Of a stretch of DNA of 64,000 bases, positions 1 to 64,000 are shown in pieces (position 1 is the stretch's first letter; each line of letters opens with the position of its first letter). The translations under genes were made by a program, and so were the position numbers. The notes beneath the pieces are model-generated. The model was not told the origin of the DNA. It worked only from the letters and a program-made list of their open reading frames with translations, and did not search any database. Origin of the DNA: a bacterium (GTDB taxonomy: Bacteria > UBA8248). Where the stretch lies: NCBI GenBank assembly GCA_965199855.1, contig OZ241326.1:1824001-1888000 (forward strand), read 5' to 3'.

Positions 1-1742
1 CCGTCGGGAAGGCGGAGGAAGAAAGCGTCCACCCCCGCGGCGTCGGGCAGGAGCAGCGTCGCGCGCCCGGGGCGAGAGGCTCGCTCGCCTGCGCCCGGAA
101 GCAGGAGAAAGAGCGTCAGGCAGCACAAGCCCGCCCGGGAGATTCCGCGCCACCGCGCGCGCCTTGAGCGCAGGGCGAAAGCGAGGAGAGAGAAGATGGC
201 GGCGATGAGCCAGACGTTCGGCTTGGGCGCGATGAGCGCGGCCCATGGAATTCTGGCGGAATGGGTCGATACGAGAATCAGGAATTGCGCGAGGGCGCCG
301 GTGAGCCAGGTGAGGGGCGTCAGGAGAGCGTCCCAGCCCGCGGGGAGGACGGCGGCGGCCGCGCTCGCCGCGAAGGCGAGGGGCACGAGCAGCGACGCGG
401 CGGGTATGAGGAGAAAATTCACGAGCAGGCCGATGGGGTGCGCCTCCTGGAAGTGAAGCGCCGTCAGCGGGGTGACCGCGGCCGTGACGACCAGCTGGAT
501 GACGGCGAGCTGGCGCGCCCGCGCGGCCCAGCGCTTTTTCTCCCAGAACCGCCAGCGCGGGTCCGGCCGCGGGAGCCTTTCCGCCGCGAGGACGATGGCG
601 CTCACCGCCACGAAGGAGAGCTGAAACCCCGCGTCCCAGATGAAGCCGGGCTCGACCAGCAGGATGAGCAGGGCGGCGAGCGTGACGGAGTGAAGCGCCG
701 TCTTCGGACGCTCCAGGAAGCGGGTGAGGAGGTAGGCGACGATCATGATCGCGGCGCGCACGGTGGAGATGCGCGCCCCGCTCAGCAGCGTGAAGAGAAT
801 CACGAGGGGGATGACGCCGAGCGAGGCGAGCTTCGAGGGCGTGAGCGGAATCGGGTCGAGGGGAAACAGCCGGGGCGGAAGCCGGCGGAGAAGCCCCCGC
901 AGGGAGAAGAAGAAAAAGGCGGCGATGAAGCCCACGTGCAACCCGCTGATGGCGAGCAGATGGGCCGCGCCCGACCTTCGGAAGGCGTCCCTGATCTCGC
1001 GGTCGAGATCGCCGCGCGGCCCGATGGTCATCGCCTCGATGAGGCCCGCCGCACCCCCGGAATAGGCGGCGTGGATATGGGCGCTCATGTTCTCGCGGAA
1101 TCGGAACAGGCGCCGCCGCCATCCCCGCTCTTCGCCGGCCTCGAGCAGGTGGAGATTCCTGATCGAGCTGTAGCCCACGGCGTGGACGCCCCGGAGGCGC
1201 AGAAACTCCCGGTAGTCGAACGCGCCCGGGTTCTTGAAGCGCGAGGGAGGCTTGAGCCGCGCGCGCCGGATGAGGAGCCGATCCCCCACGCGGGGGATTT
1301 CCTTCAGTCGGGAGGCGAGCGTGACGCGCGCGACGCCCGTCATGGGAACCTCCACGCCCCGGATGAGGGCGCGCTCCACCTCCAGATAGACGCGCGGCCT
1401 GCGCGACGCGCCTCCCGTTCGCTCCACGGGCCGGGAGAGGCGGCCGGTGACGTTCATTCGTCCGTAAGGAACGTGGCGGAGCAGATGGTGCGCCGGCGTC
1501 CGGTGGCGATGCAGGGCGGGGACGGCGAAGGAGGCGATGAGGCCGGCGAGGAGGAGGAGCGCGGCGGCGGCGATCCGGGTTTCGCCCCGAGTCCGGCGGC
1601 CCAAGGCGATGAAAACGGCGAAGGGCAGCGCGAGGGCGGCGGCGATGAGGGAGACCGCGCCCGCCTCCGCGGGGGCGAAGGAGGCGCCGCCCGCCAGCAG
1701 TCCCGCTATGTAGCCGATCGCCAGCAGATGCAGGGGATGCAC
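1..1742 (-). CDS. comEC: ComEC/Rec2 DNA-uptake competence protein (3' end runs off the window)
   Basis: Not in ORF track; manual minus-strand translation from GTG at 1742 (GGAGAG upstream) gives hydrophobic N-terminus, FKNPGAFDYREFL and the Competence-domain signature RSGAAHLLAISGLHVGF, followed by multiple TM segments. Confidence 0.9.
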   Translation of the reverse strand, partial: MHPLHLLAIGYIAGLLAGGASFAPAEAGAVSLIAAALALPFAVFIALGRRTRGETRIAAAALLLLAGLIASFAVPALHRHRTPAHHLLRHVPYGRMNVTGRLSRPVERTGGASRRPRVYLEVERALIRGVEVPMTGVARVTLASRLKEIPRVGDRLLIRRARLKPPSRFKNPGAFDYREFLRLRGVHAVGYSSIRNLHLLEAGEERGWRRRLFRFRENMSAHIHAAYSGGAAGLIEAMTIGPRGDLDREIRDAFRRSGAAHLLAISGLHVGFIAAFFFFSLRGLLRRLPPRLFPLDPIPLTPSKLASLGVIPLVILFTLLSGARISTVRAAIMIVAYLLTRFLERPKTALHSVTLAALLILLVEPGFIWDAGFQLSFVAVSAIVLAAERLPRPDPRWRFWEKKRWAARARQLAVIQLVVTAAVTPLTALHFQEAHPIGLLVNFLLIPAASLLVPLAFAASAAAAVLPAGWDALLTPLTWLTGALAQFLILVSTHSARIPWAALIAPKPNVWLIAAIFSLLAFALRSRRARWRGISRAGLCCLTLFLLLPGAGERASRPGRATLLLPDAAGVDAFFLRLPD

Positions 1743-1873
1743 GATCTCTCCATGCGAGGGATATGAGGCTATCCTAACCCGAAGCGCGCCGGACGCTCAC
1801 GCCCGATCCCTCTCCTCGCCGGGTTTCGTGGTAGGCTTCGCCGGGGATTTTCCGGGAAAATTTCGGGACGGGC

Positions 1874-2896
1874 GTGAAGGTGCGCGAGCGACTGCTCGGG
1901 AATACGGGTCTGTCGGTGTCCGAGATAGGCTTCGGCACGGGCGGAATCAGCCGCTTGATGGCGGGCGACGACCGGGACGCGCAGCTTCGCGCGGTTCGGG
2001 GCGCGCTGGACGGAGGCGTGAATTTCTTCGACACGGCGATGGGCTACGGAAACGGGAAGTCGGAGGCGAACCTGGGCGCGGCGCTGAGGCGGCTGGGCGC
2101 GGACGTGACCGTGGCCACGAAAATTCGCCTCACCGCCGAAGAGCGCGAGGCGCCCCGGGAGGCGGTCGTCGCCTCTGTGGAGAAGAGCCTGGAGCGGCTG
2201 GGCCGAGGCCGCGTCGATTTGATTCAGATTCACAACTACGTGGCTCCCGGCAGGGACTGGCAGGCGGGCGTCGCGCTGGTGCCCTCCGACGTTTTTCGCA
2301 AGGGCGGCGTCCTGGACGGCTTCGAGAAATTGCGCGGGCGCGGGCTCGCGCGCTTCTTCGGGTTCACGGGCATCGGGCATCCCGCCGCGCTGGCCGAGTT
2401 GATCGACAGCGGCCGGTTTCACGCGGCGCAGGCGTATTTCAATCTGCTCAACCCGAGCGCGGCGTATCCGGTTCCGGAGGGCTTCGGCGCGCTCGACTAC
2501 GAGTTGCTGCTCGGGCGCGCGGCGGAGAAGGGCATGGGGGTGCTGGCGATTCGCGTCCTCGCCCTGGGCGCGCTCACGTCGAGGCCCAACCTGCTGGGAT
2601 TTCTGGAGGAATCCCCGCCGGTTCTCTCGCCCGGCTCCGAATACGAGAAGGACGCGGCGCGCGCGGAGAAGCTGGGCTTTCTCGTTCGGGAAGGGCGTAC
2701 CCTGGCGCAGGCCGCGCTTCGGTTCGTTCTGGGGCGCGAGGAGGTCTCCTGCGCGCTCATCGGCTTTTCGGGCGAGGAGCAGCTGGGCGAGGCGCTTTCC
2801 TGCGCCGACGCCCCGCCCCTTTCCGCGGACGAGACGCGGAAACTCGAAGCCGTCTGGGAAAGCGATTTCGGGCGGGCGGAGAGCGGCCGGCGCTGA
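1874..2896 (+). CDS. Aldo/keto reductase family oxidoreductase
   Basis: LGNTGLSVSEIGFG, FFDTAMGYG (D/Y), ATK (K), SLERLG..VDLIQIH (H), TLAQAALRF: AKR fold motifs; substrate unknown. Confidence 0.9.
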   Translation: MKVRERLLGNTGLSVSEIGFGTGGISRLMAGDDRDAQLRAVRGALDGGVNFFDTAMGYGNGKSEANLGAALRRLGADVTVATKIRLTAEEREAPREAVVASVEKSLERLGRGRVDLIQIHNYVAPGRDWQAGVALVPSDVFRKGGVLDGFEKLRGRGLARFFGFTGIGHPAALAELIDSGRFHAAQAYFNLLNPSAAYPVPEGFGALDYELLLGRAAEKGMGVLAIRVLALGALTSRPNLLGFLEESPPVLSPGSEYEKDAARAEKLGFLVREGRTLAQAALRFVLGREEVSCALIGFSGEEQLGEALSCADAPPLSADETRKLEAVWESDFGRAESGRR

Positions 2897-2900
2897 ATTC

Positions 2901-4148
2901 ATGAACGCATCCCCCAAAGCGGGCGTCAGCCAGGCCGCCCTGTGGACGCTGAGCTTCTCCCTGCTGCCCATCATGCTCGTCTACGCCAACTACCCGACCG
3001 CCCTCCCGGTTCTCAAGGCGGAATGGTCGCTCGCCAACGCGGACGCGGGCTTCATCTACTTCGCGTTCTACGCGGGCTACGTGGTCGCCTCCGCCGTGCT
3101 CACCGGGGCGACGGACTATTTCAGCGCGCGGACCATCTATCTCTTCTCGGCCGCCTGGCTCGGCCTCACGAACCTGATGTTCCCCTTTCTCGCCGAGGGC
3201 CTCTGGACGGCCGCCCTGCTTCGATGCGCCTGCGGGGTGGGGCTTGCGGGCGTGTTCGGGCCGGGGCTGCGCATCGTGGCCGAGCGCGCTCCGCCTGAAA
3301 GAAGGGCGAAGATGGTGTCGGGCTTCGCCTTTTTCTTCACCTTCGGCGTAGCGGCCTCGATGTTCATGACGGGCTGGCTGCTCCCCGATTTCGGCTGGCG
3401 CTTCACGTTCGCCGCAGGCTCGCTGGGGCCGGTCGTCGGCGTGCTCATGGTGCTGATCTGGGTGCCCGACCCCGGAAAGGAGGAGCCGGGAGAGAAGGAG
3501 AAATTCGCGTTTCCCCGCCTGCCGCTCAGATGCTGGGTGCTCATCGGCTCCTACGTCATGCACCGCTGGGAGGTGTTCGCCTTCAGGGGCTGGGGGGTCA
3601 CGTTCCTGGCGTCCGCCTTCCTGGCGCGCGGCATGTCGAGGCCGAGCGCCGTGGACAACGCCGCGACCGCCCTTGCCCTGATGATAGCCATCTCCGCGTT
3701 CTCGAATTTCCTCGGCGCGTGGTGCGCCGACCGGTTCGGGCGGCTGCCGAGCATCGGGGGCAGCCTGTTCCTGAGCGGGGCGATGGCGTTCGGCATGGGC
3801 TTTCTGTTCGACGCGCCCGCGCCGCTTCTGCTCGCCGCCGCGCTGCTCTGGGCGGTGACGATGGCCGCCGACGCCTCCGTTTTCCTGGTCGTGATGAGCG
3901 AAGTCTCGCCCAGGCGCCACCTGGGCACGGCGCTGGGCTGCCTCGCCGGCTTCGGCTTCCTGTTCGGCGCGCTCTCCTCCGTCGAGGTGGGCTACATTCT
4001 GGACGTCGCCAACCCCGGCTCCCGGGGCGAGGCGCTGCCGCGCGAGTGGCGGGCGGCCTGGGCCTCGGTGGGCGCGGCCGTCTGGCTCGGCGTGGGAGGA
4101 ATCCTCTGGCTTTCCCGCATCACCAGAAGGCGGGCGCGGGACGCTTGA
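2901..4148 (+). CDS. MFS transporter
   Basis: 415 aa, about 12 hydrophobic segments, motif-A-like GATDYFSAR and GAWCADRFGR; 4 nt after the AKR gene. Confidence 0.85.
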   Translation: MNASPKAGVSQAALWTLSFSLLPIMLVYANYPTALPVLKAEWSLANADAGFIYFAFYAGYVVASAVLTGATDYFSARTIYLFSAAWLGLTNLMFPFLAEGLWTAALLRCACGVGLAGVFGPGLRIVAERAPPERRAKMVSGFAFFFTFGVAASMFMTGWLLPDFGWRFTFAAGSLGPVVGVLMVLIWVPDPGKEEPGEKEKFAFPRLPLRCWVLIGSYVMHRWEVFAFRGWGVTFLASAFLARGMSRPSAVDNAATALALMIAISAFSNFLGAWCADRFGRLPSIGGSLFLSGAMAFGMGFLFDAPAPLLLAAALLWAVTMAADASVFLVVMSEVSPRRHLGTALGCLAGFGFLFGALSSVEVGYILDVANPGSRGEALPREWRAAWASVGAAVWLGVGGILWLSRITRRRARDA

Positions 4149-4228
4149 ATTTCCGACGCCGGGCCGATACGCTCCCGCGCCAGTGGCGAAGGTTCGCAAG
4201 CCGGAGCGCCGATGAGGGATGGGGGATA

Positions 4229-6013
4229 TTGAGCGAGCTTCTGGAGAAGGGGAGAACCCACGACTGCGGCGCGCTTCGCGCCTCCGACGTCGGAAGCGAG
4301 GTCGTCCTGATGGGCTGGGCGGGGACGACGCGGGATCACGGCGGTCTGATTTTCATCGATCTGCGGGATCGCTTCGGCGTGACCCAGACGGCGGCCGACC
4401 CCTCGTATGACGAGGCGGCCCACGCCCTGGCCGAGCGGGTGCGCGCCGAATGGGTGATCGCCGTTCAGGGGGTGGTCATCCAGCGTCCCGAGGGGATGGC
4501 GAACCCGAACCTCGCCACCGGCGAGATCGAGGTGCGGGTGACGCGGCTGGAGATTCTGAGCGAGGCGCGAACGCCCCCGTTCGAGATAGAGGACGACTCC
4601 GACGCCGGCGAGGCGCTGCGCCTTCAATACCGCTACCTCGACATGCGGCGTCCCTCCCTCCAGCGAAATTTCATCAAACGCCACCAGGCCACCCAGGTGA
4701 TTCGCAATTTTTTGACGGAAAACGGCTTCGTGGACGTCGAAACCCCGCTTCTCACGAGGAGCACGCCCGAGGGGGCGCGGGACTATCTGGTGCCGAGCCG
4801 GCTCGCGCGCGGCCAGTTCTTCGCGCTTCCGCAGAGCCCGCAGATGTTCAAGCAGATTCTCATGGTGGCGGGCTTCGACCGCTACTACCAGATCGTCAAA
4901 TGCTTTCGGGACGAGGATTTGCGCGCCGACAGACAGCCCGAGTTCACGCAAATCGACGTCGAGTGCTCCTTCCTGAACCAGGACGCCTTCTTCGGCCTCA
5001 TGGAGAGGCTGGTCGCCAGGATATGGAAGGAGGTGGGCGGGGTCGAAATCGGGACGCCCTTCGAGCGGATTCCCTACGCCGAGGCGATTGCGCAATACGG
5101 AACCGACAGGCCGGACAGGCGCTACGGCATGAAGCTCGCGGCGTTCACCGACGTGGCGCGGGCGAGCGAGTTCCGGGTGTTCCGGACGGCGGTGGAAAAG
5201 GGGGGCGCGGCGCGCGCCATGGCGGGGCCGGGCATGGCGTCCGCCTCGCGGAAGGAGATAGACGACATCATCGCGCGCGCGCGGGAGCTGGGCGCGGGCG
5301 GCCTCGCCTGGGCGAAGCGGACGGAAGGCGGGTATGAGTCGAACATCACCAAGTTTTTCGCCGAAGGCCAGCTGGAGGAGATCGGCGCGCGAGCCGGCGC
5401 GGAGGTCGGCGACTTGCTGATGATGGTGGCCGACGCCCCCGCCGTGAGCGCGTCGGTTCTCGGCCATCTGCGCGAGGAGATCGGCGCGCGCCTGGGCCTC
5501 GCCTCCGCGGAGGACGGGAAGTTCGATTTTTGCTGGGTCGTGGATTTTCCGCTCCTCGAATACGACGAGGAGGAGGGGAGGTTTCACGCGCTTCATCACC
5601 CCTTCACGGCGCCCGCGCCCGAGGACGTTCCGCTCTTCGATTCCGACCCGGGCGCCATCCGCTCCCAGGCCTACGACATGGTGGTGAACGGGCATGAAAT
5701 CGGGGGCGGCAGCCGGCGCATCCATCGGCGCGAGGTGCAGCAAAAAATGTTCGCCGCCCTGGACATGGACGAGGAGGAGGCGCGGCGCCGCTTCGGCTTC
5801 TTCCTGGAGGCGCTCGAGTTCGGCGCGCCGCCGCACGGCGGAATCGCCTTCGGGCTGGATCGCATCATGATGCTCCTGACGGGCGCGCCCTCCATCCGCG
5901 ACGTCATCGCCTTTCCCAAAACGCAGAAGGCCACCTGCCTGATGACCGGCGCGCCCGCCGCGGTCGAGCATCTCCAGCTCCGGGAGCTGGGCATCGACGG
6001 GACGCTCCGGTAG
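4229..6013 (+). CDS. aspS: Aspartate--tRNA ligase, probably non-discriminating (Asp/Asn)
   Basis: RDHGGLIFIDLRD, STPEGARDY, LPQSPQ, CFRDEDLRADRQPEFTQID, GAPPHGGIAFGLDR; start reassigned to TTG 4229 (track ORF starts inside the MFS gene); His in RDHGG is typical of non-discriminating enzymes. Confidence 0.96.
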   Translation: MSELLEKGRTHDCGALRASDVGSEVVLMGWAGTTRDHGGLIFIDLRDRFGVTQTAADPSYDEAAHALAERVRAEWVIAVQGVVIQRPEGMANPNLATGEIEVRVTRLEILSEARTPPFEIEDDSDAGEALRLQYRYLDMRRPSLQRNFIKRHQATQVIRNFLTENGFVDVETPLLTRSTPEGARDYLVPSRLARGQFFALPQSPQMFKQILMVAGFDRYYQIVKCFRDEDLRADRQPEFTQIDVECSFLNQDAFFGLMERLVARIWKEVGGVEIGTPFERIPYAEAIAQYGTDRPDRRYGMKLAAFTDVARASEFRVFRTAVEKGGAARAMAGPGMASASRKEIDDIIARARELGAGGLAWAKRTEGGYESNITKFFAEGQLEEIGARAGAEVGDLLMMVADAPAVSASVLGHLREEIGARLGLASAEDGKFDFCWVVDFPLLEYDEEEGRFHALHHPFTAPAPEDVPLFDSDPGAIRSQAYDMVVNGHEIGGGSRRIHRREVQQKMFAALDMDEEEARRRFGFFLEALEFGAPPHGGIAFGLDRIMMLLTGAPSIRDVIAFPKTQKATCLMTGAPAAVEHLQLRELGIDGTLR

Positions 6014-6022
6014 GGCGGCCGG

Positions 6023-7018
6023 GTGTCCGCGCGAAAGAGGGCGTCCGGAAAGCGCGGCGGCGTGCGAGAGATCGATCTCGATAGAATTCTGAAAAGTTCG
6101 GCGAGGGACGTTGCGGCGCCCGAGGGGTTCCGCTCGGGGTTCGTCGCCATCATCGGGCGGCCGAACGTCGGAAAATCCACCCTGCTCAACCGCATTCTCG
6201 GCGAGAAGCTCGCCATCGTCACCCGAAAGCCCGGAACCACGCGGCGCAGGCTTCTCGGCGTGCTGAACGCGGAGGGGGCGCAGGCGGCTTTCTTCGACAC
6301 GCCGGGGCTCGAGCGTCCCGCCTCGAAGCTCGGACGCTTTCTGCTCGAGGAGGTGAAGGCGGCGTGTTCGGGGGCCGACCTGGCTCTGTTCCTGACGGAC
6401 GACGCGGAGGGCGAGGCGGACGAGAGCGCGCTCGCGCTGCTCGAGGGCGCGAGGACGCCCGCGCTTCTCGTCATCAACAAGGTGGACCTGATGAAGGACA
6501 AGGCGAAGCTGCTGCCCGTTCTGGCGAAATGCGCGGCGGCCGATGGCTTCAGGGGCGCGTTTCCCGTCTCGGCGCTCAAGGGAGACAACGTGGCGGCTCT
6601 GGTTGAGGAGATCATCCGGACGCTGCCCGAAGGCCCGATGTATTTTTCGCCGGATATGACGACGGACGCGAGCGAGGCCGTGCTCGTGGAGGAATTCGTT
6701 CGGGAGCAGGCGTATCGGCAGCTCCACAGAGAGATTCCCTACGCCGTGGCCGTGAAGGTGCGGGAGATGGAGCGCGCCGAAGGCTCGGGCCTTTTGCGGA
6801 TCGAGGCGGAAATCTGCGTCGAGCGAAAGAGCCAGCGGGGGATCCTGGTGGGGAAGGGAGGCGGACGGATCAAGAGAATCGGGGCGGCTTCGAGAAAAGA
6901 GATTGAGCGGCGTCTGGGCGAGCGGATATATCTGGGACTGGAAGTCCGCCTGAGGCCCAACTGGCGGCAAAAGGACGCCGCGCTCAGGGAACTCGGGTAT
7001 GAGAACGCGCGGGGCTAG
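6023..7018 (+). CDS. era: GTPase Era
   Basis: [32 protein letters not shown] and KH motif GILVGKGG; true start may be GTG 6062. Confidence 0.95.
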
Positions 7019-7203
7019 CGGTTCTGGGCGCGCATCCGCTTCTTGTGCGCGGCGAGTATCTTTCTTTTGCGCTTCACGCTGGGCTTCTCGTAATACTCGC
7101 GCTTTTTGATCTCGGTGAGGATGCCCGATTTCTCGCACTGCTTCTTGAACTGCTTGAGCGCCTTGTCGATGGGCTCTCCCTCGTGTACTTTCACTCCTGG
7201 CAT
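7015..7203 (-). CDS. rpsU: 30S ribosomal protein S21
   Basis: [48 protein letters not shown]; ATG at 7203 with GGGAGGA upstream. Confidence 0.96.
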
Positions 7204-7265
7204 CTGGCTATGATTCCTCCCGTTTTGACGTTCCATAATGGAAAGCAACCCCTGCGAGAGAGCGA

Positions 7266-7294
7266 ACTATCGCCCGTTCAAGGATTTTCGTCAA
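7266..7294 (-). promoter_or_regulatory. Candidate sigma70 promoter for rpsU
   Basis: Minus strand TTGACG-N17-GATAGT. Confidence 0.4.
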
Positions 7295-7331
7295 GGCCGC
7301 GGCGAAAAATATCCGCCTGGGGGGCGTTTCC

Positions 7332-8084
7332 TTGGCCATTCTGACCGATGAGGCCATCGTTCTGGGCGCGCGTCCCTACTCCAACACGAGCCTGATAGCG
7401 ACGTTCTTGACGAAAGGCAGGGGAAAGGTGCGCCTGGTGGCCAAGGGCGCGCGCTCGGCGAAGTCCAGGCTGGGCGTGGGGCTCGAGCCGGCGAGCGAGA
7501 GCCACCTCGAATGGAGCCAGAGGAGCGGCTCCGGCCTGGGCGCGATGCGCAAATGCGAGACGACCCGCCTCTACCCGAGGCTCTGGGAGGATTACGGGGC
7601 CATGCGGACGGCGCTTCGCCTCTTGCGGACGCTCGACGCGGTTCTGGACGTCGGCGAGGGAGACGCCGGGCACCATCTGCTGCTCAGGTCCGCGCTGGAG
7701 ACGCTGGAGACGGGCGCGGGCGCGGCCAGCATGGAGGGCGTCTTTCTCCTCATGCTGCTCAAGACGGCGGGGCTGCGCCCGAGCCTCGACTACTGCGCCG
7801 CGTGCGCGAAGAAGCCGGGGAGCGAGGCGGCGCGCCTCGACATCGAGACGGGCGAATTGCGTTGCGCGAGGTGCCCGCGGCCGCCCGCGCGGGAGGCGCG
7901 CCTGCGCGCCGGCTCCATCGCCGCCATGCGGGAGGTTCTTCGCCTGACGCCCGAGCGGTGTTTTTCCATTCAGTTCGCCTCGCCCCTGCGGGCCGAGATT
8001 CTCGGGTGCGCGGAGGCGTTCTGGCGCCATCACGGCGGAAGGCCCCTGCCCGGACGCTCGCGCCGCGCTCCCGCCTCGCGTTGA
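7332..8084 (+). CDS. recO: DNA repair protein RecO
   Basis: DEAIVL..RPYSNTSLIATFLT..GKV.LVAKGARS.KSR N-terminal OB motif; CxxC...CxxC zinc finger (CAAC, CARC). Confidence 0.92.
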   Translation: MAILTDEAIVLGARPYSNTSLIATFLTKGRGKVRLVAKGARSAKSRLGVGLEPASESHLEWSQRSGSGLGAMRKCETTRLYPRLWEDYGAMRTALRLLRTLDAVLDVGEGDAGHHLLLRSALETLETGAGAASMEGVFLLMLLKTAGLRPSLDYCAACAKKPGSEAARLDIETGELRCARCPRPPAREARLRAGSIAAMREVLRLTPERCFSIQFASPLRAEILGCAEAFWRHHGGRPLPGRSRRAPASR

Positions 8085-8147
8085 CGCCATACCGGGAGGG
8101 GAGTATTTGTTCCCCGCGCCTGACGATTCGCCTTGCATGAGGTCCGC

Positions 8148-9827
8148 GTGCTGAAGAAGCTGATCGTTCCCATGGTCGAGAGCGCATTGGCGCGCGCGCG
8201 CGCGGCGGGCGACCTGGCTTCGGAGTCCGCCCCCTCCGTCGTCATCGAGACGCCGCCGGATGAGTCGTTCGGGGATTTCTCCTGCGGCGTCGCCATGACT
8301 CTGGCCAAGGCCGAGCGCAGACCGCCCCTGGCGATCGCGGAGCGAATCGTCCGGCATTTCGAGGCGCCGGAGGGTTTCTTGCGGAATATCCGGGTTGAAA
8401 AGCCCGGCTTCATCAATCTGTATCTTGACGGCGGCTACCTGCGCGGGAAGCTGGGAGAAATTCTCACCGCACCGGACGATTTTGGAAAAAACGACCAGGG
8501 AGCCGGGCAGTCCGTTCACCTGGAGTTCGTGAGCGCGAACCCCACGGGCCCGCTTCACGTCGGCCACGGGCGGGGCGCCGCGCTGGGCGACGTTCTGGGC
8601 CGCGTTCTGGAGGCGTCGGGCTTCCGCGTGCACAGGGAGTATTACGTCAACGACGCGGGCAGCCAGATGGAGACGCTGGCGAAATCGGCCTACGCGCGCT
8701 ACCTCTCGGACGTGAAGGGCGAGGCGGCGCCCTTCCCGGAGGAGGGCTACCGGGGCGAATACATCCGCGAGATTGTCCGATCCGCCGGGTTTCAGGAGCG
8801 CATCCGCCCGTTTCTCGACGAAGGGGAAGATGCGCTGATCGCCCAATCGGGCGTCGCCGCCAGGGATTTGATACTGGAGGACATCGAAAAGTCCCTCGCC
8901 GCGTTCAGGGCGCGCTTCGATGAATGGTTCAGCGAGGCTTCCCTGTTCGCAGAAGGCGAAAACCGGGTGGCGCGCGCAATCGCCGCGCTGGAGAAAAGCG
9001 GAAATCTTTACGGGAAGGACGGCGCCAGATGGCTCGCGACGAGCGCGCGCGGGGACGAGAAGGATCGCGTCGTCGTGCGCGAGGACGGCCGCCCGACCTA
9101 CCTCGCCTCGGACATCGCCTATCATCATCTCAAGTACGAGCGCGGCTTCGACCGCTATGTCAACATCTGGGGGGCGGATCATCACGGGTATCTGCCCCGG
9201 GTGCGCGCGGCGGTGGAAATGCTGGGACATGAGCCGGACAAGCTCAAGGTTCTTTTCGTTCAGTTCGTGAGCCTGCGGCGCGGCGGCGAAGTCGTTCAGA
9301 TGAGCACGCGCTCGGGCGAATTCGAGGAATTGTCCGCCGTGGTGGACGAGGTGGGCGTGGACGCGGCGCGCTTCTTCTTCCTGATGCGGAGCGCGGACGC
9401 CGCCCTCGAGTTCGATCTCGATCTGGCCAAGGAGCAGAGCAGCGAAAACCCGGTCTATTATATTCAATACGCCCACGCGCGCGCGCGCAGTCTTTTCCGG
9501 CAGGCGGCGGAGGCGGGCGAGCTGCCGGAGCGTCTTGCAGCGCCCCCGCCCGGAACGCTCGAACTGCCCGAGGAGCATCGCCTCATGCTGGCGCTCCTCG
9601 AGTGGCCCGCCGTGGTGCGAACCGCCGCCGAGAGGCTGGAGCCTCACCGCGTCGCCTTCGGCCTCCTGGCCCTCGCCAAGCGGTTTCATGGCTACTATAA
9701 TCGAAGCCGCATCCTGGGGCAGGGCGAGGAAACCACCCGTGCCCGCCTGTGCCTCGCCAAGTGCGCGCAGATCGTTCTGCGGAACGGCCTGAACCTGCTG
9801 GGAGTCTCCGCCCCCGAGAGGATGTAG
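8148..9827 (+). CDS. argS: Arginine--tRNA ligase
   Basis: EFVSANPTGPLHVGHGR, WGADHHGY, MSTRSG, NPVYYIQYAHAR, C-terminal APERM; start set at GTG 8148. Confidence 0.97.
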   Translation: MLKKLIVPMVESALARARAAGDLASESAPSVVIETPPDESFGDFSCGVAMTLAKAERRPPLAIAERIVRHFEAPEGFLRNIRVEKPGFINLYLDGGYLRGKLGEILTAPDDFGKNDQGAGQSVHLEFVSANPTGPLHVGHGRGAALGDVLGRVLEASGFRVHREYYVNDAGSQMETLAKSAYARYLSDVKGEAAPFPEEGYRGEYIREIVRSAGFQERIRPFLDEGEDALIAQSGVAARDLILEDIEKSLAAFRARFDEWFSEASLFAEGENRVARAIAALEKSGNLYGKDGARWLATSARGDEKDRVVVREDGRPTYLASDIAYHHLKYERGFDRYVNIWGADHHGYLPRVRAAVEMLGHEPDKLKVLFVQFVSLRRGGEVVQMSTRSGEFEELSAVVDEVGVDAARFFFLMRSADAALEFDLDLAKEQSSENPVYYIQYAHARARSLFRQAAEAGELPERLAAPPPGTLELPEEHRLMLALLEWPAVVRTAAERLEPHRVAFGLLALAKRFHGYYNRSRILGQGEETTRARLCLAKCAQIVLRNGLNLLGVSAPERM

Positions 9828-9860
9828 TCCCGCCCCCGCCCAAGGGAAACGGGAATCTCC

Positions 9861-10607
9861 ATGAAGTCCGCGCGCGAAGCATCGACGAAGCGCTACCAGA
9901 TCGCCTTCACGAAACTGCAGGCCGGCGTTTTCGCCGCCGCTCTCTTCGCTCTCATGGCCGTATTCTTCAGCCTCGGCTACCTCGTGGCCGGGCGAGGCGC
10001 GTCGAGCGAGGTGGCCGGGGGGGGAGTCGCCGTCTCGAAGGCGGAGAAGGGAGAAGGCGCGGAGGGCGGGGCGGTCGTCTCGCTGAGGGGCGCGCCGGAC
10101 AAGGAAGCGGCGGGCGGCCCCGCCGACCCCATCGAGCCGAAATTTTATCAGGAGCTGGTCAGGGAAGAGCCGGAAAACGGACGGCCCATCGAACCCATTG
10201 AACTGCCTTCGGCGCAGAAAACGCCGCCCGGACCGTCGTCTCCGCCGGCGGCGGTAGAGGAAGCCTCCCCCGGAAAAAAAGCGGCGCCGCCCGCCGGGAG
10301 GAAAAAACGCGGGGGCGCGCTTGCGGAGAAGCCGAAAAGGCTGGCGAAGGCGAAGCCGCGCGCGGCGGGAAGCGGGTACGCCATTCAGGTGGCCTCGGTC
10401 AGGAAGTTCGACGAGGCGCTTCGGATCGTCCGCAAGCTGAGGCGCGCGGGCTTTCGGGCCTACATCAGAAACGTGGACCTCGGCGCCAGAGGCAAGTGGC
10501 ACCGCGTCCGTGTGGGGCGCTACCGGGACAGGGCGGAGGCGCGAAAAGCGCTCTCCGTGATGAAGGGGAAGGCGCGCTTCCGGGGAGCAAGGGTTGTCCG
10601 AATGTAA
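9861..10607 (+). CDS. SPOR-domain bitopic membrane protein (FtsN/DedD-like)
   Basis: One N-terminal TM helix, Pro/Ala/Lys-rich linker, C-terminal YAIQVAS...WHRVRVGRY SPOR motif; follows argS as is common. Confidence 0.85.
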   Translation: MKSAREASTKRYQIAFTKLQAGVFAAALFALMAVFFSLGYLVAGRGASSEVAGGGVAVSKAEKGEGAEGGAVVSLRGAPDKEAAGGPADPIEPKFYQELVREEPENGRPIEPIELPSAQKTPPGPSSPPAAVEEASPGKKAAPPAGRKKRGGALAEKPKRLAKAKPRAAGSGYAIQVASVRKFDEALRIVRKLRRAGFRAYIRNVDLGARGKWHRVRVGRYRDRAEARKALSVMKGKARFRGARVVRM

Positions 10608-10660
10608 AATATGTTTGAATACAAATGTTTATGCTTTCATAGCTACAAACGGCTTGAAAC

Positions 10661-10689
10661 TTGACACCCGGCGTTGCCGCTCCTAAGAT
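10661..10689 (+). promoter_or_regulatory. sigma70 promoter upstream of lipA with AT-rich upstream region
   Basis: TTGACA-N17-TAAGAT preceded by an AT-rich tract of about 55 bp (10605-10660). Confidence 0.75.
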
Positions 10690-10722
10690 GCCTCTCCCGA
10701 TTCCCGGGAGTGGAGATGATTC

Positions 10723-11706
10723 ATGGGTTCCCGACGTTTTCCTCCCTGGCTCGTCAAGCGGTTGCCGAGTCCGAGCCGCTCCCACGAGGTCAAGGCGCTG
10801 ATGCGCGAAAAGCGCCTCCACACCGTGTGCGAGGAGGCGCGATGCCCGAACCTGTTCGAGTGCTTCTCACGCGGCGCGGCCACGTTCATGATCGGCGGGG
10901 ACGTCTGCACCAGAACCTGCGGCTACTGCGCCGTCGCGAAGGGCGCGCCGGAGCGGCTGGACGAGGAGGAGCCGCGCCATGTGGCGGAGGCGGCGAAAGC
11001 GCTGGGGCTGAAGCACGTGGTCGTCACCATGGTGAACCGCGACGACTTGCCGGACGGCGCGGCCGGCCACGTGACGGCGACGGTTCAGGCGATTCGCGAG
11101 CTGCTGCCCCGGGCCACGCTAGAGGTTCTCGTGAGTGACTTCATGGGGAATTTCGACGCGGTCGAGCGGGTGGTTCGCGCCGGCCCGGACGTTTTCAACC
11201 ACAACGTCGAGACGGTGCGGCGTCTGTTCAAAAGCACGCGGCCGAACGGCGACTACGAGCGTTCGCTGCGCGTTCTCGGCATGGCGAGGAAGATCGACCC
11301 GCGGATGACGACGAAGAGCGGCGTCATGGTCGGTCTGGGGGAAACCGAGGAGGACGTGCTCTCCCTGATGGACGATTTGCGGGACGAGCGGGTGGATTGC
11401 CGGATCATGACGATCGGCCAGTATCTCCCGCCCCGGAAAAAGGCGATTCCCGTCCGCGAATACGTCCATCCCGACGTTTATGAGCGCTATCGCGCGGCGG
11501 GCGCGGCGCGCGGCTTCGCCCACGTGTTCGCGGGGCCCTTCGTGAGAAGCTCCTACAACGCGGAGGAGTCTCTGCTCGCCTCCCGGGGGCTCGCGGACGC
11601 GAGATTGCGGGGCGACCCGGAGGGCCGCGCCTTCATGACGCCGGACGGCTCGGGCCGCAGCGTTTCGGCGCCCTCCGGCCGCCTGCTGTCCCTGCCCGTC
11701 AGCTGA
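10723..11706 (+). CDS. lipA: Lipoyl synthase
   Basis: CEEARCPNLFEC (CX4CX5C), CTRTCGYC (radical SAM), NHNVETV, VRSSY. Confidence 0.97.
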   Translation: MGSRRFPPWLVKRLPSPSRSHEVKALMREKRLHTVCEEARCPNLFECFSRGAATFMIGGDVCTRTCGYCAVAKGAPERLDEEEPRHVAEAAKALGLKHVVVTMVNRDDLPDGAAGHVTATVQAIRELLPRATLEVLVSDFMGNFDAVERVVRAGPDVFNHNVETVRRLFKSTRPNGDYERSLRVLGMARKIDPRMTTKSGVMVGLGETEEDVLSLMDDLRDERVDCRIMTIGQYLPPRKKAIPVREYVHPDVYERYRAAGAARGFAHVFAGPFVRSSYNAEESLLASRGLADARLRGDPEGRAFMTPDGSGRSVSAPSGRLLSLPVS

Positions 11707-11718
11707 GGTTGCCCGCCC

Positions 11719-12915
11719 GTGCATGAATTCCAGCGCATCACGCGCCTGCCGCCCTACGTCTTCGCGGGCGTCGATGAACTGAAGATCGAGGCGCGCCGCC
11801 GCGGCGCCGACATCATCGACTTCGGCATGGGAAACCCGGACCTCGCCACCCCTCCCCACATCGTGGAGAAGCTGGTGGACGCGGCGGCGAACCCCAGAAA
11901 CCACCGCTACAGTGCCTCTCGCGGCATCACGCGGCTGCGCATGGCCATCGCCGACTGGTATGGCCGCCGCTACGACGTGAACATCGACCCCGAGCGGGAG
12001 GTCATCGTCACCATCGGCGTGAAGGAGGGAATCTCCCATCTGGCTCTGGCCATTACGAATCCGGGCGATTTGGTCATGGTGCCGAGTCCCACGTATCCCA
12101 TTCACACCTACGCCGTGGTGCTGGCGAACGGCAACGTGGTGCACGTGCCGCTTTCGCAGGGGGATGATTTCTTCGAGAACATGACGGAAACCATCCGGCC
12201 GATATGGCCGCGCCCGAAGATTCTCGTCCTGAGCTTTCCGCACAATCCCACCACGGTGTGCGTGGATATCGAGTTTTTTGAAAAGGCCGTCGCCTTCGCC
12301 AGGGAATACGACCTCATCGTCATCCACGATTTCGCGTATGCGGATCTCGGCTTCGACGGCTACGAGCCGCCCAGCATCCTCCAGGTGAAAGGCGCGAAGG
12401 AGGTGGCCGTGGAGTTTTTCTCCCTCTCCAAGAGCTACTCCATGCCCGGGTGGCGGATGGGCTTCGGCGTGGGGAACCGCGAGATCATCGGCGCGCTCAG
12501 GCGCATCAAGAGCTACCTCGACTACGGCGCGTTTCAGCCCATTCAGATCGCCTCGATCATCGCGCTCAACAGTTCGCAGGAGTGCGTCGAGGAAGTCCGC
12601 CAAACCTACCAGAGCCGCCGCGACGCCCTGTGCGGGGGGCTGGAGCGAATCGGCTGGCCCGTCCGGAAGCCCCGGGGAACGATGTTCGTCTGGGCGGAGA
12701 TTCCCGACCCATACAAGGAGATGGGCTCCCTGGAGTTCTCCAAGTTTCTGCTCAAGGAGGCGGAGGTGGCCGTCTCGCCCGGCGTCGGATTCGGCGAGCT
12801 GGGAGACGGCCACGTCCGCTTCGCGCTCGTGGAGAACGAGCACCGCACCCGGCAGGCGCTCAGGAACCTCCGCGCCATCTTTCAGGAGAAGGCGCGCAGC
12901 GGGGCGGCGGTCTAG
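11719..12915 (+). CDS. alaC: Class I PLP aminotransferase, AlaC/YfdZ-like
   Basis: [57 protein letters not shown]; substrate inferred from family. Confidence 0.8.
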
Positions 12916-12950
12916 CGCGCCGCCCGGCCGCGTCGAAGGATCATGCGAGC

Positions 12951-14279
12951 ATGAAGAGAATCTGCGTCGGCATATTGGGCCTGGGCACGGTCGGAAGCGG
13001 CGTGGCGAACCTGCTGGATGAGCAGCGCGAGCTCATCCGAAGGCGTCTCGGCGTGGAGGTGCGCGTCTCCAGAATCGCGGATCGCAGCGTCTTCACCAAG
13101 AAGAAGAAGGCGCGCGGGGTGGATTCCGGCGGCCTGGGCACGGACTTCGAGGCCGTCATCGACGCCCCCGACGTTCACGTCGTCGCGGAGCTCATCGGCG
13201 GAACGGAGGACGCGAGGCGGCACATTCTGCGGGCGATCGAGCGGAAGAAGCCGGTGGTCACCGCGAACAAGGCGGTGCTCGCCGTTCACGGGGAGGAGAT
13301 TTTCGCCGCCGCCGAGAGGGCGGGCTGTCCTCTGGGCTTCGAGGCGTCCGTCGCGGGCGGCATCCCGATAGTGAGAAACCTGCGCGAAGCCTTCGCCGCG
13401 GACAAAATCGAGCGGCTCGCGGGCATCCTGAACGGCACGTGCAACTACATTCTGAGCGGCATGACGGAGATGGGCGCGGATTTCGACGACGTCCTGGGGC
13501 GCGCCCAGGAGCTCGGCTACGCGGAGGCCGACCCCGCTTTCGACATCGACGGCGTTGACGCCTCCCACAAGATAGCGATTCTGGCGAATCTGGCGTATGG
13601 CACGCCCGTGGACGTCAGCGACTACCACACGGAGGGCATACGCGACATCTCCTCGATTGACGTCGACATCGCCAGGGAGCTCGGCTACCGCATCAAGCTC
13701 ATCGCCATGGCGCAGGAGAGGGGCGGGAAGCTCGATATCCGCGTTCACCCGACCATGCTCTCCGAGAACCACCCCCTCGCGCAGGTGGGCGGCGTCTATA
13801 ACGCGGTGGCCGTATCGGGAGCGAACGCCGGCCCGCAGGTTTTCATCGGCAGGGGGGCGGGTTCCGAGGCCACGGCCTCCGCGGTGGTGGGCGACATCAT
13901 CGAGGTGGCGCGGTGGCTCGAAAACGGGGGCGAGGCGCGGATTCCCGCCGCCGCCTTCCTGCCGGATCAGCGCGCGCGCCTCGACATCCTGACGCCCCGG
14001 GAGATTTCGACGCGCTTCTACGTCCGCTTCGCCGCCCTCGACAAGCCGGGCGTTCTGAGCCGCATCTCCGGCGTGTTCGGCGAGAACGACATCAGCCTCG
14101 AGACCGTCGTCCAGAAGGGACGCGCCGGCGAGGACGGCTACGCCCGCCTGGTGCTGCTCACCCACAAGGCGACGGAGGAGAACATGAGGAACGCGCTCCG
14201 GGAAATTTCCGGCCTCGACGTGGTGCGGCCCGAATACGCGCTCATCCGCGTGGAATCGGACGGCATGGCGTTCATGTGA
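12951..14279 (+). CDS. hom: Homoserine dehydrogenase with C-terminal ACT domain
   Basis: GILGLGTVGSG, VVTANKA, FEASVAGGIP, GILNGTCNYIL, GYAEADP, DKPGVL; start reassigned to ATG 12951. Confidence 0.96.
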   Translation: MKRICVGILGLGTVGSGVANLLDEQRELIRRRLGVEVRVSRIADRSVFTKKKKARGVDSGGLGTDFEAVIDAPDVHVVAELIGGTEDARRHILRAIERKKPVVTANKAVLAVHGEEIFAAAERAGCPLGFEASVAGGIPIVRNLREAFAADKIERLAGILNGTCNYILSGMTEMGADFDDVLGRAQELGYAEADPAFDIDGVDASHKIAILANLAYGTPVDVSDYHTEGIRDISSIDVDIARELGYRIKLIAMAQERGGKLDIRVHPTMLSENHPLAQVGGVYNAVAVSGANAGPQVFIGRGAGSEATASAVVGDIIEVARWLENGGEARIPAAAFLPDQRARLDILTPREISTRFYVRFAALDKPGVLSRISGVFGENDISLETVVQKGRAGEDGYARLVLLTHKATEENMRNALREISGLDVVRPEYALIRVESDGMAFM

Positions 14280-14304
14280 GCGGGCGGAGACGGGCTCATC
14301 CTCC

Positions 14305-15546
14305 ATGCGGAAAATCCTGATGGTTCTCGCGCGCGGTCTGGCGGACGGGCCGCTGGCGCGTCCGGGCGGCGAAACGCCCCTGCAGAAGGCGCGCGCCCCC
14401 GCGCTGGATCGTCTGGCGGACGCCGGTCTTTCCGGCGTCTGGTCTCCCGGCCCGGACGACGCGCATCCCTCGTTGGACGGGTTTCTGAAAAATTTTTTCG
14501 GGTTTCCCGAAAGCCTCTCGCCCGCCCTGATGCTCGCCGCCGCCGCGGACGCCCTCCCGCGAGAGGGGGAGGCCGTCTTCCGGCTCAATTTCGTCTGCCT
14601 GAAGCCCGGTGCCACGAGCGTCGTCATGCTCGATCCGACGGGCTTCGGCGTCACGGACGGAGAAAGCCGCGAACTCCTCGCCTACCTGGAGCGCCACATG
14701 CCGCCCGATGAGGGGGAGTCGTTCCGCTTCGAGTCTCTGGGCGGCGGCAAGGCTCTCTTCTTCTACCGGGGCGCGCGGCTTTCCCCTGAATCCTTCCGGG
14801 GGTTCTCGCCTCCGCACGCGATCGCCGGAAAGTCCATCGGGGCGCACATGCCGACGGCGAAGGCGGCGCGCCGGTTCGTTCATTTCGTCAACGACTCCCA
14901 GATGGCGCTCTCCACCCACGCGGGATTGAGGGAAAAGGCGCGCGCGCGGATGTTCGCGGCGAACTCCGCCTGGCTCTGGGGCGGCGGCCTCGCCGGGGAG
15001 GCGGCGCGGATTTCGGAAAAGACCGGGGGCAGGGCCGCGGCCTTCGTAACCGACTCGCAACTCGCGAAGGGCTTTGCCAAACTGGGGGGCGCGGATGTAT
15101 ATGAGCCGGGGGAGGAGGCGCGCGCAGCCGCGCGCGAGGCGCTCTCGCGGCGCGACTTCGTTCTGTTCGTCCGGGAGACGGACGAGATGTTCCCGTGGCG
15201 CGAGGCGGAGGAGAAAGTCGAGGCCATCGAGAGATTCGACGCCGCTTTCATGTCGCCCCTGCTGGAAGGACTGGACGAGCCGTGCCGCATCCTGCTGGCG
15301 GGAGACCATGGGTTCAGCGTGGAGTCCCAGGAGTGGTTCGCCGGCCCGGTTCCGTTTGCGATGGCGGACTTCGACGGAGAGAATCTGACGCCGCCCGCGC
15401 CCCCGCGCGGCCTGGCGGGCTTGTGGGAGAGGCTTGGCGGCCGCGGGAAGCGGGACGATTCGGCGGTCGGCTTCTCCGAGACGCTGGAGCGGAGGGGGCG
15501 GGTCCATTCGCTTCAGGCGGTGAAGAAGCGGCTGTTCGGCGGCTAG
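14305..15546 (+). CDS. ApgM-like (cofactor-independent phosphoglycerate mutase / proposed homoserine kinase family) protein with degenerate active site
   Basis: Scaffold motifs TPLQ, FRLNFV, SPPH, ANSAWLWG, KVEAIERFD, GDH, PVPF present; several metal ligands substituted (see findings). Confidence 0.8.
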   Translation: MRKILMVLARGLADGPLARPGGETPLQKARAPALDRLADAGLSGVWSPGPDDAHPSLDGFLKNFFGFPESLSPALMLAAAADALPREGEAVFRLNFVCLKPGATSVVMLDPTGFGVTDGESRELLAYLERHMPPDEGESFRFESLGGGKALFFYRGARLSPESFRGFSPPHAIAGKSIGAHMPTAKAARRFVHFVNDSQMALSTHAGLREKARARMFAANSAWLWGGGLAGEAARISEKTGGRAAAFVTDSQLAKGFAKLGGADVYEPGEEARAAAREALSRRDFVLFVRETDEMFPWREAEEKVEAIERFDAAFMSPLLEGLDEPCRILLAGDHGFSVESQEWFAGPVPFAMADFDGENLTPPAPPRGLAGLWERLGGRGKRDDSAVGFSETLERRGRVHSLQAVKKRLFGG

Positions 15547-15556
15547 CAGGGAAGCG

Positions 15557-16765
15557 ATGGGTCTGCTCGTAAAAAAATTCGGCGGCACCTCGGTGGCCGA
15601 TCTGGAGAGAATCCGCGGGGTGGCGGGGCGGGTAGCGAAGGCGAGAGCCTCCTGGGAGCGCGTCATCGTCGTGGTGAGCGCCATGGCGGGAGAGACCGAC
15701 AAACTGATCGACTTCGCCCATGCGCTCTCGCCCCGGCCGCTGGGGCGGGAGATGGATTTGCTCCTCGCCTCGGGGGAGCGCATAGCGAGTTCGCTTCTGG
15801 CCATCGCCCTCGACGCGGCCGGAATTCCCGCCATCTCCCTCACGGGCGGGCAGGCGGGCATTCTGACGGAGGGGGCGCACACCCGCGCCCGCGTGCGCTC
15901 CATTCGCCCGGAGCGCGTCGTCCGGGAACTCGACCGGGGGAAGGTGGTCGTCGCCGCGGGCTTTCAGGGGGTAGACGAATTCGACGAGGAGACCACGCTG
16001 GGCCGCGGAGGCTCCGACCTCACGGCGGTGGCGCTGGCCGCGGCGCTTGAGGCGGATCGCTGCGAGATTTATACCGACGTGGACGGGGTCTATACGGCGG
16101 ACCCGCGCCTTGTACCCGACGCGAAGCGCCTGGAGCGGATATCCTTCGAGGAGATGATGGAGCTCGCCTCCCTGGGCGCGAAGGTACTGCAGGCGCGCTC
16201 CGTGGACCTGGCGGCGAAGCGCGATCTTCCCCTCGTCGTCCGCTCCGCGTTTGCTGAAGGAGAGGGAACGTTGATCATTCCGGAATCGCCGGGAATCGAG
16301 GCGCCCGCCGTCCGCGGCGTGAGCTGCGACGCGAAGCAGGCGAAGCTCACGGCCAGCGGGGTGCCCGACAGGCCCGGCATCGCCGCCTCCCTGTTCGGCC
16401 AGCTCGCCGAGAAGTCCATCCTCGTGGACATGATCGTTCAGAACGTGAGCGAAAACGGGCTGACCGACATCTCCATCACCGTGAACCGCGACATGGCCGC
16501 GGAGGCCGAGCGCATCATGGAGGAGGCGGACGAGGCGCTGGGCGGCGCCGCCGTCTCCCGGGACGACGACATCGCCAAGGTCTCCGTCGTGGGCGTGGGC
16601 ATGAAGAGCCAGGCCGGCGTGGCCTCGCGCGTCTTCTCCGCCCTGGCGCGAAGCCGGATCAACATCATGATGATCTCCACCTCCGAGATTTCGATATCCG
16701 TCGTCGTCCGCCTGGCGGACGCCGAGAGCGCGGCGCGCGCGCTGCACAAGGAGTTCATCGGGTGA
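15557..16765 (+). CDS. lysC: Aspartate kinase (about 400-aa, two ACT domains)
   Basis: [41 protein letters not shown]. Confidence 0.96.
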
Positions 16766-17733
16766 GCGATGCGCCGACGTTTCAGGAAGTCATCATGGGA
16801 CTCGAGCGGTACTGGGCCCGAAAAGGGTGCGTCATCCAGCAGCCCTACGACATCGAGGTGGGCGCGGGCACGATGAACCCGGCCACCTTCCTGCGCTCCC
16901 TGGGCCCCGAACCCTGGAAGGTGGCCTACGTCGAACCCAGCCGAAGGCCCACGGACGGGCGCTACGGCGAGAACCCGAACAGGCTCCAGCATTACTATCA
17001 ATACCAGGTGATCCTGAAGCCCTCGCCCATCGACGTGCAGGATCAGTATCTGGAGAGCCTCGAGAGTCTGGGCATCGACCCGCTGGAGCACGATATCCGC
17101 TTCGTGGAGGACGACTGGGAGTCGCCCAACCTGGGCGCCTGGGGCCTGGGCTGGGAGGTGTGGCTCGACGGGATGGAGGTTACGCAGTTCACGTATTTCC
17201 AGCAGGCCGGCGGGCTGGACCTGGAGCTGATACCTGCGGAGCTGACCTACGGGATCGAGCGCATCGCCATGTATCTGCAGGGGGTGGAAAGCGTGTATGA
17301 CCTCGAGTGGGCGCGGGAGGCGGACGGGACGGCGATTCGATACGCCGACGTGCACCACCAGACCGAGGTGGAGTTCAGCCGCTACAACTTCGATGAGGCG
17401 GACGTCCGGGTCCACTTCGACGTTTTTGACAAATACGAGGCCGAGGGGATGCGCCTCATCGGGAAGGGCCTCACGTTTCCCGCCTATGATCACGCTCTCA
17501 AGTGCTCGCACGCCTTCAACCTCCTGGACGCGCGCGGCGCCATCAGCGTGAGCGAGCGGGCGCGCTACATCGGCAGAATCAGAAAAATGGCGCGCGCGTG
17601 CGCCGAGAGCTATCTGAAATCGCGCTACGAGGCCGGCTTTCCCCTCATCAGGGACGAGGCGGAGCGGGAGAGCCGGCTCGCCCTCCACGCCGCGCGATAC
17701 GGCGCGGCCGAGGCGAAGCAGGGCGCGGGCTAG
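16762..17733 (+). CDS. glyQ: Glycine--tRNA ligase alpha subunit
   Basis: [64 protein letters not shown]. Confidence 0.98.
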
Positions 17734-17745
17734 GGGGCCTCAGGC

Positions 17746-19941
17746 GTGGGCGAAGAACTTCTTTTTGAGGTCGGAACCGAGGAGATTCCCTCCACCTACA
17801 TGCCGGGGATGCTCGCCGCGCTGAAGGAGCGGGCGGAGGCGGCACTTGCCGAGGCGCGCCTCGATTTCGAGGGGCTGGAGACGTTCGGAACGCCCCGAAG
17901 GCTCGTCCTGCGCGTGGCGGCGCTGGCGGAGCGCCAGAAGCCGCTTCGGGAGGAAATTCTCGGGCCTCCCGTCAAAAACGCATTCGACGAGGCCGGCAAT
18001 CCGACCAGGGCGGCTTTGGGCTTCGCCAGAACGAACGGGGCGGAGGTGTCCGATCTCAAGCGGGTGGACGCGCCCAAGGGCGCGCGCCTCATGTATTTCC
18101 GGGAAGAAGCCGGCGAGGACGCCAGAGCCGTCCTGGGGCCTTTGCTGACGAGGCTCATCCGGGAGTTGCCGTCTCCCAAGTCCATGCGCTGGGGCGCCGG
18201 GGAATTCGCCTTCGTCCGGCCCGTGCAGTGGATTCTGGCGCTCTACGGACAAGAGGGCGTCAAGGGCCCCGCGCCGGATGCGGACGCATCGCTCCCCGCT
18301 TTTGGATCGGCCACTTTCGGGCGCAGGTTCTGCGAGAACAAAGAATTTTATATCAATGGTTTCAAGGAATACCTTCATGCGTTGCGTGAGAATAACGTGG
18401 AGCCCCTCGTAGATGACGGCGCAGGCGGAGGACGCATCCCCATGGTGCGCGGGGGCGTCCTCGAGGCGGCGGCGGCCAGGGGCGGCGAACCGGCGGCCGA
18501 CGCGGAGGGCGTGGAGCGTCTGGTGGAGAAGGTGGCGCACCTGGTCGAGTGGCCCTTTCCGGTGGCGTGCGGGTTCGACGAGAAATTTCTGGATCTGCCG
18601 CGCGAGGTCATCATCTCCACCCTGGAGGCGCACCAGAGGTGCTTCGCCCTGAAAGAGAAGGGGGGCGAGCGGCTCATTCCCTTCTTCGTCGGGGTGAGCA
18701 ACACGCGCGCCAGGGACATGGACGTGGTGCGGAAAGGCTACGAGCGCGTCGTGCGCGCGAGGCTGGAGGACGCGGAATTCTACTGGCGGCAGGACCTCAA
18801 AACCCCCCTCGCCGACATGGCGGAGTCCCTCAAGGGCGTCGTCTATCACCCGAAGCTGGGAACGAGCCGGGACAAGGTGGAGCGCTTCCGACGCCTGGGC
18901 GCCTGGCTGTGCGCGAGGCTCGCGCCGGGCGATGACGCGCTGGCCGAGACCGTGGACGAGGCGGCCTCTCTTTGCAAGGCGGATTTGTGCAGCGGCATGG
19001 TCTATGAATTTCCCGATCTTCAGGGCGTCATGGGCCGGCGCTACGCCGAGCGCGAGGGAAGGGACGAAGCGGTCTCTCGCGCCATTTATGAGCACTACCT
19101 CCCCCGGGGCGAAGGAGACGCCCTGCCGGAAGGACGCGCGGGCGCCATCGTGGGCCTGGCCGACAGGATGGACACCATCGCGGGCATGGTGGGGCTGGGC
19201 TACCTGCCCAGCGGCTCGGAGGATCCCTACGCGCTCAGGCGCGCGGCCAACGCGATTCTGCTCATCCTGGAGGACAAGGGTTTCAGAATCTCCCTGCCCG
19301 AATGGATTGAAGAAGCGGCGGAACCGCTGAAGGAGAGGTTCGGGGGCGACGCCGGGGCGCTGGAGAGAATTTCGGGATTTCTGCGCAGCCGCGTCTCCGC
19401 CCACCTCTCCCGCGGCGGCGCGCGCGGCGATCTGGTGGAGGCCGCGCTCGCGGCGGGCGGCGACTCCGGCTGGCACGACGTGCCGGACGCGAGAGCGCGG
19501 CTGCGGGCGCTGGAGCGGCTGGCGTCGAACGAGGAGACCTTCGAGCCGCTCGCGACGACCTTCAAGCGGGTGAGCAACATCATCCGCCAGGCGAAGGGGA
19601 AGGGGGCGCGCCGTCCGGCGGCGCGGGTGAACGCGGAACTTCTCGCGGATGGCGCCGAGAGCAGGCTGAACGAATCCCTGGGCGCGGTCTCGGGCGCCGT
19701 GAAGGAAGCGCTGGCGAACATCCGGGAGGCGGACGCCGCCTCCCTGGCGGAGGCGTATGTTTCGGCTACGGCCTCCATTGCGGAAATCCGCCCCGTGGTG
19801 GATGATTTTTTCGACGAGGTGATGGTGATGGCCGAGGACGCCGGCCTGCGCGAAAACCGGCTCGCGCTGCTGGGCGGCGTGGGCGCGCTGTTTTCGGTGA
19901 TCGCCGATTTTACGAAAATTCGGGGCGGGGCGTCGAAGTAG
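17746..19941 (+). CDS. glyS: Glycine--tRNA ligase beta subunit
   Basis: LLFEVGTEEIP, TPRRL, KSMRWG, KADL...EFPDLQG.MG, GSEDPYALRR, FKRV.NI, NRLALL. Confidence 0.96.
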   Translation: MGEELLFEVGTEEIPSTYMPGMLAALKERAEAALAEARLDFEGLETFGTPRRLVLRVAALAERQKPLREEILGPPVKNAFDEAGNPTRAALGFARTNGAEVSDLKRVDAPKGARLMYFREEAGEDARAVLGPLLTRLIRELPSPKSMRWGAGEFAFVRPVQWILALYGQEGVKGPAPDADASLPAFGSATFGRRFCENKEFYINGFKEYLHALRENNVEPLVDDGAGGGRIPMVRGGVLEAAAARGGEPAADAEGVERLVEKVAHLVEWPFPVACGFDEKFLDLPREVIISTLEAHQRCFALKEKGGERLIPFFVGVSNTRARDMDVVRKGYERVVRARLEDAEFYWRQDLKTPLADMAESLKGVVYHPKLGTSRDKVERFRRLGAWLCARLAPGDDALAETVDEAASLCKADLCSGMVYEFPDLQGVMGRRYAEREGRDEAVSRAIYEHYLPRGEGDALPEGRAGAIVGLADRMDTIAGMVGLGYLPSGSEDPYALRRAANAILLILEDKGFRISLPEWIEEAAEPLKERFGGDAGALERISGFLRSRVSAHLSRGGARGDLVEAALAAGGDSGWHDVPDARARLRALERLASNEETFEPLATTFKRVSNIIRQAKGKGARRPAARVNAELLADGAESRLNESLGAVSGAVKEALANIREADAASLAEAYVSATASIAEIRPVVDDFFDEVMVMAEDAGLRENRLALLGGVGALFSVIADFTKIRGGASK

Positions 19942-20010
19942 CCGGGGCGGGCTTCGAGCCGGCTGGACTCTTTGTTTCATGCGCGCGGACGGCGCGGGAG
20001 GATGCGGGCG

Positions 20011-22659
20011 ATGGCGGAGAAGATGATTTATTCCTTTGGCACCGGCCGGACGGACGGCAGCGCCGACATGCGCGAATTGCTGGGCGGCAAGGGCGCGAAT
20101 CTCGCGGAGATGGCGAGCCTGGGCATCCCCGTCCCGCCCGGCTTCACCATCACCACGAGGGTCTGCGTCGATTACCTGAAGAAAAATGAGTTTCCCGAGG
20201 GTCTCTGGGAGGACGTGAAGGAGCAGATGGCGCGCCTGGAAAGCGCCATGGAGGCGCGCTTCGGCGGCGATGAGAACCCGCTTCTGGTGAGCGTGCGCTC
20301 GGGGGCGCGCGATTCCATGCCGGGCATGATGGATACGGTGCTGAACCTGGGGATGAACGACGCGACGGTCGCCGCCTTGGAGAGGAAATCGGGCAATCGC
20401 CGCTTCGCCTACGACAGCTACCGCCGCTTCATCAATATGTTCGGCAACGTGGTTCTGGAGATGGAGCACCACGATTTCGAGGCCAGAATCGAGGCGATGA
20501 AGCAGCGCAAGGGCGCCTCGTCGGATCTGGAGCTGACGGCGGAGGACATGGCGGAGCTGGCGGAGGAATACGCCGCCCTCGTGAAGGAGAAAACGGGCGC
20601 GGGCTTCCCCCAGGACCCCTACGAGCAGCTGCGTCTCGCCATCGAGGCGGTGTTCAGGTCCTGGAACAACGATCGCGCCATCACCTACCGCAGGCTCTAC
20701 CACATTCCCCACGAGTGGGGCACCGCCGTGAACGTGCAGTGCATGGTCTATGGCAACATGGGCGAGGACTGCGGCACGGGCGTCGCCTTCTCGCGCGATC
20801 CCGCCACCGGCGAGAACGCGCTCTACGGCGAGATTCTCTTCGACGCCCAGGGCGAGGACGTGGTGGCGGGCATCAGAACGCCCGAACCCATCGCGAAACT
20901 CAGGGAGAAGATGCCCGAGTGCTACGCCGAATTCGAGGAAATCGCCGAGAAGCTGGAAGCCCACTACAAGGACATGCAGGACATGGAGTTCACCATTCAG
21001 AACCGGCGCCTCTTCATGCTCCAGACGAGGAACGGCAAGCGCGCGGCGCAGGCCGCGGTGCGAATCGCCGTCGAGCTCGTGGGCGAGGGCGTGCTGGACA
21101 GGCGAAGCGCCGTGAAGATGGTGGACCCCGACAGCCTGGATCAGCTGCTCCACCCCATGATCGACGCCGAGCAGGAGCTGCGCGTGGCGGCCACGGGACT
21201 GGCCGCCTCGCCCGGCGCCGCCGTGGGCCGGGTGGCGTTCACCGCCGCGGAGGCGGTGGAGCGGGCCGAGGCGGGCGAGCCCGTCATTCTGGTTCGCCAG
21301 GAGACGAGTCCCGAGGACATCAACGGGATGAACGTCTCCCAGGGCATCCTCACGGCGCGGGGCGGGCTGACCTCGCACGCGGCCGTCGTGGCGCGGCAGA
21401 TGGGCAAGTGCTGCGTCACGGGCTGCGCCGCCCTGGACGTGCGGGCGGACGAGAAAATCATTCGCGTAGGCGGCGAGACGATAGCCGGGGGCGACTTCAT
21501 CTCGCTGAACGGCAACTCCGGCGAGGTGATTCTGGGCGAGGCGAAGCTCAGACAGCCCGAGCTCCTGGGGGACTTCGCCACCCTGATGGAGTGGGCGGAC
21601 GAGTTCAGGACGCTGGGCGTCCGCGCGAACGCCGACACGGTGACGGACAGCGAGGCGGCGCTCAAGTTCGGCTGCGAGGGAATCGGCCTGTGCCGCACGG
21701 AGCACATGTTCTTCGAGGGGGAGCGCATCGACTACGTGCGCGCCATGATTCTCGCCGCCACGGAGGAGGCGCGGCGCGACGCGCTTTCCCATCTTCTGCC
21801 CATGCAGCGCGAGGACTTCATCGCCATCTTCGAGGTGATGCGGGAAAGACCCGTGACGATCAGGCTGCTGGATCCGCCGCTGCACGAGTTTCTGCCCAAG
21901 ACCAGGGAGGACATGGAGCAGGTGGCCAAAGTGCTGGGGGTGAGCTTCGAGACGGTGCGCCACGCCACCGAGGCGACCGAGGAGCAGAACCCGATGCTGG
22001 GCCACCGCGGCTGCCGTCTGGCGGTCACGTATCCCGAAATCGCCGAAATGCAGGTGCGCGCCATCATCGAGGCGGCCTGCGAGATGAAGTCGAGGGGCGT
22101 GGAGGTGCTGCCTGAAATCATGATCCCTCTCACGTCGGGCGTGGGCGAATGGGAGTTCAACCGCGACATCGCGCGCAAAATCGCCCGGCAGGTGATCGAG
22201 GAGAAGGGAATCGCCCCCCGTCATCTCACGGGAACGATGATCGAGGTTCCCCGCGCCTGCTTCCTGGCGGGGGAAATCGCCGACAGCGCGGAGTTCTTCA
22301 GCTTCGGCACGAACGATCTCACGCAGCTCACCTACGGCCTGAGCCGGGACGACGCGGGTTATTTCCTGCCCGAGTACATCGAGAAAAACCTGATCTCCCG
22401 GGATCCGTTCGTGGCCGTCGATCGCGAGGGCGTGGGCGAGATGGTGCGTATCGGCATCGAGCGCGGCCGCGCGAAGCGGGAGAATCTCGAAGTGGGCATC
22501 TGCGGGGAGCACGGCGGAGAGCCCACGTCGGTCGAATTCTGCCACCTGATGAAGATGGACTACGTCTCCTGCGCGCCCTATCGCGCGCCGATAGCGCGGC
22601 TCGCCGCCGCCCAGGCGGCGATAGCGCACGGCTCATACCAGACGGTCGAAATCGGCTGA
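20011..22659 (+). CDS. ppdK: Pyruvate, phosphate dikinase
   Basis: LLGGKGANLAEM, SVRSGA..SMPGMMDT, GGLTSHAAVVAR (phospho-His), GLCRTEHMF, FSFGTNDLTQ, GICGEHGG; start ATG 20011. Confidence 0.98.
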   Translation: MAEKMIYSFGTGRTDGSADMRELLGGKGANLAEMASLGIPVPPGFTITTRVCVDYLKKNEFPEGLWEDVKEQMARLESAMEARFGGDENPLLVSVRSGARDSMPGMMDTVLNLGMNDATVAALERKSGNRRFAYDSYRRFINMFGNVVLEMEHHDFEARIEAMKQRKGASSDLELTAEDMAELAEEYAALVKEKTGAGFPQDPYEQLRLAIEAVFRSWNNDRAITYRRLYHIPHEWGTAVNVQCMVYGNMGEDCGTGVAFSRDPATGENALYGEILFDAQGEDVVAGIRTPEPIAKLREKMPECYAEFEEIAEKLEAHYKDMQDMEFTIQNRRLFMLQTRNGKRAAQAAVRIAVELVGEGVLDRRSAVKMVDPDSLDQLLHPMIDAEQELRVAATGLAASPGAAVGRVAFTAAEAVERAEAGEPVILVRQETSPEDINGMNVSQGILTARGGLTSHAAVVARQMGKCCVTGCAALDVRADEKIIRVGGETIAGGDFISLNGNSGEVILGEAKLRQPELLGDFATLMEWADEFRTLGVRANADTVTDSEAALKFGCEGIGLCRTEHMFFEGERIDYVRAMILAATEEARRDALSHLLPMQREDFIAIFEVMRERPVTIRLLDPPLHEFLPKTREDMEQVAKVLGVSFETVRHATEATEEQNPMLGHRGCRLAVTYPEIAEMQVRAIIEAACEMKSRGVEVLPEIMIPLTSGVGEWEFNRDIARKIARQVIEEKGIAPRHLTGTMIEVPRACFLAGEIADSAEFFSFGTNDLTQLTYGLSRDDAGYFLPEYIEKNLISRDPFVAVDREGVGEMVRIGIERGRAKRENLEVGICGEHGGEPTSVEFCHLMKMDYVSCAPYRAPIARLAAAQAAIAHGSYQTVEIG

Positions 22660-22675
22660 GCGGGGCTTTCCTCCG

Positions 22676-23833
22676 ATGGTTCGCCTCTCCGCCGCCCGGA
22701 AAGCCGAACTGATGGCCGAGGCGCTTTCCCTGGCGGGGCGCGCGGAGGGCCAAACGAGTCCCAACCCGCTCGTCGGCGCCATCGTTCTCGACTCCGCTGG
22801 AGAAGCGGCGGGCCGGGGCTGGCACCGCAGGGCGGGGGAGCCGCACGCCGAGGCGCTGGCTCTTGAGGAAGCGGGCGGCCGCGCGCGCGGCGGGGCCTTG
22901 ATCGTCACCCTGGAGCCCTGCTCCCATCAGGGCAGAACGCCCCCGTGCGCGCCTTTTGTCGTGGACGCGGGCGTTTCTTTCGTCGTCGCCGCCGTCCGGG
23001 ACCCGAATCCCCAGGTGGCCGGGAGCGGCTTCGCGCATCTGCGCGCGCATGGCGTGGAGGTGGAAGTCGGCGTCATGGCCGAGGAGGCGGCGCGGCAAAA
23101 CGAAGCCTATTTTCACTGGTGGAAGCGCGGCAGGCCCCTGCTCACGCTGAAGGCCGCCGCGAGCCTGGACGGAAAAATCGCCACCCGAAGCGGGCAGAGC
23201 AGGTGGATAACGGGCGAGGCGGCGCGAAACGCCGGACATCACTACAGAAACAAAGCGGACGCCGTTCTGGTGGGCGTCGGGACGGTGCTGGCGGACGATC
23301 CCCTGCTTACGGCGCGTCCCGACGGCGCCCCAGGCAAGCCCTTGACGCGGGTCGTCCTCGACTCAAAATTGAGGACGACCCCGAACGCGCGGATTCTGGC
23401 ATCCGGGCGGGGGGATTCGACCATCATCGCGGCGGCGAAATCCGCGCCTGCGGCCAGGGAGGAAGCCCTGCGCGAGGCGGGGGCGGAAGTCATCCGGACG
23501 GAGGCGGACCCCAGAGGCCGGGTGTCGCTCGCGCCGCTGTTGCGGGTTTTGGGGAAGCGCGGCGTTCGTCATATCCTCGTCGAGGGCGGCGGGCGGACTC
23601 ACGGCTCCCTCATTCGGGAGGGGCTGGCGGATCGGTTGCTGTATTTCATCGCGCCGCTGGTGGTGGGGGACGGGCGGGCGCCGGACGCGATCTACGGACT
23701 CGCCGAGCCGGCGTTGCAATCGCTGCCCCGATTATCTAACGTAACACATGAAGTTATAGGCGATGATATATTGATTCAGGGATATTTCAAAAAACCGGTA
23801 TGGGAAGACGTCGGGGGCGGGAGCGGTGTTTAG
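22676..23833 (+). CDS. ribD: Riboflavin biosynthesis deaminase/reductase
   Basis: SPNPLVGA, HAE, TLEPCSHQGRTPPC, SLDGKIA, VEGGG. Confidence 0.96.
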   Translation: MVRLSAARKAELMAEALSLAGRAEGQTSPNPLVGAIVLDSAGEAAGRGWHRRAGEPHAEALALEEAGGRARGGALIVTLEPCSHQGRTPPCAPFVVDAGVSFVVAAVRDPNPQVAGSGFAHLRAHGVEVEVGVMAEEAARQNEAYFHWWKRGRPLLTLKAAASLDGKIATRSGQSRWITGEAARNAGHHYRNKADAVLVGVGTVLADDPLLTARPDGAPGKPLTRVVLDSKLRTTPNARILASGRGDSTIIAAAKSAPAAREEALREAGAEVIRTEADPRGRVSLAPLLRVLGKRGVRHILVEGGGRTHGSLIREGLADRLLYFIAPLVVGDGRAPDAIYGLAEPALQSLPRLSNVTHEVIGDDILIQGYFKKPVWEDVGGGSGV

Positions 23834-24476
23834 CGGAATCATCGAGGCCGTCGGGACGATTCGCGCCTTGAGAAAAGACGCCGGGGGAGCGCGAGTCGCC
23901 GTCGAGGCGGCGGACGTTCTGGACGGCGCGAAGATGGGCGATTCCATCGCGCTCAACGGCGTCTGCGTCACGGTGGTCGGTTTCGACGACAAAGCGTTCG
24001 AGGCCGATTTGTCCATCGAGACGCTGAGGCGCACGAATCTGGGCGAATTGGCCGTGGGCGACGGTTGCAACCTGGAGCGCGCCATGGCGCTGGGCGAGCG
24101 CCTCGGCGGGCACCTCGTGAGCGGCCACGTGGACGGCGTGGGCCGGATCAGAAGCAGGAAAAGCGAGGGAGACTCCATCTGGCTCACCATCGAGGCGCCG
24201 GTGGAGGTGATGCGCTATGTCGTCTATAAAGGATCTGTCGCGGTGGACGGCATCAGCCTCACGGTGGCCGCGCGCGGAGAGGAGACCTTTTCCGTCTCCA
24301 TCATCCCGCATACGAGCGAGCAGACGACGCTCACGCGGAAGAAGGACGGCGCGCGCGTGAATCTGGAGGCGGATCTGATCGGAAAATACGTGGAGAAGCT
24401 GCTTGCTCCCCATGCGGCCGCCGGAAAGCGGGAGGGCCTCACAGTGGAGAAGCTCAAGGAGCAGGGCTATGCCTGA
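23826..24476 (+). CDS. ribE: Riboflavin synthase (alpha chain)
   Basis: MFSGII, GDSIALNGVCVT, NLERAM, GGHLVSGHVDG, KGSVAVDGISLT. Confidence 0.96.
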   Translation: MFSGIIEAVGTIRALRKDAGGARVAVEAADVLDGAKMGDSIALNGVCVTVVGFDDKAFEADLSIETLRRTNLGELAVGDGCNLERAMALGERLGGHLVSGHVDGVGRIRSRKSEGDSIWLTIEAPVEVMRYVVYKGSVAVDGISLTVAARGEETFSVSIIPHTSEQTTLTRKKDGARVNLEADLIGKYVEKLLAPHAAAGKREGLTVEKLKEQGYA

Positions 24477-25698
24477 GCCGGGAGAGGGAAGGGACGCGCG
24501 GGAGCGTCCCTTCGCCACGATCGAGGAGGCGATCGGCGATATCCGGGAAGGGCGCATCGTCGTTCTCGTGGACGATGAGGATCGCGAGAACGAGGGCGAC
24601 TTCATTCTGGCGGCCGAGAGGGTGACGCCCGAGGCCGTCAACTTCATGACGAAATACGCGCGCGGTCTGGTCTGCCTCGCGCTCACGCCCGAGAAGGTGG
24701 AATCCCTGGGTCTGCCCATGATGGTGCCCAGCGGCCAGAACGGCTCGGTTTTCGGGACGGCGTTTACGGTTTCCATCGAGGCGCGCGAGGGCGTCACGAC
24801 GGGCATCAGCGCCTTCGACAGGTCCCGCACCATCCAGACCGCGATACAGGAGGACGCGCGGCCATCGGACCTGGTGACGCCCGGCCACGTTTTTCCGCTG
24901 CGCGCGCAGCCGGGGGGCGTGCTCAGGCGGGCGGGCCACACGGAGGGCGCGGCGGACCTGGCGCGGCTGGCCGGGCTTCAGCCCGCGGGCGTTCTTTGCG
25001 AGGTGCTGAACGAGGACGGCTCGATGGCGCGCCTTCCCGCGCTGAGAAAGATAGCCGAGAAGAACAATCTCTCCCTGGCGACCATCAAGGATCTCATCGC
25101 CTACCGGATGCGGCACGACCGTCTCGTGGAGCGCGTGGAGGAGGCCGAGCTGCCGACGCCCTACGGCGTGTTCAGGGCCTATGCGTATCGCAACCAGAGC
25201 AGCGGGAGGATTCACGCCGCCCTGGTGATGGGGGAGCCGGACCCGGAGGAGCCCACCTGCATCCGGGTGCAGCCGGTGAACGCCATTTGGGATTTGCTCG
25301 CGCTCTTGCGCTCCGATTGCCCGGACAGGATCAAGAGCGCGCTCGCCAGGATTCAGGAGGCAGGCAAGGGGGCGCTGGTGTTTCTGCAGCCCGACTCGAT
25401 GGGCGAGGAATCCTTCAGGAAGGAGAGCGCCGCCGCCCCGCTCGACGCCGGCGAGAAGATCGGCGTCAGGAGCTCGCCGTTCGAAGAATTGCGCGACTAC
25501 GGCATCGGCGCGCAGATTCTGGTGGATCTCGGCCTGCGGCGGATTCGCATCATGACGAACGACGAGCGCAGAATCGTGGCGCTCGAAGGCTACGGCCTCG
25601 AACTGGAGGACAGGGTGGCGGTGGACGCGGAGCCGCCGCTGCCGTCCCTGCGAAAGACGCGGAAGGGCGGCAGGGAATCGTATCTGCAGCGTCCCTGA
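24469..25698 (+). CDS. ribB: DHBP synthase fused to a degenerate GTP cyclohydrolase II-like domain (RibBX-type)
   Basis: [35 protein letters not shown]; C-terminal domain keeps [10 protein letters not shown] but lacks the full Zn-Cys triad; start ATG 24469. Confidence 0.92.
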
Positions 25699-25715
25699 AC
25701 GCGGATGGAGAGGAA

Positions 25716-26213
25716 ATGGACAACCCGATGGAAGGAAGCCTGAACGGGCGGGGGCTGCGGGTCGGCCTCGTCTCCTCGCGCTTCAACGATTTTATCGTCT
25801 CCCATCTCGTGCGGGGGGCCGAGACGGCGCTTCGGCAGTGCGGCGTGTCCGACGCCGACGTCGCGCACGCGCGGGTGCCGGGCTCCTTCGAGCTTCCGGC
25901 GGCCGCGATGAAGATGGCGAAATCGGGGAAATACGACGCCGTCGTATGCCTGGGCTGCGTGATACGGGGTGCCACCTCCCACTACGATCTGGTGTGCGCC
26001 GAGGCGGCGAAGGGCGTCGCCCAGGTGGGCGCGCAGACGGGGGTGCCCACCATTTTCGCCGTCGTGACGACGGATACGGTCGAGCAGGCCGTCGAGCGCG
26101 CCGGGACGAAGATGGGGAACAAGGGATACGAGGGCGCCCTGGCGGCCGTGGAGATGGCCCGTCTCTTCTCGCGGATGGACGGGAGCGGAAGCGAAGCTCC
26201 CGGAAAAGGTTAG
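25716..26213 (+). CDS. ribH: 6,7-dimethyl-8-ribityllumazine synthase
   Basis: [37 protein letters not shown]; start ATG 25716. Confidence 0.97.
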
Positions 26214-26218
26214 CGGCG

Positions 26219-26629
26219 GTGGAGAACAGACGGGCGGGGCGGGAGATCGCGTTTCAGATGCTTTATCACGCGGACCGCGTCGGGGGCCTCACGCCGGAGG
26301 AGGTGGGCCGCTATTGGCTGCTTCATCCGGCCGAGGAGGATTCCAGGGCGTTCGCCGACAGGCTGGCGTCGATCGTCTTGGAAAAGGGCCGCGAGATTGA
26401 CGATCTGCTCGCGGAGGCGAGCGCGCGCTGGTCTCTGGCGCGCATGGACGCCGTATCGAGAAGCATCCTGCGCCTCGGCGCCTGCGAAATGTATTTCGTT
26501 CCGGACGTTCCGCCCGCCGTGACGATGGATGAGGCGATTCGCCTGGCCAGGAGATACGGCCCCGAGAACGCGCCCGGCTTCGTGAACGGGGTTCTGGATC
26601 GCCTCCATCAAGAGAAAGCGGCGGTCTAG
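26219..26629 (+). CDS. nusB: Transcription antitermination factor NusB
   Basis: RRAGREIAFQMLY, WSLARM, ILRLG..E, DEAIRLA, FVNGVLD; follows ribH; start GTG 26219. Confidence 0.94.
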   Translation: MENRRAGREIAFQMLYHADRVGGLTPEEVGRYWLLHPAEEDSRAFADRLASIVLEKGREIDDLLAEASARWSLARMDAVSRSILRLGACEMYFVPDVPPAVTMDEAIRLARRYGPENAPGFVNGVLDRLHQEKAAV

Positions 26630-26636
26630 CGCGGCC

Positions 26637-27191
26637 GTGGTGCGCCTTCGCTTGCTTCCCCAGGCGCTGGAGGAGGCCGAAAGCTTCGTCGCCGTCTGCA
26701 TGTTCACGCCGGAGGACTTTCCGTTTCGCGGACTCCCCGGCAAGCTGGACGGCCTGCTGACGAGCGAGGCGAGCCGCCTGGTTCGGGCGGGAAAGCTGAG
26801 CGGCGCGTGGCCCTCGCAGGCCATGCTCGCCTCGAAGCGGAGGCTGGCGCCCGAATACGTCCTGTTCGCCGGCGTCGGCTCCTCGGAGGACCTGACCCTG
26901 ACGGCGCTTTACCGGCGGTCGAGGGATATCGTCGGGAGGATGATGCGGGCGTCGGCGAGGAGCCTGTCGATGCAGATTTCCGGCTTCGCGCGCTTTTCGG
27001 ACGATTTCGCTCCGATCGCCACGGAGATTCTGAGCGGCGCGATACGGGGGGCGATCGGGCATCCCCGGGACGTCGATATTCTCGTCTGCGAACCCGACGA
27101 GGGGAAATACGATGAGCTGGTCGCGCTGAGCGAGCGAATCGCCTTCAGCGGCGCGAAGGAGTGGGAGCTTTCCCTGGAGGTCGTGATTTGA
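26637..27191 (+). CDS. Hypothetical protein resembling a stand-alone M17 aminopeptidase N-terminal domain
   Basis: GLPGKLDGLL...SRL...GKLSG and VLFAGVG recall the PepA N-domain; no catalytic M17 motifs; tightly packed between nusB and lptE. Confidence 0.55.
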   Translation: MVRLRLLPQALEEAESFVAVCMFTPEDFPFRGLPGKLDGLLTSEASRLVRAGKLSGAWPSQAMLASKRRLAPEYVLFAGVGSSEDLTLTALYRRSRDIVGRMMRASARSLSMQISGFARFSDDFAPIATEILSGAIRGAIGHPRDVDILVCEPDEGKYDELVALSERIAFSGAKEWELSLEVVI

Positions 27192-27718
27192 GCGGGCGGC
27201 TCTGGAGATCGATTCACCTCCTCCCTCTCGCGTTCGCCGCGCTCCTCGCGGCGGGCTGCGGCTATCAGCTCGAGGGAACCCGGCGCCCCGAAAGCCTCGG
27301 GCGCGCGCGAACGATTTCGATAGCCGCGTTCGCCAACCGTACGGATGAGCCGGGCCTCGAGCGCGCCGTCACGGAAACGGTGCGGAGCAGGTTCCTGCGC
27401 GACGGCCGCCTCCGGGTTTCGGGCTCCGCCGGCGCGGACTTGGCGCTCGATGGCGTCCTGCGCGAGTATCGTCTCGCTCCGATCGGCTTTACGCGGGCGG
27501 ATCAGGCTCAGCGCTATCGCGTGGTTCTTCGCGCCCGCGTGCGGCTGCGCGACAACGCGCGGGGCAGGCTGCTCATCAATCAGGCTCTGGAGTCCGACGC
27601 CGAGTTCACGGTCTCCTCCTCCATCGCGCGAAGCGACGCGAACCGTCTGGGCGCCAACCAGCGGGCGGCCGATTCCTTCGCGGAAGACGTCATCAGCCTT
27701 GTCTTCGAGGGCTTTTAG
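27188..27718 (+). CDS. lptE: LPS assembly lipoprotein LptE
   Basis: Lipobox LAAGC followed by GYQL, FANRT.EPGLE; directly upstream of holA; start TTG 27188. Confidence 0.85.
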   Translation: MSGRLWRSIHLLPLAFAALLAAGCGYQLEGTRRPESLGRARTISIAAFANRTDEPGLERAVTETVRSRFLRDGRLRVSGSAGADLALDGVLREYRLAPIGFTRADQAQRYRVVLRARVRLRDNARGRLLINQALESDAEFTVSSSIARSDANRLGANQRAADSFAEDVISLVFEGF

Positions 27719-27719
27719 G

Positions 27720-28763
27720 TTGCCCCCGGGGCGCAGGAGGCCGGAGGGCTCCTCCTCCGCGCTCTCCGATCTGGAGGCCGCGCCGACGCGGCCGCTTTAT
27801 CTTCTCCAGGGCAAGGACGCTTTTTTGCGCGATGAATGCCTGCGCGCCATTCGCCGCAAGGTTTTCGGCGGCGAGCCCGACGACTTCAACCGCGACCGCT
27901 TCGACTGGGCCGAGGCCGACGCGGCGGAAATCGCCGCCATCGCGCGGACGCTTCCCTTCATGGCGGAGAAGCGCCTCATCGAAGTCCTCGACTTCGCCAA
28001 GCCGAACGCCAGGGACGAATCCATCCTCCTCGCCTACCTCGATGAGCCGTCCCCCTCCACGGTTCTGGCGTTTTGCGTGGAGAGCGCCGACATGCGGACG
28101 ACCTTCTTCCAGCGTCTGGCGAAGGCGAGCATGGTTTGCCGGGCGGACGCCCTGAAAGGGCGGGAGCTGACGAAGTGGCTTCACGCGCGCGCCGCCGGGC
28201 TGGGGTTCGAGCTGCGGCCCGAGGCCGCCGAGCTGCTGGTCGAAATGGTCAAGCCGTCCATGGGGCGGCTGAACGCGGAGCTCGAGAAGATCGCCTGCTA
28301 CGCGATGCCCGCGGCCTCCGCCGGCGCGCCGGAGGTTCGGGCGGTCGTCGGACGCTCCAGGGAGGAGCTGCTCTACAGGCTGGGCGATTCGATCAGCCAG
28401 GGAAGTCTGGGCGAAACCCTGGCTCTCCTGCGGCGGATGCTGGAGACCGAACACCCCGTCGTGTTCATCGGACTGCTGCGCAATCTGATTCGGCGCTGGA
28501 CGATCGCGAAGGCGCTGATGCGGGGCGGGAAGGGCGCGCGCGAAATTTCCGAGGCGCTGGGCGCGCCGCTTTTCGCGGCGCAAAGGCTCGAGGGGCAGGT
28601 CAGGCGCCTGCGCTCCGCCTACCCGCGCGAGTTGTATGGAAAGCTGCTTCAGGCGGATCGCAAACTGAAAAGGACGAGCGACATGAGAGTCGCCCGCCAG
28701 ACGCTGGAGTTGTTTCTCGTGGACGTGCGCCTCTCCAGAAGCGGGACGCGCGGGGCGGCCTGA
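27720..28763 (+). CDS. holA: DNA polymerase III delta subunit
   Basis: PLYLLQGKD.FL, TLPFMAEKRL, AELEKIACY, ADRKLK; lptE-holA-rpsT context; start TTG 27720 uncertain. Confidence 0.9.
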   Translation: MPPGRRRPEGSSSALSDLEAAPTRPLYLLQGKDAFLRDECLRAIRRKVFGGEPDDFNRDRFDWAEADAAEIAAIARTLPFMAEKRLIEVLDFAKPNARDESILLAYLDEPSPSTVLAFCVESADMRTTFFQRLAKASMVCRADALKGRELTKWLHARAAGLGFELRPEAAELLVEMVKPSMGRLNAELEKIACYAMPAASAGAPEVRAVVGRSREELLYRLGDSISQGSLGETLALLRRMLETEHPVVFIGLLRNLIRRWTIAKALMRGGKGAREISEALGAPLFAAQRLEGQVRRLRSAYPRELYGKLLQADRKLKRTSDMRVARQTLELFLVDVRLSRSGTRGAA

Positions 28764-28765
28764 GT

Positions 28766-29020
28766 CTATGAGGCGGACGCGGCGCGCGCCCGCCTGGCGA
28801 GTCTTGCCGCGCGCCGAGAGGCCGTCCTTTTGTGGATAACCCCTTTCGAGGCCGCGCGATCCAGCTGCGACTGGGCTTTTCCCAGCAGCGCCTGGGCGTT
28901 CTCCTCACTCTCCAGTACTTTTTTGATGGTGTTCCGGAACTGGGAGCGGATGGCGCGGTTTCTGGCGCGGCGAACGACGTTCTGGCGGTTGCGCTTTTTG
29001 GCCGAGCGAATATGGGGCAA
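28766..29020 (-). CDS. rpsT: 30S ribosomal protein S20
   Basis: MPHIRSAKKR.RQ...R.RN, LDRAASKGVIHK.TASRR; TTG start. Confidence 0.96.
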   Translation of the reverse strand: MPHIRSAKKRNRQNVVRRARNRAIRSQFRNTIKKVLESEENAQALLGKAQSQLDRAASKGVIHKRTASRRAARLARRARAASAS

Positions 29021-29083
29021 TTTCTCCGGTTCTCCGTGAAAATGGGCGAAATCCCTCTCTTGAGGCCGCTTCAGAGCGCGGGT

Positions 29084-29111
29084 AAGATACCATGAGGCAA
29101 AGGGTTGTCAA
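29084..29111 (-). promoter_or_regulatory. sigma70 promoter for rpsT
   Basis: Minus strand TTGACA-N16-TATCTT with extended -10 TG. Confidence 0.65.
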
Positions 29112-29138
29112 GCGCACCGCCCCGGTGTCGGGAGTTTT

Positions 29139-30818
29139 GTGACCACGCCATCTGACCCCTCGAATCGGGAAAACGGGAAAGACGCCTCCGAAGCCGCGCC
29201 GGGGGAAAACGGCGATTCGCCGACGGGGGAGAGCGTCTCCAGGCTGGCGGGCCCCGTCAGTCTGGCGACGCTCATCAGCCGGTTCGCGGGCTTTTTCCGC
29301 GATTTGCTCATCGCCGGATTCTTCGGCGCCGCGATGATGGCCGACGCCTTTTTCGTGGCGTTCGCCATTCCCAATCTCTTCCGCCGCATATTCATGGAAG
29401 GGGCGCTGAGCGCGTCGTTTCTTCCCGTCTATGCCGACGTGCGGGAGCGCTCCGGCGCGAGGGCGGCCCGGAAATTCACCGGCGGGGTGATGGCGTTTCT
29501 CGTCCTCGCCGGAGGCGCGGTCTGCCTGCCGGCGATCTGGTTCGCGCTGCCGCTGGTGAGGGTGCTGGCGCCCGGCTTTTCGGCGAACCCGGAAAAACTG
29601 CTTCTCGCGGCGGAGCTCGTCCGCGCCATGTTTCCGTTCATCATTTTCATCGGCCTGTGGGCGGTGGCGGCCGGCGTCCTGAACGCGGCGCGCCGCTTTT
29701 TCGCGCCCGCCCTCGCGCCCGCGCTCCAGAACGCGCTCATCATCGCGGCGCTCCTGCTGGCGGATTATCGGGTGAGCAGGGCGGAGGCCATCCACTGGCT
29801 CGCCTGGGCCGTCGTCATCGGCGGGGCCGCCCAGTTTCTGTTCCAGCTCCCCCTGATGGGGAAACTGCGGATCCTGCCGATTCTCTCGGCGCCGTGGCGG
29901 ACGGAGGGCGTGGGCAGGTGTCTGGTCCTGATGGGGCCGGCGGCCTTCGGCGGCGCCATTTTCCAGATCAACGTTCTGGTCGATCGCTGGCTGGCCTCCT
30001 TCCTGGCCGAGGGCTCGATTTCCTACCTCTACTACGCGAATAGGCTTGTGCAGCTTCCCCACGGCATCCTGAGCCTCGCGGTCGTGTCCGCCGTCCTCCC
30101 GGTTTTGTCCGATTACGCGGCGAAGGGCGGGGAGAACGCCGCCCCCGGCGATTCCGAGCGCGGCGCCATGCTCGAAGCGGGGCGCCTCACGCTCTTCATC
30201 ACGATTCCCGCGGCGTGCGGCCTCATCGCGCTGGCGCATCCGATCGTGGAGGTCGTTTTCGAGCGGGGCGCCTTCACGCGAAGCCATACGGAAGCGGCCG
30301 CGGCCGCCCTTCGGGCGTACGCGGCGGGGCTGGCGTTCTTCGGATTCGCAAGGCTTCTGGCGGGGGCGTTTCACGCCCGCCTGAACACGAAATTTCCGGT
30401 GCGGTGCGCGAATATCTCCGTGCTGGCGAACGTGGCGCTCAGCGTCGCCCTCATGCTCCCCCTCGGTTTCGTGGGCCTCGCGCTCGCCACCTCGATATCG
30501 AGCGCCCTGAACGCCGGATTGCTGCTGAGGGGACTGATGCGGGAGTGGGGCGACTTTCCCAAAAGAGAGCTGGCGCGCTCCCTCGGCAGGCTTCTCGCGC
30601 TGGGAGGCCTGACGGGACTGCTCGCGCATCTCGTTCATTCGCAGCTCGTTCGCCCGCATCTGTGGGATTCGGGGGGAGCGTCCGCGCTGAAGCTGTTGAT
30701 GATGACGCTCGAGGTGCTGCTGGCCGCCTGCTTCTACCTCTGGCTGGGCAAGAGGTTCGACGCCGCCTCCCATGAATCCTGGCGCCGCTTCACCCGCCTC
30801 GGGTGGGGAAGATCCTGA
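29139..30818 (+). CDS. murJ: Lipid II flippase MurJ
   Basis: SRFAGFFRD, DAFFVAFAIPNLFRRIFMEGALS, SYLYYANRLVQLP, FERGAF; divergent from rpsT. Confidence 0.96.
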   Translation: MTTPSDPSNRENGKDASEAAPGENGDSPTGESVSRLAGPVSLATLISRFAGFFRDLLIAGFFGAAMMADAFFVAFAIPNLFRRIFMEGALSASFLPVYADVRERSGARAARKFTGGVMAFLVLAGGAVCLPAIWFALPLVRVLAPGFSANPEKLLLAAELVRAMFPFIIFIGLWAVAAGVLNAARRFFAPALAPALQNALIIAALLLADYRVSRAEAIHWLAWAVVIGGAAQFLFQLPLMGKLRILPILSAPWRTEGVGRCLVLMGPAAFGGAIFQINVLVDRWLASFLAEGSISYLYYANRLVQLPHGILSLAVVSAVLPVLSDYAAKGGENAAPGDSERGAMLEAGRLTLFITIPAACGLIALAHPIVEVVFERGAFTRSHTEAAAAALRAYAAGLAFFGFARLLAGAFHARLNTKFPVRCANISVLANVALSVALMLPLGFVGLALATSISSALNAGLLLRGLMREWGDFPKRELARSLGRLLALGGLTGLLAHLVHSQLVRPHLWDSGGASALKLLMMTLEVLLAACFYLWLGKRFDAASHESWRRFTRLGWGRS

Positions 30819-31789
30819 TGGATGGGGCGCGGAGGATGGCGAGGGAGAAGGTTTTGGCCAAAAATGACGAGGAAGGCAGCGGCGCCGCGCTTGACGCGCG
30901 TCTCGCGGACATGCTGAGGAATTTCCGAAACTTTCTTCTCATCGAGCGCCGCCTCGCCGTGAATACGGTGGAAAGCTACGGCCTCGACGTCGAGTCGTTT
31001 TTCTTCTGGGCGCAGGAAAACGGCGCCGCCCCGCCCGGGAACTGGTCCAAGGACACCGTCGTCTCCTATCTCAAGGACGGGCGGGAGGCCGGAAAATCGG
31101 ACGCCACGCTGCGCCGGCGCCTGGCTTCCATTCGCGCGCTCGCCGGGCTGCTGGTTCGGGACGGCCACGCGCGGGAGGATTTTACGGCGGACGTCATGCA
31201 GCCCTCCAAATGGAAGCGCCTGCCCAGGACGCTCTCGCAGGAGGGTATGTCGAAAATCCTGTCCGCCCCGGATGAGAAAACGCCCGAGGCCGTCCGGGAC
31301 GGGACGATGTTCGAACTTCTCTACGCCACCGGAATGCGCGTGAGCGAAATCATCGGACTCAGGCTCGGTCAAATTCAGATCGAATCGGGCTTCTGCATCG
31401 TTCACGGGAAGGGGGACAAATCCCGCCTCGTGCCGATGGGAGACGCCGCGAAGAATCGCCTGGAGGATTATCTCGACGCCGCCCGCCCGGCTCTGCTGCG
31501 CGGGCGCGCGTCCGATTACGTCTTTCTCACGCGCCGGGGAGGCCCCATGACGCGCCAGGCCTTCTGGGCGAGAGTCAAGCGGTGGGCGCGGCAGGCGGGC
31601 GTGGGCCAGGGCGTGAGCCCGCACGTGTTTCGCCACACCTTCGCGACGCATCTGCTGAACCATGGGGCCGACCTGCGCGCCGTCCAGGCGATGCTCGGAC
31701 ATTCCGACATTTCGACCACCGAGGTCTATACGCACGTGGACAGGCGAAAACTGCGCCAGCTTCTGGACAAAGGCCACCCCAGAGGGTAG
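30818..31789 (+). CDS. xerD: Tyrosine recombinase XerD
   Basis: LLYATGMRVSE, GKGDKSR, TRQAFW, SPHVFRHTFATH, LGHSDISTTEVY, C-terminal HPRG; start approximate. Confidence 0.9.
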   Translation: MDGARRMAREKVLAKNDEEGSGAALDARLADMLRNFRNFLLIERRLAVNTVESYGLDVESFFFWAQENGAAPPGNWSKDTVVSYLKDGREAGKSDATLRRRLASIRALAGLLVRDGHAREDFTADVMQPSKWKRLPRTLSQEGMSKILSAPDEKTPEAVRDGTMFELLYATGMRVSEIIGLRLGQIQIESGFCIVHGKGDKSRLVPMGDAAKNRLEDYLDAARPALLRGRASDYVFLTRRGGPMTRQAFWARVKRWARQAGVGQGVSPHVFRHTFATHLLNHGADLRAVQAMLGHSDISTTEVYTHVDRRKLRQLLDKGHPRG

Positions 31790-31824
31790 GGAATAAAGGG
31801 CGAAAGAAAAATATGATTCCCGTG

Positions 31825-31853
31825 TTGACGCCCTGCATGATCGGACTTACGAT
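31825..31853 (+). promoter_or_regulatory. sigma70 promoter upstream of phoH
   Basis: TTGACG-N17-TACGAT after an A-rich tract. Confidence 0.65.
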
Positions 31854-31889
31854 CCGGCGGCGCATGGGGATGCGAGGAGCCTGAATCCG

Positions 31890-32846
31890 TTGGCGACGAG
31901 GATGTCTGCAAGCCCGATGGCCGGCCCGGATAGGCTGATCCATATTCTGGGCAACCGGGATGAGTCTCTCAGGGCCGTGGAGCGGGCGTTCGGCGTGAAA
32001 ATCCGCGTCGCGTCGGAGGGGTTCGCGGTCGAGGGCGCGCCCGCCGACGCCGAGAAGGCGCGCCTGTTCCTCGATGAGCTCATCGACTGCCTGGACGAGG
32101 GGATTCGCTTCGATTCGCCGAGCGTCAGGACGCTGGCGCGGACAGTGGCGGCGGAGGCCGGCGTTACGCTTCGCTCCCTGGCGGCGGATCGGATATCGGG
32201 GCTGTCGAAAAAACGCTGCGTGGTTCCCAAGGGCCCCGTCCAGAGTCGATACATACGGGCGATTCGGGAGAAGGGCGTAACGTTCGGAGTCGGGCCGGCC
32301 GGGACCGGGAAGACCTATCTGGCCATGGCCATGGCGGTTTCGGGGCTGCTGGAGAAGGCCTACGCCCGCATCGTGCTGACGAGGCCCGTAGTGGAGGCGG
32401 GGGAGAAGCTCGGATTCCTGCCCGGAGACCTGCATGAGAAGGTGAATCCGTATCTCCGGCCGCTGTTCGACGCCCTGAACGACATGGTGGACTTCGACAG
32501 GGTGGAGCGCTTCATTCAAAGGGGCGAGGTCGAGATAGCCCCGCTCGCCTACATGAGGGGCCGTTCGCTGAATGATTCGTTCATCGTCCTGGACGAAGCC
32601 CAGAACACGACGCCCGAGCAGATGAAGATGTTCCTCACCCGCCTCGGCGCGGGCAGCAAGGCGGTGGTTACGGGAGACATTACCCAAATCGATCTGCCCG
32701 AAGCCTCCGGGTGCGGGCTGATTCACGCCCGGGACGTTCTCAAGGACGTCGAGGAAGTCCGCTTCATCCATTTCAGCGAGCGGGACGTGGTTCGCACGCA
32801 ACTGGTGAGAAAAATTGTCTCCGCATACGAGGCCCATAGCCTGTAG
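31890..32846 (+). CDS. phoH: PhoH-family ATPase (YbeZ-like)
   Basis: GPAGTGKTY, LTRPVVEAGEKLGFLPG, PLAYMRGR, LDEAQN, GDITQIDL. Confidence 0.95.
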   Translation: MATRMSASPMAGPDRLIHILGNRDESLRAVERAFGVKIRVASEGFAVEGAPADAEKARLFLDELIDCLDEGIRFDSPSVRTLARTVAAEAGVTLRSLAADRISGLSKKRCVVPKGPVQSRYIRAIREKGVTFGVGPAGTGKTYLAMAMAVSGLLEKAYARIVLTRPVVEAGEKLGFLPGDLHEKVNPYLRPLFDALNDMVDFDRVERFIQRGEVEIAPLAYMRGRSLNDSFIVLDEAQNTTPEQMKMFLTRLGAGSKAVVTGDITQIDLPEASGCGLIHARDVLKDVEEVRFIHFSERDVVRTQLVRKIVSAYEAHSL

Positions 32847-32945
32847 GCGATTTCTCCGAACGGGACGCTCGCGCCGCCGGGGCTTTCCCGCGCCATCGCC
32901 GCGTCCAAGTTCCTTCCTCGTCGAGGGATTCCGGGGGCTGATCGC

Positions 32946-35432
32946 GTGATTCATCGAACCGGCGGCGGGAGAACGGCCGGAAAGACCAGAAACATTTTCC
33001 TGCGCCTGCTCGCGCGCGCGGGACAGCGGCTCCTGAAAGCCGCTTTCGCGTTCACCCAGGCGCGCGCGTATCCGTGGATTCTGGGCGCGGCGATCGCTCT
33101 CGCGCTCTCGTTTCTTCTCACGATAGACGTTTCGGGGCCTCGCGTTTCCTTCGAGGCGGGCGACGTCGCTCCCAGGGACGTCAAGGCGCCCCGGAACATG
33201 CGCGTGGCGGACCCCATCGCCACGAACGCGAAGCGGCAGGCGGCCAGAGAGAAAGTCCTGCCGCGCTACGACATCGACACCCAGCTCCCGAAGGTCGTCC
33301 TCGCCCGGCTGACCGGCGCGTTCGAGGCCGTCCAGCGGACGATAGACAAGGAGCTGGAGAGGGTGAAGAGCGCGCAGCTGGGCAGGCGGGCCAAGCAGGA
33401 GGGCCGGACGCTCCTCTCCGAGTCGGAAGCCTACCGCGAAATGTATGCCGCCCCGGCGTACGTCGAGGCGGAGAAGGCGTTTCACAACCTGGTGGGCGGC
33501 TCGGTTCCCGATGAATTGTCGGCCTGGTTCAGGAGCGAGAGATTCGCCGGCTGGATTCGGGACGCCGCCGCCGCCCTGCTGAAGGTGGCGTTTTCACGCC
33601 AGATCGTGAGCGACAAGCAGCTATACGCCACCCACGCGGCGAAGGGCGTTACGGCGCGAGACATCCGAACGGGGGAGCGCGTCTCCGTAAGTCCGGCGAT
33701 GAATCCCCTGGAGCTCAGGCAGGTCGGCGAGCTTCTCAGGCGCGAAGCCCGAAAGATGCCCCTTCAAGCCCCGCGCCGAATCCGGGGCCTGCTCGTTCCC
33801 CAGATCCTGAAAATGATTCAGCCGACCCTGACGTTCAACAACAGGGCGACGCTCGAGAGCAGGGAGAAGGCCGCCGCCTCCGTTCCGCCCGTCTCCGAAA
33901 TTCTCAAGCAGGGAGAGATGATTGTCCGCGAGGGCGAGCGGGTGAGCGAGGCGCAGATTACGAAACTCAAGGGGCTGGAGGAAATCTACCGGCAAAGCCG
34001 CGTGCTCGACAATTTCGCGGGAACGGCGCTGGTGGTGTTCCTCCTGCTCATCCTGGCGTGGAGCTGCGTCCGGAAGTATGACGCGAGCTTTTTGTCCTCG
34101 CAGAAAAACGTGGCTCTTTTCGTCATCCTCCTCCTGAGCCAGGCCGTTTCGCTGAAGCTGGGCATTCTCTTCTCGCAGGTGCTCCATGAGACATTTCGCG
34201 GGGTTCCGCTGCAGTCGTTCTACTACGTCGTTCCCTTCTGCTCGGCCTCCCTTCTCGCGGCCGTTCTCCAGGGGCGCTCCGCCGCGGTGCTGATGGCGGT
34301 CTTCTCCGCCGTTCTCACCGCCCTGATTCTGCCGGGACACGTGCATTTCAGCCTCGTGGCCCTGGCGGGCGGCGTGGTCGCGGCCATTCGCTGGAAGGAG
34401 TATCGGCGCAGGACGTCCGTGCTCATCGCGGCGCTCATCCTGGGCCTGCTGGGCGCCGCCCTGGCCCTGGGCTTCAACATGCAGGAGGGCTTCCGGACGG
34501 CGGTCGAGCGGTGGGCGGAGATTCCCATCGCCCTGCTGGGCGGCCTCTCGAACGTCATCATCGTGGCGGGGGCCATGCCCCTGCTGGAGTCGGCGTTCAA
34601 GCTCACGACCGACATGCGCCTCCTGGAGCTGGCGGACCAGAACCACCCGCTGCTCCGCAAGATGGTGGTCAGCGCGCCGGGCACCTACCACCACAGCCTT
34701 CTCGTGGGGAACCTGGCGGAGGAGGCGTCCGACGCGATCGGGGCGAATCCGCTCCTCACCCGCGTGGGCGCCTACTTCCATGACGTGGGCAAGATGATGA
34801 AGCCCGAGTATTTCATCGAAAACCAGGGAGAAAAGAACCGCCACGACAGGCTCAGGCCCAACATGAGCGCGCTCATCCTGATCAGCCACGTGAAGGAAGG
34901 CGTCGAGCTTGCCCGAAGCCACAAACTGCCGAAGGAAATCATCGATCTGATCCGGCAGCACCACGGCACGGCCCTGATTCGGTTTTTTTACGAAAGGGCG
35001 AAGGAGCGGAACGGAGGCGACGTGAGCGAGGAGGCCTTTCGCTATCCGGGGCCGAGGCCGCAGACGAGGGAGGCGGGCATCCTGATGCTGGCCGACATGG
35101 TGGAGGCGTCGGCGCGCTCGCTCTCGGAGCATTCCCTCGGGCGCCTGAGCGGGCTGGTCGAAAGAACCGTCCAGAGCGCCTTCGTGGAGGGGCAGCTGGA
35201 CGACTGCAGCCTCACGCTCAAGGATTTGAGCAGCATCCAGGACGCCTTCATGCGCGTTCTGGTCGGCATTCACCACCACCGGATCCACTACCCGGAGCGG
35301 GGAGCCGCTCCCAGGAAAGGGGCCGCGAATGGAGGTCCTCATCAAAAACGCGCAAAGGCTGCTGGCGCTGAACCGCAAGGCGCTGCTGCGGCGCCTGGGG
35401 GTCATCGGGAAAGCTATTCGATGCGAGGATGA
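32946..35432 (+). CDS. 7TM-HD (HDIG) membrane phosphohydrolase, PgpH-like
   Basis: N-terminal TM, large extracytoplasmic domain, about 7 TM block, then APGTYHHS, YFHDVGK, YFIENQ, HHGT, LADMVEA; phoH-HD-ybeY context. Confidence 0.9.
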   Translation: MIHRTGGGRTAGKTRNIFLRLLARAGQRLLKAAFAFTQARAYPWILGAAIALALSFLLTIDVSGPRVSFEAGDVAPRDVKAPRNMRVADPIATNAKRQAAREKVLPRYDIDTQLPKVVLARLTGAFEAVQRTIDKELERVKSAQLGRRAKQEGRTLLSESEAYREMYAAPAYVEAEKAFHNLVGGSVPDELSAWFRSERFAGWIRDAAAALLKVAFSRQIVSDKQLYATHAAKGVTARDIRTGERVSVSPAMNPLELRQVGELLRREARKMPLQAPRRIRGLLVPQILKMIQPTLTFNNRATLESREKAAASVPPVSEILKQGEMIVREGERVSEAQITKLKGLEEIYRQSRVLDNFAGTALVVFLLLILAWSCVRKYDASFLSSQKNVALFVILLLSQAVSLKLGILFSQVLHETFRGVPLQSFYYVVPFCSASLLAAVLQGRSAAVLMAVFSAVLTALILPGHVHFSLVALAGGVVAAIRWKEYRRRTSVLIAALILGLLGAALALGFNMQEGFRTAVERWAEIPIALLGGLSNVIIVAGAMPLLESAFKLTTDMRLLELADQNHPLLRKMVVSAPGTYHHSLLVGNLAEEASDAIGANPLLTRVGAYFHDVGKMMKPEYFIENQGEKNRHDRLRPNMSALILISHVKEGVELARSHKLPKEIIDLIRQHHGTALIRFFYERAKERNGGDVSEEAFRYPGPRPQTREAGILMLADMVEASARSLSEHSLGRLSGLVERTVQSAFVEGQLDDCSLTLKDLSSIQDAFMRVLVGIHHHRIHYPERGAAPRKGAANGGPHQKRAKAAGAEPQGAAAAPGGHRESYSMRG

Positions 35433-35811
35433 CTGGCTGAGCCTCGCGCTCACGCGGGACGGGGCGATGCGGGCGCTGAACGCCCGCTACCGCGGAGAGG
35501 ACGAAGCGACGGACGTGCTTGCCTTCCCGCCGCCGGACTCTCCGGCGGCCTCGGCGGAAGGGGAAGGAGGGAGGAGGGCGTTTCTGGGCGAGGTGATCAT
35601 CTCCGCCGACGAGGTGCTTCGCCAGGCGCGGGCGGAGGCGGTCGATTGCGGAATCCTGGCGGACCGCCTCCTCGTCCACGGCCTTTTGCACCTCAAGGGG
35701 TATGATCATCACACGAAAGCGGAATCCGCCCGGATGCGAAAAGAGGAAAAAAGGGTGGCCGGGCTCTTCGACGAGGGCTGGCTGCTCCCGCGCGGGGCGC
35801 GGACGCGCTGA
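35329..35811 (+). CDS. ybeY: rRNA maturation endoribonuclease YbeY
   Basis: LNARYRG.D.ATDVLAF, LGEVIIS, HGLLHLKGYDH. Confidence 0.95.
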   Translation: MEVLIKNAQRLLALNRKALLRRLGVIGKAIRCEDDWLSLALTRDGAMRALNARYRGEDEATDVLAFPPPDSPAASAEGEGGRRAFLGEVIISADEVLRQARAEAVDCGILADRLLVHGLLHLKGYDHHTKAESARMRKEEKRVAGLFDEGWLLPRGARTR

Positions 35812-35901
35812 GCGGAAGCGTTCCGACGGCGCCGAGGGACGTCCCGCGGCCAATTCCGCCCTGATTCCGCGGCGCCGACATTCATCGGACCTGGTGGACG
35901 C

Positions 35902-36300
35902 ATGGGCAACCTTCGACTCATCGCCGGCCTGATTCTCGCGCTGGCCATCACGAGCTTCGGCGTCGTCAACATGGAGCCGGTGACGGTCGCCTACTATCGG
36001 GGCAGCGTCCGCCTGCCCCTTTTCTACGTTCTGCTCGCGGTCTTCGCGGGCGGATTCATGGCGGCGTGGTTCGGCGGGGCGTTCGACAGGCTGAGGTTCA
36101 GGAGCGAAATCGGAAAACTGAAGCGCGAGGCGAGAACGCTGAAGATCAGCCTGGACGAGGCGCGCGAGAAGGGCGGCAGGCTGCTCGCGGCCGAGAATCC
36201 GGCGCCCGAAGAAGCCGCGGCCGCCCCGGATGAGCGCGCGCCGCAAGCCGCCCCCGCGTCCCGGACGAGCGCGCCCCCCCGCGAACCAAAGGCGGAGTAG
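35902..36300 (+). CDS. LapA-family membrane protein
   Basis: TM ending F..N...V.V, LPL motif, second TM, then coiled coil; LapA-domain architecture. Confidence 0.7.
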   Translation: MGNLRLIAGLILALAITSFGVVNMEPVTVAYYRGSVRLPLFYVLLAVFAGGFMAAWFGGAFDRLRFRSEIGKLKREARTLKISLDEAREKGGRLLAAENPAPEEAAAAPDERAPQAAPASRTSAPPREPKAE

Positions 36301-36302
36301 GA

Positions 36303-38984
36303 ATGTCCCTCCCCGAAAGCGTTCTCCACCCGGCGGGAAAGAAGGAAAAAAGCGCGCCCCGGCCCAGGGGGCGCGGCCCGTCCCCGGCGATGCGGCAGTA
36401 TCTGGAGATGAAAAGGCGCTATCCGGACGCGCTGCTGTTTTTTCAGATGGGCGATTTTTTCGAGATGTTCTACGAGGACGCGGAGCGCGGGGCGAAGGCC
36501 CTGGAGCTCGCGCTGACGTCGCGCCAGAGCGACGCGCAGGGGCCCATCCCCATGTGCGGCGTGCCCTGCCATTCGGCGTCCTCCTACTGCGGGCGGCTCC
36601 TGGAGGCGGGCTACAAGGTCGCCGTATGCGAGCAGGTGGAGGACGCGGGAGAAAGCAGGGGAATCGTGAAGCGCGAGGTGACCCGCGTTCTGACCCCGGG
36701 CACCTCAATCGCCGACCTCGAGCTGCTGGACAGCAAGGAATCCCAGTATCTGGCGGGGATCGTCGCGTCGGCGGGAGAAGAGGGCGCGCTCTGGGGGATG
36801 GCGTGGCTCGACAGTTCGACCGGCGAGTTTTGCGCGACCCAGGCGGCGGGCGAGTTCGCCGTGACGCTCATCGCCAACCAGCTGGAAAGGATCGCTCCCC
36901 GCGAACTCATCCTGCCGGATGATTTTTCCCCCTCCGATGAACTGAAAAGCCGGATAGCGGAACTGGGAATTCACGTCGAGAAAAGGCGCGCCGACGCTTT
37001 TCAGGCGCCGCGTGACTTCCGGGACACGGACGCGGCGCTTCCCGATGAGGCGAGCGCGCTGGCGAATCCGGCGGCGGCGAGCGCGGCCATGGGCGTCATG
37101 GGGTATCTCAGGGAAAACCAGCCCGGCGACTTTCCCCATCTCAAGCCCGTGTCCTTCTCGCGCCTTTCGGACGCGATGATTCTCGACGCGGCCACCCTGC
37201 GAAACCTGGAGATCGTCCATTCGGCCGCGGATCGAGGAAAAAAAGGCTCCCTGCTCGGCCTGCTGGACGAGACGCTCACGGGCATGGGGGGGCGTCTGCT
37301 CAAAAAATGGCTGCTCTCGCCCCTGATTCAAAAGGAGCCCGTTGATTATCGCGCCGCGGCCGTGGGGGAACTCGTGGATGGTTCTGAAATCCGCGAGGCG
37401 CTGAAAAGCGCCATCGAGCCGATGCAGGACATCGAGCGCCTCCTCGGCCGCGTGGGCTCCCGGACCGCGAACGCCAGGGACCTGGCGGGGCTGGGCGCCT
37501 CCCTGGCGATGCTTCCGCAGGTGCGGGAGGCCATAGGCGAGGCGGAGGCGGAGCTGTTCCGCGGCGTGTCTTCGGAGTGGGACTCTCTCGAGGACGCGGC
37601 GGCGGAGCTCCTGAGCGCGCTCGTGGACGCGCCGCCCGCCTCGATTCGGGAGGGAGGCATTTTTCGCGATGCCTACGACCCCGAGCTCGCCCGCTTGCGA
37701 AAAGCGCAGAGCGAAGGCGACGCGTGGCTGAAAAGCTATGAAAGCGGGGAGAAGGAAAGAACCGGCCTGCCCCTCAAGATAGGCTTCAACCGCGTTTTCG
37801 GATACTACCTCGAAATCTCCAGGCGCTTCAGCGACAAGGCGCCCCCGGAATACGCGCGCAAGCAGACCCTCGTCTCCGCCGAGCGATACGTTACCCCCGA
37901 GCTCAAGCGGATGGAGGAGGACATTCTCGGGGCGGAGGAGAAGGCCCATCAGCTCGAATTCATGCTCTTCGGACGCCTGAGAGCGAAAATAGCGAAGCAG
38001 GCGAAGCGCATCCTCGCCGCCGCGGAAAGGATAGCCCTTCTCGACGCCGTCCTGTCGCTGGCGGCCGTCGCGCGCAGGCGCGGCTACGTCCGCCCGGAAA
38101 TAACGAACGCTCCGCATCTCGAGATCATCGAGGGGAGGCATCCCGTCATGGAGGCGGAGCGCCCCGACCTTCCTTTCGTGCCGAACGATTTGTCCATCGG
38201 CGGCGAGCGGCAGATACTCATCATCACGGGGCCGAACATGGCCGGAAAATCCACCTATCTGCGCCAGGCGGCGCTCATCGTCCTGATGGCGCAAATCGGC
38301 AGCTTCGTTCCCGCCAGGAGCGCGAAGGTCGGCCTGGTGGACAGGGTATTCACCAGGGTCGGCGCGCATGATCGGCTTCTGGAGGGGCGGAGCACCTTCA
38401 TGGTGGAGATGGTGGAGACGGCCGCCATACTGCGGGAGGCGACGCCGAGAAGCTTCATCGCGCTGGACGAGGTGGGACGCGGCACGAGCACGTATGACGG
38501 CGTGAGCATCGCGTGGTCGATTGTGGAGTATCTCCACAGCGAGGCCGCCCACAGGGCGAGAACCCTGTTCGCGACCCATTACCATGAACTGGCCGAGCTT
38601 GCGAAAGACCTCGAGCGGGTGAAGAACCTGACGGTGGAAGTCCGCGAATGGGGCGATGAAATCGTGTTTCTGCGAAAAGTGGCCGAGGGCAGCTGCGACA
38701 GGAGCTACGGCATTCACGTGGGGAGGCTGGCGGGGCTTCCCGACGCGGTCATAGAGCGCGCGAGGGTTTTGCTCTCCGGGTTCGAGAGCGCGGAGACCAA
38801 GGCTCATTCCGGCGGGGAGGACGGCGGTTTTCCGGAAAGCGCCCGCCGAAACGGACAGCTGCCCCTGTTCTCGCGCGAGAAATCGCAGGTCGAAAAAGCG
38901 CTTGAAAGTCTCGACCCGGACGCCATGACCCCGCGCCAGGCGCTGGAGGCCCTCTATCAGCTCAAAAAGGGCGCGGGAGAATAG
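36303..38984 (+). CDS. mutS: DNA mismatch repair protein MutS
   Basis: SPAMRQY, FQMGDFFEMF, ITGPNMAGKST, STFMVEM, DEVGRGTS, ATHYHEL, RSYGIHV. Confidence 0.98.
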   Translation: MSLPESVLHPAGKKEKSAPRPRGRGPSPAMRQYLEMKRRYPDALLFFQMGDFFEMFYEDAERGAKALELALTSRQSDAQGPIPMCGVPCHSASSYCGRLLEAGYKVAVCEQVEDAGESRGIVKREVTRVLTPGTSIADLELLDSKESQYLAGIVASAGEEGALWGMAWLDSSTGEFCATQAAGEFAVTLIANQLERIAPRELILPDDFSPSDELKSRIAELGIHVEKRRADAFQAPRDFRDTDAALPDEASALANPAAASAAMGVMGYLRENQPGDFPHLKPVSFSRLSDAMILDAATLRNLEIVHSAADRGKKGSLLGLLDETLTGMGGRLLKKWLLSPLIQKEPVDYRAAAVGELVDGSEIREALKSAIEPMQDIERLLGRVGSRTANARDLAGLGASLAMLPQVREAIGEAEAELFRGVSSEWDSLEDAAAELLSALVDAPPASIREGGIFRDAYDPELARLRKAQSEGDAWLKSYESGEKERTGLPLKIGFNRVFGYYLEISRRFSDKAPPEYARKQTLVSAERYVTPELKRMEEDILGAEEKAHQLEFMLFGRLRAKIAKQAKRILAAAERIALLDAVLSLAAVARRRGYVRPEITNAPHLEIIEGRHPVMEAERPDLPFVPNDLSIGGERQILIITGPNMAGKSTYLRQAALIVLMAQIGSFVPARSAKVGLVDRVFTRVGAHDRLLEGRSTFMVEMVETAAILREATPRSFIALDEVGRGTSTYDGVSIAWSIVEYLHSEAAHRARTLFATHYHELAELAKDLERVKNLTVEVREWGDEIVFLRKVAEGSCDRSYGIHVGRLAGLPDAVIERARVLLSGFESAETKAHSGGEDGGFPESARRNGQLPLFSREKSQVEKALESLDPDAMTPRQALEALYQLKKGAGE

Positions 38985-39015
38985 GAAGCGCGCGGCGGGA
39001 GAATGAAAAAGGGTA

Positions 39016-39044
39016 TTGAGGCCTTTCGTTTTATCGGCTAGAAT
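39016..39044 (+). promoter_or_regulatory. sigma70 promoter for the DUF4390-ntrY-ntrX::lpxC operon
   Basis: TTGAGG-N17-TAGAAT, 25 nt upstream of ATG 39070 (GGAG SD). Confidence 0.6.
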
Positions 39045-39069
39045 GGAACTTAAAGCCCGGGGAGAACTT

Positions 39070-39675
39070 ATGTTCTCTATGATTCGGAAAACACTTGTTC
39101 TGGGAAAATCGACCGCGGCGCTCTGCGCGCTGTTTCTTCTGGCGGGGCCGGCGCTCCCCGCCCACGGCGCGCAGGGAGGAATTCGCGTGGAAGACATTGT
39201 CGTCGTCGAGAAAAACGGGGAGTTGCTCGTTTTTGGTTCGTTCCGGGGGGCGTTTTCCCAGAAACTTCTGGAAGCCATCCACAGCGGCGTGCCGGCCAGG
39301 TTCATCTTCGACGTGAGCCTGCTGCGCTCCCGCAGGCTCATTCGCGACGCGGCGGTCTTCTCGCGGCAGCTGCATTATCAGGTAACATACAGCGCCTTGA
39401 AGAAAACCTATACTTTCCTTCTGGGCGAGGGGGCGAAAAGCATCGAGAAGAAGGTGACGAAGAGCAGGGATGAAATGATTGACTGGATGCGCGAGCTGAA
39501 CGGCGCGCCCATCGCTTCCGGCAAGGCGCTGGCCCCGAGCGAGCGGTATTACGTCGGAATCAGGGCGCGGCTGGGTTCCGTCGAGCTGGTATTCCCCTTT
39601 AATTACCTGCTCGATTTCCTGACGAAAAAATCCGACTGGAGCTATTCGCCTCCCTTCGGCGTGAAAGGAATGTGA
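39070..39675 (+). CDS. DUF4390-like exported protein
   Basis: Signal peptide (..PAHGA), EAIHSGVP..F.F, Y..L...Y, L.P..RYY, LVFPF; occupies the usual slot upstream of ntrY. Confidence 0.7.
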   Translation: MFSMIRKTLVLGKSTAALCALFLLAGPALPAHGAQGGIRVEDIVVVEKNGELLVFGSFRGAFSQKLLEAIHSGVPARFIFDVSLLRSRRLIRDAAVFSRQLHYQVTYSALKKTYTFLLGEGAKSIEKKVTKSRDEMIDWMRELNGAPIASGKALAPSERYYVGIRARLGSVELVFPFNYLLDFLTKKSDWSYSPPFGVKGM

Positions 39676-41942
39676 ACTTGGACGCGGCGCGCCCCGGCTA
39701 TGGGAAATCCGCTTCGAGGCGGCGAAAGACCGTTCTGCGCTCTTTCATCGGGCTGATTTGCGCCGCCGCGCTTTCCCTCACGGCCTGGATTTCCTTCAAG
39801 GAGGTCGAGCCGGGAATTCCTCTCCTGAACAACATCGTCGTATTCGCGCTCGTGAACCTGAGCGTCATTCTGCTCCTGGTGGTCGTTCTCCTCGTGGCGA
39901 AGAACCTGATGCGCCTGTATTACGAGAGAAACCTGGCCGCCGGCGGTTCGCGCCTTCAGCTGAGGCTCGTGGCGGCTTTCGTCGGATTCGCGCTCATTCC
40001 GATCGCGGCTCTTTTCGTGGTGGCGAGCGGCCTGATCAACCAGAGCTTCAACGCCTTGTTCAGCGTGAAGGTGGAGAGGGCGCTGAAAGGGTCGTTCGAG
40101 GTGGCCCAAACGTATTACCGCGAACTGGAGAAAGACGCGCTCTCCAACGCGAACCGGCTCGCGCTCATGCTGGCGAATGCGCGCCCCGAAGCGAGAGAGA
40201 ACCCCGGGACGATCGGGAAAATGCTGGAGGCGGAGAGAAGGAATCTGGGGGCCGACCTCATCCAGCTCTACGACCGGGAGCGGAGGGAAATCGCATCGGC
40301 GAGGCGTCCGGCGCTGGCGAAGGCCGCGGCGTTTTCGCCCCTGGTGGGATACATGGATCAGGTGATCGACGGAGCCTCGCTGTCGAGCGTGGAGAACTGG
40401 GAAAAGGGCGACGCCATCCACGGCGTGGCTCCCCTGAAGATTGAAAAGAAGGTGGCGGGGTTCGTCGTCGTATCCAAATACCTGTCCGACCGGCTCGTCG
40501 ACGAGGTAAAGGCCATATCGGATTCCTTCGTGGACTATAAGGCCATGGAGCTCTCCAGGACGCCGCTCAAGGCGAGCTACATCATCACGTTTCTGGTGTT
40601 CGCGCTGCTCATCTTGTTCGCCGCGATATGGCTTGGCCTCTACCTCGCTCGCGGAATCACGGTTCCCATCGAAAAACTGGCGGAAGGCACCCGGGCGGTG
40701 TCGGCCGGCGATCTCGATCACCGCGTGGACGCGCGGGCGGACGGCGAGGTGGGCATTCTGGTCGAAGCGTTCAACGACATGACGGCGGAATTGTCGACCA
40801 ACAGGGAGAAAATCGAAGAATCCGCCGAAACCCTGCGCCGCTCCAGCGTGGAGATCGACCAGAGGCGCAGATACATGGAGGCGATGCTCGAGAACATCGG
40901 CGCCGGCGTGATATCGATCGACCGGCGAGGGCGGGTCGCCATCTTCAACAAGGCGGCCGGAGACATTCTGGACATCAGGCCGGAAAACGCGCTTGGGCGA
41001 TCGTTCGGCGATGTTTTCGAGAGAGGCCATCTCGATCCCGTTCGCAAGCTGATGCGCTCCATGAGAAGCCGCGAGCGTGAAAGCGCCTCGGCGCAGGTGG
41101 AGGTGCTGGTTCGCGACCGTCTGCTGACGCTGCGCGCCAGCCTGACGCTGCTCCGGAGCGCGGACGCCGGCAGGCTCGGCGCCGTCATCGCGTTCGACGA
41201 CATGACGGTGCTGATGCGCGCCCAGAAGGCGGCGGCGTGGCAGGAGGCGGCGCGGGGCATCGCGCACGAGATCAAGAATCCCCTGACGCCGATTCAGCTC
41301 TCCGCGCAGAGAATGCGAAGGAAATTTGAAAGCGGCGCCTGCGATTTTCCCGACGTGTTCGAAGCCTGCACCGACACCATCGTCAGCCAGGTGCAGGGCC
41401 TGGAGGAAATGGTGAACGAGTTCAGCCGCTTCGCGCGGATGCCGGAGCCGAGGCTGAGGCTTTGCGAGTTCGAGCCTCTCATCGAGGAAGTTGCGAATCT
41501 GTATCGCGGCGGGAGGGAAAGCGCGCAACTTTCCGTTCAGCTTCCCGCCGAGAGCGCGACCATCCTGGCGGACCCGGAGCAGCTGCGGCGCGTGTTCATC
41601 AATTTGCTGGAAAACGCCTTCGAGGCGCAGGAGAGCGAGGGCAAGATAGACCTTCGGGCGTGGATCGATCAGGAGAGGAACGTGGCGGTCGTTGAAGTCG
41701 CCGACCAGGGCGCGGGCGTATCCGAAGGCGTGAAGGACCATATATTCTCGCCCTATTTTTCCACGAAAAACAGGGGGTCCGGCCTGGGTCTGGCCATTTC
41801 CCACCGCGTCGTGTCCGATCATCACGGAACCCTGGGCCTTCGGGACAACCACCCGAGGGGTTCCGTTTTCCGGGTGACGCTGCCGCTGTCGCCCGCCGCG
41901 GACGCCGCGCCCGAGAGGCGAAGGACGGCCGCCATTGGATAA
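39672..41942 (+). CDS. ntrY: NtrY-type sensor histidine kinase (TM, periplasmic, HAMP, PAS, HisKA, HATPase)
   Basis: Three N-terminal TMs, HAMP (PIEKL..GT..V..GDL, EVG.L..AFN.M), PAS, AWQEAARGIAHEIKNPLTPIQLSAQR, INLLENA, DQGAG, PYFSTK, GSGLGL. Confidence 0.9.
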   Translation: MNLDAARPGYGKSASRRRKTVLRSFIGLICAAALSLTAWISFKEVEPGIPLLNNIVVFALVNLSVILLLVVVLLVAKNLMRLYYERNLAAGGSRLQLRLVAAFVGFALIPIAALFVVASGLINQSFNALFSVKVERALKGSFEVAQTYYRELEKDALSNANRLALMLANARPEARENPGTIGKMLEAERRNLGADLIQLYDRERREIASARRPALAKAAAFSPLVGYMDQVIDGASLSSVENWEKGDAIHGVAPLKIEKKVAGFVVVSKYLSDRLVDEVKAISDSFVDYKAMELSRTPLKASYIITFLVFALLILFAAIWLGLYLARGITVPIEKLAEGTRAVSAGDLDHRVDARADGEVGILVEAFNDMTAELSTNREKIEESAETLRRSSVEIDQRRRYMEAMLENIGAGVISIDRRGRVAIFNKAAGDILDIRPENALGRSFGDVFERGHLDPVRKLMRSMRSRERESASAQVEVLVRDRLLTLRASLTLLRSADAGRLGAVIAFDDMTVLMRAQKAAAWQEAARGIAHEIKNPLTPIQLSAQRMRRKFESGACDFPDVFEACTDTIVSQVQGLEEMVNEFSRFARMPEPRLRLCEFEPLIEEVANLYRGGRESAQLSVQLPAESATILADPEQLRRVFINLLENAFEAQESEGKIDLRAWIDQERNVAVVEVADQGAGVSEGVKDHIFSPYFSTKNRGSGLGLAISHRVVSDHHGTLGLRDNHPRGSVFRVTLPLSPAADAAPERRRTAAIG

Positions 41943-44070
41943 GGGATGCGTCCTCATCGTCGATGACGAGCGTGAGATACTCGCGAGCCTGGAAGGCGTC
42001 CTGGGCGACGAGGGCTATCGCGTGGAGCGGGCCGAATCCGGCGAAATGGCGCTTCAGATGGTTCGCTCCGAAGCGCCGGACGTGGTTCTGGTGGACGTGT
42101 GGATGCCGGGAATCGACGGAATCAAGACCCTTCAGGCGGTGAAGGAGTCCAACGCGGACGTCGAGGTCGTCGTGATGTCGGGGCACGGCAGCATCGACGC
42201 CGCCGTGACCGCGACGAAGCTGGGCGCCTTCCACTTCATCGAAAAGCCCCTTTCCATCGACTCGGTCCTGAACGTGGTCGATTCCGCCGTTCAGACGAGA
42301 AGAGCGAAGGAATTCAGGGCGAATGATATCGTTGACGCGATGCTCGACGGCGCCGGCAGGAAGATTCAGGGGATCAGGAAAGCCGTCAGGAGAGCGGCGA
42401 AAGGCTCCGGCGCCCTGGTGATCTCGGGCGAAAAGGGAACCGGCAAGCGCGTCGTCGCCAAGGCGATTCACATGAGCGGCGCCGCGAAAAAAGAAGAGTT
42501 CAGACCCGTTCATTGCGGCTCTTTGCCGCCGGCTTCGGAGAAGGGGGAATGGGAAAAAGAACTGGAGCGCCTGCTTCCCGCCGCTTTTCGGGGGACGGCG
42601 TATCTGGATGGCCTGGAGCAGCTGCCCGCCAGGGAGCGGGAGAGACTCATCAGGCGCGTCCTGGCGCGCGCGAACGATTCGCTGCGCCTGATAGCGTCCT
42701 TTGACCACGTGGGCATCCCGAAAGACAGGAGCGCCGCGCAGAGACTGGCTGAAAAAACAGGCGCCGACCTGATATATCTGCCTCCCCTGCGCGAGCGCAG
42801 GGAGGACATTTCGCTGCTGGCCGAGAAATTTCTGGACGAGCGCGCCGAGGAGGCCGGAGACGAGAAGGAGTTTTCCGAAGAGGTCATGGCGATTCTCGAG
42901 GAATACGACTGGCCCGGCAACGTCGCCGAACTGAAGGGGACGGTGACCAGCGCGGCGCGCTCCTCGCCCGGGGTGGAGATTCGCATTGATCACCTGCCCT
43001 CCTCGATGCGCGAAGTTCCGCATCCCGAAGCGGAGGCGTCGGAGAGCGGAGCCGCCTCCCGCTTCCATATCGAGAGAACCCGGTGGGAGCGGCAGTATCT
43101 CTCCTTCCATCTGGAGCGGTGGGGCTGGGACGTCAAAAAGACGGCGCGCGCGGTGGGCGTGTCCGAGGCCGCCCTGAAGCGAAAAATAAAGGCATACGGG
43201 ATAAAGCGCGCGCCGCCGTCGCCGCCGGAGAATCCGGATCGGGCGAAGCAGCGAACGATATCGAAAAGCGTCGTGCTGCATGGCCGGGGGCTTCACTCCG
43301 GGCGGAAAACCGGGTTGATTCTGGAGCCCATGCCGCCGGGGAGCGGGATACGGTTCGGCGGCCTGACGAGCTCCGAGACCATGGAGGCGCGCGTCGATTT
43401 CGTGGACGGGACGAATCACGCGACGAATCTGCGCAGCGGGGCGATGACGGCGCGGACGATAGAGCATCTCATGAGCGCGCTGCACGCCTACGGGATAAGC
43501 AACCTCCTCGTCAAAATCGGCGGGGAGGTGCCCGCCCTGGATGGTTCGGCGGTGGAATTCTGCCGTTTGCTCGAAGAGGCCGGGATAGCGGCGCAAGAAG
43601 AAGGGCGCGAGGAATTGCGCGTTGACGAACCCTGCCAGGTGGGCGAGCCGGGCGCCCCGGAAGGCCATATTCGCATCGAGCCCGCGGATTCTTTCTCGAT
43701 CTCCTATCTCATCGACTACCCGGAGCCGATCGGAAAGCAATCCTATCTGTATGAGCATGAAAGCGCGCCGGGCTTTCGGGAGGAAATCGCGCCCGCCCGC
43801 ACCTTCGGCTTCGCCTCGGAGCTGGGGGAGCTCGAGAAGATGGGGCTGGCCGAAGGCGGCCGCTGGGACAACGTGATTCTCGTGGACAAGGGGCGCATCC
43901 TGAACACCCCCCTGCGCTTTTCCGACGAGTTCGTCCGCCACAAGATTCTCGACGTGATGGGCGACCTGTATTTGACGGGCCGTCCGATTCGGGGAAAGGT
44001 GACCGCCGAGAGAAGCGGGCATCGGCACAACGTCGCCCTGGTCAGGAAATTGCTGGAGGCCCGGAGCTGA
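41935..44070 (+). CDS. lpxC: Fusion: NtrX-like response regulator (REC, degenerate AAA+, Fis HTH) plus LpxC deacetylase
   Basis: REC D10/D11, D54 (DVWMP), S82, K104; GEKGTGK, LPPLRER, WPGNV; HTH about aa 385-424; LpxC from aa 438: QRT, GLHSG, TIEHLMSAL, EVPALDGSA, ARTFGF, RHKILDVMGDL, SGH. Confidence 0.93.
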   Translation: MDKGCVLIVDDEREILASLEGVLGDEGYRVERAESGEMALQMVRSEAPDVVLVDVWMPGIDGIKTLQAVKESNADVEVVVMSGHGSIDAAVTATKLGAFHFIEKPLSIDSVLNVVDSAVQTRRAKEFRANDIVDAMLDGAGRKIQGIRKAVRRAAKGSGALVISGEKGTGKRVVAKAIHMSGAAKKEEFRPVHCGSLPPASEKGEWEKELERLLPAAFRGTAYLDGLEQLPARERERLIRRVLARANDSLRLIASFDHVGIPKDRSAAQRLAEKTGADLIYLPPLRERREDISLLAEKFLDERAEEAGDEKEFSEEVMAILEEYDWPGNVAELKGTVTSAARSSPGVEIRIDHLPSSMREVPHPEAEASESGAASRFHIERTRWERQYLSFHLERWGWDVKKTARAVGVSEAALKRKIKAYGIKRAPPSPPENPDRAKQRTISKSVVLHGRGLHSGRKTGLILEPMPPGSGIRFGGLTSSETMEARVDFVDGTNHATNLRSGAMTARTIEHLMSALHAYGISNLLVKIGGEVPALDGSAVEFCRLLEEAGIAAQEEGREELRVDEPCQVGEPGAPEGHIRIEPADSFSISYLIDYPEPIGKQSYLYEHESAPGFREEIAPARTFGFASELGELEKMGLAEGGRWDNVILVDKGRILNTPLRFSDEFVRHKILDVMGDLYLTGRPIRGKVTAERSGHRHNVALVRKLLEARS

Positions 44071-44121
44071 TTTCGGCTTCGCCCCGCGCGCCGCCTCCGT
44101 CCCCCTCGCTGAGCGTCTTCC

Positions 44122-45174
44122 TTGAGCAATCATCCTCTGACATACCGCGGCGCGGGCGTGGACGTGGAGGCGGGCGAGCGCTTCGTTCGCTCCATCGCGC
44201 GCGCGGTGAAGTCCACGCACGAGAGCCAGGGCGGGCGCGTCCTGAAGGGGACGGCGGACTTCGCCGGTCTGTTCCGCCTGGGCGGCGGCTATGAGGACCC
44301 CGTTCTCGTTTCAGGGACGGACGGCGTCGGCACGAAACTGCTCCTGGCCCAGCAGCTGAACCGCCATGACTCCGTCGGGGTCGATCTGGTGGCCATGTGC
44401 GTCAACGACATTCTGACCGCGGGAGCGGAGCCTCTTTTCTTCCTGGACTACGTTGCGGCGGGCCGGATGGAGCAGGGGGCGTTGGCGGACGTCGTATCCG
44501 GCGTCGCCCGGGGATGCCGCGAGGCCGGCTGCGCCCTCATCGGCGGCGAGACGGCGGAGATGCCCGATCTGTATGGTCCCGGCGCGTATGATCTCGCCGG
44601 GTTCTCGGTGGGCGTGGTCGAGCGAAGAAGCCTGGAAGGCGCGGCGCGCGCGGAGGCTGGCGACGCGATTCTCGGCCTTCCCTCGTCCGGCGCCCACAGC
44701 AACGGATATTCCCTGCTGCGCAGGATATTGGACTCGAAGGCGAAGCGGGACGCCGCGTCCCGAAGACTCGGCGCCCCCGTCGAGGACGTCCTCCTGGAGC
44801 CTACGCGCATTTACGCCAGGGGCGCCGGCGCCGTTCGGGGAGACGGGGCGGTTTGCGGCGCCGCGCACGTCACGGGGGGAGGGCTTCCGGGAAACGTGAG
44901 CCGTCTGATTCCGGATGGCCTGCAAGCCAGGCTGCGTCCCGACCGCTGGCCCCTGCCGCGCGTATTTTCGCTGGCGCAGGAGCTCGGCCCGGTCGAGAGC
45001 GCGGAGATGTATCGCACGTTCAACATGGGGCTGGGCTTCGTCTTTCTCGTGAAGGCGGGGCGGACGGAATTCCTCCTCAAGCGTTTGAAAAACGCGGGCG
45101 AAGAGGCCATGGTTGTCGGCGAGGTCGTGAAAAGACCCAAGGGCGGCCGCTCCGTCGTCATCGAGGGCGCATAG
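44122..45174 (+). CDS. purM: AIR synthetase
   Basis: YRGAGVD, GTDGVGTK, DLVAMCVND, GGETAEMP, SSGAHSNGYS, HVTGGG, EMYRTFNMG. Confidence 0.97.
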   Translation: MSNHPLTYRGAGVDVEAGERFVRSIARAVKSTHESQGGRVLKGTADFAGLFRLGGGYEDPVLVSGTDGVGTKLLLAQQLNRHDSVGVDLVAMCVNDILTAGAEPLFFLDYVAAGRMEQGALADVVSGVARGCREAGCALIGGETAEMPDLYGPGAYDLAGFSVGVVERRSLEGAARAEAGDAILGLPSSGAHSNGYSLLRRILDSKAKRDAASRRLGAPVEDVLLEPTRIYARGAGAVRGDGAVCGAAHVTGGGLPGNVSRLIPDGLQARLRPDRWPLPRVFSLAQELGPVESAEMYRTFNMGLGFVFLVKAGRTEFLLKRLKNAGEEAMVVGEVVKRPKGGRSVVIEGA

Positions 45175-45175
45175 C

Positions 45176-45847
45176 GTGTCTCCCCGGAAGCGGCTGCGAG
45201 CGTGCGTTCTGGCCTCGGGACGCGGGTCGAACCTCCAGGCGCTCATCGACGCGGGTCGGGACGCGGATTTTCCGGCGGAAGTCGCGCTGGTGCTGAGCGA
45301 CCGGAAAGGGGCGGGCGCGCTCAAGCGCGCGGCGGAGGCGGGCATACCGCATCGATATCTCAGTCCCGGGGATGGCTTCTATTCAAAAATGGGCGATGAA
45401 ATCGAGGAGCGCGGAATCGGGCTCATCTGCTGCGCCGGCTTCATGCGGATTCTGCCTCCCTGGTTCGTGGAGCGGTTCTCGGGCAGAATCATCAACATTC
45501 ATCCCTCGCTTCTGCCCAGTTTTCCCGGCCTCCGCGCGCAGCGGCAGGCTTTGGAGGCGGGCGCGCGGGTGGCGGGCTGCACGGTGCATTTCGTGGACGA
45601 GGGAGTGGACACGGGGCCGATTATCCTCCAGGCCGCCGTGCCGGCGCATCCCCGGGACAGCGAAGAAACCCTTTCGGAGAGAATTCTCGCCTATGAGCAC
45701 CGGATATACCCGCTGGCGGTGCGGCTCATCGCCGAGGGGCGCGTTCGCTGCGCGGGCGGGGGCGTGGAATACGCGGAGGGCGCGCTCCCGGAGGAGGGCG
45801 GCTTCATCTCGCCCGCTTCGGAATCGACCTTCTCGAAGGGTGGATGA
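45176..45847 (+). CDS. purN: GAR transformylase
   Basis: SGRGSNLQAL, AGFMRIL, NIHPSLLP, GCTVHFV..GVDTGPI, EH. Confidence 0.97.
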   Translation: MSPRKRLRACVLASGRGSNLQALIDAGRDADFPAEVALVLSDRKGAGALKRAAEAGIPHRYLSPGDGFYSKMGDEIEERGIGLICCAGFMRILPPWFVERFSGRIINIHPSLLPSFPGLRAQRQALEAGARVAGCTVHFVDEGVDTGPIILQAAVPAHPRDSEETLSERILAYEHRIYPLAVRLIAEGRVRCAGGGVEYAEGALPEEGGFISPASESTFSKGG

Positions 45848-45848
45848 G

Positions 45849-46580
45849 GTGGCGCGCAAACCGGTTTTGTGGGCGCTTTTGTTCGGGCTTCTCGCCCCGG
45901 CGCTTCCCTGCGCGCTCGCCCCCTCCGCGCGGGCGGAGGAGGAATCGCGCCCGAACGCGGAGAAGGTAATCGCGTCCCTTCAGAAAAAATACGAGGCCAT
46001 CGAGTCTCTGCGCGCTTCCTTCGAGCAGAAAAACGAACTGAAAACCCTCGGCCGGACCACGCTGTCGAGCGGGCGCCTCCTGCTGCGCAAGCCGGGCAGG
46101 CTGCGCGTGGAGTATCGCAAGCCCGAAAAGCAGATTCTCGTCTCGGACGGCGAGACGCTCTGGCTCTACACGGCGCGCTTCGGGCAGGTGATGGTCTCAA
46201 AGCCCGGACGCGCCGGCCTGGGCGGCGCGCCTCTGCTGTTTCTGGCGGGCAAGGGGGATTTAAGGAAGAATTTCGACGTCTTCGTCGAGGAAATCGGAAT
46301 CGCCGAGCGAAGCGGGGGCGTCTGGAAAGCCGGCCACCCCCATCGCATCCGCCTGGAGCCGAAAGCCGCGGGCGCCTCATTCCGGCGGATGTGGATAGAG
46401 GTGGAGCCCGAGAATTTCAAAATCCTCGCGTTGTCGTATATTGACGGCGTCGGCAACAGGAGCAGCCTGCGGTTTTCAAACGTGAGGGAAGACGTCAAAA
46501 TCGAGGATGGGGAGTTTCACTTCGCCGCGCCGCCGGGCGCCGAGATCGTTCAAATGCCGGCCCGGGGCGGCCTCCGATAA
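45849..46580 (+). CDS. lolA: Outer-membrane lipoprotein carrier LolA family
   Basis: Signal peptide (ARA), A.FEQ, G.L.L.KPG.LR.EY..P..Q..VSDG.TLWLY, F.F..P.G; start GTG 45849. Confidence 0.88.
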   Translation: MARKPVLWALLFGLLAPALPCALAPSARAEEESRPNAEKVIASLQKKYEAIESLRASFEQKNELKTLGRTTLSSGRLLLRKPGRLRVEYRKPEKQILVSDGETLWLYTARFGQVMVSKPGRAGLGGAPLLFLAGKGDLRKNFDVFVEEIGIAERSGGVWKAGHPHRIRLEPKAAGASFRRMWIEVEPENFKILALSYIDGVGNRSSLRFSNVREDVKIEDGEFHFAAPPGAEIVQMPARGGLR

Positions 46581-46598
46581 ACAGGGACGCATGCAGGA

Positions 46599-47801
46599 AT
46601 GCTGACGCAGGCGATTGACTGGGCGATGGGCTTCGGACAGACGATTTTCTGGGCAGTGCTCGTCCTGGGACTGCTCATTTTTATCCACGAGCTGGGGCAC
46701 CACCTCGTCGCCAAATGGCTCAAAATCGGCGTCTCGACCTTCTCGCTGGGCTTCGGGCGCCGCATCTGGGGCTTTCAAAGGGGAGAGACGGAATATCGCG
46801 TATCGCTCATCCCCCTGGGCGGCTACGTAAAGCTCGTGGGCGAGGACCCGGAGGCGCTTCCCGAAGGCGCCGACGCGACCGGGAAGCCGGATGAGCGGGA
46901 AAAATCCTTTTACCTGCGTCCGGTGAGCCATCGGCTGGCGGTCATTTCGGCGGGGCCCCTGTTCAACGTCGCCCTGGCGATACTCCTGAGCTGGGGGCTG
47001 CACCTGGCCGGCATTCCCGTGCCGGGCACCTGGGTGGGGGCCGTTCTGCCCGATACGCCGGCGCAAAGGGCCGGCCTGAAAACGGGCGACCGCATCGTGG
47101 CCATCGATGGAAGGCCGGTGCGGAAATGGACCGAGCTCGTCGCGATTGTGCAAAAAAGCGCAGGCAGGCAGCTGGCGCTGACGGTGGAGCGCGATCGCCG
47201 CTCCTTTGAGACGGCCATCACGCCCACGTCCAAGAGCGCGGCCGGCAAGGAGCTGGGGCGCGGCCGAATCGGCATCAGCATCGGGCCGGGCGCCTACACG
47301 GAGCGGTTCGGGCTTCTCGAATCCCTGGGGAAGGGCGTCGAGCAGAACTACCGCATCGTGAGCCTTACGGTCATGACGCTGTATTCGATGCTCACGAAGA
47401 CGATTCCGGCGGACATCGGCGGGCCGATTCGCATCTCCGTGGTGGCCGCCGAGCAGGCCCAGCGCGGACTCCGCTATCTCGTCATGTTCACGATTCTGCT
47501 CAGCGTGAACCTGGCCATTCTGAACCTGCTGCCCATTCCGGTTCTCGACGGCGGCCACATTCTCTTTCTGCTCATCGAGGCTTTGCGGGGAAAGCCCGTC
47601 AGCCTGCGGATTCGGGAGAAGGCGATGCAGGTGGGCACCGTCCTGCTCATCGGCTTGATGATCTTTGCCACCTACAAGGACAGCGTGTATTATCTCTTCA
47701 GGGGCGAGGCGCCCTCCGCCGAGAGGCGGACGCCGGGGCGCGAGAGCGGGAAAGCGAAGGACGCCCCCCTCGAAAAGGGAAAAGACGGGCGAGGTCCCTG
47801 A
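46599..47801 (+). CDS. rseP: Site-2 intramembrane metalloprotease RseP
   Basis: HELGH, IPLGGYV, AGPLFN, one PDZ, NLLPIPVLDGGH. Confidence 0.96.
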   Translation: MLTQAIDWAMGFGQTIFWAVLVLGLLIFIHELGHHLVAKWLKIGVSTFSLGFGRRIWGFQRGETEYRVSLIPLGGYVKLVGEDPEALPEGADATGKPDEREKSFYLRPVSHRLAVISAGPLFNVALAILLSWGLHLAGIPVPGTWVGAVLPDTPAQRAGLKTGDRIVAIDGRPVRKWTELVAIVQKSAGRQLALTVERDRRSFETAITPTSKSAAGKELGRGRIGISIGPGAYTERFGLLESLGKGVEQNYRIVSLTVMTLYSMLTKTIPADIGGPIRISVVAAEQAQRGLRYLVMFTILLSVNLAILNLLPIPVLDGGHILFLLIEALRGKPVSLRIREKAMQVGTVLLIGLMIFATYKDSVYYLFRGEAPSAERRTPGRESGKAKDAPLEKGKDGRGP

Positions 47802-47803
47802 CG

Positions 47804-49048
47804 ATGTTCGAGCCGTTCACCGACGACGTATTCTACGCGAAGCCCGTCCCGGGCGTCGGCCTGCCGCGCGGGGAGCCGGGCGACTCCGCTCTCCCGATGG
47901 CTGGCTCAGGAGAGGCCGGCGAGGCGCCTCCCTGCGCGGATCCTTCCCTGTTTCCGCTGAAGCGGCGCAAGAGCTCCCAGGTCAGGGTGCGCGGCGTCGC
48001 GGTCGGCGGCGGCGCGCCCATCGCCGTGCAGTCGATGTGCAACACCTACACGCACGACGTGGAGGAGACCGTCGCCCAAATCGAGCGCCTGGAGGCCGCC
48101 GGGTGCGAAATCGTCCGTCTGGCCGTTCCCGACGAGAGGGCGGCCAAGGCGCTCTACGAAATCAGGACGCGCACGGAAATGCCCCTGGTGGCGGACGTTC
48201 ACTTCGACTACCGCTACGCCCTGACGGCGGCGGACGCGGGCGTCGACTGCCTGCGCATCAACCCCGGCAACATCAACGGGGAGGAGCGGGTGAGCGAGGT
48301 GGTCGCCTCGGCGAAGGACCACGGCCTGCCCATCCGCGTGGGCGTGAACGCCGGCTCCCTGGAGAAGCACCTGCTGGATCGCTTCGGCGGCGCCACGCCC
48401 GAGGCGATGGTGGAAAGCGGGCTGCGCCACGTCGCCATGCTGGAGAAGCGCGGATTCCACGACACGAAAATCTCCCTCAAGGCCTCGGACGTGGCCAGGA
48501 CGGTGCGCGCCTACCGGCTGATGGCGAAGCGCGTCGAATATCCTCTCCACCTGGGCGTCACGGAGAGCGGGAGCCTTCAGACGGGCAGCGTCAAAAGCGC
48601 CGTCGGGCTGGGCGTTCTGCTCTCCGAGGGCATCGGCGACACCCTGCGCGTCTCCCTGGCGGCGGACCCGGTGGAGGAGGTGCGCGTCGCCTATGAAATC
48701 CTGAAAAGCCTCAAGCTGCGCCAGAAGGGCGTGAACGTCGTCGCGTGCCCCTCCTGCGGCCGCGTCCAGATCGACGTGGACAAGCTCACCATGGAAGTGG
48801 AGCGGGAGCTCGCCCACGTCGACGCCCCCATCACGGTGGCCGTCATGGGCTGCGAGGTGAACGGCCCCGGCGAGGCGCGCGAGGCGGACATCGGCGTGGC
48901 CGGCGGCCACAGGCGCGCCCTGATTTTCCTGAAGGGCGAGAAGGCGGGTCTGGTGGCGTATGAGGACATCAAGAAGAACCTCGTGGAGCGCGTGGAGGCG
49001 CTCGCGGCGCAATACGACAAGAAGCGTTGCGAGACGGCTCTTTCCTGA
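47804..49048 (+). CDS. ispG: HMBPP synthase (MEP pathway)
   Basis: VQSM, PLVADVHF, RINPGN, RVGVNAGSL, PLHLGVTE, CPSCGR, MGC.VNGPGE; about 50-aa N-terminal extension, start uncertain. Confidence 0.96.
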   Translation: MFEPFTDDVFYAKPVPGVGLPRGEPGDSALPMAGSGEAGEAPPCADPSLFPLKRRKSSQVRVRGVAVGGGAPIAVQSMCNTYTHDVEETVAQIERLEAAGCEIVRLAVPDERAAKALYEIRTRTEMPLVADVHFDYRYALTAADAGVDCLRINPGNINGEERVSEVVASAKDHGLPIRVGVNAGSLEKHLLDRFGGATPEAMVESGLRHVAMLEKRGFHDTKISLKASDVARTVRAYRLMAKRVEYPLHLGVTESGSLQTGSVKSAVGLGVLLSEGIGDTLRVSLAADPVEEVRVAYEILKSLKLRQKGVNVVACPSCGRVQIDVDKLTMEVERELAHVDAPITVAVMGCEVNGPGEAREADIGVAGGHRRALIFLKGEKAGLVAYEDIKKNLVERVEALAAQYDKKRCETALS

Positions 49049-49057
49049 TTCCGCCTC

Positions 49058-50773
49058 ATGCGATTCTCCCGAGGGTTTTTCCCCACGCTGAAAGAGGCGC
49101 CCGCCGAGGCGGAAGTCGTCAGCCACAGGCTCATGGTGCGCTCGGGCATGATTCGCCGCCTGGCGGCGGGCGTGTATTCGCTTCTGCCCCTCGGCGTGCG
49201 CGCCCAGCGCAAGGTGGAGCGGATTCTGCGCGAGGAGATGAACCGCGCGGGAGCGCAGGAGGTGTTCCTGCCCGCGCTGAACCCCGCCGGGCTCTGGCGA
49301 AAAACGGGACGCTGGGAGATTTACGGCAAGGAGCTGATCCGCCTGAAGGATCGCCACGAGCGCGATTTCTGCCTGGGACCCACGCATGAGGAGGTGATCA
49401 CCGACCTAGTGGCGCGCGAGGTGCGGAGCTACCGAGACCTGCCGCTCAACCTCTACCAGATTCAGACGAAATTCCGCGACGAGATCAGGCCCCGCTTCGG
49501 CGTGATGCGCGGGCGGGAATTCACGATGAAGGACGGCTACAGCTTCGACCGCGACGAGGCGGGCGCGGAGCGCAGCTATGAGGGAATGGTGAGGGCCTAT
49601 GAGCGCGCGTTCCGGCGGTGCGGGTTGAGGTTCAGCGCGGTGGAGGCGGATTCGGGGGCCATCGGCGGGAGCTTTTCGCACGAGTTCATGGTCATGGCCG
49701 ACACGGGCGAGGAGGCTGTCGCCGCGTGCGATTCCTGCGGCTACGCGGCGAACGTGGAAAAGGCGCCGGTTCGTCTGCGCCTTCCCGAAGGCGAGGACGG
49801 CGAACTCGAGAAAATCCGCACGCCCGGCGCCCATACGGTGGAGGAAGTGGCGGAATTCTTCTCTTTGCCCCCGCATCGAATCGTCAAGACGCTTTTGTAC
49901 GTCGCGGACGGCGAGCCGGTGGCCGCGATGATTCCGGGCCACAGGGATTTGAACGAAGTCAAACTCAAGAACGCGCTCGACGCGGCGGCGCTCGAGCTCG
50001 CCGATCCCGGAACGGTGGAAAGGCTCACCCGCTCGCAGGTGGGCTTCGCCGGCCCCGTCGGCCTGCCGGGCGTTCGCCTCGTCGCCGACCAGTCTCTCGA
50101 GGGCGCGGGCGGCCTCGTCGTCGGCGCGAACGAGACGGATCATCACTACGGGGGGGCGCGCGAGGGGCGGGATTTCGAGGCGGGCGCGTTCGCGGATCTC
50201 GCCCTCGCCCTCGATGGAGACGCCTGCCCCCGGTGCGAGGCGGCGCTCGGCGTCAGGCGCGGCATCGAGGTGGGGCACGTCTTCAAGCTGGGCCGCAAGT
50301 ATTCCGAAGCGCTGGGCGCCGACTATCAGGACGAGAACGGAGAGACGCGCGGCATCGTCATGGGCTGCTACGGCATCGGCGTGGGCCGCACGGTGGCGGC
50401 GGCCATCGAGCAGAACCACGACGAGCACGGCATCATCTGGCCGACGCCCATCGCCCCATACCACGTGGACGTCATCGCGGTGAAGGCGGACGACGAGGAG
50501 ACCATGCGGGTTTGCGGCGGCCTGTATGACGCGCTCGCCGCCTCGGGGGTGGACGTCGTCCTCGACGACAGGGACGAGCGGCCGGGCGTGAAGTTCAAGG
50601 ACGCCGATCTCATCGGCTTTCCCTACAGGGCGGTCGTCGGCCCCAGGGGACTCAGGGAGGGGAAAATCGAACTGAAGTCCCGAAGAACGGGAGAGACGCG
50701 GCTTCTGGAGGCCGAGACGGCGGCGTCCTTTCTGAAAGACCTGATTTTCGAGGAGGTGAGCGCCGCGGGATGA
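49058..50773 (+). CDS. proS: Proline--tRNA ligase with INS editing domain
   Basis: LGPTHEE, QTKFRDE.RPRFG.MRGREF, GIEVGHVF.LG.KYS, MGCYGIG. Confidence 0.98.
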   Translation: MRFSRGFFPTLKEAPAEAEVVSHRLMVRSGMIRRLAAGVYSLLPLGVRAQRKVERILREEMNRAGAQEVFLPALNPAGLWRKTGRWEIYGKELIRLKDRHERDFCLGPTHEEVITDLVAREVRSYRDLPLNLYQIQTKFRDEIRPRFGVMRGREFTMKDGYSFDRDEAGAERSYEGMVRAYERAFRRCGLRFSAVEADSGAIGGSFSHEFMVMADTGEEAVAACDSCGYAANVEKAPVRLRLPEGEDGELEKIRTPGAHTVEEVAEFFSLPPHRIVKTLLYVADGEPVAAMIPGHRDLNEVKLKNALDAAALELADPGTVERLTRSQVGFAGPVGLPGVRLVADQSLEGAGGLVVGANETDHHYGGAREGRDFEAGAFADLALALDGDACPRCEAALGVRRGIEVGHVFKLGRKYSEALGADYQDENGETRGIVMGCYGIGVGRTVAAAIEQNHDEHGIIWPTPIAPYHVDVIAVKADDEETMRVCGGLYDALAASGVDVVLDDRDERPGVKFKDADLIGFPYRAVVGPRGLREGKIELKSRRTGETRLLEAETAASFLKDLIFEEVSAAG

Positions 50774-50875
50774 TTCAGAGGGCTCCCGGACGTTTTATCG
50801 AGATCGCCCGCGCCCGCCGGGACGCGCCGCGGAATCCGGAAGCCGCGGGGAGGGGAGAGCCGCGAAACGGAAAAC

Positions 50876-50905
50876 TTGACGCTTTCGGGCCCGCGCGTCT
50901 ATATT
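50876..50905 (+). promoter_or_regulatory. sigma70 promoter for microproteins, tRNA-Met and tilS
   Basis: TTGACG-N18-TATATT. Confidence 0.6.
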
Positions 50906-50951
50906 CCCCTTTTGCGGCGAGGCGGCGTTCGCCGGAGGGGAGTGTCCGCTC

Positions 50952-51149
50952 ATGGCCTACGAGGGGGTTCGGGAATGCGCCGTTTGCGCATGGAGAGAGA
51001 CTTGCCGCCTGAAGTATCGCAACGAGCCGAACGGGGCGCTTTTCTGCCCGGAATTCTCACCCGACCTCAGGCTGCGTCGGGCGGACACGAAGAAGACGCC
51101 GCCTTCGCCCGAAGGCCGCGGCGGGGAGCGAGCGACAAATGAGGCGTGA
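50952..51149 (+). CDS. Small Cys-rich protein (65 aa), putative metal binder
   Basis: CAVCAWRETC...CPEF four-Cys pattern; GGAGGGGAG SD; downstream of a promoter. Confidence 0.7.
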   Translation: MAYEGVRECAVCAWRETCRLKYRNEPNGALFCPEFSPDLRLRRADTKKTPPSPEGRGGERATNEA

Positions 51150-51294
51150 AATCGAGATTCTGATCCTGCTCTTTCTGGGATATTTGTGCCTGATGGTGGG
51201 GCTTCGCGTGGAAGACGTCGGCATGAAGGTGTTTTCCTACATCCTTTCGGTCATGTTTTTTTTCGCCATCTTCCGACCCAAGCAGTCTCCCTGA
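51139..51294 (+). CDS. Small two-TM membrane protein (51 aa)
   Basis: Below ORF-track cutoff; MRREIEILILLFLGYLCLMVGLRVEDVGMKVFSYILSVMFFFAIFRPKQSP; overlaps upstream ORF by 11 nt, GGGGAG upstream. Confidence 0.6.
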   Translation: MRREIEILILLFLGYLCLMVGLRVEDVGMKVFSYILSVMFFFAIFRPKQSP

Positions 51295-51307
51295 GGGGGC
51301 GCATTCT

Positions 51308-51384
51308 GGCGGCGTAGCTCAACCGGTTAGAGCATACGGCTCATATCCGTAGTGTTGGGGGTTCAAGTCCCTCCGCCGCTACCA
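51308..51384 (+). tRNA. tRNA-Met (elongator, CAT)
   Basis: Cloverleaf: GGCGGCG/CGCCGCT acceptor, GCTC/GAGC D stem, TACGG-CTCATAT-CCGTA anticodon arm, TTCAAGT T loop, encoded CCA; lacks initiator features. Confidence 0.95.
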
Positions 51385-51418
51385 AACTTTCTCGCCGTCT
51401 GGGGCAGGAGACCCTCCC

Positions 51419-52942
51419 GTGACCTCGGACATCGCGCGGGCGGCTTCTTCGAGAATCACAAGGGCATTCGAGTCCGGGGTGCGGAAGGGCCTCGAAAAAT
51501 GCGGCTACGAGGCGGGCCCCGCCCCCCTGCTCATCGGCTTCTCGGGCGGGGCGGACTCCACGGCCCTTCTGCTCTCTCTCAAATCGCTTTTGGCGGAATC
51601 CCGTCCCCTGCGCGCCGTCCACGTCGAACACGGGCTTCGGGGCGCGGCGTCCCGCAAGGATGCCGAGCGCGCCGGGGAGCTGTGCCGGCGGATCCGCGTT
51701 CCGTTTCGCTGCGAGCGCGTTCGCGTGCCGCGGGCGCCGCGGCGGGGGCTGGAGGCGGCCGCCCGGGAAGCGAGGCGCGCGGCCTTTCTGGCCGTCGCCC
51801 GGGAGACGGGGGCGGATGTCCTCGCCCTGGCGCACAACAGGGACGATCAGGCCGAGACCGTCCTCATGCGCCTGTTTGAAGGGGCGGGCGCGAGAGGGGT
51901 TTCGGGCATCAGATGGCGGACCCCGCTCTCGTCAAAAGAAGACGACGCGCCCTGCGTCATCCGGCCCCTGCTGGACGCGCCGCGCGCGGAAATCCTCGAA
52001 TACCTGGAGGCGCGGGGCGTCTCCTGGGTCGAGGACGAGACCAACGAGGACGAAAGCCGCCTGCGAAACAGGCTGCGCGGGAAAATCCTGCCGGCGATTC
52101 GGGAGCATCTGGGCGAGGCGGCCGTCGGCGGAATCGCCCGGAGCGCGGAAATCTCTGCGCCGCTCGCTTCCTTCGTCGATGAAATGACGGCGGACGCGGC
52201 GGGGCGCTTCATCCGCGAGAACGACGGGGAGCTCGCGGTTTTTCCGCTGGGGGAGGTGGGGAGACTGCCCCGGGCGCTCCGGGCCGGCGTCTGGCGCGCG
52301 GCGATCGAGGGGCTGGAAGGCGGCTCGCGCGGCCGCAGGCGCGCCCTCCGGAAATGGATCGAGGCGCTGGACGCCCTGGCGACGGGAGAGAACCCCTCGG
52401 GCGCCTTGAGTCTGCCGGACGGCCTGGGGGCGAGAAGGGAATATGATCGCCTCATCTTCGGGCCTCTCCCTTCCGATTCGGAATTGCCCGAGGAGCGGGC
52501 GCTGCGGATTCCGGGAAAAACGCTTCATCGCTCCCTGGGCGTCGAGATAGAAGCGTTTCCGGGCTTCGCGCATTCTTGCGAAGGCTTGTGGGAAGCGCGC
52601 CTCGACGCGGAAAAACTGGGCGCGAACGCCTGCGTCCGCACCCGGCGCGGCGGGGATCGCTTCCATCCCCCGGGCCGACGAAAAGAGAGGAAGCTCAAGG
52701 ATTATCTCATCGAGCGGAAAACGCCGAAGCGCCTGAGAAACCGAATTCCCCTGCTCGCCGTGGAGAACCGGGTGGCGTGGATCATCGGCCATGGCGTTTC
52801 GGCGGAGTTCGGCTCGGAGGGCGGCGCGGGGGGGAGGGGAGTCGTCCTCAAGGCGCGGAGCGAGGGCGGCGGGAAGCCTCCTGATTCGGCGATCGCGCAG
52901 CCGGGTTTTTCCCGCATGGACGGATGGAGAAAATCCTGCTAG
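51419..52942 (+). CDS. tilS: tRNA(Ile)-lysidine synthase
   Basis: FSGGADS, HVEHGLR, EAAAREAR, AHNRDDQAET, IRPLL, DETN, RNRLR, C-terminal GDRF...KLKD. Confidence 0.95.
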   Translation: MTSDIARAASSRITRAFESGVRKGLEKCGYEAGPAPLLIGFSGGADSTALLLSLKSLLAESRPLRAVHVEHGLRGAASRKDAERAGELCRRIRVPFRCERVRVPRAPRRGLEAAAREARRAAFLAVARETGADVLALAHNRDDQAETVLMRLFEGAGARGVSGIRWRTPLSSKEDDAPCVIRPLLDAPRAEILEYLEARGVSWVEDETNEDESRLRNRLRGKILPAIREHLGEAAVGGIARSAEISAPLASFVDEMTADAAGRFIRENDGELAVFPLGEVGRLPRALRAGVWRAAIEGLEGGSRGRRRALRKWIEALDALATGENPSGALSLPDGLGARREYDRLIFGPLPSDSELPEERALRIPGKTLHRSLGVEIEAFPGFAHSCEGLWEARLDAEKLGANACVRTRRGGDRFHPPGRRKERKLKDYLIERKTPKRLRNRIPLLAVENRVAWIIGHGVSAEFGSEGGAGGRGVVLKARSEGGGKPPDSAIAQPGFSRMDGWRKSC

Positions 52943-52945
52943 TCT
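52917..52945 (+). promoter_or_regulatory. Candidate sigma70 promoter for ftsH
   Basis: TGGACG-N17-TAGTCT with extended -10 TG, overlapping the tilS stop. Confidence 0.45.
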
Positions 52946-52993
52946 GTTCTTGAACGCGAGGGAGACGCCCACCCGAAAGAGAAGGAACGGGAC

Positions 52994-54913
52994 TTGAACC
53001 AATTCTACAAGAACCTGGCGCTTTGGCTGATCATCGGCCTGATCATGGTGGGGCTGTTCCAGGCCTTCAACGGCCCGCGCTCGATGGACAGGACGGTCGT
53101 CTACAGCGACTTCCTCAAGGCGGTGGCCGCCGGGCAGGTGAGCGAGGTGGTCGTCCAGGGCGACAACATCCGGGGGCGCTATCTGAGCGGCGCCCCGTTT
53201 CAAACCTACGCCCCCAAGGACCCGAAGCTTATCGACACCCTCCGCGCCAAGGGCGTCCGCATCACGGCGAAGCCCGTGGAGCAGAACGCCTGGTATATGA
53301 GCCTGCTGATGAGCTGGCTGCCGATGCTGCTGATGCTGGGGGTGTGGATTTTCTTCATGCGCCAGATGCAGCTGGGCGGCTCCAAGGCGCTCTCGTTCGG
53401 AAAGAGCAAGGCGCGGATGATGCCCGATTCCGCGAAGAAGAAAATTACGTTCGCGGACGTGGCCGGCATCGAGGAGGCGAAGGAGGAGCTCGAGGAGCTC
53501 GTGGACTTCCTCCGCGATCCGCAGAAATTCACGCGCCTGGGCGCGCGCATTCCGAAGGGCGTTCTCATGGTCGGCCCGCCGGGAACGGGCAAGACCCTGC
53601 TGGCGCGCTCCATCGCGGGCGAGGCGGACGTGCCGTTCTTCTCCATCAGCGGATCGAGCTTCGTGGAGATGTTCGTCGGCGTCGGAGCGTCGAGGGTTCG
53701 CGACCTGTTCGAGCAGGGCAAGTCGAACGCGCCGTGCATCATTTTCATCGACGAGATTGACGCCGTAGGACGGCACCGCGGCGCCGGTCTCGGCGGCGGC
53801 CACGACGAGCGCGAGCAGACGCTCAACCAGCTCCTCGTCGAGATGGACGGCTTCGAGTCGAACGACGGGGTGATTCTGGTGGCGGCGACGAACCGGCCGG
53901 ACGTCCTGGACCCCGCCCTCCTCAGACCGGGCCGCTTCGATCGCCAGATTATCGTCTCCCTGCCGGACATCAAGGGGCGGCTGGCGATTCTGAAGGTGCA
54001 CGCCCAGAAGGTGCCGCTCGCCGAAGCCGCCGATTTGAACCTCATCGCCCGGGGCACGCCGAGGTTCGCGGGCGCCGACCTGGCGAACCTGCTGAACGAG
54101 TCCGCGCTCCTGGCGGCGCGGCGCGGAAAGCGCGCCGTTGAAAACGACGACCTCATGGAGGCGAAGGACAAGGTTCTCATGGGCAAGGAGCGGCGCAGCA
54201 TGGCGCTCAGCGAAAAGGAGAAGAAGAACACGGCCTACCACGAGGCGGGGCACGCCCTCGTCTCGCAGCTCATACCGGGGACGGACCCGGTCGAGAAGGT
54301 GACCATCATTCCGCGGGGCTTTTCGCTGGGAAGCACGTGGTCTTCGCCCGAGGAGGACCGCTACAGCAACGACAAGACGTTTCTGACGAACCAGCTCGCC
54401 TGCCTGATGGGAGGACGCGCGGCGGAGATGCTGGTTTTCGAGGAGCTGACCACGGGGGCGAAGGCCGACATCCAGTCGGCGACCGACCTGGCGAGAAGCA
54501 TGGTCTGCGAATGGGGGATGAGCGAGAAGCTCGGGCCCCTGGCCTACGGCAAGAAGCACGAGCAGATTTTTCTGGGCCGCGAAATCTCCCAGCACAGGGA
54601 CTACAGCGACCACGTGGCCCTGGAGATCGACAGCGAGGTGAAGGGGATGGTCTCCTCGGGCTACGACCGCGCCTACGGGCTGCTCGAGGAGAACCGGGAC
54701 AAGCTCGATTTGCTCGCCGACGCCCTGCTCGAATACGAAACCATCGACCTCAAGGACATCGAGTCCCTGATGGCGACCGGAAAAATCTCCAGAAGCCCGA
54801 AGAGCAAGGACGGGGTCGGCGAGGGGGACGCCCCCGTCTCTCCGCAGCCCGGGAAAGAGCCCCAGGAGGGCTCGCAGGCGTCGCCGCCGGATCTCGCGCC
54901 CGGACAGGCCTGA
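52994..54913 (+). CDS. ftsH: ATP-dependent zinc metalloprotease FtsH
   Basis: Two TMs, [38 protein letters not shown]. Confidence 0.98.
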
Positions 54914-55025
54914 GCTTCTCCCCGAACTCCGGATTGATGACGCCCCGGCGCCGCTCCCGCGCGCCCGCGCCGGACGGCCGCGCCGCGCCTTCTCGGGGCG
55001 CTTTCTCCATCGCCGGGAGAGTGAG

Positions 55026-55754
55026 GTGCCCAAACTCTGCGTGAACGTGGATCACGTCGCCACCATCCGGGAGGCGCGCAAGACGAACGAGCCCGATCCG
55101 GTGGCGGCCGCGCTCATCGCCGAGCGCGCGGGGGCGGCCGGCATTACGGTTCACCTGCGCGAGGACAGAAGGCATATTCAGGACAGGGACCTGCGCCTGC
55201 TGCGCCAGGTGGTTCGGGGCAAGCTCAACCTGGAGATGGCGTCCGTGTCCGAGATGCGGGACATCGCGCTGGAGGTGCGGCCGGAGCAGGCTACCCTCGT
55301 CCCCGAGCGGCGCGAGGAGATAACGACCGAGGGCGGGCTGGACGCGGCGGCCGGCGCCGGACATATCGCCGGGCTTCTGGAGCCGCTTCGCGCGGCGGGG
55401 ATTCTGCTGAGCCTTTTCGTCGATCCCGCTCCCGCCCAGATGGAAGCCGCCGGGGCGCTGGACGTCGATTTCGTGGAGCTGAACACGGCGGCCTATTCCG
55501 AAGCCGCGGACGGCGCCTCCCGCGAGAAGGAGCTGGAGGCTCTCCGCCGCGCCGCCGAGCAGGCCCACGCCCTCGGCCTGGGCGTTCACGCGGGCCACGG
55601 GCTGACCTACCTCAACGCGCGCCCGGTGGCCGCGCTTCCCCGCCTGCAGGAGCTGAACATCGGCCACAGCATCGTCTCGCACGCCGTTTTCGTCGGCATG
55701 GAAAGAGCCGCGCGCGAGATGGCGGAGCTCATCGAGCGGGCCGACGGCGCCTGA
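55026..55754 (+). CDS. pdxJ: Pyridoxine 5'-phosphate synthase
   Basis: [44 protein letters not shown]. Confidence 0.97.
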
Positions 55755-55756
55755 AC

Positions 55757-57343
55757 GTGCCGATTCCCGTCGTCACCCCGCAGGAAATGTCGAACATCGA
55801 CAAGCGCGCCATCCGGGAATACGGCATTCCCTCCGCCTGCCTGATGGAGACGGCCGGGGCGGTCTCCGCCCGGAAGATCTGGGAAAAATACGGGCGCGGC
55901 GGGCTTCGCGTCCTGGTCGTTTGCGGGAAGGGCGGCAACGGAGGAGACGGCTTCGCCGCCGCCAGACACCTGCGAAACGCCGGGGCGGACGTCCGCGCCG
56001 CGGCGCTGTTTCCCCTGGACGAGGCCGCGGGCGATTCCGCCGTTTTCCTGAAGGCGCTGAGGAAGATGGACGTTCCCGTCCTCGAGGTGGGCGAGGGGAG
56101 CGCCGCGTCCCTGGAGGAGAGGGCGAAAGACGCGGACGTAATCGTGGACGCCATTCTGGGAACGGGGTTTCGTCCCCCGGCGCGGGGGCTTCCGGCGGAG
56201 GCGATCCGCGTTCTCGCGGCGTGCGGCGCTCCCGTCGCGGCCATCGACGTGCCCTCGGGGCTCGACGCCGGAACCGGCGAGGCCGGGCTTCCGCACGTCG
56301 CCGCCGACCTCACCCTCGCCCTGGGCGCCTTGAAGCGCGGACACCTCCTCATGCCGGCCGCCGCGCGCGTGGGCGAGCTCGTGAAGCTCGACATAGGGAT
56401 TCCCCAAAAATGCGTGGACGAGGAGGAGGCGGCGCTCCGCGTCACGGAGCCTTCCGACGCGGCGCGGAACCTGCCCCGGCGCGCCCCCGACGCCCACAAG
56501 GGAGACGCCGGCCACCTCTTCGTGCTGGGCGGCGCGCCCGGCATGTCGGGCGCCGCCCTGCTGACGGCCATGGCGGCGCTGCGCGCGGGCGCGGGCCGGG
56601 TGACGCTCTGCGCGCCGGAAAGCATTCGCCCGCTCGTGGAGGGTAGGCATCCGGAAGTCATGACCCTCTCGCTGCCGGCCACGGAGGCCGGCTCCGCGGC
56701 TCCCGCGGCGTTCGACCTCATCCTCGAGCGCTCGGAGGACATGAGCGCCCTGGTCGCGGGGCCCGGCCTCACGACGAATCCCCGGACGGTGGAGCTCGTC
56801 CACCGACTCGTCCAGCACGTCGACGCCCCCCTCGCGCTGGACGCCGACGGCCTGAACGCGCTCTCCCGGGATTTGACCATTCTGGACGGCAGGTCCGCGC
56901 GGCTGGCGCTGACGCCGCATCCCGGCGAAATGGCGCGGCTGCTGGGCGTCTCGACCCGCGAGGTGCAGGAGGATCGCGTCGCCCAGGCGAGCCGCTTCGC
57001 CGCGCGCCATCAGGTGGACGTCGCGCTGAAGGGCTGGGGAACGATTGTCGCCACGGCGGAGGGAGAAGCCTGGTACAATCCCACCGGAAACTCCGCCATG
57101 GCCACCGCCGGCAGCGGGGACGCGCTGGCGGGCGTCGTCGGCGCCCTGCTCGCCCAGGGGCTTTCGGGCAAATGGGCGCTGGCGTGCGGCGTCTATCTGC
57201 ACGGCCTGGCCGGGGATCTGGCCTCCGGGGAGATGGGCGGAATCGGCGTCACGGCGACCGATATTCTGCAGGCGCTTCCGAGGGCGAGGCGAAGCCTCCT
57301 CGCGGACGCGGGAGGCTCCGACGCTGCTCGAATTTCCCTTTGA
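55757..57343 (+). CDS. nnr: Bifunctional NAD(P)HX epimerase/dehydratase
   Basis: LME.AG, GKGGNGGDG, DAILGTG, DVPSG, HKG, DADGL, TPHPGE, AGSGD.LAG. Confidence 0.95.
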   Translation: MPIPVVTPQEMSNIDKRAIREYGIPSACLMETAGAVSARKIWEKYGRGGLRVLVVCGKGGNGGDGFAAARHLRNAGADVRAAALFPLDEAAGDSAVFLKALRKMDVPVLEVGEGSAASLEERAKDADVIVDAILGTGFRPPARGLPAEAIRVLAACGAPVAAIDVPSGLDAGTGEAGLPHVAADLTLALGALKRGHLLMPAAARVGELVKLDIGIPQKCVDEEEAALRVTEPSDAARNLPRRAPDAHKGDAGHLFVLGGAPGMSGAALLTAMAALRAGAGRVTLCAPESIRPLVEGRHPEVMTLSLPATEAGSAAPAAFDLILERSEDMSALVAGPGLTTNPRTVELVHRLVQHVDAPLALDADGLNALSRDLTILDGRSARLALTPHPGEMARLLGVSTREVQEDRVAQASRFAARHQVDVALKGWGTIVATAEGEAWYNPTGNSAMATAGSGDALAGVVGALLAQGLSGKWALACGVYLHGLAGDLASGEMGGIGVTATDILQALPRARRSLLADAGGSDAARISL

Positions 57344-57758
57344 GGCGCGAAGCGGCTCCGTGGAGCGGACGGCCGCGCTGGGCGCGCGGCTGGCGAGGGC
57401 GTCGCGGCCCGGCGAGGTCGTTTTGCTCGACGGCGACCTGGGCTCCGGGAAAACCGTATTCGCAAGGGGCTTTGTCGGCGCGCTGCCGGGGGGCGAGGGC
57501 CGGGTCGTCAGGAGCCCCACCTTCGTCTATGTCCACCATTACCCGACCGCTCCGCCCGTTCACCACATCGATCTGTATCGCCTCCCCAGGGGCGCGGACC
57601 TCGAGGGAATGGGGCTGTGGGAGCATATCGGGGAGGGCGACTTCGTCCTGATCGAATGGCCCAACCACGTGGAGCGGCGGCGCTTCCCCGCGCTTACCCG
57701 CGTCGAGTTCGAGACCCTGGCGGGAGGCGAGCGGCGGCTCCGCGTCTCCCGTCCGTGA
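57324..57758 (+). CDS. tsaE: t6A biosynthesis ATPase TsaE
   Basis: GDLGSGKT, VRSPTF, HIDLYRL, IEW; start uncertain (CTG 57324 behind GGAGG, or GTG 57360). Confidence 0.92.
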   Translation: MLEFPFEARSGSVERTAALGARLARASRPGEVVLLDGDLGSGKTVFARGFVGALPGGEGRVVRSPTFVYVHHYPTAPPVHHIDLYRLPRGADLEGMGLWEHIGEGDFVLIEWPNHVERRRFPALTRVEFETLAGGERRLRVSRP

Positions 57759-57919
57759 AGCGAATTCGGCGCGCGCCATTGCGGCGTCCCCGGTCGGGCG
57801 GGGGAGCGGGCGGCCGCGATGACGATAAAAGGCGGAAAACCCCTCAGCCTGCGCCGGGCGCGCTGTCCCCATCCCATGAATTTTCTTTACAGGAAAAGAA
57901 AAGGGTGGCAATCTGGCGG

Positions 57920-57935
57920 AGGCATTGTCCTTGCG
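57920..57935 (+). promoter_or_regulatory. Candidate sigma54 -24/-12 element upstream of lptC
   Basis: AGGCAT-TGTCC-TTGCG with exact GG-N10-GC spacing. Confidence 0.4.
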
Positions 57936-58065
57936 TACGATGCCGGGGAAGGAGGCTTGGCGAGCCGGAGCGGGGACGTTGCGGGGTTCCCCCGGGCGGG
58001 CCTCCGAATTCCCGGAACCGCGCGGACGAAACGCCGAAGGCCGCCGCCGTCTTGAGGGGTTCCCG

Positions 58066-58659
58066 ATGGCTTTCCGCAAGGCGCTGAGAATAACGCTGCT
58101 CGGCGCTCTGCTCGCCACCTGCGGCGTCGTCGCCTATTTTCTCACGCAGTCTTCGGGCTACCGGTTCAGCGCGGGAGACGTTTCGTTCAGGGGTTCGGAC
58201 GCGGATCTGGATATAGACGGAATGCACGTCGTTCAGAACGCGGAGGGCGTGAAGCAGTGGGAGCTGTGGGCGGACTCCGCCCGGGTGTATCGCGGGAAGG
58301 ACGTAACCGTTCTGAAGAATCTTCGCCTTCGCTTCTACCCGAACGACGGCGAGGCGGCGGACGTAAGCGCCCGGCAGGGGACGATGGAGAACAAGAGCCG
58401 GAACATGAGAATCAGCGGCGACGTCGTCATTCTCGCCTCCGACGGCGTTTCCCTGAAGACGGACGCCCTGCGCTTCCGCCCCGGGGAGAAGCGCATCGCC
58501 TCGGATTCGCGGGTGCTGATAGAGGGCGCCCGCTTTCGTCTGAGCGGCACGGGCCTGCGGGGCCGAACGGATCTCGGGCGCTACGAACTGCGGGAGAAGG
58601 TGAGCGCGACGATCTACGGCGCCGGCGAGGCGGCATCCCCGTCGGCGGAGAGAAACTGA
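58066..58659 (+). CDS. lptC: LPS export protein LptC
   Basis: N-terminal TM, G.KQWELWADSA, beta-rich repeats, L.T..L, G.GL; first gene of lptCAB-rpoN; start ATG 58066. Confidence 0.85.
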   Translation: MAFRKALRITLLGALLATCGVVAYFLTQSSGYRFSAGDVSFRGSDADLDIDGMHVVQNAEGVKQWELWADSARVYRGKDVTVLKNLRLRFYPNDGEAADVSARQGTMENKSRNMRISGDVVILASDGVSLKTDALRFRPGEKRIASDSRVLIEGARFRLSGTGLRGRTDLGRYELREKVSATIYGAGEAASPSAERN

Positions 58660-58718
58660 ACCTCCCGGCGCGCGGGGCGCCGCGCGGCCGGGCCGAGGGG
58701 AGCGGCCTGACCTTGAGA

Positions 58719-59306
58719 ATGAGAAGCCGCCGCCTGAAGCGCTTTGGCGGCCTCATCCGCGCGGGGCTGTGCGCGTGCCTTCTGCTGTGGGGCGCAGCCG
58801 CCGCGGACGGGCAGGAGCGCGGCGGGAAGCGCCGGGCGAACGACGGGAAGCCGCTCCGCGTCACCTCCGACAAAATGGAGGTGATGAGCAGGGAGAATCT
58901 CATCGTGTTTCTGGGAGACGTGAAGGCGAACCGGGGGGATTTGCGCATCCAGGCGAATCGCCTCGAGGTCTATACGCGGGAAGGGAAGCGGACGGGAGCG
59001 AAGCCCGAGGCCGCCGCCGGGGGCGCGGGCGAGATCGACAGAATCGTGGCCATCGGAAACGTGCTGATGGATCAGGGCAGGAGAAGGTTCGCCGCGGCCG
59101 AGAGGCTCGAATACAGGGAATCCACAGGCGTCGCCGTCCTGACGGGCAGCCCCCGCGCGTGGGAGGGGAAGAGCCAGGTGACGGGCGCCAGAATCGAGAT
59201 GAACCTGAGAGAAGAGAAAACGATCGTGCGCGGCTCGCCCCGCCAGAGAGTCGATGTTACCCTTTTTCCCTCCGGCGAGACGCCCCCTCGCAAAAAATCC
59301 AACTAG
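58719..59306 (+). CDS. lptA: LPS transport periplasmic protein LptA
   Basis: Signal peptide, PLRVTSD.M, F.GDV...GDL.I.A, A.GNV, LTG.P, V.G..I; start ATG 58719. Confidence 0.88.
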
Positions 59307-59310
59307 AGCC

Positions 59311-60075
59311 ATGGCCGCGCCGACGAACGGCGGACTCGCGGAGCGGACGGGGGCCGCTTCCGTCCTCGCCACGGGCCTGACGAAAAGCTACGCGGGCCGG
59401 GAGGTCGTCTCCGGCGTGGAGATCGAGGCGCGCCCGGGTGAAATCGTGGGACTGCTCGGGCCGAACGGGGCGGGCAAGACGACGATATTCTACATGATCG
59501 TCGGCCTGGTCGCCCCGGACGCGGGCCGGATTTTCCTGAACGGCGAAGAAATCACCGACCAGCCTATGTATGCGCGCGCCAGGCGGGGAATCAGCTATCT
59601 GCCGCAGGAGGCGTCCGTGTTCCGCAGGCTTTCCGTGAGGGACAACGTCATGGCGGCGCTCGAGCTGGCCGGCGGCGGCGCGGACCGCCGAAAGGAGCGG
59701 CTGGAGGAGATTCTGGAGGATCTGGACATCGGGCGCATCCGGTCCCTGAAGGGATACGCCCTCTCCGGCGGCGAGCGCAGGCGCGTGGAGATCGCCCGCG
59801 CGCTCGCCGCGCGCCCCGCCTTCATGCTCCTCGACGAGCCCTTCGCCGGCATCGACCCCATCGTGATGCACGACATACAGAACATCGTCGTGGGGCTGAA
59901 GGAGCGGGGCATCGGCATCATCCTCACGGATCACAACGTGCGCGAGACGCTCCGGATATCCGACCGCGCCTACGTCATCAGCGAGGGCGAGATACTGGAG
60001 TCCGGCGCGCCGGAGAAGATCGCCGTGAGCGAGAAGGCCCGAAGCGTCTATCTGGGCGAAAAATTCAGGCTCTGA
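59311..60075 (+). CDS. lptB: LPS export ABC ATPase LptB
   Basis: [59 protein letters not shown]. Confidence 0.97.
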
Positions 60076-60097
60076 GCGGAAGACGGGGGAAGCGGGC

Positions 60098-61540
60098 ATG
60101 GCTTTGGGGCACAATCTGGAGGCGAGGGCGGAGCAGCGCCCGGTCATGACGGCCGCGCTCCAGCAGGCGATCGCCCTTCTGCCCCTGAGCCGCGCGGAAA
60201 TGCAGCAGGCGGTTCAGCGGGAGATGCTGGAGAATCCCCTGCTGGAGGAAATCCAGGACGAGGCGAGAGAAGCGGCCGACGGCGAGACGCCGCCGGAGCT
60301 GCGGGAGGACGCGCCCGAAGGCGGGAGCGATGAAAGGGACGAGATGGAAATCGCCTGGGAGAGCGTCGCGCAGGACGCCTGGGAGGATTTCCCGCCCCCT
60401 GCCTCCGATGACGATTTTCCCTCTCCCGAGCAGACGCTGGCGCGGCGCGACACCCTGCACGAGCATCTCTCGCGGCAGCTGAGCCTCTCGCGGGCGCCCG
60501 GGCCGATAGCGCGGGTCGCCGGACAGATTATCTGGAACCTGAACGATCGGGGCTATCTCGAGGCCGACCCGGAGGAGCTGGCGGCAGGCGTCGGGCTCGG
60601 GCGCGCCGAAGCGGAGAGGGCGCTGAGGCTGGTGCAGGGCTTCGACCCGCCCGGCATTGGCGCGAAAACACTTCAGGAATGCCTACTTATCCAGTTGAAT
60701 AATTTGATGTTGTATATGGATGAAAACGACGGGATCGTGGAGCTGGCGCGAAGCCTGGCGCTTCACGACATCGAGAAGCTGGATGAGCGTCAGTATGCGA
60801 GGCTCGCCCGGGCGAACGGCGTCGGGGTGGAGGACGTCGTCGAGGCCATGCGCGTCATCCGCAGTCTCGATCCCCATCCCGGGCTGCGCTTTTCCGACCA
60901 GAGGACGGAGGTCGTGACCCCGGACGTGAGCGTCGAGAAGCGGGGGGGCGACTACGAGGTGACGCTCAACGACGACGGCCTGCCCCCCCTGCGCGTCAGT
61001 TCCCGCTACGCGCTCATGGCCGCCGACAAGACAGGCACGCCCCCCGAGACGCGGAAGTATCTGGATGAGAGGCTTCGGGCCGCCGCCTGGTTCGTCAAAA
61101 GCGTAGAGCAGAGGAGGCAGACGATTCTCAAGGTTTCCCGGAGCATCGTCCGCTTCCAGAAGGATTTTCTCGATCACGGCGTGAGCCGCCTGAAGCCCCT
61201 CGTCCTGCGGGACGTGGCGCGGGACATCGGGATGCACGAATCGACCGTGAGCCGCGTGACGACGGACAAGTATATGGATACGCCGCAGGGCGTCCTGGGC
61301 TTCAAGTATTTCTTCCACAGCGGCCTGGACACGGGGGCGGGGGAGAGCGCCTCCTCGATGGCGGTCAAGCAGCTCATCCGGAAGGCGGTGGAGCGGGAAA
61401 ATCCCCGAAAGCCGCTCACCGACGAGCGGATCGCGGAGAGTCTTCGGGAAGAGGACATAGTGATAGCGAGGCGCACGGTGGCGAAGTATCGCAAGGAGCT
61501 GCGCATCCTCCCTGCGAGCGGAAGACGCGCGAGACGCTAA
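60098..61540 (+). CDS. rpoN: RNA polymerase sigma-54 factor
   Basis: LQQAI.LL, NPLLE, FDPPG.GA..L.ECL, HESTVSR, RpoN box ARRTVAKYR. Confidence 0.97.
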   Translation: MALGHNLEARAEQRPVMTAALQQAIALLPLSRAEMQQAVQREMLENPLLEEIQDEAREAADGETPPELREDAPEGGSDERDEMEIAWESVAQDAWEDFPPPASDDDFPSPEQTLARRDTLHEHLSRQLSLSRAPGPIARVAGQIIWNLNDRGYLEADPEELAAGVGLGRAEAERALRLVQGFDPPGIGAKTLQECLLIQLNNLMLYMDENDGIVELARSLALHDIEKLDERQYARLARANGVGVEDVVEAMRVIRSLDPHPGLRFSDQRTEVVTPDVSVEKRGGDYEVTLNDDGLPPLRVSSRYALMAADKTGTPPETRKYLDERLRAAAWFVKSVEQRRQTILKVSRSIVRFQKDFLDHGVSRLKPLVLRDVARDIGMHESTVSRVTTDKYMDTPQGVLGFKYFFHSGLDTGAGESASSMAVKQLIRKAVERENPRKPLTDERIAESLREEDIVIARRTVAKYRKELRILPASGRRARR

Positions 61541-61644
61541 GCGGCGAAGGCGCGGGCCGCGCGCGATTCGCGCTCGCGCCGCCGTGGCTCCCTGCGGCGA
61601 ATCGAGAGATTCCGCGGATCCGCCTGAAAAACAAGGGAAATGTC

Positions 61645-61653
61645 TGGTATCAT
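61645..61653 (+). promoter_or_regulatory. Extended -10 element upstream of hprK
   Basis: TGgTATCAT preceded by an A-rich stretch in the rpoN-hprK gap; -35 weak. Confidence 0.4.
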
Positions 61654-61779
61654 CCCCCCATGCCGGCCATTCCGCCTCCGGGGAGGGCGGCTTCGGGGCT
61701 TTCCGCGGGGCTTCGTATCGCGCCGGCGGGAGACGCTCCATCTTCCGGAGCGTTCCGGCCTTGATTGTCGAGGAGCGAG

Positions 61780-62742
61780 ATGAGCCGGCTCTCGGTGTCC
61801 CAGCTATACGAAGACCTGCGCGAGGAGCTGGCGCTGTCCGTCCTCTCGGGCGAGTCCGGCATGGAGCGCCGGATCGGGCATACGCGCTTTCAAAAAAACG
61901 GGCTGCCGCTCGCCGGGTTCCTGAAGGCCGTGCATCCGGACAGGGTTCAGGTGTGGGGAAGCACCGAGATCGGCTTTCTGGAGCACCTGGAGGAGGGGGA
62001 GCGCGTCGAGGCGGCGCGCCGCTATTTCCGCCTGCCCCTGTGCGCCGTTCTGGTCACGGGAGGGAGGCGCGTTTTCCCGGACATCGCGGAGGCGTCCGCC
62101 GCCTCCGGCGTCCCGATTCTCGTCTCGGGGCTGCCGGGCGAGGACCTGCTGCCCAAATTGTCCGAATATCTCCAGGAGCATCTCTCCCTCCACGCGCGGC
62201 TGCACGGCGTTCTGGTTGACCTGTACGGCGTCGGCGTCCTCATCCAGGGGAAAAGCGGCATCGGGAAGAGCGAGTGCGCCCTCCATCTCGTCACCCGGGG
62301 GCACCGGCTCGTCGCCGACGACGTGGTGGACATCCAGCTGCGCGGGCATGAACTGGTCGGGAAGAGCACGGATTTGCTCAAGCACCACATCGAGGTGCGG
62401 GGGCTCGGCGTCCTGAACCTGAAAGACCTTTTCGGGGTCGTGGCGATTCGCTACGAGAAGAACGTGGACATCGTCGTGGAGCTGGTCCCCTGGACGCCGG
62501 ATTCGCCCTTCGAGCGCCTCGGAATCGACATCGAGACGCAGACGATCCTCGACAAGCCTCTGCCGCGCGTGCGGATTCCCGTCGCCCCGGGGCGGAACAT
62601 CCCCACGCTCATCGAGGTGGCGGCGAGGAACCTCCTGCTGCAGCGGATGGGCTACTTCTCCGCGCAGGAGTTCAGCCGCGCGCTCTCGGCGCGAATCGCG
62701 CTCGAATCGACGGGCGCGGGAAGCGAGAAGGGCTGGACGTGA
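61780..62742 (+). CDS. hprK: HPr kinase/phosphorylase
   Basis: LAGF, HGVLVD.YGVG, GKSGIGKSE, LVADD, EVRGLG, PV.PGRN, EVAA.N; start ATG 61780. Confidence 0.96.
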   Translation: MSRLSVSQLYEDLREELALSVLSGESGMERRIGHTRFQKNGLPLAGFLKAVHPDRVQVWGSTEIGFLEHLEEGERVEAARRYFRLPLCAVLVTGGRRVFPDIAEASAASGVPILVSGLPGEDLLPKLSEYLQEHLSLHARLHGVLVDLYGVGVLIQGKSGIGKSECALHLVTRGHRLVADDVVDIQLRGHELVGKSTDLLKHHIEVRGLGVLNLKDLFGVVAIRYEKNVDIVVELVPWTPDSPFERLGIDIETQTILDKPLPRVRIPVAPGRNIPTLIEVAARNLLLQRMGYFSAQEFSRALSARIALESTGAGSEKGWT

Positions 62743-63161
62743 TCGGTCTGGTGATCGTCGGACACGGGGACTACCCGGACGCCCTGCTTCACGCGGCGGC
62801 GTCCGTCCTCTCGGGCGCGGCGCAGATGAAGGCGCTCTCCCTGCGGCCCGACGCCGACCCCGCCGGATTCACGGAAAAAATAGAAAAAGCCGCCGCGGAG
62901 GTGGAGGCGGGCGAGGGGGTGATCATCATGACGGACATGATGGGCGGCGCGCCGACGAACGCGGCTCTTGCCATGCTGAATCATCCCGGTGTAGAGGTGG
63001 TAACGGGGGTGAACCTGCCGATGCTGCTGAAACTGCCGTTCATCAAGGGAAAAACAGTATCCGAAGCGGCGCGCTTCCTGGTGGAATACGGAAGGCGGAA
63101 TCTGGCCCAGCCGAGCGAGATGCTCAACTCCGCAAGACACCGCCCGACCGGGGAGGCGTAG
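62739..63161 (+). CDS. PTS EIIA component, mannose family
   Basis: IGLVIVGHG (phospho-His), TDMMGGAP.N, VVTGVNLPMLL. Confidence 0.92.
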   Translation: MIGLVIVGHGDYPDALLHAAASVLSGAAQMKALSLRPDADPAGFTEKIEKAAAEVEAGEGVIIMTDMMGGAPTNAALAMLNHPGVEVVTGVNLPMLLKLPFIKGKTVSEAARFLVEYGRRNLAQPSEMLNSARHRPTGEA

Positions 63162-63169
63162 GCGCCGTC

Positions 63170-63439
63170 ATGGCGGAGCGGACGGTCGTCATCGCCAGCC
63201 CGATGGGGCTTCACGCCCGCGCGGCGGCCGCGTTCGTGCGGCTCGCCAGCAGGTTCGAGAGCGAGATTCTCGTTCGCTTCCGCGACATGGAGGTGGACGG
63301 CAAAAGCATCATGGGCGTCATGATGCTCGCGGCGACTCCCGGCTCGGAGCTTCTGATCGCCGCGAGCGGCGCGGATGAGGAGGCCGCGGTCGCCGAACTG
63401 GAGGCGCTCGTTCAGTCCGATTTCGGAGAGCGGAAATAG
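63170..63439 (+). CDS. ptsH: Phosphocarrier protein HPr
   Basis: GLHARAAA (His15 equivalent), GKSIMG (Ser46 equivalent), GADE, C-terminal FGE. Confidence 0.95.
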   Translation: MAERTVVIASPMGLHARAAAAFVRLASRFESEILVRFRDMEVDGKSIMGVMMLAATPGSELLIAASGADEEAAVAELEALVQSDFGERK

Positions 63440-63519
63440 CGCCCGGTCGAAAGCGCGCGGGGGGCGCGTTCCGACCGCTTCGCCGACGCGGCCGGGAGTT
63501 TTGCGAATTTCGACAAAAA

Positions 63520-63561
63520 CAGACAAATTGACGGCCTTTTCAGACAAATTGACGGCCTTTT
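63520..63561. repeat. Perfect tandem repeat, 21 bp x2
   Basis: CAGACAAATTGACGGCCTTTT at 63520-63540 and 63541-63561. Confidence 0.9.
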
Positions 63562-63684
63562 CCCGTCCTTTTGCGACCTCTTTGACGCCCCTTTTCCTTC
63601 CCCGATTCGCCCGCCTTCTCTCCCCTCGCGGGCGCACCCCTCCCGCATCAGGAATATATCCCGACGGACGCCCGCCTGCGCGCC

Positions 63685-63714
63685 GCAAATGCGGGCAGAT
63701 GCGGGCAAATGCGC
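63685..63714. repeat. Tandem repeat, 10 bp x3 (imperfect)
   Basis: GCAAATGCGG / GCAGATGCGG / GCAAATGCGC. Confidence 0.8.
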
Positions 63715-64000
63715 GAGAGACTCATTTTGGCGGAGCGATTTTCAGGGGAAAATGACGCGATCCGCCCGCCCCGCGCGCCTCCCGGGGGCGCATCCATGTG
63801 TCCCGCCGGCCCCTCATCGCCTCTTTCGCCCGATGGATTCCTCACATCCGCCCGATTCGCAATCCCCTCCGCGTCATGGCCGACGCCGCAACGAAGGGGA
63901 GAGGCGAAAAGGGGCGCGCGTGAGCGGGATATGTCATTGCCATTGAAAACGCCATCGAATATATTGCCGGGCGCGCCCGCCTGATAATCCAGCAATGGCT

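Follow-up and report, generated by a model that had tools for sequence, protein, structure and literature searches.

In the 64,000-nucleotide stretch of bacterial DNA analysed here (the window, in whose numbering all positions are given), the product of one gene is genuinely bifunctional, joining an NtrX-like response regulator to a C-terminal LpxC. The gene closes a translationally coupled cluster, DUF4390(PlrP-like)-NtrY-NtrX::LpxC, and, judging from profile searches, it supplies the cell's sole LpxC in a genome that holds the rest of the lipid A pathway. This gene layout suggests that lipid A synthesis may be switched directly by phosphorylation. The best explanation overall, to which we assign a probability of about 0.6, is that phosphorylation of D54 by NtrY would control LpxC in cis.

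LpxC commits the cell to the synthesis of lipid A for the outer membrane. As well as being a target for antibiotics, the enzyme has to be kept at a tightly balanced level. Standalone LpxC is controlled by FtsH/LapB/YejM proteolysis and, in P. aeruginosa, by MurA binding. The cluster and the domains of the fusion are as follows.

39016..39675, + strand: DUF4390 (PlrP-like) gene, product with a hydrophobic N-terminal stretch (Pfam PF14334, 5.1e-28, 98 bits)
39672..41942, + strand: NtrY-type sensor histidine kinase (NtrY_N, HAMP, PAS, HisKA, HATPase_c)
41935..44070, + strand: whole fusion open reading frame, receiver (REC), AAA+ remnant, HTH, linker and LpxC (711 aa plus stop)
41950..42279, + strand: receiver domain, residues 6-115 (Pfam Response_reg PF00072, 1.4e-28, 99.7 bits)
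42349..43038, + strand: decayed sigma54-type AAA+ core and lid, residues 139-368 (Pfam, motif alignment)
43087..43197, + strand: Fis-type HTH, residues 385-421 (HTH_8, 22.2 bits, cut-off 22)
43204..43245, + strand: Pro-rich linker, residues 424-437 (short, low model confidence)
43249..44055, + strand: complete LpxC deacetylase domain, residues 439-707 (PF03331, profile 1-267 of 268, 1.3e-82)

A single-frame fusion and its LpxC domain

The fusion frame starts at a TTG codon and has no internal stops. A preliminary description of this DNA, made from its letters, had reported an uninterrupted 711-aa frame beside a kinase gene, and both points hold: the domains are complete within a single frame, and the neighbour carries the NtrY-type domain set. 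The Pfam scan proposed there matched Response_reg, Sigma54_activat, AAA_lid_14, HTH_8 and LpxC. Successive genes overlap end to start, DUF4390 and kinase by 4 nt and kinase and fusion by 8 nt, and profile searches of the whole genome returned a single match each for DUF4390 and NtrY_N, namely the first two genes of this cluster.

The LpxC domain scores far above the thresholds of both PF03331 (277.8 bits, cut-off 27) and the NCBIfam lpxC model TIGR00325 (235.1 bits, cut-off 187.25), and residues 436-707 match solved P. aeruginosa LpxC chains (3e-48). In that alignment the EH, HKxxD and GH motifs of the P. aeruginosa enzyme have their counterparts in the fusion; we take EH, the T/F of ARTFGF, HKxxDxxxD and GH to be the metal-ligand and catalytic motifs of LpxC. 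The complete domain with the zinc-ligand and catalytic residues named earlier is indeed present, with E510, H511, T623, F624, H669, K670, D673, D677 and H696 invariant in 56/56 aligned long forms. A search for a second lpxC in the closed 3.04-Mb, 100%-complete genome found none besides the fused domain, and profile searches located LpxB and LpxD.

Like the standalone enzymes of E. coli, P. aeruginosa and A. aeolicus, the fused LpxC has a full-length deacetylase domain with all motif residues, for which UDP-3-O-acyl-GlcNAc deacetylase activity is predicted. It differs from them in its N-terminal response regulator, in its separate clade, in a genome where LapB went undetected, and in having no long C-terminal tail, as the protein stops 4 residues past the domain. 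In LpxC-FabZ (NF009667), too, LpxC is part of a polypeptide with two functions, but there it is paired with a C-terminal FabA/FabZ dehydratase, which amounts to metabolic coupling, and not with a signalling module at the N-terminus as in the present protein. Pfam found no FabA/FabZ dehydratase domain in the fusion, and NF009667 matched only through its LpxC half (profile 3-220 of 464; 198.9 bits against a cut-off of 465). In a tree, the fused LpxC domains form one clade over several phyla, apart from standalone and FabZ-fused LpxC, with LpxC-FabZ representatives on the other side from the response-regulator fusions.

A lost stop codon, a frameshift or a mis-assembly could in principle have joined separate ntrX and lpxC genes. 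We consider this to have a negligible probability, and it is refuted by single frames in relatives, by protein clusters and by contigs that cross the junction. Among 23 genomes of the genus, 20 have the full-length frame, 1 has a short REC-LpxC form and 2 are fragmented; single-frame fusions recur at family, order and class level, as well as in one genome from a different phylum, and the same architecture turns up in over 100 independently sourced protein clusters. That relatives would always encode two genes is therefore false, and the earlier view of an evolved fusion rather than a lost stop is supported. Contigs from three other studies run across the junction without indels and differ there only by substitutions, the single indel in them lying at 44100, past the stop codon; the X3 contigs (depth 2) give no coverage of 43140-43327.

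Across the phylum, 49 genomes yielded 43 complete LpxC matches, all in frames of at least 432 aa (34 long, 9 short) and none standalone. The preliminary description had left room for existing database entries; such entries do exist, labelled merely 'LpxC' or 'NtrX', and our literature search found no paper describing an NtrX-like/LpxC fusion. This is a real, ancient fusion, and purifying selection acts on it.

The receiver and the decayed regulator body

The receiver is intact, as first described (D10, D11, D54, S82, K104). D10, D11, the phospho-acceptor D54 and K104 are invariant in 56/56 aligned long forms; at position 82, 39 of these have S and the other 17 have T. In short and intermediate forms (n=24), D10, D11 and K104 are again invariant and D54 is retained in at least 90%; in the short form P0142, N replaces the phospho-acceptor Asp.

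The middle of the protein has fared differently. Its proposed AAA+ origin is borne out by a partial Sigma54_activat match (PF00158, residues 141-240, profile 5-115 of 168, 7.6e-10), by AAA_lid_14 (residues 286-368, 3e-22) and by a retained Walker A motif (GEKGTGKR), but the description needs correcting on activity. Walker B reads YLDG, with Gly instead of Glu, and only 5/56 long forms keep a Glu after the Walker B Asp. A GAFTGA-like motif was found in 0/56 aligned long forms, a FREDLY-type arginine-finger motif likewise in 0/56, and, compared with distant family members, 22 residues are missing from the GAFTGA region. The features looked for in a sigma54 enhancer-binding protein (GAFTGA, Walker B DE, arginine finger) are thus missing from the AAA+ part of the fusion. 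From the lack of GAFTGA and the rarity of the Walker B Glu, we conclude that this middle is ATPase-decayed and unable to contact sigma54.

The Fis-type HTH noted earlier was recovered at the HTH_8 cut-off; scores reach 33 bits in relatives, and the segment can be aligned to the HTH at the C-terminus of Brucella NtrX (5m7n). Behind it, the RAPPSPPENPD linker was located at residues 425-435, in a non-conserved segment with 19% identity among close relatives. There is, as had been stated, no Met between the HTH and the LpxC QRT motif; in-frame GTG codons exist in this stretch and nothing points to their use.

Identity among close relatives is 85% for REC, 80% for LpxC and 60% for the AAA+ core, falling among distant relatives to 51%, 53% and 26%, respectively. 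REC and LpxC are the best-conserved parts of the fusion and the AAA+ core is the least conserved. In G008, of the same genus, and G023, of the same family, AAA+ and HTH have been lost in frame and the synteny reads DUF4390-NtrY-(REC-LpxC)-PurM; evolution retains REC-LpxC beside NtrY upon deletion of the AAA+/HTH middle. The DUF4390 gene lies directly 5' of the kinase gene in L022, G008 and G023, and short REC-LpxC genes in Binataceae and in a delta-proteobacterial MAG are also found downstream of NtrY-type kinases. Short forms L026, L027, L032, L034, L040 and L042 and long forms L029 and L030 have no kinase gene directly upstream.

Kinship with NtrYX and PlrSR

The label 'NtrX-like' stands on architecture, kinase context and the best solved match, and falls short on the family model. 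Residues 6-423 match Brucella NtrX (5m7n) best among solved structures, at 5.5e-52 and 180.4 bits, followed by NtrC1 (3dzd) at 161.7. The protein shows the NtrX arrangement of REC, AAA+ without GAFTGA and Fis HTH behind an NtrY-type kinase, and the DUF4390 gene stands immediately 5' of the kinase gene, as in PlrP-PlrS-PlrR. On the NCBIfam NtrX equivalog model (NF051870), however, it scores 242.1 bits over residues 6-423 against a cut-off of 600 (split into 166.6 and 78.6 bits in a six-frame search) and an NtrC-family regulator without a fusion, encoded at another place in the genome, scores higher (399.4 bits). We therefore call it NtrX-like and not an NtrX equivalog.

With NtrYX/PlrSR the cluster shares the order REC, AAA+ without GAFTGA and Fis-type HTH, a kinase with NtrY_N, HAMP and PAS, and, as far as the available portions of the sources describe plrP-plrS, a DUF4390 gene 5' of the kinase gene with a 4-nt overlap. 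It differs in that the regulator bears a complete C-terminal LpxC, that the FREDL-type motif of Brucella NtrX is absent (0/56) and that the Walker B Glu is mostly gone. The portions of the NtrYX/PlrSR literature covered mention no such fusion. Part of one source describes PlrP as a periplasmic third component of PlrSR/NtrYX (PMC13001219); its effect on the kinase/phosphatase balance is known only through Bordetella genetics.

Excerpts of earlier work already connect such systems to lpxC. In R. sphaeroides, loss of NtrYX raised lpxC mRNA 8.8-fold (PMC7240162), and a 2025 review, in the section available, summarizes the same NtrYX-lpxC link for C. crescentus and presents the NtrYX links to LpxC as indirect, transcriptional and without LpxC specificity (PMC12444477, section 10). 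In D. vulgaris, the part of the study covered gives lpxC as the sole DAP-chip target of the response regulator DVU2934, and in S. fumaroxidans lpxC adjoins an operon orthologous to DVU2931/DVU2934 (PMC3333781). As described, DVU2931/DVU2934 resembles our case in being a two-component response regulator dedicated to lpxC, and differs in acting through transcription from separate genes.

Candidate routes from receiver to LpxC

In the mechanism we propose, NtrY, as a membrane kinase under the influence of the PlrP-like protein, would set the phosphorylation state of D54, and this state would change LpxC output in cis. REC might dock on and undock from the catalytic domain, as in CheB, or might drive dimerization; a layer of transcriptional control may come from the HTH in long forms. 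Comparative evidence favours such phosphorylation gating, given the invariant receiver quintet, the adjacent NtrY kinase and the survival of REC-LpxC after loss of AAA+/HTH.

Response regulators with enzyme outputs are familiar from the CheB methylesterase, the diguanylate cyclases PleD and WspR, and RpfG. They share the plan of receiver, flexible linker and enzyme domain and are likely a working analogy for the short REC-LpxC forms. Here, in contrast, the output would be a Zn-deacetylase from lipid A biosynthesis with no known sequence relationship to their output domains, and the long fusion forms retain a transcription-factor body.

The models define no REC-LpxC interface: in short forms the connection is a long, unconserved, low-confidence linker (residues 133-179), and in the long form the path runs through three flexible segments, with a pTM of 0.55. 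This speaks against the proposed mechanism, as do the members that have no kinase gene directly upstream, the N in P0142 and the low score on the NtrX model; none of the RNA runs listed contained the locus. The undefined interface also fits a constitutively active LpxC, where the fusion would serve co-expression by fixing the regulator:enzyme stoichiometry, or where LpxC would be a 'trigger enzyme' whose substrate or product binding informs a DNA-binding regulator of envelope genes, as alphaproteobacterial NtrX is. The HTH kept by long forms fits this reading, as does the action of NtrX on lpxC at the mRNA level in the studied species, so far as the sources covered describe it. Yet HTH and AAA+ change more quickly in evolution than do REC and LpxC, and lineages that lack both HTH and AAA+ retain an intact receiver-LpxC, some behind NtrY; a receiver left with LpxC as its sole partner is difficult to account for unless it acts on LpxC. 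We regard this reading as unlikely.

Alternatively, the receiver could be a conditional degron or adaptor, so that kinase input would set LpxC abundance through FtsH, Lon or Clp and not the catalytic rate. RssB- and CpdR-type receivers are a precedent for receiver-governed proteolysis, the fused LpxC lacks the long C-terminal tail and an FtsH gene lies in the window at 52994-54913 (profile match). It also counts in favour that the usual LapB/FtsH route is probably missing, since LapB went undetected in the genome by two profiles (PF18073, 0 matches; NF008757, best 32.9 bits against a cut-off of 363). Against it stands that PF18073 is unspecific in six-frame searches, as it matched 10/14 control genomes, including Gram-positives. 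Proteolysis sets LpxC abundance in enterobacteria, and the review section cited above suggests Lon in alphaproteobacteria (PMC12444477, section 10). We judge phospho-dependent proteolysis improbable here.

Whichever route applies, the fusion physically ties a poorly understood NtrX-type two-component family to one specific enzyme, and makes the phospho-control hypothesis directly testable with purified protein; for such work, the naturally occurring REC-LpxC deletions serve as a minimal system of two domains. Within the 49 genomes searched, a whole phylum is without free-standing LpxC. More tentatively, the NtrYX/PlrSR family might at its root be a lipid A homeostat, in which a periplasmic DUF4390 protein and NtrY would sense envelope state and receiver phosphorylation would directly switch LpxC catalysis, within one polypeptide in this phylum and in many Binatota, Acidobacteriota, Thermodesulfobacteriota and Nitrospinota-labelled lineages, and through transcriptional control of lpxC in proteobacteria. 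If true, LpxC would have a third mode of control, one that depends neither on FtsH/LapB proteolysis nor on MurA binding, and the essential role of PlrR~P in Bordetella could be accounted for as well.

A single frame from receiver to LpxC

Pfam detects, in one open reading frame, all the domains that the preliminary description had proposed, namely a receiver, an AAA+-derived middle, a Fis-type helix-turn-helix and LpxC. The receiver and active-site residues named there all lie at their assigned positions in the 711-aa translation.

The fusion gene (window coordinates) and the Pfam domains of its product
41935-44070, (+): one open frame of 711 codons, TTG start, no internal stops
Residues 6-115: Response_reg (REC), 1.4e-28
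Residues 141-240: Sigma54_activat, partial (profile 5-115 of 168), 7.6e-10
Residues 286-368: AAA_lid_14, 3e-22
Residues 385-421: HTH_8, 22.2 bits, at the cut-off of 22
Residues 439-707: LpxC (profile 1-267 of 268), 1.3e-82

E510/H511, H669/K670/D673/D677 and H696, which we take to be the metal ligands and acid/base catalysts, align with the matching motifs of the solved Pseudomonas aeruginosa LpxC, and the protein passes the lpxC equivalog of NCBIfam (235 bits, cut-off 187). The linker between the helix-turn-helix and LpxC is about 12-17 residues long and is unconserved among aligned relatives.

The best solved match to residues 6-423 is Brucella NtrX (5m7n; 180 bits), with NtrC1 at 162 bits. 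The NtrX equivalog of NCBIfam matches end to end, yet at 242 bits the match is well under the cut-off of 600, and the N-terminal body is thus best described as NtrX-like by architecture and context, without NtrX equivalog status. Elsewhere in the host genome (G000:C1:2688410-2689753, minus strand, outside the window), an unfused NtrC-family response regulator reaches 399 bits on the same model, outscoring the N-terminal part of the fusion while also falling below the cut-off.

In an alignment of 56 long forms (REC-AAA+-HTH-LpxC), the receiver quintet is unchanged throughout, with Ser or Thr at position 82, and Walker A (GxxGxGK) is present in 55. The Glu that follows the Walker B Asp is retained in only 5 of the 56 and is Gly in the window protein; GAFTGA-like and FREDLY-like motifs occur in none, and the clade of the window protein carries a 22-residue deletion at the expected GAFTGA site. 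Because GAFTGA and FREDLY are absent and the Walker B Glu is mostly gone, the AAA+ module cannot activate sigma54 and probably lacks ATPase function; it may still bind nucleotide.

The host genome (G000), closed as a single contig of 3,043,534 bases, has a completeness rating of 100%, and a search of it for a second lpxC found none: the fusion is its only LpxC match. LpxB and LpxD are both encoded, and therefore the lipid A pathway exists and relies on the fusion protein, which by inference is essential. Across the genus (23 genomes, the host included), a stop-free full-length match occurs in 20; of the others, G008 carries a short form (REC-LpxC, without AAA+ and HTH), and G003 and G015 have fragmented matches. 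In G015 (C19:33661-35593) the match is broken up over more than one frame, with overlapping segments for query 1-376, 410-644 and another part of LpxC; a frameshift, a deletion within the gene or a faulty assembly of this 8-Mb, 70-contig bin may be the cause. The full-length form is also found in another genus of the same family (G024), in another family of the same order (G026), in 6 of 7 genomes of a second family of the class and, outside the phylum, in one genome (G036) at 40% identity; each of these genomes with the full-length form has a single LpxC match.

A search of every phylum genome with a completeness of 80% or more (49 genomes) returned 43 complete LpxC matches, every one in a stop-to-stop frame of at least 432 aa. 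Thirty-four of these frames span 646-755 aa and nine span 432-538 aa, the receiver being Pfam-confirmed in two of the nine (G008 and G023). Five genomes have partial LpxC matches alone, where a contig stops or the frame is split, and one has no match; no free-standing LpxC was found among the 49.

The junction region (43150-43300), singled out at the outset as the place where an artefact would lie, is crossed without an indel by contigs from three other metagenome runs: a 7,579-nt contig from X9 that covers 41800-44200 with 39 substitutions, one from X4 covering 42519-44200 and one from X13 covering 42991-43845. Contigs from a further run, X3, leave 43140-43327 uncovered at depth 2. The only indel in the contigs of other runs lies at 44100, 3' of the stop codon; it is a 1-base deletion shared by the X4 and X9 contigs, which come from two other studies, in the intergenic stretch that separates the fusion from purM. 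These contigs carry many substitutions along the gene that look synonymous and point to related strains; a stop-creating change in such strains could in principle lie among 24 contig substitutions that were not itemised.

A lost stop codon or a mis-assembly would explain a single fused gene, and both are ruled out by the recurring single frames, by more than 100 protein clusters of the same architecture and by the bridging independent contigs. The proposal of an evolved fusion thus holds, with a single frame recurring across genus, family and class and in another phylum. The fusion is real, ancient and widespread.

Architectures and the conserved unit

The clusters sharing the architecture, recovered by a word-indexed search, derive from metagenome-assembled genomes (MAGs) named Nitrospinae/Nitrospinota, Tectomicrobia, Thermodesulfobacteriota, Schekmanbacteria and Proteobacteria. 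The preliminary description had allowed for existing database entries, and such entries exist, labelled only LpxC or NtrX. When the LpxC domain alone was compared with 1.84 billion representatives, nearly every match above about 225 bits had an N-terminal extension, and standalone LpxC started lower. In all, the family runs to several hundred members, at least 120 of them from the word-indexed search, and the LpxC-domain comparison yielded about 45 representatives at 50% identity. The 120 best matches to the short form have MAG labels only. Pfam scans of 53 representatives gave three architectures: REC-AAA+-(HTH)-LpxC (about 680-736 aa), REC-HTH-LpxC (P0132, 491 aa; P0149, 505 aa) and REC-LpxC (about 419-461 aa). 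Among named genome contigs, long forms occur in a Nitrospinaceae MAG and in Desulfomonile, and short forms in Thermoanaerobaculia, Terriglobia, Binataceae and others; five loci with no single frame across the match (L028, L031, L038, L077 and L085) were left out of all counts.

A quick IQ-TREE search under LG+G4, run on 95 LpxC domains with alternate standalone rows dropped (45 of 91 kept), places all 40 fused domains together in a 44-row set (SH-aLRT 94), which also includes three fragments and one apparently standalone protein and lies within a starred 46-row set (96). Standalone and FabZ-fused LpxC occupy the opposite side (96). Starred branches put some short or intermediate forms within clades of long ones (P0142, clade support 100*; P0132 together with P0136, 100*), and the topology fits a single origin followed by repeated loss of the AAA+/HTH middle. 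Short forms also occupy the base of the fused clade, with weak support (87), and the tree by itself is therefore compatible with change in either direction, from long to short or from short to long. Within the fused clade, beside short fused forms, P0167 (283 aa; support 83) is an apparently standalone LpxC that could stem from a later fission, from a gene call cut short or from a contig end.

D10, D11, K104 and the LpxC catalytic residues are unchanged in all 24 short or intermediate forms, and the phospho-acceptor D54 is present in all but P0142. This 454-aa REC-LpxC protein, placed within a long-form clade, has Asn at the acceptor position and intact LpxC residues, and is possibly a family variant with a pseudo-receiver. 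Identity to the window protein is 85% for REC, 80% for LpxC and 60% for the AAA+ core in close relatives, and 51%, 53% and 26%, respectively, in distant ones. Because REC and LpxC are the best conserved parts and the short forms keep them, these comparisons identify receiver plus LpxC, often along with NtrY, as the unit under selection.

Adjacent kinase and gene neighbourhood

The fusion is the third gene of a set in which DUF4390 and NtrY_N, each with a single match in the genome, lie directly 5' of it.

Genes directly 5' of the fusion (window coordinates)
39016-39675, (+): DUF4390 gene, overlapping the kinase gene by 4 nt
39672-41942, (+): NtrY-type kinase (NtrY_N, HAMP, PAS, HisKA, HATPase_c), overlapping the fusion by 8 nt

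According to PMC13001219 (2026, J Bacteriol), the DUF4390 protein PlrP is the periplasmic third component of PlrSR, an NtrYX-family system of Bordetella; PlrP holds back the phosphatase activity of the kinase, and phosphorylated PlrR is essential in vitro. The plrP and plrS genes overlap by 4 bp, as the DUF4390 and kinase genes do here, and the term lpxC is absent from that paper.

The order MutS, DUF4390, NtrY, fusion, PurM is kept in G008 (same genus) and G023 (same family), where the fusion consists of REC and LpxC alone (458 aa in the former, no more than 497 aa in the latter) and is the one LpxC match. A short REC-LpxC also lies directly 3' of an NtrY-type kinase in two Binataceae MAGs and one delta-proteobacterial MAG. 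A kinase immediately upstream is absent at six other short-form and two long-form loci, and one long form follows a hybrid kinase gene.

Envelope genes are abundant around the fusion in the window (MurJ, a LapA-domain protein, LolA, RseP and FtsH). Together with housekeeping genes they are dense on one strand between 29139 and 54913, the genes there being MurJ, a XerC/D-type recombinase, PhoH, 7TM-HD, YbeY, the LapA-domain protein, MutS, PurM, PurN, a LolA-domain protein, RseP, IspG, ProS, TilS and FtsH. The LapA-domain gene (35902-36300, plus strand) lies directly 5' of mutS, without a LapB partner.

A scan of 38800-44300 gave one promoter-like site (0.4 expected) and nine terminator-like sites (5.7 expected), none of them usable. 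No RNA run with 41800-44200 was found among 19 rows, from eight studies, containing any part of the stretch; runs with at least half of the sampled words of 41800-44200 carry sponge or marine metagenome labels or coded organism names.

Proposed phospho-control of LpxC

CheB-type gating and receiver-driven dimerisation are known modes of receiver output and provide a working analogy here: the NtrY kinase together with the PlrP-like protein would set D54 phosphorylation, and the phosphorylation state would change LpxC output in cis. Of the readings considered, such a direct control of LpxC by phosphorylation has the best support, with a probability of roughly 0.6.

Monomer models are confident for the individual domains, and the geometry between domains is not readable in either the long form (pLDDT 83.4, pTM 0.55; low-confidence hinges at 130-132, 362-374 and 427-434) or the short form (pLDDT 85.0, pTM 0.72; linker 133-179 disordered). 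A complex prediction of REC (1-128) with LpxC (436-711), made from a 56-row alignment and without controls, scored 0.01 against a mark of 0.32, which gives no verdict either way. A rival account leaves out catalytic gating and sees in the fusion a means of co-expression or a trigger enzyme. Phospho-dependent proteolysis of the fusion is another; it gains some plausibility because LapB was not detected genome-wide (no PF18073 match; best NF008757 score 32.9 bits against a cut-off of 363) and because the fused LpxC has no C-terminal tail. FtsH is encoded at 52994-54913.

A 2025 review in JBC on how lipid A is regulated (PMC12444477) describes inhibition of lpxC transcription by NtrYX in R. sphaeroides and C. 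crescentus; the words 'fused' and 'fusion' are absent from it. An mBio 2020 study (PMC7240162) gives an 8.8-fold rise of lpxC mRNA in an ntrYX deletion, an NtrX site at lpxC being absent. Rajeev et al. 2011 (PMC3333781) give lpxC as the only target of the D. vulgaris regulator DVU2934 and place lpxC next to the orthologous operon in S. fumaroxidans; the names NtrX and NtrY are not used there.

Searches of the open full-text literature brought up no account of LpxC fused to a receiver or to NtrX; a subscription journal or a supplement may mention one, perhaps where the output domains of response regulators are surveyed. Undescribed in the searchable literature, the receiver-LpxC fusion belongs with two known kinds, response regulators with enzymatic outputs and NtrYX systems, and its putative phospho-control is readily testable.
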